Origin: Octopus bimaculoides
Taxonomy: Eukaryota
NCBI RefSeq assembly: GCF_001194135.2
Contig: NC_068981.1
Location: 108,389,025 to 108,453,024 of the forward strand
Length of the DNA stretch: 64,000 nucleotides
Reading direction: 5' to 3'
Position 1 is the first letter of the stretch. The number at the start of each line of letters is the position of its first letter. Shown here in pieces: positions 1-64,000 of the stretch. Below the pieces are notes generated by a model. That model had not been told where the DNA came from. It ran no database searches and saw nothing but the letters and a program-made list of their open reading frames with translations. A program made the position numbers and the translations under genes.

Positions 1-930
1 CTGCAAAGAAAGAAGCTTGGAAATGTCATTATGAAAGACTGCTGAACATGGAGAATGAACTGGAGGAGGAGAGTCTGCCAAATGTCAACCCAACTGAGGG
101 ACCAGCTATCCAAATAAACAGTACCTTGATAGATAAAGCAATTAAGGATATGCAGACAGTGAAAGCCCCCAGCCCATCAAGAATTACCGCTGAGATGCTC
201 AAAATATCTGGTGATGTAGGTTATGGTCTAGTCACTTGTAAGCAGCACAATAATCAACTGCTGCAAAGGTAAAGGTGATGCCTTAGATAGAAATAATTAC
301 AGAGGTATCAAATTGTTGGATCAGGTGATGAAAGTTACGGAGAGTGTCATAGTCCAACTAATTAGGGGGAGAATTAGTCTAGATGTGATGCAGTTTGATT
401 TTGTGCAAGGGAGAAACACCACTGATGCTATATTTCTGGTTAGGCAGCTGCAGAAATGCATAGCCAAAGATAAACATCTGTACTTGGCTTTTGTTGACTT
501 GGAGAAAACCTTTGACAGGGTCCCCCAATCCCTTATCTGGTTGTCAATGCGGAAACTAGGGATAGATGAGATAAGTGGTTGGCAACGACTGCTGACTGAG
601 ACCTTTGGAATATGCTGTGCTTGAGAAGACCTGCCAAGTAAAATCGTAGTCATGGCCAATGCTGGTGTTACATAACTGGCACCCATGCTGGTGGCACATA
701 AAGCCAAGTAAAATTGCAGTTGTGGCAGATACTGGTGTCCTGCAAATGACACCCATGCCAGTGGCATGTAAAAGCACCTATTATACTCTTGGAGTGGTTG
801 GAGTTAGGAAGGGCATCCAGCCATAGAAACCATGCCAAATCAGGCTGGAGTCTGGTGAAGCCTTCTAGCTTGCTAGCCCCAGTCAAACCATCCAACTCAT
901 GCCAGCATGGACAACGGACATATGATGATG
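1..930 (+). mobile_element. RTE LINE fragment joined to its 3' UTR
   Basis: YRGIKLLDQVMKV...LYLAFVDLEKTFDRVP, followed by the family 3' end ending ggacatatgatgatgat. Confidence 0.88.
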
Positions 931-3900
931 ATCTTTGTCAACATTGATTTTCATCCCTTTGGATTCAATAAAATAATACCAGTAATTGGTAGTTCAATTG
1001 ACTGTAACTCTTCCCTGCAAATGTTAACCTTATGCAAAACATAAACAGGTATCTCCGACCACATCCAGAAAGAGTCACTCAACTGACTGGCATGAAGTGT
1101 CTTGCAACACACTCCATCCTAACATGTTTTTCCTTTCTGCCTTTTCTATCACTGTAGGAATTCTAGAGGGACCATATTGGGGAAGGGCTATCAGTTGGCC
1201 AGTCTTCTATCACTTCTACTCAAGAACTCATAAATCATTCATATCTCTTCTTTACATCAGCCATATTGCATCCATCTCCATCTTTATTCATTTTTTATAT
1301 ATTCAACATATCAGTAATTATTCTTGATGCTCCAGCTGCTTTCCCTGCCCTCATATCCTCCTTAACCCTTTAGTATTCAGATTATTCTGTCAAATGTAAT
1401 ACTTATTAATTCATGTTGTTTTGAATTATTCAAGCATTATCTTGTCACTTTAAGATTTTGATATGACTGTTTATTTTTAGAATGACATTATGGGAGAGGC
1501 CAGATCTGGCCAGTTCGAGCATAAAGCATGTAAAATAATTTGGCTGGATATGGCCAGTTTAAATGCTAAAGGGCTAATGGCTATTTCAACTGTTAGCCTT
1601 CAATTTCAATAGTTAGTCCCTCTCTCTTTCTCATTCATTTTCCTCATTCATCAACCTCTTGAAGTAGCATTTCCTTTTCATTATTATTGAGAGTGAGGAC
1701 ACCACTATTGTCACACACACACTTTACAACATCTTTATTCTTACAGACACTACTTTGCAATCTGGAATAAACCAAACCTCTGATCCTCATATCCAGAACA
1801 TTAGCAAACCTCTCATTAATTTCTGTCTTTGCTAAGTATATATGATATTTAGTTTCTCATCTAGCTACCTGACATTGTTTCTTACACTCTCACTTTCTTC
1901 CTTTCTTTCCAGGCCTCTCTCTTAGCTTTTATGATTCTGCTATCACATCTCCATATCATCTGGCTGGAACTTTGCTCCATCCACAAAACTGCTCTTTAGC
2001 TCACAGCAAGTTGTCTTGTAGAAGCTATCAGTTGTCCTCTATGTTAAAGGTCTATCTCCTACTCAACAAATTAATCTATTTCTGGCATAGTGATTTTTCA
2101 GCTTCCATACCATCTTTCTCTAAATTGTCTTCTGCATTTGTCTCTGTCTAGCTCTTATTCAGTTGTCACTAACCACTAGTCTATGTTGAGTAGTACATTC
2201 TTCACCAGGGAAATACATAGTATTCACAACCTCTGTATTTCCCATTTTTCTGGTGAGTGTGAAGTTTACTTGGTTTGTGTCTTCTCCTACATTTCATTTA
2301 TGTGTGTGTGTTGAAGTTAGAAGGTGAATATTAGTATGGAAATGATAACAGATAAAATAAGGGTCACAACTGAAAAAAGTTTGTTATAAACTTGTTGATG
2401 GGATCCATGATGGAGAAAGATTTAGAGGACAATACAAATATGTAAGGTTAACTGTAAATGAAGCAAAATGAAAGTCACTGAAATCTGTAGAAACAAGAAA
2501 CAGAGAAACACAATGTGATGCTAAATATGACTGGATGATTCATTATCTTTACTATGTAGGCTTTTTGACTTCACAGGTTATATCCCACAATCATTAGTTT
2601 TTACACAAATGTAAGCTTCATTTTTATATACAAAGAATTCTTTTGTCATCAAAAAGATAAAATGTTATAATACACCAAGTAATTATAAGTTATAGATAAA
2701 AATTTCCCCTTCTTGCCACACAACTAGAACTAATTAGGTAATCAAATCTAAAATATTTTTATATTGCCTCTCAATTATTTAGTTTTGATTTTTGATTGCT
2801 ATAAGATAATTTAATGCAAACTTAAGTACAAGACTCAAATTTTGAATGTTATTTATCTCTGAAAAGAGAAAGTTGCATGGACTTTTGTTTATATCCTATA
2901 CAGTATGAATACTGTATTATATTACTCTACTCTAAATAGGCTATGACCAATAATTTATATAATATAAATGAAATATATTTTGCTTTTGATCACCAAAGCT
3001 TATCATTGCCATAGCATGCCCATGCATAAGCACACAGACTCATTGAAAATACCTATAAATATAAGAATAAATGGTGTAATTAATGTGAATGAGGTTAGAT
3101 TCATCCGAAAGATAACTACAGAAAAAATGTGGTTAGTGAAGGAATTTCCATGAAAATCCAAGGAAGAAAGTACTGTTTCATACATAACGGTATTTTTTGC
3201 TTACATAAATTACCATTTTGGATTTGGTGATATATCTTAATTTATTTGCTTTAAAATGTTGAAAATTCAATTTACAAAGTACTATTCTATATAGGACAAA
3301 AAAATGTTTAAGCAAAAAGAAAAAAAACTGTCATTCAGATATAAAATTTTAAAATTGAATCAAAATCATTTTTTTCTTTGAATATTCTAAATGGCATGTA
3401 AATATGTTAATTTATTTAGCCTAGGGTTAGCAGTGCTGTAGCAGGCTATATCAAAGGCATAACTATCAAATCTTTTATCCAGATAGCATATATAAGACAT
3501 CATCCAATAAGTACTGCCATTTTTTAAAGACAGTAATGTGCAGTTCACAAGACAGGGCCACTGTTTCTAAAGGGTTGAGTAATCACACAGAAGCTGCTTT
3601 GTTAGTTTGATTTATACATGTCACTAAAAAAACAAAAAGTGCTGCAAGGTGGTTGTAGGTTGGTACTTAGAAAACAGCCTGTTTAAGGATGATTGTCATT
3701 GTCAAGTCAGATATTACAATGTTTAGTCACATGGATAAAATAAAAGACAAAGCTACACTGAAGGAGGTATTTATGCAGAAGCTTTCATTCCGCTGTAAAA
3801 ATGGACAATGTCTGGCAATGATGATAATCTTTAAGCTCCAACGCTACCCAGAATTAGGTTAACTACTGTCGGATAGTAAATGGTAAAATTCTTTTCAGTC

Positions 3901-5402
3901 CATAAGGAGACCGATCTTTTCTGCAACACACACCTATTGATGCCAAATTCCATGCAACTCTGCTTGTTGATGGATAAATCCTATTGCTACATTTGTACAC
4001 TTTAATTTCCATCAACAAGTTAAATTATATATTTTTCTGAGTTCTCTCACACACAAACACACCTAAAACTATAAGACCTTTGCTTATCGACAAGCAGGCA
4101 ATAAACAAAGAGAACTAAGATGAAGCAAATGGAATTGCTGCAGAAGTTGATGAGTAAATGAATGACTTTAATCTATCATTTATTTTCATTTCAACACTTT
4201 ATTAAATTTCACAATTATTTAGGATTGGAAATCATAAATACAAGTAAACTTTCATGCCAAAATTTATTTACTCTTGCAACTATACAAATATTATTTCAAA
4301 TTCTAAATACACTGCTTAATTCATTCATCAGTTATAGACATGCTAGAGGTCATGTAATTCTTACTACACATAGGATGTCTGTTGTATTTCAATAGAAAAC
4401 AGAAAATAATGATTTCAAATAAAAGTTTCAAAGATTTTCAACAAATTCAATGTCTGTTTATTTAATATGAAGGACATAGCATTTGTGGTAAATAACCACA
4501 GCACAAAGATTATGTGTTGCTTGAATTCAATACCATTTATTTACATTGATATTTTCAGATATCACATATTTTTTTTTGCAGCTCTACATTTTTTTCTTCT
4601 TAATTTATTGTCCTCTTATTTTAACACTGAAGTGAACTTCATTGTCATCATCTCTATAAGTTATTATTACCAAGACTAATCTGAGTCTAAAATTATAGAA
4701 AGTGATCTAACAGAAATGTTAATCTTAACTTTGTCTACTAATATTAGTTTCCTATCTACATAAATTATTTCTCAAACATCAGTATGTGTGCAAAAACAAT
4801 CAAAACTGGTAGCAATCATTCATATTCCTATATTTTCCACAATAATTTCTTATTGTCTTTTATAAAACATAATATCTGACATAAAACGTGATGAATTGTT
4901 TTGCTATCTTTATAGGGATATATAAAAGTTAAATATATAATCTAATCTTCCCTCATTCCTGGAGACCAATACTATAAATATCTTAAAAATAGCAAGTAAG
5001 ATCTTACTATAATTTTAAAAAGAACTCAAAGTGAAAAGCAAGACAAGTTGTTAAGAACACTTGGAATGTGTTAAATTTCACAAAGCCAAAGGACTATGTT
5101 GGTTACATATTGTGAATTATTTACTTTGTTGTTATATGAACAAAAGAAACAATTGTGACAGTGAGAAATGAAAAGTCAGTTAACACTCCAGGTATTCTGG
5201 TAAAATATGTTTAATATTTCAATCAGAAAGCATAAATACTCATGCTTCATGAATGAAGGTGGTAGCAGAGGTATGAAAAAAAAATGGAATAAAAGAAAAC
5301 CCCAATGATAATCATATAAATGTGAAAGGAAACACTTTAAATAGTACATTGGATTGATGTACATTCTTGAAATAAGTATTTTATGACTAGCATTATGTTT
5401 AA

Positions 5403-6367
5403 TCTATATCTATACTATATATAAAACAGAGATGTGTGTGTAATCGCTTTTCACGTGAAATCGACTTCACTAAATGCTTCCATACTTGTAATGCATGAAT
5501 AATTTGACCTCGGATAAATCTTAGGCTCTTCATTTGATTTTTTTAATTAAAAATAAATAATATTGCTTTATATTTAAGATTCACTTCTTTAAAAAGGTTC
5601 CTCAATGTCAACTTCCGGTATTGACGTAACAACCGCAAAAAGCTTCACTCTCTATTTTGTGTGTTCGTGTGTATGAGAGACAGAGAGAGAGTAAATACTA
5701 CATACACACCGCTCTCTCACTCTGTCTCACACACATACACACGCACACACAAACTCACTCACACTCACTCTGTCTCTTACAAACACACACATACATAAAT
5801 GTATACAAACATATTTACAAAGACAGACGTGTGTATGCGCGCGCGCGTGCTCCGGTATTGATGTAACAATCGCAAAAAGCTTCACTCTCTATTTTGTGTG
5901 TTCCTGTGTATGAGAGAGAGAGAGAGAGTAAATACTACATACACACCGCTCTCTCACTCTGTCTCACACACATACACACACCCCTTGACTCACTCACACT
6001 GCCTCTTACAAACACACACATACATAGATGTATACAAACATATTTACAAAGACACACGCGTGTATGCGCGCGTGTGCGTGGGGGTTCCACAATCGCCATT
6101 TATTTCAATTACTCTTCTGAGGATATTCACGTAAATCATTTTTTTCATTTAATCCCCATTTTAATTTTCGTAAAAGTTTCCAAGTACCAATGAGGCTTTT
6201 TGGCACATCTTCAATTTTCCCCATTCATGAGAGGCGCCCAGCCATCATTCATCTGAGAGTCCATCTACAGAATGTCCTCAAATTTCTATACAGCATATTT
6301 TGCCTTTTTTTCTTCAAGTATATAAGCAACAATTTCATTCCCGAGCAACGCCGGGTGCCTCTGCTAG
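5403..6367 (+). mobile_element. Non-autonomous Helitron with internal ~237-bp tandem duplication and CA/GA microsatellites
   Basis: 5' A|TCTATATCTATACTATATATAAAAC. 3' hairpin cccgagcaacgccggg, then CTAG|T. A related 5' end lies on the minus strand at ~63490-63730. Confidence 0.75.
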
Positions 6368-6592
6368 TTTCTTATAAAGAAAACTGATTGCCAATACTGC
6401 AAATATATCCAATGGCAACTAGTTAAAAATACCAAAACGTGACTTTACAATATTGTTGTATTGCCCCAGCCAATCCTGACTGCGTAAACCTCTGACCAAT
6501 GGCATTCCAACTACAACAATACCATAATTTTTCAGATATAGTGTATCCCCAGACTACATTATCTAACAAGTCTTTTTTCGTTTTTTAAGACA

Positions 6593-6821
6593 GCGAGCTG
6601 GCAGAATCGTTAGCATACCAGGCGAAATGCTTAGCAGTATTTCATCTGCTGTTACGTTCTGAGTTCAAATTCCGCCGAGGTCGACTTTGCCTTTCATCCT
6701 TTCGGGGTCGATAAATTAAGTACCAGTTACACACTGGGGTCGATGTAATCGACTTAATCCCTTTGTCTGTCCTTGTTTGTCCTCTCTATGTTTAGCCCCT
6801 TGTGGGCAATAAAGAAACAAG
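6593..6821 (+). mobile_element. tRNA-derived SINE (core gcctttcatcctttcggggtcgataaattaagtaccag)
   Basis: A-box-like gctggcagaatcgttagc, B-box-like gagttcaaattcc. Related copies at ~33084-33272(+), 33310-33465(-), 35055-35175(-), 31880-31990(-), 57415-57630(+). Confidence 0.8.
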
Positions 6822-6959
6822 TCTTTTTTCCAAAGATGGTAGGGTATGGTTTGGGAGAAAATGTCCAGTATTGTTTCTTGCTATTTGTTTTCTTTTTCTT
6901 TCTTTTGAAGTGACTGGATGTTTATTTGTAGAAAACAGGAAAAGCAAGACTCATTATCA

Positions 6960-7140
6960 TCATCATCATCCTTTAATGTCCATTTTCCATGCTGGCATGG
7001 GTTGGATGGTTTGACAAGAGCTAGCAAACTGGAGAGCAGTACCAGGTTTCAGTCTGATTGGCCTGGTTTTTATGGCTGAATGCCCTTCCTAATGCCAAAC
7101 ATTTTACAGTGTGTGCTGGATGCTTTTAACATGGCACCAC
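6960..7140 (-). repeat. RTE 3' tail fragment
   Basis: catcatcatc...ttttccatgctggcatgggttggatggtttgac is the reverse complement of the family tail. Confidence 0.8.
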
Positions 7141-9326
7141 ATGAGTGTTTTTATGTGACATAGGTACACAACTCTTGCAGGTCAATCCTCTTCACCAGAC
7201 AGAGTGGCCTTAACACTTCTGTAGTGAAGGACAGATCTTGAGTACAGCAAAGCATCAGGTATCTCAGTCCCATGAAAAGACAACCATGTCAGTAGCCAAG
7301 ATGGAAGTCAATGGCCATATGTGGGCTTCTCAAAATTTTGCACTTGTTGGGGAGATGCATCAAGGTAATGGATTTAGGTGCTAACTGATATGGCCTCCTC
7401 TTAAGGCATTACCCACAGGTTTAGACCCCAGCATTACCTGGTGGTAGACCTCAATGTAGGATATCAATTGACTCAAGACAGAGACCCAGAGCAAATGCTT
7501 GAAACAGCAAATAGGAGACAGTATTAAACTAGACTTAGGTTTGTCATGAGCCCTAGGACTCATGAGGCTGGAGTGTAACTCAGTTTGCTTAGCATGGAAG
7601 TCACTGAGATTACAACACTTTCTCCTGAATGGGATGCCAGGCAACCACAGGATAACTTTCTGGAATTCATTTACAACTGAGGTGGCCTAGATCAATGTGA
7701 AATGCAATGTTTTGCTCAAGAACACAATGAATCATCCTGTCTGGGAATGAAAACCATGATCTTACAATTATGAGTGCAACACCCTAACCACTAGACCACG
7801 CACCTTCACATATTAAGTCTGGCACAAAACAAAAAAAAAAAATGAATAAATAAACAGAGCAGAAGCAGGGTCTAGTATGCTTTATCATGACACAATAAGA
7901 ACTTTGCCTTATAGAGCTCAGTCCTTACTGCTCAATTTCATTTGAAAGAACCACCTCCTTGACAGATCACCTTTATCATAGCTGTAGAAGTTGTTTCTTC
8001 TAGGTTGGTTCTCAGTGTAAATGAAATGTTTACAAAATTACTATAAGAATGATAATAAAAATAGTGACTATTTTCGCTGAATTTAGAAGATATTACATTT
8101 GAAAGCTGCAACAGACTATGTCAGAAAATGGATAAAAACAAAATAGTCATACAGGAATCCCTTATATAATTCCATGTTACAGCAAATACAAGTGAGATGT
8201 GGCCCTCCAACTGGGCTAAGAGACAGTAATTCCAAATAATTGATTTGAACTTTGACATCTCATCCAGCTTATTCTAGTATGAAATGCAGATATAATGATT
8301 CCATATGAGGGTGTCTGTACATACAAATAAGTAAATGAAGACTTTATATTGAATGGAAAAAAGGATAAGACTATAAATTATAAATAATGTTGAAGGATAA
8401 TAATCATCTGGTATAGAAAAGGTAGTGATACAAGCGAGAATTTGTTTTTAAATAAAAAGATCATGCAATGACCACCGCCAAGGTAAACCTTCTCAAACAG
8501 GTGTAATTAATGTGAATGAGGTAAGATTCATCCAAAAGATTACAGAAAAAAATGTGGTTAGTGAAGGAATTTCCATGAAAATCCAAGGAAGAAAGTACTG
8601 TTTCGTACATGATCTGAAAGTGATGATGTACAGTAAGAATTGAGAAGAGCAGTAAGTACATAGAGTGGGCTTTGAAAAGGATGGTAGGTACTTTGGTAAT
8701 TCAGTGGCTTAGTAATCATTATAGTATTTTAGTAGTGAGAATAGCATGCTGGTGAGTTAGTGGTTATAGCAGGCCATACTATTAAAGATTGTCTATCAGT
8801 CTGGATGTGATCTAGAATCATCATTATTTAAATATCTCCTTTCGATGCTTGCATCGGTTAGAGTTTTCTATAGCTAGGTGCACTTCCAGTCGCCAATCCC
8901 CACCTATTTCCAAGAGAGGTAATAATCTCACAGTCTAACAAACACCAAAGGGCCTAGACACACATGAAGAACTGGAAACAAATAACAGTGAAATGATCTT
9001 TTGTTTACAAAATTCATGCAACATGTCCAATAACATGCACATGCTTTTGTAGCAGACTGCAAGTAAATAACCGTCTAAGTGAAGGCACTGTTTACAACCA
9101 GTGAGCAAAACACATGTAGATGATGGGAATATGAAATCACTCACATAAACGCATACATATACACAACAGGCTTCTTTCAATTTTCATCCTTCAAATCCAT
9201 TTACAAGGCTTTGGACAGCCCGGGGCTATAATAGAAGATACTTGCCAAAGGTGCCTGGCAGCAGACTGAACCTGAAACTTATGGTTAGGAAGCAAATTTT
9301 TAAAACTCCACAGCCATGTCTGCACC

Positions 9327-9371
<45 letters not shown>

Positions 9372-9504
9372 ACACCAACAGATATGTGAGCAGTGTTTTA
9401 ATGCACTTGTGCCTTGTATAGACTCAACAACTGTTCATAGCTAAAAGCATTTCTTGTTATGAAGGAAAAGTATTTGCAATACAGTTTTGGCTACAGTGTA
9501 TATA

Positions 9505-10382
9505 TAAGGTGGTATCAAAAAGTTCCCAAACTAGTTCTGCTTGCATGTGCAGTGAGAGCTAGCAGTAACCTTCATGAGGCAGTGTGCCAAGTGACATCGC
9601 TGTGTTTACTTCGCGAGTTGTGAAATTTGTGTGTTTGTGATCACATGTATGCTGTAGTCTGTGATTTTGTCATGGACAAGAACAAAGATCCAATGTAAAA
9701 TCTTGCATTAAACTTCAGAAGTCTGCTACAGAGACATTGAGCATACTTCAGCAAGCTTATGGTGATGAGGCAATGGGACATATGCAATGTTTCAAGTGGC
9801 ACAGATGCTTCGAAAGCGAAAGAACATCCCTGGAAGATGATGAGTGATCTGGAAGACCTGCCACAAGTGTCACCCTTGGAAATATGGTATAGTGTATTGA
9901 GAATTCATTTCTGTCAGACCAGACCATCAAATGAGAGTTATACAGTAACGTTTTGAAATGTTTGAGGGAAAACATTTGGTGAAAACAACTGGATCTGTGG
10001 AGCATGAAGAACTGGATTCTTCACCAAACTCTCCTCACATGTGAGTTTCTTACCAAAAATATGATATTGCTTCTGCACCCACCCTATTTGCAACATTTAG
10101 CACCTGCGGACTTCCATCTCTTTCCCAAGATGAAAATGCAGCTCAAAGGTTGCTGTTTTAACACCGTTGTCGAGATCCAGAGTGAACCACAGAAGGTCCT
10201 TGACTCGTTTACAAAAAATTACTTCCAGCCCGGATTCCAAAAGTGGCAGGAACACTGGGACCAGTGTATTGCTGCACAAGGTGACTATTTCAAAGGAGAT
10301 GATTTCAAATAAATTATTATTAGGTAAATAAATTATTCTTTATTATACATAATTAGTCCAGGAACCTTTTGATGTCACCTCA
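9505..10382 (+). mobile_element. Internally deleted mariner DNA transposon
   Basis: Imperfect TIRs taaggtggtatcaaaaagttcccaaacta / tagtccaggaacctttttgatgtcacctca, flanked by TA. Transposase remnants QQAYGDEAMGHMQCFKWHRCF and HPPYLQHLAPADFHLFPKMK...KWQEHWDQCIAAQGDYF. Confidence 0.9.
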
Positions 10383-13300
10383 TATGTGGTCACTATGAAA
10401 GATAGCAGACTATAAAGCTTATCATTTGTAGAAACTATGGATGTTTTAGTTGTAAAGTGGTCATAGCATTTTAAGTGTATTTTCATACATTGAAGTAAAT
10501 ACCTATAAAAGAAGAAAAGTTTAGAAGTTTGGTTTGAAGAACACAGCTATCCTAATGGGGTGACAATAGAAGTTTCACATTTGGCTAATGTGTACAATAT
10601 GATAGTGAAGTAGATGGGATTATAAAGGAAGGAAGGAAGGAGTGAGTAAGTGATATAGGGTATACAGAAAATGTGATGAAACTTATAAGGTTATTTTGTA
10701 GAGGTAAATCTAATCCAATGACCATTTTAACACTGTAACTGGACCTTTGAGTGCTTTTAGCAACATTCAAGCATTTGAAGTAGGTATCTGGTCTAAGTGA
10801 TTTTTTCTTCTAACTAAGCCATAAAAAATATTTAAAAATGGAAATCAGTACTCTTACCATCTTCATTTATTTATTTCTTCTTATCTTTAGTAAGAGGGAA
10901 AGCAGTGCTCATGACACTTTGCAATGCCTAAAAGGCTAGAAGGAAGGAAGGATCCTCACACTGTAAGTGGCCTGAATGCTTGCAACAAAGTGGTTTCCAC
11001 TAAAGGAACCCTATGTGTCAGCTGATGGTATTAAACTAAGTTACAGAATAAGTCTACCACACATTGTGGAATGATGTGTAAGGGAGATGTAACAAAGTCA
11101 AAAGAGAGCTTCTTAGCAAAAGACCAGAAGGTTATTTTTCATTCTTTCTTTGCTTATGCACCAAAATATCTATATACCTTTTTCAGTATCATGTTGATAT
11201 TTCTGGTAGTGATATAAGTCTATCTTTTATAAAATTCTTACACAGAAACCCAGCCCAGGAGAGACTAGAACTTCAACAGCCACAATGTCGTATCAAGCTT
11301 ATTTTATTATTTGTTATTTTATAGTCACAGGAGGAGGGACAGCCCTTATCTCAATGTGGCTGATGTCTATCAGGACTTCTGAAGGTTGTTGTTTATAGGA
11401 AAAGAGAATAAGGATGAACTGAGGAAAGTTTTTAGTGACGGGTTTGGTAGTGAAGTACAACATGAATTGTAATGTCTATATGAGAAAGGTTAGGTGCCTT
11501 AAATGAACATGAATGGAAATTGTATGAAATTTAAAAGTTCAAAAGTAGCCTCTAGACAGTTCTGATACAGCAACCCTATGACCAAAGTATTCCAACCATC
11601 AGTCCATGCCTTCTTTTTATATATTTTTACAGACATTGTTCAATGTATCAGTTTTTCTTCTTAACATTTTGGGGAGAATGGTTCCTATTTCTAACAGGCT
11701 AAAGACTTCATAAAAGCTCTCTCATTCATTTAACAGGAACAATTGTAAAAGAAAAAAAAAAGAAGCAGAGAGAGAGAATGTATCGCTGAATGAATCTTTG
11801 CCAATCAACTGAATGGGCTGATGTATGCAGCCTAGACTACATTCAATGTTTACAAGTAGCTGCAGCACAACCCCATATATTTGAGCAATATTCCGAAGTG
11901 AAACAAATGCAACTCTGCTTAAAATTAGCAACTGATCAAAACTAAAATATTTTCTGGATAATCCAAAATGTAAATCACCTATCTAAGGCAAAGACCTGTA
12001 AGACGGTCTTTCTAGCAAACTAATCTTGTTCATTTTAATAATTCTTCAGCAGAGTATGTTTAATACACCACTCGGTTTAACACCACCTCCTGACCAATAT
12101 GTATTTTTAATGGATTTCACTCCAGTGCAAACATCTAACGAAGTACTCAGATTGAAGATAAACACACCTGACACTATTTCCCTTTTATTGTCAGGGGAAA
12201 CTGGTGGAAAAGATTTCATTTCAGAACCTTGTCCTGTCACCTGGTACATAATCACATATCCTACTTCAGTTCTAATTCATTGTTAGAGTACAACATTTTT
12301 GAGAGGTCCACCTGACATAGTAGCAAAATACAGAAACATCAAAGTACCAAATAACATTTTTTAATTAGAATATTTTCAACATTAAAAATGAAAACTATAG
12401 TTTCATGATATAGTTAATCCAGAATTTGAGAAAATTAGTTAACGAAAGGGAAACATGAAACATAGTTGCATAGTATAACAATGTTATGTAGATTTCCTCC
12501 ATGTTTGTACACGTTTATTTTTAGCAACATATAAAGATGACACATTGGAATAATAGAATTCTGAAGTGTCAAAGCAGAAGATACAATAGATGAGTAGTGA
12601 GATACAGGTTGGAAATTGTTATTGAGTGGTCCTTGTGTACTTTGAGGTGATTAACAAATTGAAAACTACTACTAACATATTTATGGTCTTTCAGTTTTAC
12701 TTCAATAACTGAGAACTGTATATGTAGGATATATAACATCATAGACAAGGGGCTGGAATAAGCTCATGCTTATTTAAATGTCGCCTATTATCATATATTT
12801 GCAGATTTCTCTGACGTGTAACTACCATTGCGGCTACTTTTTTTTATTATCGATACAAATTTGGTAAATGGAGGAAAAACCCTTCCTCAATACATCAATA
12901 AAGACTTTTACATATTTTATAAAACGACTTAACATCAGAGATCATGTTAGCTACCAAGTGTCGTACATAACCGCGAGAGATGATGAATTCGTTGACACTA
13001 AAGAGGAAATGGGAGCCGATGAGGAGTGTCAAGACACGTTAAGGACAGGTATGTTAAACAGCTGCAATAAATTACCCCTGAATGAAAATGTCCTACTCAG
13101 GAACACAATGATACACCGGAAAACCTAAAATACTCAGGCATAAAAATAAAAAAAAGCTGGTAATCCAATATTTCTTTTGCTCATGACTACGTCTCTTCTA
13201 TTAAGTTAAATAGAAATACAAAATTAGTTCATTCCCCCTACACCCACTATGATATACAGCCTTGATGTTACATAGAACTATCATTTCTCACGAACTACAG

Positions 13301-13539
13301 ACCGAAATTATATCTCAAATGATAATTATATGTTGTACAATAAATATTCAAACTCAATATTATGGACCCTCCCCTTCACTCAAATGACAAAAACCATTTC
13401 AATATGGTAGGTTGTTAAATTGATTGATTTTGACACAAATCACAATAAAAATGTGTGATAACATGTATGTTATAGAAATCAATGAATATGTCTGATGTTT
13501 CTAAAAGCAATCAAGTTGAACAAAAGATTTTAAACCTAC

Positions 13540-15442
13540 CATAGTACTCTCCCTGAGGATTATTCTCCATATCATCTTCCAGCTGTTGTGTTAAAGCTGC
13601 TAGTTTCTTTTCTGCTTCAGATGGACCTTTGCTTGGTCCTGGGGTCACTTGATAAGTTAGATGTGGTGAAACAGATAATTTTGGAAGAGTCTCTGAAGTC
13701 GGTTGAATATATGTTGAATTGGGTTGCGAGAATTGATTAGATACCATGTCCTCATTCGCAACACTTGTTGGTGCATTGGCATATTTCAAAGGAATTCTTG
13801 ATGATGTACTACCAGGCATTGGTTCAGTTTTATGAGGACCATGATAAGGTGGAGGAGGTTCCTTAGGGATATCAACGGGTTTACGAGTTGTCGATATACG
13901 CATATCATTTTCTAATTGTTGTGTTAAGGCAGCAAGTTTCTCTTCAGCATCTGAAAGTCCATTTTTTTTCGGAGGTATTGTTTCATAATATAATGGCAAA
14001 TTCATTGATGCGATATTACCTGGTACAGGAGGTCGAGGAATGTTGTGAGCAGTGGTTTGAATAGGTATACCTCCACTGATGTAGGGACTTTGATTTTGCG
14101 TAGTATTATTTACAGATGTTTGTAAGAACTGAGTAGTATTAGCATAAATTGGCTGTGTTGTGGAATCAGAAGTTATGTCAGTCGAAGGAGAAGAGACAAT
14201 AATAGGATGAGTTCGATATTTAAGCTCATTGTAAATATGTGGAGCCGGTTCATTAAATCTGCTGTCAGTTAAAATTGATCGAGAACCGCCGCCTGTATTG
14301 GTATTTTGCACCATCATAGTCTGGTGATTAACATGAGATGAGTAAGTATTCGAATTAAGTATGGTGTCAGGATGGGAACTGAAAGACCTTTCGTTGTTCG
14401 TCATAACAATACTACTTCTAGGACTAGGGTATCGATCATACAAAACTCCTGTTAGGCTGGCTCTTGGACTAGATTGTTTGGAATCTATTGAACCAGCACT
14501 AACACTAGATTTCGAACTGGCTATACTAGATCGTGGACTACTCATTCGTTGATCGTAAACTACTGACAAAGGTAAAGGTGGAGCTGGTGGTCCGATGACA
14601 CTCGTACGTGGACTGCAATTTTTAGAATCAGCACCACCGCCACTACCTAGACTTGAACGGGGACTAGAAAAAGTCGATCCAGATTGTTGTGACCTGGTGT
14701 TAACACTAGTATTAGCAGCATTAGACAAAGACTGGTTAGAATTTATCTGTATGGGTATCATAGTTGGAGTTGAAGTGGATGTCGTCATTACAATACCTGG
14801 AAGAGGTAAAAGTGAAGGTGAAGCATGTGCAGCGGCTGCCGCAGCCAAGGCTGCAGATGAAGGTGGAGGTGGTGGTGGCGGAATAGTACTACTTGGGAAA
14901 GAAGAGGAAGTTGCAGAAGAAGAATTTTTTAACCCTACCGTGTCCGAATAGCGAGGAAATATCAAGGACGATGTTGGATCTCCAAGAGGTGAACTTGTGA
15001 TAGACGGAGTATGAAAAGGTAATAAGTTACTACCTGGTTGAGGAAATATGGACATTACTGGTTTCATATTAGAAGTTGTTCCTAAATTTGACTGACCAAG
15101 AAGGATCGGAATCGGTGGCTTCGAATCTCCTCGAATGTGCATTAACTGTTGATGTAACTGTTGGTGGTGATGAAGCAAGTTAGAAGGGTGTTCGATACCG
15201 GAGCCGAAACCAGTTGAACTTACAAGTGTTTTTTGACTATATTTCATTTGTGCAGACTGTTTTTGCTGCATGTGTGCCATATATAGGCTCTGTTTGCATT
15301 TAAATTCTTCTCCAGCAGATGTGTCTGATTTTTTGGCTGTCACCTCGCGCCAGTATGTTTGTGGTGTGGGTACTTCAAACATACTTAAATCCTCTTTAAA
15401 CCGATTAATATCTTTGTCTGTATCATCAGAGTATCCATCCAT
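13540..15442 (-). CDS. WTIP: First coding exon (pre-LIM region) of an Ajuba/LIMD1/WTIP-family LIM protein
   Basis: 643-aa Ser/Pro-rich ORF ending EAEKKLAALTQQLEDDMENNPQGEYY-G, like the helix plus (D/E)YFG just before LIM1 in LIMD1/WTIP. It is followed by donor G|GTAGGT at 13540/13539 (phase 1). LIM exons were not found in 1-13500 and are probably outside the window. The symbol is a family-level call. Confidence 0.8.
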
Positions 15443-16638
15443 GGCACTAACTCGTGATTAGACGTTTATATCTGTTTTTATCGAGCTAAAAAAAAACAGA
15501 ATTACGAAATCTATCAAAGTATACTTAACTTTGAAAGAGTAAAGTAATTCACCATGTAGCCAGGTACTCTACAATAATGGCGGGGGTAACGTGGCGCAGT
15601 GATACCTAGATTTTCTTCTTTCGCACTATTTATAGAGAACCGCAGTGCATTTCCTTCGCAATTCCGACAGATTTTGTTAATGTATTTTTATGAAACTTAT
15701 TAAACTTTTATCACCATTTTCTTCGTGCCAATAAAATTAATAGATTGTTCAATTTCGTTACAATAATTATTCCAAGAAAATTTTTAGGATACTAAATATT
15801 CAGAAGAAGATTGTCAACGAATATAACATGTATTACTACATGTATCAAGAAAAGTTTGTTTTCTTTTTTTAAATGTATTATAATTTCAAATAAATGTGTT
15901 AAATATGTGCTGGAAATGGAAATCAGAGATTCTGAATATCATAAATTTTCCAACTCACTACGTTAAATTATATTTCGCTGAACATTACCACCCACACTAA
16001 CTTAGGTTTGGCTTGTGTACAAACAACATCACGTGTTTACCTTAAGTTGTATAACAACCGTAAGAGACGGCTTTCTCACTCATTCCAAGAAAAGATTCTA
16101 CCCACAACCTCCGGAGATGGTTTCCGTACACGAATACTTGCACAAGTTTTAGATTACATTATTGTTGTTTATACGCAACTTAGCCTTGACTCACCACACT
16201 TATTATCAAAGGCTACGAGTGGGACACTCGTAGCCAGCCCACCTTTTTGTTAGTCTAGAAATACAACTGTCCATTTTTATGGTGATGTACTTTGAGAAAG
16301 ATTTGGATGCTATTTCTAAGAAGTCGAGTGACCACTCACTGTTTCTTATATGTATATAAATAATACACACACACACATATATGAAATACCACAAGGTATA
16401 GAAAATACGTATTCGCCTTTATATATTTAATCCTTTATAGTGAACACTCAATATTTCATATATTCAATAAGACATATTCCATATATTCAATAAGACATTC
16501 AATACTTCATTTCATTGAACCATCCATCTTTTTTTATATTATATATTATATATTCCATATTCTATATCCCACATAAATTTTACAAGAATATAAATAAAAA
16601 ACATAAAAAACAGACAGAGTTGGAACTCTTTTAAATAA

Positions 16639-16669
<31 letters not shown>

Positions 16670-16949
16670 NNNNNNNNNNNNNNNNNNNNNNNNNNNNNNN
16701 NNNNNNNNNNNNNNNNNNNNNNNNNNNNNNNNNNNNNNNNNNNNNNNNNNNNNNNNNNNNNNNNNNNNNNNNNNNNNNNNNNNNNNNNNNNNNNNNNNNN
16801 NNNNNNNNNNNNNNNNNNTATATATATGTATGTATATATATACATATATATATATATCTTATATATTATATATAATCTATATATGCAACATACAGGTATA
16901 TAATATATATATAAGATATATATATATATATATAACATTCTTTTATTTG

Positions 16950-17339
16950 TTTTAGTCATTTCACTGTGGCCATGCTGGAGCACCACTTTTAGTCAAATAG
17001 ACTGACCCCAGGACTTATTGTTTCTAAGTCTAGTACTTATTCTATCGGACTTTGGCCAAACCGGGCACATAAACACATTAACATCGGTTGTCAAGCGATA
17101 GTGGGGGGGGGGGGACAAACACAAATACACATACATACATACACATATATATATATACATATATATATATATAATACACAACAGGCTTCTTTCAGTTTCC
17201 GTCTACTAAATCCACTTACAAGGCTTTGGTCGGCCAAGGCTATAGTAGAAGACACTTGCCCAAAGTGCTATGCAGTGGGATTGAACCCAGAACTATATGG
17301 TTGGTAAGCAAGTTACTTACCTCACAGCCACACCAGTGC

Positions 17340-17340
<1 letters not shown>
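16950..17340 (-). mobile_element. Bipartite tRNA-derived SINE with internal TA/CA microsatellite
   Basis: Head ggttcaatcccactg...caagtgtcttctactatagcc; 3' half ...ggtgctccagcatggccacagtg... Confidence 0.8.
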
Positions 17341-17604
<264 letters not shown>

Positions 17605-17889
17605 TATTTTTTTTTTGTAGTTTCAGCTCAGAGCTTTGGCCATGTTGGAGCACTGCTGTTTTGCTACACTTTTATTACTGGGAGCCTCCTCTAATATGTG
17701 GCATTTGGTGAAGAATGGAGTTTGATGTATTATGTACACATATATCTATATTATGTAGATATATATATATATTTATTTATGTGTTTCAGCCAAGTGGCTG
17801 CGGTCGTGCTGGAGCACCACCATGACTTTCCCTCCTTATGCTGTGCTCTCTGCATGTTCTTTGCATGGCTCTTCTCCTCCACCTGATGT

Positions 17890-18580
17890 AGTCTAATCAA
17901 GAGTTTCGATGGCACATCTGGTGTATAAGAGAATTTGACATCACTGCCCTCAACTATGTCCCATTTTGAGCCATCAGTTCGTCTGGTAACGTGGATAGGA
18001 AAGTGTTGAGTTTAGTTTTGAAGACCTCTATATCCATGTCTTCAAGATCTCTCAATTGTTTTGGCAGGGCATTAAAGAGCCGAGGTCCTCTGAAACCGAG
18101 GCTGTTGCAGTACCTTGTTCTTATGTGAGATGCAGTAGACGATACCCTTGGTATTATGCAGTGGCGACCTGTGCGGGCATGCGTGTAGTACTTGATGCCA
18201 AAGTTTGGTACCAGTCCTTTCAGTATTTTCCATATATAAATTTTTACATATCTCTCCTGCCTGCGCTCCAGGGAGTTGAGACCTAGTGCCTTCAGTCGCT
18301 CCCTGTAGTTCATCTGCTGGACTGTGACAATCTTTTTTGTATAGTGACGCTGAATTGCCTCGGGTTCTGCTGTCCGCTTGACACTGTGTGGTGACCACAA
18401 CTGAGAGCAATAGTATAGGTGGCTCAAAACAAATGTCTTCCATAGAGTCAACATGACTTTTTGATCCCTTGTTCTGAATGTCTTCAGTATCCACCCTGCC
18501 AGTTGTCTGCACTTTGCTGTCAACTTGACAATGTGCATGTGAAATGATGCATCACTATGCATGCGATGCCCAGGTCTCTC
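17890..18580 (-). mobile_element. CR1/L2-group LINE ORF2 C-terminal fragment
   Basis: GWILKTFRTRDQKVMLTLWKTFVLSHLYYCSQLWSP...EAIQRHYTK...NYRERLKALGLNSLERRQER...GPRLFNALP. Confidence 0.85.
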
Positions 18581-18769
18581 ACAGTTTGTGGTTCTGGGAT
18601 TGCAGTACCTGCAGGTCCTGTGTATGCCAGTTGGGGGGCACTTGTGGCCTTGTAGCACAGGTTTTTTAGGTTTTCGCAAGCAGGGTTTTTAGTGTCCAAT
18701 GAAGTAAAGATACGGATTAGTGAGCTGGCTACACTTCTGGCAGAGATCACAGATTATGCTGTCACTTGC

Positions 18770-20780
18770 CTTGCTAGGTCTTCTCACGTACTGCATATTT
18801 CCAAAGGTCCTGGTCACTGGTCATTGCCTCGGTGAGGCCTAAGGTTCGAAGGTCGTGCTTCACCACCTCATCCCAGGTCTTCCTGGGCTTACCTCTTCCC
18901 TCAACTGCTAGGGTGTGGCACTTTTTCACACAGCTATCCTCATCCATTCTCGCCACATGTCCATACCAGCGCAATCGTCTCTCTTGCACACCACAACTGA
19001 TGCTTCTTAGGTTCAACTTTTCTCTCAAGGTACTTACACTGTCGAGTATGCACACTTACATTTCACATTCCATCGAAGCATACGGGCTTCATTTCTTGCA
19101 AGCTTACGCATGTCCTCAGCAGTCATGGCCCATGTTTCACTGCTGTTTGTACACATGTGTCATACAGTCTGCCTTTTAATCTGAGTGAGAGGCCCTTTGT
19201 CACCAGCAGAGGTAAGGGCTCTCTAAACTTTGCCCAGGCTATTATTATTCTAGCAGCTACACTTTCAGTTCACCTTCTCCCTACTAACTTGGTCACCTAG
19301 ATAGCGGAAACTATCAACCACTTCTAGTTTTTCTCTCTGGAATGTGGCAGAAGTTCTTTTCTGCACATTTACAGTGTTTATTGCTCCTGAACATCTGCTA
19401 CATACAAAAACTAACTTCCTAGTTAACCTTCCTTTGATATTGCTGCACCTCTTATGTGTCCATAGCTTGCACTGGGTGCATCTTATAGAGTTTCTACCTA
19501 CGCCTTTTCTACAGATCGAGCAGGGCCATCGACCTGAAGGGGTTTGTGATTTTTCTACCTTCCTACTTATTAAGGCTTTGGTTTTAACTAGGTTGACTCT
19601 AAGGCCCTTCGATTCTAATCCTTGCTTTCACACCTGAAACTTTTCCTCTAGTTCTGATAGTGACTCAGCAATTAGATCAAGGTCATCAGCATAGAGGAGC
19701 TCCCAGGGGCAACCTGTCTTGAATTCCTGTGTTATTGCCTGGAGGACTATGATAAATAGGCGGGGGCTGAGGACAGAACCTTGGTGGACCCCTACCTCTA
19801 CCCGGAATTCTTCACTGTACTCATTGCCAACCCTCACTTTGCTGACAGCGTCTCTGTACATGGCTCGCACAGCTCTCAGTAACCATTCTTCTATCCTTAG
19901 TTTCCTCATTGACCACCAGATGACGGATCGGGGGACCCTGTCAAAGGCTTTCTCCATGTCAACAAAAGCCAGGTACAGAGGTTTATCCTTGGCTAGGTAT
20001 TTCTCCTGAAGCTGTCTTACCAGAAATATAGCATCAGTGGTGCTTTTCCCAGGCATGAACCTAAACTGATTCTCTCCCTAATTTGTTGGGCTATGACCCT
20101 CTCCGTGACTTTCATTACCTGATCTAACAGCTTGATACCTCTGTAAGTATTTGTATCTAAAGCATCACCTTTACCTTTGTAGCAGTTGATTATGGTGCTG
20201 CTACACCAGTCATTGGGTATGACTCCTTTGTGTATCACCTGGTTAACAATACAGGTGACTAGGCTATAGCCGACACTGCCAGATATTTTGAGCACCTCTG
20301 CAGTGATTCCTGATGGGCCGGGGGCTTTCCCTGTCTTCATACTCTTAATTGCTTTATCTACCAGGGTACTGTCAACTCGGATAGCTGGTCCTTCCCTTGG
20401 GTCGACATCCGGCAGACTCTCTCTCTCCCATTCATTCTCTTTATTGAGCAATCTTTCGTAGTGGCGTCTCCAAACCTCTTTCTTTGCAGCCTCATTTAGT
20501 GCAAACGTACCATCATCCATGCAAACACATTTCTCTTCCACGGCATCACGATTCTCTCTCACACAGCGTCTTGCAACACGAAATACCTGAAGTCTTTGGT
20601 CCTCACGGCGCAGAACATTGGCAAACTTTTCCTTATCTGCTTCTCCTCTGGCTAAATAAACCTGTCGCCAAGCTTCCCTTCTGGCAGTCTTGATACAATT
20701 CCCTGCTACCACCGTTCTTCCAGTCCTGTTTCTTTTCCCTAATTGCCCTGTCAACAACATTGTTCCACCACCATGTTACA
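18770..20780 (-). mobile_element. RTE-clade LINE ORF2 fragment (RT), frameshifted
   Basis: GKAPGPSGI, YKGKGDALD..YRGIKLL, STTDAIFLVRQLQEK, LAFVDMEKAFDRVPR, GVHQGSVLSP, LLYADDL, RLRWYGHVARM...KPRKTWDEVV. Confidence 0.93.
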
Positions 20781-21323
20781 AGTGTTTTATATTTAATGAC
20801 GTTTAATTTTTAAGACTTCTAATTTGTTGGTATTGTCCTTTGTGTACCTTGAAAATACCTCCACTGATACTGATATAATGCACTGCTTAAGCTAGAGGTT
20901 AGAACTGAAAAATCTCAGAAGACACCACCAATGTTGCTGTGTGACTTATCTTTGGAAAGGTTTACATATAAAGGTGGACTTATGATTTTTTTCCCATGTT
21001 AGTCATGCAGTTTGTAACTACCGTATTTTAACATGTATAAGGAACCCTCTAATTTTTGGGGCTCAAAATTTGGAAAAAAGGTTTTGTAAGGGATTATAAT
21101 ACTATCCGTGTATAAGAAACTCCCATATTTTTTTAACCTAATTTTTGACAAAAAAGGTTCCTTATACACGTTAAAATATGGTAATTTAAAAATTTTGTAA
21201 GTTAAATGATCAGGAACATTTGTGATCCACACTAATGTTTCCAGATCAGATCTAAGAAGCTCCTGGCAATATTTGATTTCATGTGGAAACTAAACAGAAC
21301 CCAGTTTTCAAGTACTTTGTTGT

Positions 21324-21690
21324 AGGTGTAGCCATGGCACTGTGGTAAGAAATTTACTTCCCAACTACATGGCTCCAGGTTCAGTCCCACTGGGTAGTAC
21401 CTTGGGTAGGTGTCTTATACTATAGCTTCAGGTTGACCAAAGCCTTGACTGAATTTGGTAGACAGAAACTGAAAGAAGCCTGTTATACATATATACATAC
21501 ACACATGTCTTCACCTCTGTTTATCTCTCAACATCACTTGATAACTGGTGTTGGTATGTTTATGTCTCCAAAACTTAGTGGCTGAGCAAGAGACTGATAG
21601 AATAAGTACCAGGCTTAACAAAATACTAAGTACTGGGGTTGATTTATTTGACTAAAAATTCTTCAAAGTGGTACCTCATCTTAGCCGCAT
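21324..21690 (+). mobile_element. Bipartite tRNA-derived SINE
   Basis: gtggtaagaaatttacttcccaactacatggctccaggttcagtcccactg...gaaactgaaagaagcc-(TA/CA)-...gatagaataagtacc. Confidence 0.8.
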
Positions 21691-22281
21691 ACTGATGATT
21701 AAAACAATTAAGTGATAAAAGATGACTTGCAGTTCTGTTGAACATTCTTATCAGATTACAAACTGGAGATACTTCCACTAACATTGCTGACAAGATTCTT
21801 AAAAATGGTAGGAGCATGATTGAAATCGGTTTTGATGTAAATGACCCTCTGATTTTCTGTATGGTTTGTATTTGCATGTGCCAAAATTTAATCTTGTGTA
21901 GGAAGTTGACTGCTATTACACTGTGAAAATGATATTAAAGTTTTCTTTTAATGAACCGATTACCTTTTTTTTCCCTATTCTATCTAGTTTGTGCCAGTTT
22001 ATATTGTTAGAAACAGCTGGACTATCATATCTGCCCAAGCAAAAATCTGGTGATAATCAGATTTAAATTTTATCAACACCATAGAAGAAATTTATATATA
22101 CATATATATATAAAAAAGAAAAAATGATTTCAGATTCTACTAACTGGAATTCTACCTGGAGCCTATAGAAGTTCATGTTATTCCATTACTGCTTTATCAA
22201 CTGACCATATTGTAATTATTTCTACCCACATCTAAGAAATTAAATTTAATAGGATGTAAATTAGACAGAATGGTAATAAAT

Positions 22282-22313
<32 letters not shown>

Positions 22314-22719
22314 ATTTTCATTTGCATATTTAATAAATGTGTATTTAGCCTTGCAATGCAAATAAACTCTGAAGCTAAACAATTGGCAGACAGTATGGTA
22401 GAGCTATTTGAGAGTAGACGTGTGGATAAGCACTTCCCTTGTGAAATTCTCTTTTAGTGTCATGACAAAGTTAGGCTTTTATTTTGGGGTGATTCTGTCG
22501 CGAATGTTTATATATTATTCTTTCTGCCTTTAGAAGAATTTGTTGTCTGTGTATCCTGGTGAGATCTTTTGCTTTGCAGTGTTGCCTGAACATAGTTTTT
22601 AACCATATAAGAAGTTTTCTTGCCATTTGCTTTGCCAATTTCTATTTCAGTTTACAAGTTAGATTTATATTGACAATATCATGCATTGAATCTTTTGATA
22701 TAATTTAGGTAATGTACTG

Positions 22720-23400
22720 GCTCTTGTGCGGGTGACACATGAAATTATTCGAGTGAGTTCGTTGCCAGTGCCCCTGGAGTGGCTCATGTGCGGGCGACAC
22801 ATGAAATCTTTCGAGCGGGATCGTTGCCGGTGCCCCTGGACTGGCTCATGTGCGGGCGACACATGAAATCTTTCGAGCGGGATTGTTGCCGGTGCCCCTG
22901 GATTGGCTCATGTGCGGGCGACACATGNNNNNNNNNNNNNNNNNNNNNNNNNNNNNNNNNNNNNNNNNNNNNNNNNNNNNNNNNNNNNNNNNNNNNNNNN
23001 NNNNNNNNNNNNNNNNNNNNNNNNNNNNNNNNNNNNNNNNNNNNNNNNNNNNNNNNNNNNNNNNNNNNNNNNNNNNNNNNNNNNNNNNNNNNNNNNNNNN
23101 NNNNNNNNNNNNNNNNNNNNNNCTATTTCAGTTTACAAGTTAGATTTATATTGACAATATCATGCATTGAATCTTTTGATATAATTTAGGTAATGTACTG
23201 GCTCTTGTGCGGGTGACACGTAAAAGCACCCACTACACTCTGAGTGGTTGGCGTTAGGAAGGGCATCCAGCTGTAGAAACTCTGCCAAATCAGATTGGAG
23301 CCTGGTGTAGCCATCTGGTTTCACCAGTCTTCAGTCAAATTGTCCAACCCATGCTAGCATGGAAAGCGGACGTTAAACAACGACGACGATGACGACATAC
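22720..23400 (+). repeat. RTE 3' UTR with homogeneous 62-bp minisatellite, split by a gap
   Basis: Unit ggctcatgtgcgggcgacacatgaaatctttcgagcgggatcgttgccggtgcccctggact repeated into the gap; RTE tail after the gap. Confidence 0.85.
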
Positions 23401-24518
23401 CAACTACCAATTTCTGTGGCTTTCGTTCTTCAATTTGAAGTGTTTGTGTCTATTAACTAATATAAGTTTATTGTACAGTATGAATGCGAAAATTTTAGAT
23501 TTCTGTAAAAAAGGACAGTTTATTTTTGTATTCAATAGAGTATTTACAACTTATGTACATACATGTAGACATGTACGTGTATGCATGCAAAGATATGTTT
23601 CTATTCTTTAGAGTGAAAAAAAAAAAGGGATGGGCAACAATTTATATCTGAAATTTCATGGCATACATATCAGTGTTTAAGATACATTCCTTAAACAAAA
23701 AGCCAAGTTAATTATTCTCAAAAATATCTCTCAAACTAAAATAATGGTAACAGTCCAAAAACTATTAATACGTATGTAAATTTTTACAACTTCCAGCCAT
23801 CATTATTACTTTGAGAGAGACAGTTGATAAATGGAGACATTTGAAGCAGCTGTGCTCATTTGTCTCTCACTATTACCTTATATAGTTTTACAATTTGTGT
23901 TGGTCAGATAGTGATATTACAGCACAACCAGGCAGTAACACATATCCTGACCAACAAACATTAAAAAATTTAATCAATAATGAACTTTTAATTCTACATA
24001 CCTGTGAGGTTCTAGGTTCAACCACAAATTGACCAATGCCTTATGAGTGAAATTTGATAAACAGATACTGTGTGGAAACCCCTCCATGCTTTTACTAATT
24101 GTGGTAGATGCTAGATAGTCATCTTGGCCTCACATATGACCAAAAAGAAGAAAAAAACATCCAGAAGGGAGAGATGGTAGCACTTCCACCTGACAAGCAA
24201 GGAAAATTGAATGCAAAGACAGTAGGAATATAAACGTCTATATTATAGTAAACACACTATGTAGCCATATCATTAAAATGGGAGCAATAACCTCCAGCCC
24301 AATTTGCAATAGATTTTCAAGAAAAACCATATTGATAGCTGTTTCTATTATAGAGATGTGTTTGAAAATGGTGACGAAAATAAATTGCACATTATCAATT
24401 CTTTGATGTCAAATTTTCCTTACATGAACTTGAGATTAATGCAATTAAAGAATAAACAAAAACAAAGTTAAAAGAAGAAATAAAAAATGGATTTATGGAC
24501 AAAATAATGAAGTATGAT

Positions 24519-24585
24519 TCAATCTTTCATCTCTCCCTCTTCGTCTTCTTCCTCTACTCCTCTTATATATAAAACATTGTTGCAT
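24519..24585 (-). CDS. SNRPF: snRNP SmF exon 4
   Basis: ttttgtttcag|A TGC AAC...; encodes CNNVLYIRGVEEEDEEGEMKD*. Joined CDS is 267 nt = 88 aa plus stop. Confidence 0.96.
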
Positions 24586-25104
24586 CTGAAACAAAATATT
24601 AAGTCAAAATCAGAAAGAAATTCCTTTACTAATATATAAAATATATAAATAAGAAAGTTTAGAATGAATATATAATGGAATAACTTTAAGCTAATAAAAA
24701 ATTACAAAATGCAAATTTTGGATTTAAAGTTTAAACTAAAAAAAAAAAAAAACCTTAAAAACAACAAATTTCACATATATTTTAAAGTTGAAACTGTAAG
24801 CAATATCAAAGTTTGCAAACTTGATTGTAATATATAACAAATATACTCTTATTAATTACTGATAATTTATGAAGCTACCAAAGATAAACTCATACTTGCA
24901 AGAGTAATTCAGAAGTTAGTTTTGCCTTGCAGTTTTAGGTTCAGTTCTACTGTGACATATTAAGCAAGTGTCATCTACTCTAGCTCAAGGCTGATTAACG
25001 CCTTGAGTGAATTTAGTAGACAAATGTGTGAATATTTACATTCTGCACTTCATACAAAAAAGTACTGAACTAGAAGCAGTGATTCAGTTCTATATTTAAG
25101 AGAT

Positions 25105-25340
25105 GAGGAATTATGTACATTATTTACATTCGACGGATATTTGTCCTCATCTTGTTTGTTAACACGTTTCAGCTGATATACCCTCCAGCCTTCATTAGGT
25201 GTCTTGGGGAAATTTTGAACTTGGGTTCTCATTCCTAAGGTATTTTTTGATGTTGTTATTATTGTTCAGGTGACTGCTTAGAATCAAACTCAGAATCTTG
25301 GGGTTAATAGCCAGCACTCTTAATCACTATGCCATATGCC
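25105..25340 (-). mobile_element. tRNA-derived SINE-like element with hammerhead-like 3' module, in SmF intron 3
   Basis: Head tggcatagtgattaagag...gagtttgattc (A/B-box-like), (aat/aac)n linker, gacac-CTAATGA-a-ggctg..cagct-GAAA-cgt, tail aatgtaaataatgtacataat. Confidence 0.7.
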
Positions 25341-26613
25341 AGTGATGTTTGTTGACATTGTGTGTCTCTCTGTTTTCAAAGATAAGTGGAATGAACATCC
25401 CTTATTTGAAAAACAGGTTAAGTGTTAGGCATTGGCTGGCCTGATCCTTGAGTAGAAACCACTTACCCAAGGTATGTGCATGACACACACCACATGGTCA
25501 CAACCTGCATCTTGTATATGTCATCATTTTTACACAGGTATCAAAGATGAAGCTCATCATGCCCACTCATCTCTTTTATGAGGTTTAGCCAGAGATCAGT
25601 TTCCACCACTTTAATGTCTTCCTCTTTCAAATGTTATAATTACTTGGATCATTTGCAACTTCTTTTTTCAACTGTCCTTTCCCATAAACAACACCCAAAT
25701 TAAAACCTGAGTTTTAATTTGGTATTGTTCATGCTATGCTGAGTATAGTACAAGACTTTTCTAGATTCTATCTGTGTGCTATTGAAGGAGACTAGGTTGT
25801 CATACTACAATTGGAAGAGGTTTTTGAAGTCTTTGTTCATGGCAGCTGTATGAGTATGGTGCAACGTGTCACATCTGTGTAAAGGTTAACAAGTGAATGG
25901 CGGTATCATCTACATCATATAGTGTTGTTATAAGTGATAATAAGTATCATGTTGACACATATCAAAACTGAAGGAATTCAAAGTGAAAAGAATTTTGTCA
26001 ATGCATGTGACAATAAAGAAATCTGAGAGGAAACTTTCAGTCCAAAAGATCAGAGATGGATGGTATCCACAGGATGGCTAAAAAGTTCACATGCTAGACA
26101 CAAAAGATTCTGTTAGGGCACTGCTTTTGTCCATGCTCTCAAGATGACTGATATTGAAGTACAAATCTCCAATAAATCTAGTTCTACCAAAAAACTTTAC
26201 TGAGAGACCCTCCATTGAGATGAGAGAAAGATTCTAAGTGATAATCACAAGTCAGGGTCAAAGAGGTTGTCCTAGAGAATGAGAGTGCATATTGATTTAC
26301 ATAAAGAGAATGGAAACTTGTTTGAGCACACCATTTCAGAGTAATGAAAGACCACAGGTAGGTTCAGCCACTTTGTTAGGTTGAAGTAAATTGAAAAGTC
26401 TTTATACTTGGCTATTCAGTATCTGGTGGTGAGACAGGTAGTGTGAAGGTGAATTTAGTTCTTGATATCCAAGTGTGAGTGGATTAAATTGCTTGAGAGT
26501 AAAGTTAGTATATAAAGACTGGACAACAGTCTATGATAGCCACAACACTTTGGTTAATTGAAAATGTATAAAGTAATTCAAAAATAAAAACAATTCAATA
26601 TAATGTGACTTGC

Positions 26614-26678
26614 CTCAAAAACACTTCTCCTAAATTTCCAGCTAATGCACCATCAATATACTCTTCAGTGTTGGCCAA
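26614..26678 (-). CDS. SNRPF: snRNP SmF exon 3
   Basis: cacag|TTG GCC AAC...; encodes [22 protein letters not shown]; 65 nt; donor AG|GCAAGT (GC). Confidence 0.95.
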
Positions 26679-27641
26679 CTGTGAATATCAAAATAATTAT
26701 TCTTTAGTAACATTTTCTAAAAATACATTTTTTGTTAAAGGGAGATAAAAAAAACACACCCCAAAGCTTAACGTTTATAATTTTCAATAGCCTGAGCTAT
26801 CAAACAGTGAAACCTACCAAGGAACAAATTTAGCTTCAGATGCTATTAGTTGGATTCAGTTACCACAGCCAAGGCACAAAACTTTGATTGGGAAGCCACT
26901 ACATGGTCACTCAATTTGCTGGGAATAACAGCCAAATCTCCTTCAGACTACTGACTGAAATAAGGAAACAGCACATTAGACACTTGTCCTAAAACCTCTG
27001 AAAAGACAGGGTCTACTTGAGCAGAGCTAACCTAGAATTAAATTTGTTTGAATTAACCCAAAATATGTACCATGAGTAGGTATAGTTCACTGTTGTAAAC
27101 AATGAGAACAATGCATGATTAAAGCTTATGTGGTGAGCCTTTTAGCACTCTTAGGTGGTCACACTGATAAAAGAGCACATATGGCCACTGTTCAATCAAT
27201 ACAATTATGAGCCAAACTTCTATCTGGTAGCTTGATTGGTAGCCAAATTTCCATTAAATTAAACCCTATAGTGTGGGAAAGACAGACAGAGATAATGTAA
27301 TCCTGAATAGGAAATGTTTGCCATGGTCTTGACTGGAATCACTATCATTTTAATGTCCACTTTTGCATGGGTCAGATGGAATTTGTTGAGGCTGCTCTTA
27401 ATAATAGATCTGCTGTCAGTGATGATCCAGGACTAAATAACAACAACCAAATTGATTGCCATTATGACTTGGTGTGAAAGAAAAATTCAGTTAATAAGGC
27501 CTTGTTCAAACTGTAATCACTTACATAACATGGAGTAAGAAATTTTACATTCTTTACAAAACATTTGTTCCCCATTTGATTTTTAAAACCAATTGGCGAA
27601 TTACTAGTATTGCGGTTCAAAGAATGGGAAAACAGTCTTAC

Positions 27642-27767
27642 CTGTAAGTTCATGTAGCCATCTATAGATACAAGATAACCTTTATATTCCATGCCCCATT
27701 TTAATTTTATTATGACTGGTTTTCCTGTCAAACCATTTAAAAATGGTTTGGGGTTAATTGGCATAGT
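27642..27767 (-). CDS. SNRPF: snRNP SmF exon 2
   Basis: ttcttttctttag|ACT ATG CCA...; encodes [42 protein letters not shown]; donor CAG|GTAAGA; 126 nt. Confidence 0.97.
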
Positions 27768-28049
27768 CTAAAGAAAAGAAACAAAGCAAAAACAAGAACT
27801 AAGTTACAACTGAGAACAAAATTTAAAATCAATATATTTCTAAATATAAGCATATTTACCTCTGAGGAGCTTATACGTAGAATAGAGTTAGCAAAAGTAA
27901 ATACACATGCTGTTATACAGCAAAGTGAAATTACCCCACCCCTCAGCATAAGTTACTTGTGAGTGACTTCAAACTGTAGGTATGAATGATTTCAAGTTGC
28001 AAGCCAGTTTAGAAAAGAAGGATCAAGAAGTTTAAGGATCCTCTGAATA

Positions 28050-29410
28050 GTCAGAAGTTTAGGGATCTCTTAAGCAAAGCATTTGATGAAGAGGAGGAAA
28101 TACAGATCTGCAATATAGAGGATAACTGGGAGTTCCTATGAGACAACTTACTGAGAGCCACAGACCAAATTTGTCGGTGATGCAAAGTCCCAACCAGACC
28201 TAAGGTACTATGGTGGTGGAACAATGTAGTTGACAGGGCCATTAAAGCAAAGAAACAGGTGTGGAAGGACTGGAAGGGTAGTGGTAGCAAGGAGCTATAT
28301 CAGGCAGCTAGGAAGCAGGTATACTTAGCCAGGGATGAACCAGAAAAGAAGTTTGCCAATGTTCTGCAGCGTGAGGACTAGTGGCTTGAAGTGTTTCGGT
28401 TTGTAAGAGAGTGTGCCAGGGAAAATTGCAATGCTGTGGGAGAGAAGTGTGTTTGCATTAATGATGGTTCACTTGCAGTTAGTGACTCTGCAAAGAAAGA
28501 GGCTTGGAAGTGCTACTATGAAAGGCTACTAAATGTAGAGAACTCATGGGAGAAGGAGAGCCTGCCTAATGTTGATCCAACAGAGTGACCAGCAATCTGA
28601 ATATACAGTAGCGTTGTAGACAAAGCCATACAGGATATGAAGACAGGGAAAGCTCCAAGCACAACAGGAATCACCGCTGAGATGCTTAAAATATCTGCTA
28701 GTATAAGTTATGGCCTAGTCACTTGTATAGTTTATCAGGTGGTACACGAAGGAGTCATACCCAATGACTGGTGTAGCAGCATCACAGTCAACTGCTATAA
28801 AAGTAAAGGTGATGCCTTAGATAGAAATAAATACAGAGGTATCAAATTGTTAGATCAGGTGATGAAAGTCACAGAGAGGGTCATAGCCTGACTAATTAGG
28901 GAGAGAGTTAGTCTAATTGAGAAGCAGTTTGGCTTTGTGTCTGGGAGAAGCACCACTGATGCTATATTTCTGCTAAGACAGCTGCAGGAGAAATACCTAG
29001 TCAAAGATAAACCTCTGTACTTGGCTTTTGTTGACATGGAGAAAGCCTTTGACAGGGTCCCCTGATACCTTATCTGGTTGGTGAGAGCTGTAAAGCTATG
29101 TACAGGGATGCTGTCAGTAAGGGTACAGCGACGATTTCAGGGTACAAGTAGGAGTTCACCAAGGATCAGTTCAGCCCTCTCTTGTTCAACATAGTCCTCC
29201 AGGCAAAAACAGAATGTAAGATGGGTTGTCCCTGGGAGCTCCTCTATGCAGATGACCTTGTTCTTATAGCTGAATCACTACCAGAACTAGAGAAGAAATT
29301 TCAAGTGTGGAAGCAAGGTCTGGAAGTGAAGAGCCTTAGAGTTAACCTAACAAAAACCCATGTCTTAGTAAGTAGGAAAGCAGACAAACCACAAATCCCT
29401 TCAGGTAGAT
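28050..29410 (+). mobile_element. RTE LINE ORF2 fragment in SmF intron 1
   Basis: Same motifs (YRGIKLLDQVMKVTERVIA, LLYADDLVLIAES) with stops and frameshifts. Confidence 0.9.
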
Positions 29411-29449
29411 AGATAGCCCTGCTTGATCTGTAGGAAAGGCGTTTGGATG

Positions 29450-30010
29450 GTGCTTTTTACATGCCACCAGCACGGGGAGCCAGTCAGGCGGCAATGGCAA
29501 TGACCCACACATAAATGGTGCTTATTGCGTGCCACCAGCATGGGAACCAGTCAGGCAGCACTGGCATCAGCCACAACTACAATTTCCATTTGATTTGATT
29601 TTGATTTTACTTGACTCAATAGGTCTCCTTAAGCACGGCGTGTCGCCTGACAGTTCAAAGGTACTTTTTAAATGAGCTGGTTATGTGACATTAGTGTAGG
29701 CTACGGCTGTGATCTCACTTTACTTGCCGGATCTTCTCAATCACAACATATCTCCAGAGGTCTTGGTCTTTTGTCATTGCCTCTGTGAGGCCCAATGTTC
29801 GAAGGTCATGCATCACCACCTCACCCCATGTCTTCCTGGGTCTCCCTCTTCCACAGGTTCCTTCTACTGTTAGGGAGTGACATGTCTTCACACAGCTCTC
29901 CTCGTCCATATGTAGCACATGACCATACCAGCACAGTTGTCTCTCTTGCACACATCTGATGCTTCTTATGTCCAACATTTCTCTCAGGGTGGTTACACTC
30001 TGTCGTGTGT
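29450..30010 (-). mobile_element. RTE LINE 3' fragment
   Basis: RQLCWYGHVLHMDEESCVK...GRGRPRKTWGEVV plus 3' UTR. Confidence 0.85.
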
Positions 30011-30299
30011 GCACAGAAATGCAAAGGTCGTGAGAAATACTCAAAATGGAAATTCATGCTCAATCTTCATTTTCTTTTAGACGACAATTTGTTATAGGGT
30101 TAAGCTTTGAGAAGTTTTTGGAATAGCTGTCCTTCAAACTCCTATGTCCTTATAGAAAAGGACATGGAAATAGGAGCAAGAATGTAAAAAAAAAAAAAAT
30201 TTTCTTTTGTAATTCCATTGTGAGAACCACAGGTATAGTAAGAGAAATGAAGGGAAAGAAATCACCCCAAACCTTATTCTTTTCCCTTTCCCATCAGGT

Positions 30300-31197
30300 A
30301 CGGGATTTTGAGAGACAAGTACTTCAAAACTCTGCCAATCAATAACGCTTTTGATGGTTCTGAAGATTATAAGGTGTCAGACCAAATCATGCACCTCATC
30401 GGTCTCTCAATGTGAGAGTTTCATCTAGAGATGATGTCAAAACCCTGCCCAAATACTACTCAGAGTCGTTAAGAACTTAATTCCACCAAAAGGGGTTAAG
30501 CTTGCAAACAATATTGAAGGCTCAGAACAATTTGATGGTGATAGCATTGAGTAAAAAGCTACTGAAATTGAGTTGGAAGATGAAAGCGAGCCATCTGGAA
30601 ATCTTTTTGTGGTGATTGACCCACCCGGAGAAATCCCCATGGAGGTCTCGGAGGAGCCAAAGCATGGTCTGCCAAACATGATGGGAGGCTCTATCTCTCT
30701 TGCAGGAATCAACAGTGATGATCAGGTTAATAAAGAGGCCCTGTTCCTTGTCTATCATCTATACCTATTTACAGAATGCTGTTATATTATGTATAGTACA
30801 ATAAATACTGCAAATTCACGAAACAGTAATTATACTCATTTCATTGTTTTAGTTTTCTTTCTTTTAAAGACGTGTTGCTTGTATCAATATCTGTTTAGTT
30901 CACAGCATTTAAGAAAAAAATCCCATAATTACCAAATGTCATATTTTTATTATCCAAATGTATATCTTAACTAAAGTGAACGTTTGAAGCACACGTATGT
31001 GCTAATTTCACTTGCCTCTTGTTTATTTTTATTTTGCTTCGTTGTGTCATTATATGAGCTTTAAAATGCTTTCTTCCTAATTTTCGTACATATACTATAC
31101 AATTACTGATCCCCACTCACCCGCTTATATGACTAAGTAAATATCTAACCCACCCGCTTGTTCCAGCGCCCCACTATTATTTGGGACCCGAGAGTAA
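30300..31197 (+). mobile_element. Possible decayed DNA-transposon 3' part in SmF intron 1
   Basis: GC-richer broken coding-like segment (FKTLPINNAFDGSEDYKVSDQIMHLIG, acidic tail) reminiscent of pogo-like C-termini; possible end ttatttgggacccgagagta. Confidence 0.3.
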
Positions 31198-32251
31198 ATA
31201 ACTGGTTTTAAAATAAATCAAGGGAGACAACCTAGAAAATTTTATAGTTACCATTGTACAATTACCGATTTTCCACCCACCCGCTTATAAGAATTTAAGC
31301 AAATGTCTAACCCACCTGCTTATCCAACCCCTGAGGGTAGGTAATTGTTCAGGTTACGTTCGTGAAAAAAGGGGACATAACTAAACACACCACGGTATGA
31401 TACTTTACTCACTCGTGTCACCCCTCGTCAGCTTTATCTGTTATTTACAACTGATTTCTAGCTTCGCTTTGGAGAAAATATATATATTCAACTTACAAAA
31501 CTATCTATTTGTATCTCTCACATATAAATCTGTATTTTTGACTGGCTATCTAGCTATCTTTTCTTACTTGCTTTCTTCTTTCCTTTCATTACAGCTAAAA
31601 GTACGTCTCAAAATAGATGTAAAATAAACAAGAACTGAGAAAAAACGAAAACTGAAACTAAAATCAAAGTTCCGTAACCCTAACCCTGACCTTAAAACCC
31701 TAGTGAAGATCGTGCGGGTATTAATCTGAAAAATGACCAAAAGTTCTTCCCTTGTGCTAATGTTGACAGCGGAACTTTATAGACAGCATCCAGTTTCTAT
31801 TAGTTGAATATGAACATTTCGTCCTCCACGAAATTGTACTTTCATTTTTGTCGAAGCTATTCTGTACGCGTGCAGAACCAATCATATCGACCCTGGAAGA
31901 TTGAACGGTAAAGTCGATTTCGGCAGGATTTGAACTCAGAACGTAAAAGGATATAACTTAAAACCGCAAAGTGTTTTGACCGCCGCTTTCAATGACTCCA
32001 TTAATGATCTTTATTATGTTTTAAACTTCGTAATACACATATATGGAATAAAATATTCAATATAAAAATAGTGTAAACATAAATATTAAATTTAGAAGAG
32101 ACATACAAAGACAATGTTGAATGAACACGATGGAAGGCTAGAATTTGGCAAAAACAAATATTCTGTAAAGATATATATAAAAAAAAAACTTTCTCAAATG
32201 TACAAGAACCTTATTGTTCAGTTATCAAAATTATATAAAGCTTATACTTAC

Positions 32252-32260
32252 CGCAGCCAT
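32252..32260 (-). CDS. SNRPF: snRNP SmF exon 1 (MAA)
   Basis: Minus strand aaccATG GCT GCG|GTAAGT. In frame with exon 2 it gives [12 protein letters not shown]. Confidence 0.8.
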
Positions 32261-32847
32261 GGTTACTGTTTTAAATATTTATTTGGACACGAAATTCACA
32301 AAAGCCGGCACAAGTGAAACACCGCCAATTCCTAATGAAGCACACATGCGCATGATATAGGTTATTTTCTGCTGAGTACTATTTAAAAATTAATTAATAA
32401 ATTTTAAAAGTATTTTCCCAACAATTATTTCATGATAAATATTACATGATAAATTATTACATGATAAATATTATAAAATAATTTTGTATTTAATTACTAT
32501 TCTTTAAAGAAAACTTAATTAAGCGTTATTATATGCAGAACTTACATAGTCGATAAACATGAGAAGTTAAATAAAAAGTTGCGACGATTAAATTTTAAAT
32601 GCAATTTCAATAGCTTTCATAATTTGAATTTAAAATTACAGAAAGTATAGCTTAAAATATGTTAGAAGTAACATATATATCTTAAATCCTTGTTTTCCTT
32701 TCCTATTGATCTAACGTATTTGATAGATTGCATTTCAATTGTTCAAGGCATTCGTGTAAACATCATCTAAATAATAATTTCCCGAAATTATTTTAATGAA
32801 CTTCAAATTTTGAACTGTCCCGGTTTGCAGTTATCGAAACAAGATAC
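32261..32847. promoter_or_regulatory. Putative bidirectional promoter between SmF and MED20
   Basis: Divergent ATGs 587 bp apart, no recognisable transposon in between. Contains palindrome CATGCGCATG at 32345-32354. TSSs are not determinable from sequence. Confidence 0.7.
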
Positions 32848-32861
32848 ATGGGTGTTGTGTG
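32848..32861 (+). CDS. MED20: Mediator subunit 20 exon 1
   Basis: ATG GGT GTT GTG TG|GTAAGT, giving MGVVC with exon 2 (human MED20 starts MGVTC). Confidence 0.85.
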
Positions 32862-33463
32862 GTAAGTGCTGTTTGTTTTGCATGAATTTTCTAAGTTTTA
32901 ATTGCTAAAATTTATATTATTCATTTTGCAATAATTTTAAAATTTGGATGCTGAATTTTTAAGGAATAAAAATGTTGCACATTGTATATATTGCTTAGTT
33001 AATTGTGAACAGGTATTTTTCTCCTTGTGCGCGCGATTTTGTTGGTTTATAAATTATATCGCAATTAAGACAATGGTTCAAGTGTAAGGCGGCGAGCTGG
33101 CAGCGGTGCGGTAACCCACAAAATGCTTAGCAACATTTCTTCTGACTTTATGTACAGTGCCCAAATGCTGCCGGAGTCGATAAAAGAAGTACCAGGTAAG
33201 CATTAGGGTCATTGTAATCGACTTCAGCGCCTCCTGAAATTGCTGGTCTTGTGCCAAAATTTGGAACCAATATTTTTTAATTGTTTCACATTCTTGCAAA
33301 ATGATAATAATTTCAAAATTTGGTGCAAGGCCGGCAAGTTCAGGGACGGGATCAATTACATCGACCCAAGTCCTCAACTGGTACTTATTTTATCGATCAC
33401 TAAAAGATGACAGACAAAGTCAACCTCAGCGAAATTTGAACTCAGAACGTAAAGATGGTCGAA

Positions 33464-33504
<41 letters not shown>

Positions 33505-33821
33505 CTCTCATAAAACAAACAATCAACTGAATGAATGAAAATAAAACACATTTTGAAATTGAAATAAAATCTTACTCAAAGGTAGTCATTAAGAAAAGTG
33601 AAAATAATGAAATAAAACGTTATTTACTAACTCAAAAGTAGTCATTCAAGAGTGAACCATTCTGAAAGATGTTGTAGAACGTTCCGAAAACATTCATCTC
33701 CAGTTTTCCCATATTTTTCCCTCCAAAGAAACTCATCCAGATGGGATTCAATCATATTTGTGTGTACTCCCATCATACCTTTGAATCATCGGCTTCGGTC
33801 AGATATATCTCTCTATCTGAC

Positions 33822-35028
33822 GCGTGCACCCGCGCTAGCCAGGTCAACCAAACAAGTAAACCATTCTTTGGACACGTGCTAGTGGTCAGTTGATTTAATT
33901 CTTTGGATGAGCTAGTAGTCAGTGTATTCAAAGTGATCTATGATATTTTGCCTCACATTCAGAGTTTTGATGCTGTGTATTTATTTCTCAAGGAGAGCCT
34001 GATAAAATATAAGGAAGGAAAGATTTTTCGATGCCCTACACACAAAGCTGAAAACGTCCCTGTTAGAAAATCCTCATTTCTGGAAAATTCAAAGTTGAGA
34101 CTCCCAAGATTTTATCCTTCTGACGTATTTATGGTCCAGAAAAGTCTCCATAAATATCTCAAGTGATGTGGCAGGTCTTTCAGAAGCAACAGTGATACAG
34201 TGGTATCAATACATGAGAGACATAGCAAGTCACCATCTTGTATGTAATCCCTACCAAGTTGGAGGAGTTGGGCACATAGCCGAAATAGACGAATCTTTGA
34301 TGTGTAAAAGAAAGCATAATAGAGGTAGAACACCACAGGAGAGGTGGTCTTTTGGAAGATGGGACACAGAAGACAAAATAGGATTTTTGGTGTTTGTGAA
34401 TGATTGTTCCTCTGAAACTCTGCTCCCCCTTATCAGAAAATATATAAAACCAGGAACAACTATCCATTCTGATTGTTGGAGTGGATACAATGGAATAGCT
34501 GAAATTGATGTCGAACTACGGTATTCCCATTTCAAAGTGAACCATAGAGAAAACTTTGTGGATCCAGTAACTAACGTGCATACCAACTCAGTTGAATGTT
34601 ACTGGAGAAATGCAAAAAGTAGATTCAAAAGTATGATGGGAGTACACACAAATATGATTGAATCCTATCTGGATGAGTTTCTTTGGAGGGAAAAATATGG
34701 GAAAACTGGAGATGAATGTTTTTGGAATGTTCTAAAACATCTTTCAGAATAGTTCACTTTTGAATGACGACTACTTTTGAGTTAGTAAATAACATTTTAT
34801 TTCATTGTTTTCACTTTTTTTAATGACTACTTTTGAGTAAGATTTTATTTCAGTTTCAAAATTTGTTTTATTTTCATTCATTCAGTCGGTTGTTTATTAA
34901 ATGAGAGAGAGAGAGATGAATCCAACCCCCCTCCGATTTACAGTTTACACATATTTATACATGTAGAGGGTCTTTTTTTATCGCGAGTGCTGACTAGCAC
35001 GTGTCTACTGACTGGCGCGGGTGCGCGC
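33822..35028 (+). mobile_element. Merlin (IS1595/ISXO2-like DDE) DNA transposon, frameshifted, in MED20 intron 1
   Basis: ORF 34168-34752 has AEIDES...TIHSDCWSGY...VNHRENFVDPVTNVHTNSVECYWRNAK...YLDEFLWR. The N-terminal part (FRCP...VRKSSFLENSKL) is in another frame. Inverted terminal motifs gcgtgcacccgcgc/gcgcgggtgcgcgc and gacacgtgctagt/actagcacgtgtc. Confidence 0.88.
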
Positions 35029-35969
35029 ATTGGGTCCACTCTTCTTAAGTAGTACCCTTAATTTATCAATCCCAAAAAGATGAAAGGAAAAGTTGTCCTC
35101 GGCTGAATTTAAACTTAGAACGTAGCGACAGATGAAATTCTGCTAAGCATTTCGCCTGGCATGCTAACGATTCTAAAATAAATTAAAGAGAAAATTAATG
35201 AGTGAAATTCTGTTTGCTTTTGTAACTTGATCAACTTTCATAACTAATCTAATGTATATTATTTCTAACACTGCCATTATTTTTGATTCACCTCCTTGCA
35301 TTAAGATATTGAATTTTTTTTAATATAAAGATTATTCAACTATATAATCATTGATGTCTGCCGTATTTCAGTGCACAAGTCTCAGGGATGTGATTTCATC
35401 TGCTTGTCATGACTGGCAATGGCTATCATGTCTCTTTTTAAAACATTATAACAATAAATAACCAAAGCGAATACATAAAGTGCGTGAGTTTTTATGAAGT
35501 GTGTGTATGTGGGGAAAGTCCCTTCCAAACACAATATGTTTCAAGACACAATCTCTGATAAAGCATTTTGCCAACTTTTTTCTATTTCATGCGTCTTCTT
35601 CAATTTTTATCCAACAACTGAAGTTTCAGCGATCTTAAAAGGTCGAGCATGTTAGCATTATTTTCTTCAATTTGTTTTCCCCATTGCATGACCAGAAAAG
35701 ATTGAGCCACTTCTGAAATTCTTGACATCATTTCCAACTTTTGGACATTTATCACAACTCATTTACACTCCAAACAGCTTCTTGGCTATGTTCAAGATTG
35801 AAAGTTCAAACTTTATGGGCATTTTGGATCACATCCAGAAAAGGGTTGAGGAATGTTTTATGTGGAAAAATTTATTCAATTTTAGATGTTGTAAAGCACC
35901 AGGTCAGCCCTGATTGAGCAAATCTATGATGAAAGGTGTTTAGACATGATCATCCTGTATTTTACAGTA

Positions 35970-36469
35970 CAGGGTTATTCAAAAAGAATGAACTGATTTC
36001 ATTATGCAATATTTTAATAAGGAAAAGCAATAGAAAACTCCAGGTAAGTCACAAGTATTTACTCACAATCAACTTTTATTTCCTGTCTTATGAGTGTTCA
36101 ATGTGGCCACTACCTGCAGCATGGGCGACATAAATGCGATAAGAGAATTCCTCTCAGACATGTATCAGCATATCCCGATCCACATCCACTGAGTACTTCT
36201 TTGGCTGTCTGGTTGAATGCTTTATCAAAGTTTTTCCATTTCCCTTCTATGTCAATATCTTCTGGAATGCTGATACACGTCTGGGAGGAATTCTCTTATT
36301 GCATTGATGTTGCCCATGCTGCAAGTGATGGCCAGATTGAACACTTGTAAGACAGGAAATAAAAGTTGATTGTGAGTAAATACTTGTGACTTACCTGGAG
36401 TTTTCTATTGCTTTTCCTTATTAAAATATTGCATAATGAAATCGGTTCATTTATTTTTGAATAACCCTG
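35970..36469. mobile_element. Tc1/mariner-type foldback MITE (500 bp, TA TSD)
   Basis: TA|CAGGGTTATTCAAAAA...TTTTTGAATAACCCTG|TA with ~190-bp near-perfect inverted arms. An uninterrupted paralog of the target repeat lies at 37471-37622. Confidence 0.9.
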
Positions 36470-37208
36470 TATAATGAATGCAGGATTACATTATTCTGGA
36501 TGTACATGTCCCCTTCCCATTTTAGTGCAAATAAATAAGAGAGATGTGTCATTCTTAGCCTTTCATTGGGGACTTTGTCACAGTGCACTGTCTCCTTTCA
36601 GGCCCACAAGTGTACTGTCTTCTCTCTCTGCCTTTTCTACCTCTATTATAATGGACTCTCTTCCTTGGCGCTAGCTAAGCTTGTTCCACTTTGACTCAGA
36701 CATACATGTCCTACTCAACTCTCCTCTTCTCATCTCCCTTGGTGTTTTCAACCACCAAGAATGCACACTAATCACTACATCTAGTCTTTTCCATTCTTGC
36801 TCGCCCCAACTTCCAGACTCAACAAGATTATTCAAAACATTTTGATTTGGATCCCATGCAACTTCAACTTCTGCTGGCCCCTAACAGGGCCTGTCTCCTC
36901 AAGCTGGTGGAATAACCAATTCAGCTATTCATGTAACTCCTAATAAATGTGTTGGGTGCCCTTTACTTTCGTTTATTCACTCATATATGTATGTATGTAT
37001 ATAGATGACTTCAATATAATGAAGTATAACAGTCTGAAATAAATAAATGACTACAGAAGGCAATTACATCTGCTGAAAACTACTCTCTATTACATATTTT
37101 TTGTCTACATTCTTCATGCTTATCTTTCATATTTAATATTTAACCCTGGCAATGTATTTAGCATGCTACTTTAAATACCCCAAAAAACAATTCTATTATT
37201 ATTTTCAG

Positions 37209-37354
37209 TGTGTTTTCCTATCCTGTTCCTGAAGGTAAAAATGCCCAACAAATAGTTGATAGCCTGCAAAAACAGGTAGAGTTGTTGGGTGCTGTTAAAG
37301 CTGGCAATTTCTATGTTGATTGCGAAACATATCAGTCTACTCTTCCTAATACAA
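37209..37354 (+). CDS. MED20: Mediator subunit 20 exon 2
   Basis: ttttcag|T GTG...; encodes [48 protein letters not shown]; donor A|GTAAGT. Confidence 0.95.
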
Positions 37355-38409
37355 GTAAGTTTCATTTATATTACATTTTATATTGCTTTATGTAATATAA
37401 ATTCAGTATTTTAATAGCTGAAGAAAGTTTTGTGTTAAAAAAGTTTCAGTTTTAGATATTATTTAGTATCAGGTTAGCCCTGATTGAGCAGATCTATAAT
37501 GACAGGCATTCAAGCTAGGATCATCTTGTTAATATTTTAAAGTATAATGAATGCAGGACTACGTTATTCTGAATATACATGTCCTCTTCCCATTTTAGTG
37601 TCAATAAGTAAGAGAGATGTGCTTTGGTATCTTTTTTGAAAGATATAGGTAAAGAATATAGATAAAAAAATTAATCTTGGGGTTTCAAATAGAATTAGTT
37701 TATGGACACAGAAAAGGTTGTGAAGAGTTCCCATCATATCAATGTTTCTCCTCCAACTATTATTAACCTGAAAGAATTCATTATGTGCATTGATTCTAAT
37801 GTTTGCTCAGGACGCTATACATTTTGAGGAATACTTGATGGATGTTTTTTTTTTTTTATTGACTCTGGAAAGATGAAAGACAAAGTGAACTCTTGTTGGT
37901 GAGTATATAGTAAATACTGCAAAACATTTTGTCCACTACTGTTCACTTCTTTATTTAATATGTTAGTTTCATTAATTCCCACCTAGTTATTCTAATCTTT
38001 CTAGATTACCTGAAAACTTTACAGTCACTATTCTGCCTTGAGTTAATTAATTTGTTAACTTTGCATCCAGTAGTATTTGTTAACTGTGAGCTGTATTATT
38101 GCATATAATCATTCTGTACTCAGTGCTTTCTTTCTTAAATATATGCTGTGCAAAAGTAGGTAACTCTTGGTGAAGTTATTAGATTAGAACGATGTGTTCA
38201 AAAGGGTTTACACATTTTGGGTAGAGTTAGTAAAATCTGCATACTTGAATGGTGCTTATCTAATCGATCTCTGAAAGTGGAATTGAAATTCAGTGTATAA
38301 AGAGACATTACTAACACCATATGCTTTGCTGATTTAGCCATCCACTGTATTTTAGAGTCTATAAATACTGTATGGAAATGTAACTCAAACTGGTAACAGG
38401 CGTGAATTC

Positions 38410-38630
38410 ATCATCATCATCATCGTTTAACGTCCGCTTTCCATGCTAGCATGGGTTGGACGATTTGACTGAGGACTGGTGGAACCCGAAGGCTACGCCA
38501 GGCTCCAATCTGATTTGGCAGAGTTTCTACAGCTGGATGTCTTTCCTAACGCCAACCACTCAGAGAGTGTAGTAGGTGCTTTTACATGTCACCGGCACGA
38601 AGGCCAGTCAGGCAATACTGGCAACAGCAA
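38410..38630 (-). repeat. RTE 3' tail fragment
   Basis: catcatcatcatcgtttaacgtccgctttccatgctagcatggg... Confidence 0.85.
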
Positions 38631-39539
38631 TTATAAATTGATATTCATTGTAGAGCTGTGATAATCTCATAGACACTTAGGAAATATGACTAAATTTCTA
38701 TATGGATGCTAAGACAGATAAGAAAATTTATCATTCACGTACTTTATTTCTTAAATCCCAAATTTTTTCATGAAAATTCTATTATTAATTTTAGTCAACT
38801 GTAATATTCATCTTACCTTTTGCACATAAAAAATATTTGTTTTGGTTATTTGTTAACATTCAGACTCTAAACCAACTTTATTTTGTAATTATATCTTTTC
38901 TTACACTAGATACATACTTGAAAGAGAAGTGGGTAGCAGCTGCTTTCTTTGCAAGGCTCCAAGTCTTGTGAGGTTGTTGCATGTAGGAAAAATATAGGGA
39001 GGGAGAGAAGGCTATAATTTTGGGAAAAGAAAGATTGAACAATGTGTAGTGAGACACAGTAGAGATGAGGGGAGACAGATATGTAAGCAAATACCTTCTT
39101 TTATAAAGATTCTAGAATGTTAAGTGTTATCTGGGCAGTATAAATTGATTAGTGATAAAGGATTAGAGACGCAGAGAGTAACAAGCTGAGTGGTTTGTAT
39201 TGTTGTGTAGCTCCAGTTCAATGATTATTGAGTTGTCTTAGGGGAAATAAATTGACATTTAAATAACTACATGCAACAACCACTGCTCCAGCTAGTTAAT
39301 GACATGCTGTATACTTTCACATGCTATAGTTAATCATATGAGGTTTAGTATGGCACTCAACTTCCTAGAAGTAGGAGTTAAAGGTTCCTCAACAACATCT
39401 CGTCGTCTTAAAAAAATGAAGCACAGACTATTGTGGGTTGTATCAATGTTGGAATGAAATCTATGAATTTGTTCTGTGGAAGGGATAGACCCATGAAGTC
39501 ATGGGTTGAGGTGGTGAAGCACCACAGAGGCAATAGCAA

Positions 39540-39930
39540 ATGACCGAGACATTTGCTGATACGCTGTGCTTAAGAAGATCTGTCGAGCCAAGTGAAATCA
39601 TAGTCATGGCTGATGCCAGTGTCACATAACAGGCACCCCTTCTGGTGAGCATGTAAAAAGTACCCTTTGAATATTGGGCCTCATGGAGGCAATGACAGGC
39701 GAAATCCTAGTTCTGTCCAATGTTGGTGTCACATAACTGGCACCTGTGCTGGTAGCATGTAAAAAGCACCCATTACACTGTTGGAGTGGTTGACATTAGG
39801 AGGGGCATTCAGCCATAGAAACTATGCCAAATCAGATTGGAGTCTGGTGCAGCCCTACAGCTTACCAGTTTCAGTCAAACTATCTAACCCATGCCAGCAT
39901 GGAAAGTAGAAGCTAAATGATGATGATGAT
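39540..39930 (+). repeat. RTE 3' UTR fragment
   Basis: ...ggagtggttgacattaggaggggcattcagccatagaaac...aaatgatgatgatgat. Confidence 0.8.
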
Positions 39931-40094
39931 TTCTCTTGAGTACACTTGACTTTACACTCATAAAAAGAAGATATCAATTTCTCAGAAACAATTTCTTGGA
40001 GAAATGTAAATTGCATCCTAATGATTTTGGGGTAAAATTTTGGATTATATCAGTAGTTAACCTAGTTATTTACAGTGTTGATTTTGTTTTCCAG

Positions 40095-40345
40095 CTACTC
40101 AACGATTGATTCATATATTACACAACAGTGAACAACCTGCTACTTGTTTTGCTATTCTAGACACAGGCAATTGTCTAGTAGCTGACAGTCAGTTTGATGT
40201 CCTCATGCAACGATTAAAGGGTTTCTATCAACAAAGGAAAGGATCTAAAATTGAATCTAAAGGTCAAAGATATGAATATGGAGATTTTCTCATCAAAATC
40301 GGGACTGTATTAATGGCATCAAGTGTCAAAGGTATCCTTGTAGAG
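40095..40345 (+). CDS. MED20: Mediator subunit 20 exon 3
   Basis: ttttccag|CT ACT...; encodes HILHNSEQPATCFAILDTGNCLVADSQFDVLMQRLKGFY...YEYGDFLIKIGTV...KGILVE; donor GAG|GTAATT; phases consistent. Confidence 0.96.
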
Positions 40346-40610
40346 GTAATTAATAATTTTTATCATTATTATCTTTTCCTTCTATTCTTTTACTTGTTTC
40401 AGTCATTTGACTGTGGACATGCTGGAGCATTGCTTTGAAGGTTTTTAGTCGAACAAATTCACCCCAGGACTTATTTCTTAAGCCTATTACTTATTCCGTT
40501 GGTCTCTTTGGCTGAACCGCTAACTTATGGGGATGTAAGCATACCAATACTGATTGTCAACAATGATGGGGGGACAAACATAAACATAAAGACACACACA
40601 TAGATATAAA

Positions 40611-40647
<37 letters not shown>

Positions 40648-40929
40648 TTTATTAAAAAGCAGCAAAGATGTCACAAAAACTGTTACTCAGAGTTTCACGT
40701 TCCCGTTCATTGGACAGTTTTGTTTAGAATAGAACAAAATAAGGTTATATGCATGAATATACAATTACTTTGATAGATACACATTTGAAAATGCTTTTGT
40801 TTTGTTGGTCCTTTCAATTAACGGTCTTTTCAATAACTGGTTGTATGAAATTATGATTACAGTTTAAATCATATTATAAAAATTGAAGAAAACCTTCGAT
40901 CAAAAATAGCTTATGTAGAAGAAAAACAG

Positions 40930-41232
40930 AACTGTGCCAGTACCGCCTGACTGGCTCCTGTAGGATTTTCGAGCGAGATCGTTGCCAGCGCCCCTGGACT
41001 GGCTTGTGCGGGTGGCACATAAAAGACACCATTTCGAGCGTGGCCGTTTTCGTGCGGGTGACACGTAAAAGCACCCACTACACTCTCTGAGTGGTTGGCG
41101 TTAGGAAGGGCATCCAGCTGTAGAAACTCTGCCAAATCAGACTGGAGCCTGGTGTTGCCATCCGGTTTCACCAGTCCTCAGTCAAATCGTCCAACCCATG
41201 CTAGCATGGAAAGCGGACGTTAAACGATGATA
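40930..41232 (+). repeat. RTE 3' tail with two tandem units
   Basis: ...cacccactacactctctgagtggttggcgttaggaagggcatcc...ggacgttaaacgatgat. Confidence 0.85.
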
Positions 41233-41409
41233 TATCTGTTTAAAAAAAACTTCCACAAAAAACTAACATCCTAAAATACATATACATTTAGCAACACATA
41301 CACATATCGAACAACCAACATATACATATATACACTAAACATACAGGCATTGGTTCATGGCTATTACATATACAGACAAATATAGGCAAAGCATAGATAT
41401 GTACAAATG

Positions 41410-42760
41410 CTAATTAGGCTAACTAGGAAGTTAGCTTTTGTATGTGGCAGATGTTCAGGAGCAATAAACACTGAAAATGTGCAGAAAACAACTTTTGCCA
41501 CATTCCAGGGAGAAAAACTAGATGTAGTTGATAGCTTCCGTTATCTAGGTAACCAAATTAATAGTGGGGGAGGGTGCACTGAAAGTGTAGCTGCTAGAAT
41601 AAGGATAGCCTGGGCAAAGTTCAGAGAGCTCTTACCTCTGCTGGTGACAAAGGGCCTCTTGCTCAGAGTAAAAGGCAGACTGTATGACGCATGTGTACGA
41701 ACAGCCATGCTACATGGCAGTGAAACATGGGCCGTGACTGCTGAGGGCATGTGTAAGCTTGCAAGCAATGAAGCCAGTATGCTCCGATGGATGTGTAATG
41801 GCAGTGTGCATACTTGACAGAGTGTAAGTACCTTGAGAGAAAAGTTGGACCTAAGAAGCATCAGATGTGGTGTGCAAAAGAGACGATTGCGCTGGTATGG
41901 TCATGTGGTGAGAATGGATGAGGATAGCTGCGTGAAAAAGTGCCACACCCTAACAGTTGAGGGAACCCGTGGAAGAGGTAGGCTCAGGAAGACCTGGGAT
42001 GAGGTGGTGAATCATGACCTTCAAACATCAGACCTCACCGAGGCAATGACTTCTGACCGAGACCTTTGGAAATATGCTGTGCATGAGAAGACCCAGCAAG
42101 CTAAGTTAGACCATAATCCGAGGCCTCTGCCAGGAGTGTAGCCAGCCCACTTATGCGTACCTTTCCTTCATTGAACACTAAACTCTGCTTTCGAAGACCT
42201 GTTGAGGCAAGTAAAATTGAAATCAAACCAAATTCGACGACTGGCACCCATGCCAACCTCTTCTTCATTGGACACTAAACTTGGCTTGCGAAGACCTGTT
42301 AGGGCAAGTGAAATCGAAATCGTGATGGCACCTGTACCAGTGGAGCACTAAAAGCACCGTCCGATCGTGATCATTGCCAGAGCAGCTGTCTGGCTTCCAT
42401 GCCAGTGGCACGTAAATAGCACCATTTGAGCGTGATCGTTACCAGTGTCGCCTCATTGGCACGTGAAAAAAGATTCAAGCGAGGTCGTTGCCAGTGCCGC
42501 TGGACTGGCTCCTGTGCAGGTGGCATGTAAAATACACCATTATAGCGTGGCCGTTGACAGTACCGCTTGACTGGTCTTTGTGCCAGTGGCACATAAAAGC
42601 ACCCACTACACTCTCAGAGTGGTTGGTGTTAGGAAGGGCATCCAGCTGTAGAAACTCTGCCAGATCAGTTTGGAGCCTGGTGTAGCCACCTGGTTTGCCA
42701 GTCCTCAGTCAAATCGTCCAACCCATGCTAGCATAGAAGGCGGACGTTAAACGATGATGA
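41410..42760 (+). mobile_element. RTE LINE 3' portion with complete 3' UTR
   Basis: FRYLG...RIRIAWAKFRELLPLL...MLHGSETW...RLRWYGHV; 3' UTR with internal tandem units; ends ggacgttaaacgatgatgat. Confidence 0.92.
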
Positions 42761-42939
42761 TTATGATATATATATACATATATATACACGTATCTTCACA
42801 TCAAGATAAATATATACACCATTACGTATATACGGATACAAACATATTATAAAACACTGTCTAGTATATAGAATATTAGAATAAGCAAATTGTACAATAA
42901 ATTAATATAACAGTAGTTAGGTTGGATGCTCTGAGTGCA

Positions 42940-44040
42940 GCTGCTTGAATAAGAATATCCTGGGCAAAGTTCAGAGAGCTCCTACCTCTGCTGGTGACAA
43001 AGGGTGTCTCGCTCAGAGTAAAAGGTAGATTGTATGATGCATGTGTGCGAACAGCCATGCTACATGGTAGTGAAACATGGGCTGTGACTGCTAGGGATAT
43101 GCGTAAGCTTGCAAGGAATGAAGCTAATATGCTCCACTGGATGTGTAATGCCAGTGTGCATACATGACAGTTTGAGCTCCCTGAGAGAAAAGTTGGACCT
43201 AAGAAGCATCAAATGTGGTGTGCAATAGAGATGACTACACTGGTATGGTCATGTGTTGCATATGGATAAGGACAGCCATGTGAAAAAGTGTCACACCCTA
43301 GCAGAGATAGACCCAGGAAGACCTGGGATGAGGTGGTGAAGCACGACCTTCGAACGTTGGATCTCACTGAGACAATGACAAGTGACCGAGACCTTTGGAG
43401 ATATGCTGTGCTTGAGAAGACCCGGCAAGCCAAGTGAGACCATAACCGTGGCCTATGCCAGTGCAGCATAACCAACTCACTTAAGTGTACCCTTCAATCA
43501 TTGGGCAATAAACTGTACTTGCGAAGACCTGTTGAGGCAAATGAAGTCATTGTCATGGCTGGTGACAGTACTGCCTTATTGGCACCCATGCCAGTGACAT
43601 GTAAAAAACACCATTCGAGTGTGGTTGGTGCCAGTGCTGCTTGACTGGTCCCATGCTGGTAGCATGTAAAAAGCACCATTCGAACGTGATCGTTACCAGT
43701 GTTGCCTTACATGCTCCTGTGCCAGTGGCATGTAAAAAGCACCATTCAAGCATGGTCATTACCAGTGCTGCTTGACTGGCTCCCATACCAGTGGCCTGTA
43801 AAAAGAACCATTCAAGTGTGGTCGATGCCAGTACTACCTGACTGGCTCTTGTGCAGGTGGCACATAAAAAGCACCCACTACACTCTCTGAGTGGTTAGCG
43901 TTAGGAAGGGCATCCAGCTGTAGAGACTTTGCCAGATCGGATTGGAGCCTAGTGCAGCCTTCTGGCTTGCTAGCCCTCAGTCAAACCGTCCAGCCCATGT
44001 CAGCATGGAAAGCAGATGTTAAATGATGATGATGATGAAT
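42940..44040 (+). mobile_element. Second tandem RTE LINE 3' portion
   Basis: Degenerate copy of the same ORF2 end and 3' UTR, ending gatgttaaatgatgatgatgatg. Confidence 0.88.
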
Positions 44041-44731
44041 ATATAAAAAATAAGTAAAAATGAGTAAAAAATAAACCTTGGCAAAACTCCAGTTTAAATT
44101 TCTAAAACAGTTGAAGGCTTTCTTAAAAGTCAGATGTAAAATATAAAAGGTGAAGTTGAAATATGTACTAGCATTGTAATACAAATATAACTATATATAA
44201 GGTGTAAATCCAAATTCAAATGTGAAAGTCAAAAAAGTTTTATCCATATGGTATTTTTTCGGTTGACATTTTGAACCTTGCAGGGTGCCAGCAGGAATGT
44301 TCCTGGTTTAATGCTTGTTTATCCTGCAACAGAATGAAGAATTTTTCTAAGAGACAAAGATTACATTTCATAGGTCTTCTATAAGCTCCATGTTTGTATG
44401 GTGGTGCTTTTTCCAAAATTTTCCAGCTGATATTGAAAGGATGGGTGTTATTCTCCTTCAGTTGCCAGACATGTTTTGCAAGTTTTGTTGCTGTCCTGTT
44501 TTTGGTGTATCAGAAAGAATTTCGGTGGGAATAAAACTGAGTATTGAATGAATTTTCCAAAGCCCCTGTGTAAATTTTATATTTTTGTGAGCCATCTATT
44601 TGCACTTTAGCTCTATAAACACTTCCTTTTTCAAGACATTTACCTTCTAATGGACAGCAAGTCCTCGGATTAGATTCGGCACTGTGGTTGTTTGTAATAA
44701 TTTTTGTGTTATGCTGATTAATAAAAGAGGC

Positions 44732-44776
<45 letters not shown>

Positions 44777-44808
44777 AAATTTTAAAATAAAAACAGAACA
44801 CAAAGGAT

Positions 44809-44905
44809 TCTGCAGTACACGTGTTTCAAGCTTTATAGTCGTTGCATCATTATATTGGTATATAATTGATAGACAGGATGGTATAAAGCTATCTTCAGCT
44901 GCAAA
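44809..44905 (-). ncRNA. Type I hammerhead ribozyme motif in Penelope-like terminal repeat (GUA cleavage triplet)
   Basis: UUUGCAG-CUGAAGA-U-AGCUUUAUA-[44 nt]-UAUAAAGCU-U-GAA-ACACGUGU-A|CUGCAGA. 7-bp helix I, 9-bp helix II, palindromic helix III. U.U instead of G-C at 10.1/11.1. Confidence 0.75.
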
Positions 44906-46464
44906 TATATTCTTTCCCAAGTATTATATCACAAAGAAGAAGTCACCAAGAAAAAAGTAAAATGATTAAAACCTTCAAATATTATAATCCCTAAGTCCTC
45001 TCTTTTTAGTTATAAACACTTCTAAACCTTCTCTCATTAGCAACTCCCACATCAGATCCTTCCTGCCACAATTCAGACATTGAATTAACGAAGCCCGTAC
45101 TCTACCCCCAACCTGACTATGTACTGTAATAATTCAGTTTACCCTCGCATAGCTAGATTCTGACCATATAATATACACACATATTTAATAACCAGGGATC
45201 CATAATCCCACTTTTACAGAAAAATTTCTAAACCTTTCAGTCACTGACTCTAGGCTTTCGAATGACACTACTATACACAAAAGTAACATAAAATAACACT
45301 AATCACTGCAATGTTTTTTTATTATAATAATATTATACTAGTAATAATTAGGAGATGCAAACCCAGACTTCCTTATATTTATACACCAATACCCAATGAT
45401 TAAAACACGATTATAGCAGTAGTTTCACTATGCCATATAATTTACACTAATAGATAAACCGTAACTTCCCCAACCACAATATTCTTCTTATCAATGTACC
45501 TTTTCAAACCACTATGTTTTTTATCTTGTTTGCATTATTGTTGTTGGTGGTGTTATTTCTTATCACTATTACATTATGTAATACAATATTACTATTATAT
45601 TATATTACTACGGTTGAAGTGTTCACAATACTCTGTATTTTGAATTTTAACTTCCAATCCTAGTTTTCCCCTTTATATTTTCTATATATTTTATAACTTT
45701 TTTCTTGTTTACATTTTCTAATTATTCATTGTTTTGGTTTTTATATGGTCTAATTAGCATTTACCACTTCCATCATCATTTTATCCTCTAGATAAGTGTA
45801 TGTACCAATATAATAGATAAGTTCGTATGCTTAAGTTGTAGTGATGTGCTTAGACTGAAATGACCACTCACCACAAGAATATCATATTACAAGTTTTCTT
45901 TAGCCTGACATTATTTATTTATGACCCACCACTTGTCTTGGCCAACACAGTATCATGTATGTCTGTCATTTACGACCTCACCCTTTTAGATCTCTTTATG
46001 TCTCTTTATTTCCCTTTTTTTCTACTTTTAGGTTTTTTCTTATCCCCCTTAATTTTTAACTCTGTTTTTTTATTTCTGTACTTTTATATTTTACCACCCA
46101 TCTCCAACCCTTCTAAATAGCTTATATGCATCTTACTCTACTGTCCGGATTTTTTCTTATTGTTTCTTATATTACCCCCCCCCCCCNNNNNNNNNNCCTT
46201 TTTTGGACCCTCTCCTTATAGCTCATATAAGCTAGTATTGTTTATTTAGCATTCACTCTACCCTGAATTGTGGCACAATATGGACAGATTTCGGAGTACT
46301 GATGAACTTTTATATAAATGTATCAACTTAAAGGATAAAGATATTACAATGTATATTACAATGGACAATACTAAGTGGACTCTTACTTTTATCTCTCATG
46401 TTTCTCCTTTTACTTTTTTCTTGGTGACTTCTTCTTTGCGATATAATACTAGGGAAAGAATATA

Positions 46465-46561
46465 TTTGCGGCTGAAGATAGCTTTATACCATCCTGTCTA
46501 TCAATTATATACCAATATAATGATGCAACGACTATAAAGCTTGAAACACGTGTGCCGCGGA
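46465..46561 (+). ncRNA. Inverted second hammerhead copy with GUG triplet (probably inactive)
   Basis: Same core. Helix I is UUUGCGG/CCGCGGA, with a compensatory change relative to the other copy. Position 17 is G. Confidence 0.65.
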
Positions 46562-46667
46562 ATCCTTTGTGTTCTGTTTTTATTTTTAAATTTTAATTTT
46601 TTCTTTCACCCCAGCCACGATCTGGCATATACAGGTGCTTACAATTATCAAGTATTACCTCTCACAT

Positions 46668-46740
<73 letters not shown>

Positions 46741-47659
46741 GGGCTTCTTCCAGTTTCTGTCTACCAAATCCACTCACAAGGCTTCGGTTGGCCCAAGGCT
46801 ATTGTAGAAGGCACATGCTCAAGGTGCCATGCAGTGGGACTGAACTTGGAATCATGTGGTTGGAAGCAAGCTTCTTACCACACAGCCACACCTGCACCTG
46901 TAAAATAAAATTGTTCTTGTAGAAGTATTGGATTTTCATTTGGTATATTTTGTTTCAAATAGTTTAAATTTTTTCTTTATAATTCCAAGCAGAAACCATA
47001 TTAGAGGTAATAGTTTATGAATCAATAAATGACATACGCATTTTTTATTTTGCATTACTTTGCTGCATGCATAATCCTGTGATTAAAAAGTTTGCTTCTC
47101 AGCTGTGCAGCTTTATCTGGTACCTTGGTCAAGTGCCCTACTATAACCCCTGGCTGACCAACCCTTGTGAGTCAGTGTGGTTGTGGTAGACAGAAACTGA
47201 AAGATATGCTTTGTGCGCATGTGTGTGCGCGCGCGCACACATACACACACGTACGTTTCACAAAGTTGAAGTTCTAGAATTTGATTCAGGGTCTGAGAGG
47301 TGGGACTTTTTACACCTAGTACTTATTTTACTGGCCTCTTTTGTCAAACTGCTAAGTTACTGGGACACAACCACTGACTATCAAGCAGTGACAAGGAGAA
47401 ATAGAGAAGACACTAGGCTAAAGTGCCATGTTGTGGGGCTGAACCCAGAACCATATGTTGGGAAACAAACTTCTTACCACAGAGCCATGGCTGCACCTAC
47501 TAAAGCTGTTTGGGGTTTGTTTTGTATTGTGTTGTACTGTGTGGGAATTAAGTATTTTCTCTAGTTTTTATTGTATGCTTCTAATACTGTAACACTGTTA
47601 CATTTGTTGGAGAAGTTTTACTTTACATTACTATTGTTTCTCTTTTTTATTTGTATCAG

Positions 47660-47869
47660 GTGGAATATTATCCATGTGCCATAATCAATGATTGCTGGAA
47701 TTTAATGAAAGAACTTATTCAAAGTGTAATGGGTAATATTTTAGACAATCCTCCTGCAACTTTAAAGAACAAGTTAACTTCAGAATACAGTCCATCTGAC
47801 ACTGTGCAGCAATATCTTGAACATTTCAATGTTTTTCGCAAAAATGTCTCCGCAAATCAGTCACGATGA
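47660..47869 (+). CDS. MED20: Mediator subunit 20 exon 4
   Basis: ttgtatcag|GTG GAA TAT...; encodes VEYYPCAIINDCWNLMKELIQS...YSPSDTVQQYLEHFNVFRK...*. Joined CDS is 621 nt = 206 aa plus stop. AATAAA at 47873-47878. Confidence 0.95.
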   Translation: MEYYPCAIINDCWNLMKELIQSVMGNILDNPPATLKNKLTSEYSPSDTVQQYLEHFNVFRKNVSANQSR

Positions 47870-48439
47870 TCAAATAAAGTTTTTGCTAAATATCTTATTC
47901 CTGAAATTTGGGGTTCTCTGTTTAATATATGAGATGTTTACTTTTTTCTGCAAGCAAAATTGTCGATTTTATGAATGAAAAAGAATTTATTTTATTTTTT
48001 ATTTAGGGAATTATTTCAATTAAATATTTATTCTGTGATCCACTAAATGAGGTTTTTGATATTTTCCTGTGAGGAACAAGAAAATTTTAACATTTCAGGG
48101 AGGACTCTCTAAACAAAGAGTTCAGTCTGAAATGTCAGGCTTCCTCACAGCAAAATAATTTAATATACTTTGATAATTTTTTGTACTAACATATTTGCTG
48201 ACATAGATCATCACTTTTGTTTCCTTGGATTCTGTTTCGCTCTTTGTTGTTGATTACTGAATGGTCTTTTCTAGTATAACTGTGTGAGTTACCACTTTTA
48301 TAAGGGTGTTTTATCTAGTTTATAATGGGCTGAGATTATCTTATTTATATGTCACCAATTTATAACATATTCGAACTTGGAAAAGATAATAAATATAAAT
48401 CAACATCAGCAATATCAAAATCAAATCAAGTGGAATTGT

Positions 48440-48780
48440 AGCTGTTAGCCCCATGCCAGTAGCACGTAAAAAGCACCATCCAAACATGGCCAATGCCAGT
48501 GCCGCCTTGATTGGCTTCTGTGCTGGTGGCATGTAAAAAGCCCCATCCGATCATGGTCGATGCCAGCTCCTCTGGCCCCTTGTGCTGGTGGCACGTAAAA
48601 AGCACCCACTATACTCTCGGAGTGGTTGGCGTTAGGATGGGCATCCACCTGTAGAAACACTGCCACATTAGATTGGGGCCTGGTGCAGCCTCCTGGCTTC
48701 CCAGACACCAGTTGAACTGTCCAACCCATACCAGCATGGAAAACAGACGTTAAACAATGATGATGATGATGATGTTTATT
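48440..48780 (+). repeat. RTE 3' tail with tandem units
   Basis: ...aagcacccactatactctcggagtggttggcgttaggatgggcatcc...gacgttaaacaatgatgatgatgatgat. Confidence 0.85.
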
Positions 48781-49999
48781 GAGTAGAAATCTATAGTGAT
48801 AAACTGTCACTTATAACTTAATTATAAGTATTATCACTATACATAAATCTTAACTCAGGCTGCGTAAATGCCATGATGAATTATACACCACCAAGATGCT
48901 GAATGTACATGTATGTTGAAGATAAATAAAGCTTGCTCTTTTTCACTGCATAGTTGCAGAAATATATTTCATTAACAGGTTGAAAAAATGAAGAAAGAAA
49001 GTATTTACTAAATTAGTTTATTTGCTTACATTTAATATTTACTGTACATTTATAAGTCAAAAGAAAACTGTTGTAGAGGATTACGACATAAAANNNNNNN
49101 NNNNNNNNNNNNNNNNNNNNNNNNNNNNNNNNNNNNNNNNNNNNNNNNNNNNNNNNNNNNNNNNNNNNNNNNNNNNNNNNNNNNNNNNNNNNNNNNNNNN
49201 NNNNNNNNNNNNNNNNNNNNNNNNNNNNNNNNNNNNNNNNNNNNNNNNNNNNNNNNNNNNNNNNNNNNNNNNNNNNNNNNNNNNNNNNNNNNNNNNNNNN
49301 NNNNNAAAGTTTCGAATTTAAAAATATGGGCAGTAATTTTAACCAATGGAAACTAACAATTATACTTGTTCGGGCAAACGTGACCATTACATCATATTAC
49401 TGCCGTTTATGACTTGCGTCGCTACACAAGCAAATTGCCTCTGTTCTGTGTTATAAGGAGATTAACAGATGCTTGATTTGCTTTTTTTAATTATGATAGC
49501 AGTAGATTAATATTTCAAACATTTCTTACCAAATTTTGTTAAAACGTAAAGGAAACAACACAAATGTTTACATATATTTTTATTGCAAAAACAAAAAAAA
49601 AAAAAAAAGACAGAAATCAATTTTATCTGTTGTAATAAAAAGAAAATGTTCTATTTCCTTTCAGTTAATATAAACTTTCTTTTCTATACATTTCTGAAAA
49701 TGTATTTCAAAGCAGAATAGGATATCTTTATTATTGAACAAATATTCTTTTAAAGTGACATCTAATATTAACTTTAATTAGTTAGAATTCAGAAAATAAT
49801 GATTTATGTGAATGTTTTTAATGAATTTTCAATAATTGCATTATTTTCGCTGCTGTATAGCATTGTCCCATAAAGACATGGGTTTTCTTTTAATCAAGAA
49901 TGCTACAACTATTCAGTCATGCTTTCCCTTTTGTGTAGGTGCCAAGGAAAAACAAAAAAGAAATAATTAGGCATAATCAAAATCACTGATGGGGCTGAT

Positions 50000-50470
50000 G
50001 ACAGTACAGTCTGATTGGCACTCATGCCAGTGGAATGTTAAAAGCACATCCGAGTGTGATCGTTGCCAGCGCCACGGATTGGCTCCCGTGCTGTGGAACG
50101 TAAAAAGCACAATTCGAGCATTGTTGCCAATGTTGCCTTACCGGTACATGTGCCGGTGGCATGTGAAAAACAACATTCGAACGTGGTTGTTTCCAGTGCC
50201 GCTGGACTGGCTCCCGTGCTGGTAGCATGTAAAAAACACCTTTTGTGTGTGGTTGTTGCCAGAATCACCTGACTGGCCCTTGTGCCGGTGGCATGTAAAA
50301 GCACCCACTACACTCTTGGAGTGGCTGATGTTAGGAAGGGCATCCAGCTGTAGAAACTTTGCCAGATCAGATTGAGCCTGGTGCAGCCTCTGACTCACCA
50401 GTCCTCAGTGAAACCGTCCAACCCATGCCAGCATGGAAAGCGGACGTTAAACGATGATGATGATGATGAG
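50000..50470 (+). repeat. RTE 3' tail with 4-5 tandem units
   Basis: Repeated tggcatgtaaaa...ttcga.cgtg.tcgttgccag..., then the family tail ending (gat)n. Confidence 0.85.
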
Positions 50471-50904
50471 TATTTGAGATGTTGTTTTAACAATATTGTA
50501 GATATGTAATTACCATGAAAAGTTGTCAGAAGTTGTGAGATATAGCATTTGAAAAGTTTGTGAGTGGTTCATGAGTAGAGAAGGGACACTGGGTTTCCTT
50601 AGTATGTGCAGTGAATGTGTTTTTAGTGCTGTTGCAGGAGACTAAACTAATACTTGTACTATTGTCTTCACTACCACACACACTAAGCTTGAATACCTTC
50701 TGACATAATCATTAAACTTACTTATTAGTATTATATGGTTGTTGTCTGCATTTAAGATAAGCCTCATCAGTATGTCTTTTCCTACTTAATCTGACTGAAT
50801 ACATACACAACATTGTATGATTTAATTGAGATAAAATGATTTTTTCCCCTCAATTTGCTAGCCAGTGAGCTGTGGCCTTTCTTGAGCATTACTATGATTA
50901 CTCT

Positions 50905-51345
50905 TTTATTCTTTTACTTGTTTCAGTCATTTTGACTGCGGCCATGCTGGAGCACCGCCTTTAGTTGAGCAAATCAACCCCAGAGCTTATTCTTTGTCAG
51001 CTTAGTACTTATTCTATCAGTCTCNNNNNNNNNNGAGCTTATTCTTTGTCAGCTTAGTACTTATTCTATCAGTCTCTTTTGCCAAACCGCTAAGTTACGG
51101 GGATATAAACACACCAGCATTGGTTGTCAAGTGATGTTCGGGGGACAAACACAGACACACATACATATTTATATACATATATACGACGGGCTTCTTCCAG
51201 TTTCCATCTACCAAATCCACTCAAGGCTTTGGTCAGACTGAGGCTATAGTAGAAGACACTTGCCCAAGGTGTCACGCAGTAGGACTGAACCCGGGACCAT
51301 GTGGTTGGTAAGCCAGCTACTTACCACACAGCCACTCCTGTGCCT
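50905..51345 (-). mobile_element. Bipartite tRNA-derived SINE
   Basis: Same family, reverse orientation. Partial copies at ~9163-9330(-), 40378-40640(-), 46738-46900(-), 47090-47200(+), 47300-47500(-). Confidence 0.8.
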
Positions 51346-53424
51346 GATTGTGAAAAATATTTTCTAATATGATCCTTTTTGGGCAGCGGCAGCTCACTGT
51401 AATTTTCTGTTCTGCTTAAAATTTTATATATTTATTATTGGATTACAGAATTTTAAAAAGTGAATTTTGTTTGATTAACTTTTCAGTGTTGATTTATTAA
51501 TTAAGAAAATGGGCATAATTCTTGTTTAGGCATTCAAAGAATAAATGAATCAGTTTCAATATACAATTGAGCCAGCTAGTGAACTTTTGTTGGATTACCT
51601 CTTACTTAGTGGTATGTATATTTCTTCTGGTCTTTGTTAATGTTGTATGAAATAAGGTTCCTCTAATACATTTTGAATCAGCCTTTTTTAGCTAGAAAAG
51701 GCTTTACATTAGAAGTTACTCCTTATTACAATTCATCATACCATCTTTTAACTTTTACTTGGAAGACTAGTGTTTATTGGCACATTCTCAGGAGCCATTC
51801 TGCATTAAGCATCAAATAATATCTTGGGAAAAGAAAAGAACAAAACAAAAATGCAATATCCAGGCACTTAACAGAGTGGTTGCTTGAATATTTAACTTAT
51901 CTTGCCAGGTATTGTTCCAGCTGTGATATGGCTTAGAAATGTTTTTCTTGCATCAAATCTCTAAAACATGTCTAGCATAATACTTTTACACCTTCTTTTC
52001 ATACTACTACTTACACTTTCACTAAATGGGCTCTAACTAGTCATTGCAAATAAGTATAATGTACTACACAGTATGTGTTTGTAGTTAAATCCAACTGTGC
52101 TAGAGATAGATAAGAAATCCACACTAAACCTTAAAATCCAGGCAAAGTAGTGAGCTTTGGCATTGGTAAAAAGTAGAAGTTTTATTACTTCAAGTGCAAG
52201 AATAGAAATAAGAAAATTAAAGGCCTTGGTGGAGTGATACTGAAAATTGGGAACTGTTGATGTGAGAGGAAGTAAGTGTATGATTAAAGTTTGTAACTAG
52301 ACTCTCAGTGACATGGTTGAGAGTAATGGAAAACAAGGATAGTTCAATTGGTGCATGTACAAATAATGTGAGGTGGAGGAGGGAATGGCAAACTGTTGAC
52401 AAGAATGTTGAGAACAAAGAAAGAAAAAAAGGTTCTAAGGAGGATGAAAACATGGTGAAGTGTTGACTTGATATTGAAAGCAAAGAAAAAAGTTGGCATT
52501 GGAGAAAATGTAAATTTAATCCTTTAGCATTTAAACTGGCTATACCCAGCCCCAAATTTTCTACCTGTTTTATATTCAAACTCACCAGTTTTGGCCTCTC
52601 ACTCCTGTGTAACAATGTCATTATAAAAATCAACAATTACATCATGGAAATCTCAAAGCTATGAGATAATCCATGATTAATTCAAATGAATGTGAATGAA
52701 AATATATTACATTTGATTGAGTAATCTGAATGCTAAAAGGTTGAAGAATTGGTTGACTATGAGCGATGAAATTGAAGAGAGTGGATGCAAATGAATGAGA
52801 AGAGCAACAGGGTGAATGCAGTTTCTGCTTAAATATGTATTATATACATATCATGATTTTAGTTTTTAAATTGTTGAAATTTACTCAAGTTTCTGTAAGA
52901 GCAGAATAACTTCCTTAAATATGGAATTCCATAACTAGAATTTCCATAATGTAGAGGATGCTTGAATATTATAACAAGTAATTTCCCTATGCTGCATTTT
53001 CATGTTTGTTGCATTACAGTCCCAAAGAACAAATTGTTCACCACTGAATGCTCATCTTGATTTTTAGTCATTCATTCTAGATATATTTCAGCAACTTTTG
53101 AAATTGTATCTGTCAATACAGACTTTTTGGAGGCATTGAGCTCAGCCACATTTTTCTACAGAAGATCTTTTCCATATTTTGTTTTATAAATATTATTCCA
53201 ATAAGGCATCATGGTTATTATTAATATTTTTATGTCTCAGACCTTGTTATTTCTAGGGTAGAACCTATACAAAGGTAATAGGAAAAACTTATTCTATAAA
53301 ATATAAAATGGTGTCAGTTTTTTATATAATATTTTCATTGTTTATGGTTCAGGATTGAAACAAGGGCTAAAATGACCGATGATCATTGGACATATTCTGA
53401 CATCAATTCCTCCTAGCCAAAGAA

Positions 53425-55222
53425 TAAAAAGTTTTGAATGGTACAACAATGCACTATAATACAAAAAATGGACTATATACCTGTTGTAATTTAGTTATCT
53501 ATAGTCCAATGATATTTCGGAATACAATTCTTACTTCAGATATTCTTAGATAGAGTCTCTGCTACAAACTGTTTTCCAACGGCTTTTCTTTTTTTCAGAA
53601 GCGTCTCTGCAGTGGTCTCATGAAGCTCTTTCCAGAATTCTTCATGAGAAGTATGTGAGGTCGGCTATGTTTCAATCTCGTGTGTGTTGGTACATCTGTA
53701 GCGCTGCTTCTAAGTTATGTTATACATGCAGCTTCTTTTTTTTTTTTTCCCCTTCTTTTTTTTTGTTATAAACAATACATGAGCATGTTATCAACTCATT
53801 ACCGACCAGTGATCTCATATGAGATCACTTAAAAATTACAAATTTTGTAACTATCTGTTAATATTTACACATATCCAACCTTTTTGCTATATCTACTAGG
53901 TATATTTCTCTGATATTCAAATGAGGTTTGCTAATTTTTCACCCAATATCTCACTTATTTCTATTTAAAATGTTATTTTGATCATTCCATCGTGTTTCTG
54001 AGGCTGTTTTATGCTAGAAATCAAAGTTTCATAAAAAAATTCCAGTTAATAGAATTATGGGAGGTAATGGGTTAAGAATGAACCTATGCACATCCAGATG
54101 TAGCTAAATAATATATTGATTACCAGCTTCCATCCTGTTGTTAATTTGGGGTCCTAGTCTGTGTATGAGTAAAGCTTCCTTAATTCTTAAATTACCCAAA
54201 TTTCTTTCATTGGCCTCAATTGTGACTGTTATGCTCTTGTTCGTGTTCCGGCATCTGTCTAGATGTTTTCTGAAGGAGGAGGCTCTTGTGTTCAGATGTT
54301 TGATGCGGAGGTGTAACGGTCTTGTTGTGCTACCCACATAGAACTTGTTGCATTTGTTACATTATATTCTATACACAACATTTACCCGTTGGCATAAATC
54401 TGTGTCACGGATGGGACAATTTGTTAATGTGTATTGATTGTTGTCCCTTATTCGTTTCTTTGCGAGGTGTCTTCTCAGAGAGGGGCCGGAGTGGGTTAGT
54501 TGTATGTCTAGCCCTTCTCTTCGTATGGCTGTAGTTNNNNNNNNNNNNNNNNNNNNNNNNNNNNNNNNNNNNNNNNNNNNNNNNNNNNNNNNNNNNNNNN
54601 NNNNNNNNNNNNNNNNNNNNNNNNNNNNNNNNNNNNNNNNNNNNNNNNNNNNNNNNNNNNNNNNNNNNNNNNNNNNNNNNNNNNNNNNNNNNNNNNNNNN
54701 NNNNNNNNNNNNNNNNNNNNNNNNNNNNNNNNNNNNNNNNNNNNNNNNNNNNNNNNNNNNNNNNNNNNNNNNNNNNNNNNNNNNNNNNNNNNNNNNNNNN
54801 NNNNNNNNNNNNNNNNNNNNNNNNNNNNNNNNNNNNNNNNNNNNNNNNNNNNNNNNNNNNNNNNNNNNNNAGAACTCGGTGTGGATCTCCCCTTCTTCCG
54901 TTATATTCAGTCTGAAGTCAAGTATAACTTAGAAGCAGCGTTACAGATGTACCAACACACACGAGATTGAAACATAGCCGACCTCACACACTTCTCATGA
55001 GGAATTCCGGAAGGAGCTTCATGAGACCACTGCTGAGATGCTTCTGAATAAAGAAAAGCTGTTGGAAAACAGATTATAGCAGCGACTCCATCTAAGAATA
55101 TCTGAAGAAGGATTTGTATTCCGAAATATCATCGGACTATATATAACTAAATTACAACAGGTATATAGTCCATTTTTTGTATTATAGTGCATTGTTGCAC
55201 CATTCAAAACTTTTTATTCTTT
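53425..55222 (-). mobile_element. 5'-truncated Penelope-like element with inverted pseudo-LTR
   Basis: Minus strand LDFRLNITEEGEIHTEF (RT end), then a gap, then VVYRI*CNKCNKFYVGSTTRPLHLRIKHL...LRIKEALLIHRLGPQIN (GIY-YIG). ~295-bp inverted repeats at 53425-53715 and 54922-55222. Confidence 0.85.
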
Positions 55223-55267
55223 ATTAACATAATTGTTTAAAAAAACCATTTGTATCATCTACATTTT

Positions 55268-55842
55268 TGTTATGTCCTGCATTATAACAACGTACTTTGT
55301 CGTCTGCATGACTGGCCCAAACGGTGTACCTCGCCGGCTGACTTCAGTTGTTGTGCCTGTTCGCTATTTATTTGTGGTGGAACAGCCCATTTCTCTCACT
55401 CGGAGTATCCTCCAAAACACCTCCCCTTTTGAGATTTATTTTTTCTTCACACAGCATTATTATATATATATTTTTTATTATTCCATTCCTTTTATTCCAC
55501 ACACAGAATTATTATTTTTTTAACTATGTATTACAGCAAAATCTTTTTTCAATAGAATTTTTTTTCGTATTCTATTTCTTTTCTTCCCACATACATAATT
55601 TTTTTTTTCCTCTAGAATGCCCCAGTTAGTACCGTCTGTACATTGTTACCAGTAGCACTACTAACACATGAGTGACCTGACTAAAATCCTTCAGTGGACT
55701 TATATTATTTTTTCTGGTTTTTTTTTTTGTTTTTCACACAGAATTTTTTTTCTTCAGAATTATCCAGGTAGTATCAGCTCTACATTGTTACCGGTAGCGA
55801 TACCAACACATAGCGACCTGACTGAAATTCTTCAATGGACTT

Positions 55843-55889
<47 letters not shown>

Positions 55890-56530
55890 TTTTTTGTTCT
55901 TCTTCACACAGTATTATTAATATTGTTATTATTATTATCATTTTTTTATCTGTGTCCCACTGTTGCGGAGTGCATGAAATTTGAATCCTTGTCACCAGTG
56001 TTGTGTCTTGCGAAACTTTTATTGTTATATCTTCACTGTTATATCTTGCATGTGTTCGAATCCTTCTTCAACTGGATTTTTAATATTTTCACTGCATGTT
56101 GTTTGAATAATTCTTCAACAGGATTTTTACTATTTTTCACTGCTTTTAGTTCGAATCCTTCTTCAACAGGATTTTTAATATTTTTCTTTGTGTGTAGTTC
56201 AAATCTGTCCACAACAGGATTTTTAATATCTTTAGTTTGAATCCTTCTTCAACACTGTTATGTCTCGAATGTGTTCGAATTTTTGTCGCTACTGTTGTGT
56301 CTTTAGTTAGCAATTTCAAACATTCCTTGTTGCCACTGTTGTGTCTTCACTGTGTGTAGTTCGAATTCTCATCACCACTGTTATGTCCCGCATTATAATG
56401 ATGTACTTTGTCATCTGCGTGACTGGCTTGAATAGCGTACATTGCCGGCTGACTCCAGTTGGTGTGTCTGTCTGCTGTTTATTTGTGGTGGAACAGCCCA
56501 CTTCTCTCACTCAGGGTGTCCTCCACAACA
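55268..56530 (-). mobile_element. Complete non-autonomous mini LTR retroelement (TRIM-like)
   Basis: 152-bp direct repeats TGTTAT...AACA at 55268-55419 and 56379-56530. 5-bp TSD ATTTT on both sides. PBS-like TGGTGATGAGAATTCGAAC (56359-56377, minus). PPT AAAAGGGGAGG (55420-55430, minus). No gag/pol recognised. Confidence 0.85.
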
Positions 56531-58458
56531 ATTTTTAGTAAAAGTTCATGAAGAATTTCCAATCTTTACTTGATTGTATATACTTTAATCATAAACCTGT
56601 TTGAGCAGGTATTTGAGACCTTAGTTGATAAAGTGTATTAGTTTCAGTAAGAAAAAAATAGACAATCTCTATAAGTGTACAACACATTTTGTCTGAGATG
56701 AAAGACAAAGTGCTTCTGTGTGTCAACTGTGTCAACTGTTGATGACAATGAAGTCTCAGTCTGGAAAATAGTCATATTTATGCTTGTCTAATTATGTTTA
56801 GGGTTACATGTGAGAGAAATTACACCCCATTTTGACACACTAACTTCAGTACAAAAATGATAAATTTAAAATAATATCAATATGTATGTTCATGTTTGTT
56901 TATTATGTGTTTGTTGTATAGCCCAAAGTCAGTTCTGATCAAACTGAATTATGGCCCACTTACAGTCAACCAAACAATTATGTGCAATCCACGGGTCTGT
57001 TCTAATTATATTATACCACCATCTGACTGAGGACCATAGTGTACATTCTAAGACCAACGAGTAAATTGTATGGGGTGTAGTGTAATAGTCTGAATGTTTT
57101 ACACTCTCTTGTATGCTTGTAGATTCTGGTGACAGCCAGGGTGGAGGTAAAGGAATTTGATTCTCAGAATATGAGCATTTTTGTTCCTTTACACTTATCA
57201 GTGGTGGTTTACATTCCGGCAGTCTTTGGCACGAGTGATGCTACAGCTATTTCTGTGTGTACCAGTTTTTATGTTTATCTGCACTGAGTAGGAGAGATAT
57301 TGTTTTTAAGATGTAGTGGTGCTGTATATTTTGGTGTCTGAAGTTAGTTTTTCATACAGTGACAGGGGAAATATGCTGTGTTACAAATGTGCCTGTCATT
57401 AAGTTGGTATTTAAGATGGTGAGCTGGCAAAACTGTTAATACACTGGGCAAAATGTTTAGTGGCATTTCGTCTTCACGTTCTGTGTCATTCTGCTAAGGT
57501 TAACTTTGCCTTTCATCCTTTCAGGGTCGATAAAATAAGTACCAGTTAAGCACTGGGGGCGATGTAATCAACTTTGCCCCTTCCACAAAATTGTTGGCCT
57601 TGTGCCAAAAATTGAAATTATTATTAAGCTAGTCTCTAGAACATAAGTTAACATGAAATAATGATGGAAGGTTTTAATTGAGATCACTTTAAAATGGTAA
57701 GTCTGTATCATAGAACAAGGGACACTCTTGGATGGTTTGGTACCAAAAGGGTACTTTTCGTTTTGTTGTGAATATGGTCTATGTACAAACTATGATGTCA
57801 TGTGTAGTGAGTTGTTTTATGTTCTTTGTAGTTTATTAAGACTTTTTGTAGAGAAACTGGGAACGCAGATACAATTGTTATAATCCATAATATATTGTTT
57901 AAACACACTGTATCTGTGAGTTATCTGAATGTGTTTTGCATTGTTTTGATTTCCTTATTATGTTTTCTGCTCTCTGTGAATGCAGTGGTGCTGTTGTCAA
58001 CCATAAAATGATATTTCTTGAAGGTGTGAAATGTTTTCTGTCTGTAATAGTACAGCCAGCCGTCACTCACGAGCGAGTATGGCTTGATAACATACCAAGT
58101 TTTCACTAACTGTTTTAGGTCTCTACTCTTGAGGAAGAGAGGGTTGTACTATCATCCCACTGGAACCCATTAAGTTAGAGAAATGTGAAAGGAAATATCT
58201 TGCTCATGGGTACAATGTACTTCTTGGTCTAGGAATTAAACCCACGGTCTTTGGAACATGAGCCAAACACCCTTGTTGCTGCTGGATCACGCTTCTTCAC
58301 GCTCCGTGTAGTAGCTTAATTTCAGTATTTTAAAACGGGAAACGATACAAGCAAAACAACTCAAATTTTATCCTTAGGAGTTATCTCCCTTTAAAGTATG
58401 AGCCAGTGTTTTTGGTGACAGTTACTTTTGAGTTTTGAAAACGTACATACGAAAGAGT

Positions 58459-58935
58459 GTCAATTGGGTGCGCTTTTGGCGCGTGATCTACAAGGGAGAT
58501 TACTTTAGGTTACATTTTAGCTTTTCAATTTCTAAAAACCCGTATGATGTTGGCTAAAGATTTTTACAATGTGATCAGCCACGAGACGAAGGTAGTCGCA
58601 TTTTTACGAGAAACCAGTACTAAATTCACATCATTTCTTAAGAAAAAGAAACGTGATACTTTGTCGTGCAATCTACAATTTAAAGGGAGATTACTTTAGG
58701 TTACTTTTTAGTTTACTTTGTGTTAGTGTTACATTCCGTGTGACCTATGTGAGCAAATTTACTTTGGTGGGTGATCTACGCGTTTATTTTAATTATTATA
58801 TGGTTTTCTTATTAAAAGAGTAAGAATTTTGAAAAAATACATTTACAATGTTAAGTATGTACAAAATAATTTAAAAAGTAACTTAAAGTATTCTCCCTTG
58901 TAGACCACACACCAAAGGAGCACCACCAATTGTCT
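58459..58935. mobile_element. MITE-like element with ~60-bp inverted ends, related to the neighbouring Merlin remnant
   Basis: caattgggtgcgcttttggcgcgtgatctacaagggagattactttaggttac at ~58459-58520 and an imperfect reverse complement at ~58872-58935. Motif aagggagattactttaggttacttttt recurs at ~58683 and ~59495. Confidence 0.6.
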
Positions 58936-59569
58936 TAAATTATTATCCTTGAACGTATAGCTCAGGCAGAGGCATGCACTTTATATTTTATATAATTTAA
59001 ATTTTCATGTTTCCGATTGCCAAACTATTTGTCGTTTATGACATGTAACTAAGAGTTCGCAGTTTCAGTTTGAAATTATATAAAAAAAATATACATTTCA
59101 TATTATTAAATTTGTAAGTCCATTACTCCCGACCGCCCTATCGTCACCGCTTGAAATTATTTCATTGTTCTAATCTTAACAAACTTATGTTGTTTCTAGT
59201 TACTGTCCTTGTCATCGATGACGACTTCTCGGCTCTTAAGGTATGTTTTGATCACTGCATCAGACATTGACTTAATATCCTTATACTTCTTCGCCTCTCC
59301 AATCATAGCATCACTTTAAATGACTTCTTTCACTCAAATGATTTCTGAGAGGAATTGAATGGAGTAGGCATGGTTATCAAGATATATCACTATTACACCA
59401 ACTTGTTTATAAATTATATTGAGATCTTTATTTTCACCTATTTTACAAGACCAATCTATATGGTCACTATATCGATGATAATGTTGGTTTCTTAAGGGGA
59501 GATTACTTTAGGTTACTTTTTAGTTTACTTCGGCGTGTGATCTATGTGAGCAAATTTACTTTGGTGTGT

Positions 59570-59990
59570 TATACTTTTATCGAGGAACTGAGCGAACATC
59601 TACTTGAAACGTAAGAAAAAGGTCTTCAGCACTCTTCCTCATCTGCAGCCAACAGAAATAATCAAGATGAAATTGGAAAGTTCTTTGGCTCACTCTACAT
59701 CTTTTTCAAAATACGAATTTTCAAATCCAACCAGATTCTTTCAATTGCTTGAGTATTGGTTCCAGTGTTTGGATCAGCATAAGGTCTTTGGTGGTTGACA
59801 GCTGAATGGCGGAAATTTAGATGATTTAGATTGGAGTATGCTGGCCATTCGTCGGAATGAATTATCAAATTTTCTGCAATTTCTCATTGAATTATGGACT
59901 CAAGTATTTCACGATTTCTTTTTTCTACATGAAAATAGCGGCAATCTGCACCTTTCTTCAATCTAAATTCCTTCCATCTATTAAGATTTA
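59570..59990 (-). mobile_element. Second, divergent Merlin-type transposase remnant
   Basis: Manual minus-strand translation IIHSDEWPAYSNLNHLNFRHSAVNHQRPYADPNTGTNTQAIERIWLDLKIRILKKM, with in-frame stops. Confidence 0.75.
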
Positions 59991-61144
59991 CTTCTATTTG
60001 ACCATTAACTTGTGTAAAAAAAAATATTTTTAATATCTAATGGTTTTTTCTTCGGGCTGAGTTTTTTAAATTTAATTTCATAAGTCCAACGGTTTTTTTT
60101 TTAAATGTACAGCGTTCCGTACTGGTTCGTTATCTAACTTCATAGGATAACATCCTAAATTAGCATCAATTCTCATTTACTTTGTCTTCTAACGGTTTCA
60201 ATACCGATATGCTATACAGTTTCATTACGTATCATGTCTTTTCAACTTGTTTTTTTACATGTAATTATAGGACAACTACGAATGTTGCCTATGAATGTTG
60301 TCTATGTTTACTGTCTGCAATGAATCAATCCGACCCTGAAGAGATACAATATTCCATATTTTATAATATGCATGAATTGATCTGGATATTGCATCGAAAT
60401 GATCATAGGTCATAATAAAGCTTTTACAATGGATCGTATTTTAGCTCTTATTTAAATCGATATAATATATATATAAATATAATATATATATGTAATATAG
60501 ATGTATATATAAAATATATATATAATTTATATATATATAAAATATATGTACAAAATATTTATATTATATATATATTTATATATATATTATATCGATTTAA
60601 ATAAGAGCTAAAATACGATCCATTGTAAAAGCTTTATTATGACCTATGATCATTTCGATGCAATATCCNNNNNNNNNNNNNNNNNNNNNNNNNNNNNNNN
60701 NNNNNNNNNNNNNNNNNNNNNNNNNNNNNNNNNNNNNNNNNNNNNNNNNNNNNNNNNNNNNNNNNNNNNNNNNNNNNNNNNNNNNNNNNNNNNNNNNNNN
60801 NNNNNNNNNNNNNNNNNNNNNNNNNNNNNNNNNNNNNNNNNNNNNNNNNNNNNNNNNNNNNNNNNNNNNNNNNNNNNNNNNNNNNNNNNNNNNNNNNNNN
60901 NNNNNNNNNNNNNNNNNNNNNNNNNNNNNNNNNNNNNNNNNNNNNNNNNNNNNNNNNNNNNNNNNNNNNNNNNNNNNNNNNNNNNNNNNNNNNNNNNNNN
61001 NNNNNNNNNNNNNNNTAATAATAATAATAATAATAATAATAATAAGAAGAAGAAGAAGAAGAAGAATCATAATCATAATAATGATAAAGGAAAATACAAA
61101 ATTTACCAAATTTACCATTTTTATGAAAGGAGAAAAATTCTACT

Positions 61145-61560
61145 ATTTTTGTGTTGAATGATATTTCGTAGGAGCTTCTGGGTAAACACTATTCTTTGTT
61201 TTCTGGTTTGGAGCATAGACAAATAAGTCTTGCAATCTACCAACTCTGGAGTAAAAAACATATGTAAAGCAAACCAGTTCATTACAAAGTCTGACCTTGA
61301 GCTTTATTAATAAACATTGCAAAGCAATGTTGCAATGAAATTGCATTCGTTTGAACTCAAATGGCATGTCGGTTGGTTTGATTGGATTTCTTGGAATGAA
61401 AACCTCTTCCCCAGTGGCATATCCAGTGACGATTGTAACTTCTGTCACATTAGGTAGTAATGTCTTTACAATTAACTTTGTCCCATTGCATAATTTAGGA
61501 GGATCAAATGATAAGGTGGCATTGGCACAACACTTCTGCTGAACCTGAGTCTTTGCTTAT
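61145..61560 (-). mobile_element. Helitron Pif1-like helicase C-terminal fragment
   Basis: DPPKLCNGTKLIVKTLLPNV then TIVTGYATGEEVFIPRNPIKPTDMPFEFKRMQF...YSRVGRLQDLFVYAPNQKTKNSVYPEA, with frameshifts. Confidence 0.88.
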
Positions 61561-62132
61561 GTTACAAATTGGACTGTCATTTGTGAACAGGTTTAGTGGT
61601 AATTTAAAAGCAGAATGAGGTGTTCGTCCTCCTGGGAGAATGGTGGCAGCAAAGCCAGACAATGCTACAGCTACTACAATTCTTTTTTATTCCCTTGACT
61701 TGGAGAGAAGCAATGTTGTTACAAATGTTTTACCTGTGCCACGACGAGCATCAAGAAAGAAAATTCCTCTGCTTTTTTCTGACGATTGTGGAATGCAGCA
61801 CGCGCGCGCGCGCGCACACACAGATACATATACATACAGTATCAAACATCAGATCAAATGGACGTGTGTATGTGTATGTGTGTGAGAGAGAAAGAGAGAG
61901 AGTGAAGGAGTGTGTTGTCATGTATACGCACATACAAAAATAAATAAGCATACATCTTTTTTGTATGTATGTGTTTGCGCGCGCATAAGAGAGAGAGAGA
62001 TAGAGAAAGGGAGAGTGAGTGCCACTTAGACATCACTATCTCTCTCTGTGTCTATCTCACACACACACGCACACATACATGCAAAAAGATGTATGCATAT
62101 GTATTTATGCATGTACGCATACATAACATACC

Positions 62133-62181
<49 letters not shown>

Positions 62182-63489
62182 NNNNNNNNNNNNNNNNNNN
62201 NNNNNNNNNNNNNNNNNNNNNNNNNNNNNNNNNNNNNNNNNNNNNNNNNNNNNNNNNNNNNNNNNNNNNNNNNNNNNNNNNNNNNNNNNNNNNNNNNNNN
62301 NNNNNNNNNNNNNNNNNNNNNNNNNNNNNNNNNNNNNNNNNNNNNNNNNNNNNNNNNNNNNNNNNNNNNNNNNNNNNNNNNNNNNNNNNNNNNNNNNNNN
62401 NNNNNNNNNNNNNNNNNNNNNNNNNNNNNNNNNNNNNNNNNNNNNNNNNNNNNNNNNNNNNNNNNNNNNNNNNNNNNNNNNNNNNNNNNNNNNNNNNNNN
62501 NNNNNNNNNNNNNNNNNNNNNNNNNNNNNNNNNNNNNNNNNNNNNNNNNNNNNNNNNNNNNNNNNNNNNNNNNNNNNNNNNNNNNNNNNNNNNNNNNNNN
62601 NNNNNNNNNNNNNNNNNNNNNNNNNNNNNNNNNNNNNNNNNNNNNNNNNNNNNNNNNNNNNNNNNNNNNNNNNNNNNNNNNNNNNNNNNNNNNNNNNNNN
62701 NNNNNNNNNNNNNNNNNNNNNNNNNNNNNNNNNNNNNNNNNNNNNNNNNNNNNNNNNNNNNNNNNNNNNNNNNNNNNNNNNNNNNNNNNNNNNNNNNNNN
62801 NNNNNNNNNNNNNNNNNNNNNNNNNNNNNNNNNNNNNNNNNNNNNNNNNNNNNNNNNNNNNNNNNNNNNNNNNNNNNNNNNNNNNNNNNNNNNNNNNNNN
62901 NNNNNNNNNNNNNNNNNNNNNNNNNNNNNNNNNNNNNNNNNNNNNNNNNNNNNNNNNNNNNNNNNNNNNNNNNNNNNNNNNNNNNNNNNNNNNNNNNNNN
63001 NNNNNNNNNNNNNNNNNNNNNNNNNNNNNNNNNNNNNNNNNNNNNNNNNNNNNNNNNNNNNNNNNNNNNNNNNNNNNNNNNNNNNNTTCTATTTTGATAA
63101 ATTCTCTCTGTTGAAAATTATATTTTTATATTTTAAATAATTTGCAATTTCAGGAAATATGGTTTTATATTAAATTTGTGTTTTCTACTCACGACTAGCT
63201 AACGCGGACGCGCGAACTTTCGAGTAATAGATAGAGAGACAGACAGACAGACAGACATATAGCTCGCTCCGGCCAGTCATAGTATTAGCTGTCAGTAGCC
63301 AAAGAATCGACAGGCCAGCAACAGGCAGACAGACAGATACTTCACTAGCAGGCAGTGAGCACTTTCACTTCTGACAGCTAATAGCATGATAGTGCCAATA
63401 CTTCTTTCAGGAATTTATCGTAGTCGTTTACAAATAGAAAATTAAAACTTGAAATGAAAACATTAAAATGGAGAAAGAGAGAGAGAGAG

Positions 63490-63772
63490 AGAGAGACTTC
63501 GCTGTTTTTACGTCAATAACGAAAGTTGACATTGAGAAACCGTTTTAAGGAAGTGAATCATAAATATAAAACAATATTATTTATTTCTAATAAAAATATA
63601 AACTGATGTGCCTATTAGGTATCCGAGGTCAAATTATTCATGCAGCCGAAGTAAGGAAGCAATTCGTGCAGCCGTTTTCGCGTGAAAAGCGAACACACAC
63701 AAAGATGCCTATTTTATATAGTAAGGGATTATATATATTCTAGCTGACACCATGCCGTCAAAAATGACGGCT
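63490..63772 (-). mobile_element. Helitron 5' end abutting a second Helitron-like 3' end
   Basis: Reverse complement resembles 5410-5640. Immediately beyond it is hairpin gccgtca-aaaa-tgacggc (63754-63771) plus CTAG (63740-63743) on the minus strand. Confidence 0.6.
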
Positions 63773-63952
63773 AATTGTAGAATGTAAAAGGGTACAAAAG
63801 AATGAAAAAAAAAATCAGTGTTTCAACTCTCTGTGAGTGTTTGTGTGTGTGTGTGCATATGCATACATTTATATGCATGAGTAGCACAGTCGGTGGCGAA
63901 CGCGGTTTTCTATACTTTGTCACAGCCCTCTTCCTTCCTTTTTAAGTGTGTC

Positions 63953-64000
<48 letters not shown>

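Follow-up and report, generated by a model that had tools for sequence, protein, structure and literature searches.

The window, by which we mean the whole 64-kb stretch of DNA analysed here, contains three Pfam matches to Med20 on its plus strand, at 37210-37356, 40091-40348 and 47651-47830 (Med20 positions 7-55, 58-148 and 145-208, respectively). The second and third of these matches flank an insertion of repetitive DNA, which therefore lies inside a Med20 intron with the host gene on the plus strand, in agreement with the initial annotation of this region. Two arms, at 44776-44965 and 46405-46594, form a 190-nt inverted repeat that is 96% complementary and whose halves are 1439 nt apart. 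Both arms belong to a single Penelope-like element (PLE) family, here called family A, and the parts of the insertion are as follows.

44733-44775, no strand: (TA)n microsatellite, left flank; presumably half of the site targeted by the insertion
44776-44965, minus strand: inverted family A PLE copy, consisting of the 3'-terminal 190 nt; strongly 5'-truncated and tail-less
44958-44965: junction of the inverted and main copies, a few shared bases
44958-46594, plus strand: main 5'-truncated family A PLE copy, ~1.64 kb plus hidden gap sequence
44959-44994, plus strand: ORF remnant of the main copy, the last 11 codons (KMIKTFKYYNP) and stop, matching the C-terminus of P0001 (HKMIKTFRYYNP*)
46187-46196, no strand: assembly gap of 10 N, in the non-coding 3'UTR of the element
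46595-46665, plus strand: optional 3' tail, 66-71 nt, at one end only of the composite insertion; present in 17 of 59 family copies
46666-46692, no strand: (TA)n right flank, then (CA)n; presumably the second half of the targeted microsatellite

From 44958 onward the main copy is collinear with two copies found elsewhere (L084 and L085), and downstream of its ORF remnant it consists of a 3'UTR of ~1.6 kb. Both sides of the assembly gap align collinearly to L084 (94.6% and 94.9%), and other copies carry ~70-88 nt where the window has 10 N. The gap sits 270 nt upstream of the right of the two hammerhead motifs described below; it involves no reading frame and affects neither motif.

The arms had been described as the inverted terminal copies of one element. 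They are instead two independently 5'-truncated copies of one young, high-copy PLE, joined head-to-head in (TA)n, and this pattern recurs in the family. In published PLE insertions, an inverted 5'-truncated copy abuts the 5' end, a tail of 30-40 bp may be present at one end, and a microsatellite target masks any target-site duplication (PMC8557442; PMC11167929). The Med20 insertion resembles these structures in its inverted truncated partner, its one-end tail and its microsatellite target, and differs from them in the greater length of the tail.

Paired with each other in the Med20 pre-mRNA, the arms could give a 190-bp hairpin. Beside the insertion, at 44279-44656 on the minus strand, lies the remnant of an older and different Hydra-like PLE endonuclease ORF (CPLEGKCL...VYRAKV...LAKHVWQLK...CNLCLLEK), which is 31% identical to the family A endonuclease (EN; E=3e-13). 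Its 5'-truncated end abuts the (TA)n at 44733-44775, and the two PLE lineages appear to share one microsatellite target. No hammerhead motif was found downstream of this older remnant.

The two motifs and the changes in helix I

Each arm carries one hammerhead motif, and both motifs point outward.

44809-44905, minus strand: left hammerhead motif, core intact
44899-44905 and 44809-44815: left motif, helix I, 5' strand and 3' strand
44892-44898 and 44891: left motif, CUGAAGA and the U that follows
44882-44890 with 44829-44837: left motif, helix II
44828 and 44825-44827: left motif, U and GAA
44817-44824 and 44816: left motif, helix III ACACGUGU and A17
46465-46561, plus strand: right hammerhead motif, with G at position 17 (46554)
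46465-46471 with 46555-46561: right motif, helix I
46472-46478 and 46479: right motif, CUGAAGA and U
46480-46488 with 46533-46541: right motif, helix II
46542 and 46543-46545: right motif, U and GAA
46546-46553: right motif, helix III

Read from 44905 to 44809, the left motif is UUUGCAG-CUGAAGA-U-AGCUUUAUA-(44 nt)-UAUAAAGCU-U-GAA-ACACGUGU-A-CUGCAGA, and the right motif is the same except for its helix I (UUUGCGG/CCGCGGA) and its G17. The family consensus and the two window copies alike have the conserved core nucleotides (C3 U4 G5 A6 N7 G8 A9 and G12 A13 A14) and the A15.1-U16.1 pair, with a helix I of 7 bp and a helix II of 9 bp around the core. The helix I sequences originally reported, GCAG/CUGC at 44.8 kb and GCGG/CCGC at 46.5 kb, read as stated, and the cut in the left motif is predicted exactly where it had been placed, between 44816 and 44815. 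Helix III is predicted in two forms only: 2 bp closed by a 4-nt loop, or, between the two RNAs of a dimer, a duplex of 8 bp. When two consensus RNAs are cofolded, the prediction is a domain-swapped double hammerhead with the 8-bp intermolecular helix III (-51.1 versus 2 x -19.1 kcal/mol). The 44-nt insert in helix II had been described as a large loop; RNAfold predicts it as an imperfect hairpin that extends helix II, which would be better described as a long interrupted stem.

Position 17 separates the two copies. A17 is present in the left copy and in 57 of the 59 family copies compared, and G17 is private to the right copy of the window (1/59). G is the one base not tolerated at position 17 of a hammerhead, where it normally abolishes cleavage, as established by mutagenesis. 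Because of this G, the right copy is predicted to be inactive and should not cleave. The earlier claim that both copies fold as hammerheads thus holds for the architecture of both and fails for the right copy, whose G at 46554 had been overlooked.

We searched the window with a hammerhead descriptor that specified CUGANGA...GAAA, a helix I and a helix II of at least 4 bp each, a palindromic helix III and H17. Exactly one match was returned, the left copy; the right copy fails solely by its G17. In 100 first-order Markov simulations of the window, the mean number of matches was 0.01 and none had a helix II of at least 7 bp. With one match observed and a mean of 0.01 in the simulations, chance does not account for the motif, and the chance reading was rejected.

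The difference between the helices I of the two copies, an A-U to G-C double change, had been taken to show that the structure was under selection. The family consensus is GCGG/CCGC with A17, and the right copy keeps the consensus helix I. Relative to the consensus, the left copy has CG->CA in the 5' strand of helix I and CCGCGG->CUGCAG in the 3' strand. These three changes, together with a fourth difference upstream, are all CpG transitions; all three helix I CpGs of the left motif have decayed with pairing kept. We compared 59 distinct family A copies, extracted by BLAST anchoring, of which 58 were aligned for covariation. CpG sites of the motif are 7-12% diverged in the 59 copies, against 0.7-1.9% at other positions. 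The pair in question is G-C in 41 copies, A.C in 9, A-U in 2 and G.U in 3. Nine of the 11 copies with GCAG keep CCGC, and hence an A.C mismatch, and two are compensated, where ~1.1 A-U pairs are expected from marginal frequencies.

The family-wide covariation check (58 copies, shuffle control) likewise found no helix I excess above shuffles: the score was 0.048 versus 0.047, 200 of 500 shuffles scored at least as high, and pairs with double changes numbered 2 versus 1.8 expected. Because the changes are CpG transitions, most GCAG copies are uncompensated and covariation equals that of the shuffles, we infer no selection. The double change is an occasional product of CpG decay, not evidence of a selected structure. 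More generally, a 'compensatory change' between two copies of a repeat can arise by CpG decay, and only family-wide counts discriminate. The core is kept in 52 of 58 copies and is 0.8% diverged in the family, compared with 0.85% for the flanks; that it is no better kept is as expected, because the copies are dead. A lower divergence of the motif relative to its flanks was rejected as evidence, since the copies had been selected via matches inside the motif.

CpG loss also differs between the arms as wholes. The left arm has lost four of six CpGs and otherwise equals the family consensus; in the right arm every CpG is retained, and there are two to three private non-CpG changes. This asymmetry is puzzling if both arms stem from one insertion event.

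Family A as a Penelope-like element

The 141 nt around the right motif gave 1194 first-look matches in the 2.34-Gb genome, and among the 42 matches listed all were 96-100% identical except for one 59-nt fragment. A 34-mer from loop II has 256 matches in the genome. Most family A copies are solo 3' pieces, truncated at a variety of 5' positions, and their 3' ends lie at the equivalent of ~46594-46599 or ~66 nt further, followed by (TA)n. At least five TA units stand just beyond the 3' end in 45 of the 59 copies. Where copies neighbour each other (at least 15 pairs), all are arranged head-to-head (-,+), with no other configuration among them, and the distance between the inner boundaries of the paired arms ranges from 46 nt to 5.5 kb. 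Variable 5' ends combined with 3' ends at either of two places before (TA)n are the signature of target-primed reverse transcription and not of a cut-and-paste transposon. The insertion signature of PLEs is present: copies are 5'-truncated, the inverted partner is itself 5'-truncated, a tail may stand at one end, and the targets are microsatellites (cf. PMC8557442). The insertion in the window is young, with ~1-2% non-CpG divergence from the consensus.

Longer family A copies extend upstream into an ORF whose C-terminus reads ...CNCVTPSTCPLRGNCLAKNVVYSCEI...YLG...R...H...CQLC...E...N...CMH...YYNP*. Further upstream, this ORF contains an FKDD motif in a reverse transcriptase (RT)-like context; just the C-terminal part of the RT is readable, and the upstream RT region is N in every copy fetched. 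Pfam RVT_1 matches weakly over the YxDD end of its profile (E=0.029, below the cut-off), and GIY-YIG also matches weakly (E=0.2, below threshold), with the motifs VVYSCEI...YLG...R...H, CxCX5C, CxxC and CxH. Sequence searches with the EN against PDB and PHROGs were empty or insignificant, a homologous-protein search with the EN fragment returned two metagenome fragments, and the single-sequence AlphaFold2 model of the EN has a pLDDT of 32, too low for the model to be of use. An endonuclease of this type has ~13,000 first-look candidates in the genome.

The Hydra clade of PLEs has so far been described mostly from cnidarians. Family A resembles this clade in several respects set out for it by Craig et al. 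(2021, PMC8557442): a C-terminal GIY-YIG-like domain preceded by CxCX5C and followed by CxxC and CxH, a GIY-YIG core that lacks CCHH, (TA)n as the insertion target, and a hammerhead near the 3' end. Clade members with this C-terminal EN have been reported from Mollusca among other phyla (PMC8557442). Hydra elements are short (<3 kb; PMC8557442), whereas family A has a ~1.6-kb 3'UTR and an N-rich low-complexity linker. Judged by its insertion signature and its motifs, and with RT and EN matches below curated thresholds, family A appears to belong to the PLEs with hammerheads; its resemblance to the Hydra clade is a placement by motifs and not by RT phylogeny. The earlier identification of the element as Penelope-like is borne out to this extent by the insertion signature and the ORF motifs.

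Runs of N occur in several of the loci fetched. They measure ~480-1160 nt at the presumed RT-coding part in L087 and L088, lie upstream of the 5'-truncated copy in L089, and cover the hammerhead region at the 3' end of L085. These runs may be gaps of the kind that tandem or inverted PLE structures typically leave in assemblies. Long 'open frames' beside EN matches proved to be N runs and were rejected.

Related hammerhead families in the same genome

Applied to 293 kb of fetched flanks, the same descriptor found four further motifs of other families, with ~0.05 expected, and a slightly relaxed descriptor added a fifth, at 60332-60411 of the window. In these four to five additional families the core and the architecture are those of family A, and the helix I and helix II sequences are unrelated. 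Helix I in the other families is CUUC/GAAG, UUCC/GGAA, GACC/GGUC or ACAC/GUGU. Helix II spans 7-12 bp around an insert of 28-39 nt in families B, C and E, and helix III is an 8-nt palindrome of the form A...U in families A, B, C and E (ACACGUGU, AUAUAUAU, ACAUAUGU and AUGAUCAU). In family D the motif is of the classical minimal type: helix II has 5 bp and a loop of 10 nt, and the palindrome is only 4 nt long (ACGU). Families B and E have at least 400 copies each, mostly in head-to-head pairs. Between families many pairs are compensated, a covariation that is partly circular because the families were found with a descriptor that demands pairing.

For family A itself, the consensus contains CUGAAGA, GAA, A15.1/U16.1, A17, a 7-bp helix I, a 9-bp helix II and a palindromic helix III. 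Older subfamilies, chosen via the upstream UTR (where they are 75-84% identical), retain the consensus in the core and in helices I and III, and their loop II carries substitutions and an 8-nt insertion. The G10.1-C11.1 pair is absent from families A and B, in which U.U faces the core, and is G-C in families C, D and E; in family A, an alternative at the core is an A-U pair flanked by two unpaired U. The large loop II and the U.U had been singled out as unusual features of the window copies. They are not peculiar to them, since family B has the U.U as well, and a long helix II with an insert of 28-44 nt is found again in families B, C and E. By contrast, the proposal of a type I PLE hammerhead whose palindromic helix III implies action as a dimer fits the family consensus.

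Rfam covariance models gave no hammerhead match for the window, the region or four loci that include the sister families, either at the gathering score or at E<=10, and the scans returned low-complexity miRNA-like noise only. The Rfam search suggested for this motif was thus negative for family A and its sisters alike. Because even the classical minimal sister family is missed, the Rfam hammerhead models appear insensitive to PLE-type motifs.

Several individual copies deserve mention. The family E hammerhead at 60332-60411 of the window (plus strand) consists of GACC-CUGAAGA, a helix II of ~11 bp with G10.1-C11.1, GAA, AUGAUCAU, A and GGUC. Its inverted copy, at 60571-60668, runs into an assembly gap at 60669. 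The two lie tail-to-tail (+,-) across a TA-rich stretch of ~90 nt, with arms that are 100% identical beside the gap. Head-to-head being the usual order, this reversal may have arisen in the assembly. At ~2990-3170 of L034, a family C2 hammerhead is paired head-to-head with an inverted copy of itself ~70 nt upstream, and Rfam weakly scores the resulting hairpin as MIR393, MIR538 and MIR4378, a false-positive trap for miRNA annotation. At 2505-2597 of L047 (plus strand), a family C hammerhead (10-bp helix II, G10.1-C11.1, ACAUAUGU) stands head-to-head with a family A copy on the minus strand that retains part of the EN ORF, next to the 5' end of that copy. Apparently, the inverted partner of a PLE can come from another family, or the lineages share upstream sequence. 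The sole same-strand tandem pair seen belongs to family B (C5:109199253 and C5:109199524, both on the plus strand, 271 nt apart), and such tandem copies are what a dimeric hammerhead needs within a single transcript.

Function, alternatives and comparison with known systems

We consider it likely that a young, high-copy PLE resembling the Hydra clade left two dead, 5'-truncated copies at this locus, and that each motif is the 3'-terminal hammerhead module of one of them. The hammerhead reading is supported because the core, A15.1-U16.1 and H17 are common to families with unrelated helices. In active master elements, the motif on the sense strand, ~40 nt before the 3' end of the unit, would probably pair with a second copy through ACACGUGU, and the resulting double hammerhead would probably cut after A17, so that read-through or multimeric RNA is shortened to one unit. 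At the Med20 locus itself nothing would be selected, and both motifs would be neutral relics: the left copy has lost four CpGs, three of them in helix I, with pairing presumably surviving by chance, and the right copy has acquired G17 and should not cleave. Only the right copy, the one with G17, is in the sense of the Med20 pre-mRNA. Two counterpoints are that almost no tandem (+,+) arrangements place two sense copies in one transcript, and that the RT and EN assignments are below Pfam thresholds, with N runs and no full-length copy readable.

A narrower proposal, which we advance only tentatively and think more doubtful than probable, is that families A and B represent a functional sub-variant of the hammerhead, specific to a cephalopod expansion of Hydra-clade PLEs. 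This variant would have U.U in place of G10.1-C11.1, a helix II in the form of a long interrupted stem of ~25 bp, and an obligate dimer formed via the 8-bp palindromic helix III. If the U.U variant cleaves, then the accepted hammerhead consensus would be slightly widened and the failure of covariance models to find these motifs would be explained.

The main rival to the hammerhead-module reading, although an unlikely one, is that the conserved 3' module is a structural RNA element, such as an RT binding or priming site or a pseudo-LTR promoter, that is shaped like a hammerhead and does not self-cleave in vivo. The replacement of the conserved G10.1-C11.1 by U.U and the lack of an Rfam hammerhead match are both consistent with this possibility, as is the conservation among subfamilies of the whole 3'-terminal ~190 nt and not only of the core. 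Precedents exist as well, in that ribozyme mutants of the Anolis element (PAc) insert normally in vitro, with no reads ending at the cut site (PMC11167929), and Naiad PLEs thrive without hammerheads (PMC8557442). However, five to six families of otherwise unrelated sequence keep the consensus at every core nucleotide, at A15.1-U16.1 and at H17, which a mere hairpin would not need. Moreover, the palindromic helix III co-varies, and loop II tolerates changes that the core does not.

It is very improbable that the host has co-opted the insertion as a self-cleaving or dsRNA-forming intron element that regulates Med20, with its structure selected at this locus. The pairing of helix I in both copies despite three changes, and the hairpin that the arms would form in the pre-mRNA, might suggest such a role. 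However, the changes are CpG transitions at hypermutable sites in a family without an excess of compensated pairs, the sole copy in the Med20 sense has G17, and the insertion is both young and one of >1000 similar copies. An equally remote reading, which takes the insertion for a DNA transposon or MITE of ~1.8 kb whose 190-bp terminal inverted repeats contain a hammerhead-like sequence by chance, accounts for the 96% identical repeat around a non-coding interior, but was rejected because most copies are solo arms with variable inner ends, paired arms have widely varying inner boundaries, longer copies show the interior to be the 3'UTR behind an RT/EN ORF, just one end has the tail and a target-site duplication could not be discerned.

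The preferred reading, that of hammerhead modules in a Hydra-like PLE, places family A among RNAs with close precedents, since PLE hammerheads in invertebrates, including those of the Hydra clade, are already well known. We found no description of cephalopod hammerheads in the literature searched. Family A thus adds a cephalopod, Hydra-clade-like example to the link between PLEs and hammerheads, and one genome holds several high-copy families with a long helix II and an 8-nt palindrome.

In the hammerheads characterized from PLEs, helix II is long, an additional nucleotide separates A9 from 10.1, helix III is palindromic and activity is that of dimers; pairs of them on opposite strands lie 100-700 bp apart (PMC4209133). 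Family A matches the type I hammerheads described by Cervera and de la Pena (2014, PMC4209133) in its short helix I (4-7 bp), its longer-than-usual helix II, the extra nucleotide between A9 and helix II, and a palindromic helix III that implies a dimer. Its genomic setting also corresponds, with the motif near the 3' end, in the pseudo-LTR and on the sense strand, and with thousands of dispersed truncated copies, some in opposite-strand pairs. In contrast, the G10.1-C11.1 pair that is called highly conserved in PLE hammerheads gives way in family A to U.U (or to A-U between two unpaired U), the helix II insert is 44 nt long and partly self-paired, and the helix III palindrome has 8 nt versus 0-4 nt in the published examples (PMC4209133). 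Metazoan PLE hammerheads are reported to cleave poorly in vitro (PMC11167929). Minimal or type I hammerheads of PLEs are also treated by Lunse et al. (2017), at least as that work is cited in PMC6765202.

Metazoan non-LTR retrozymes, which are tandem repeats of 170-400 nt that give rise to circular RNAs, offer a second comparison (PMC7229834; Li et al. 2026, 10.64898/2026.07.22.740005). Like these retrozymes, family A has a type I hammerhead with an unstable or palindromic helix III and a derivation from PLE pseudo-LTRs. Unlike them, it occurs as dispersed 5'-truncated copies and head-to-head pairs rather than as tandem arrays.
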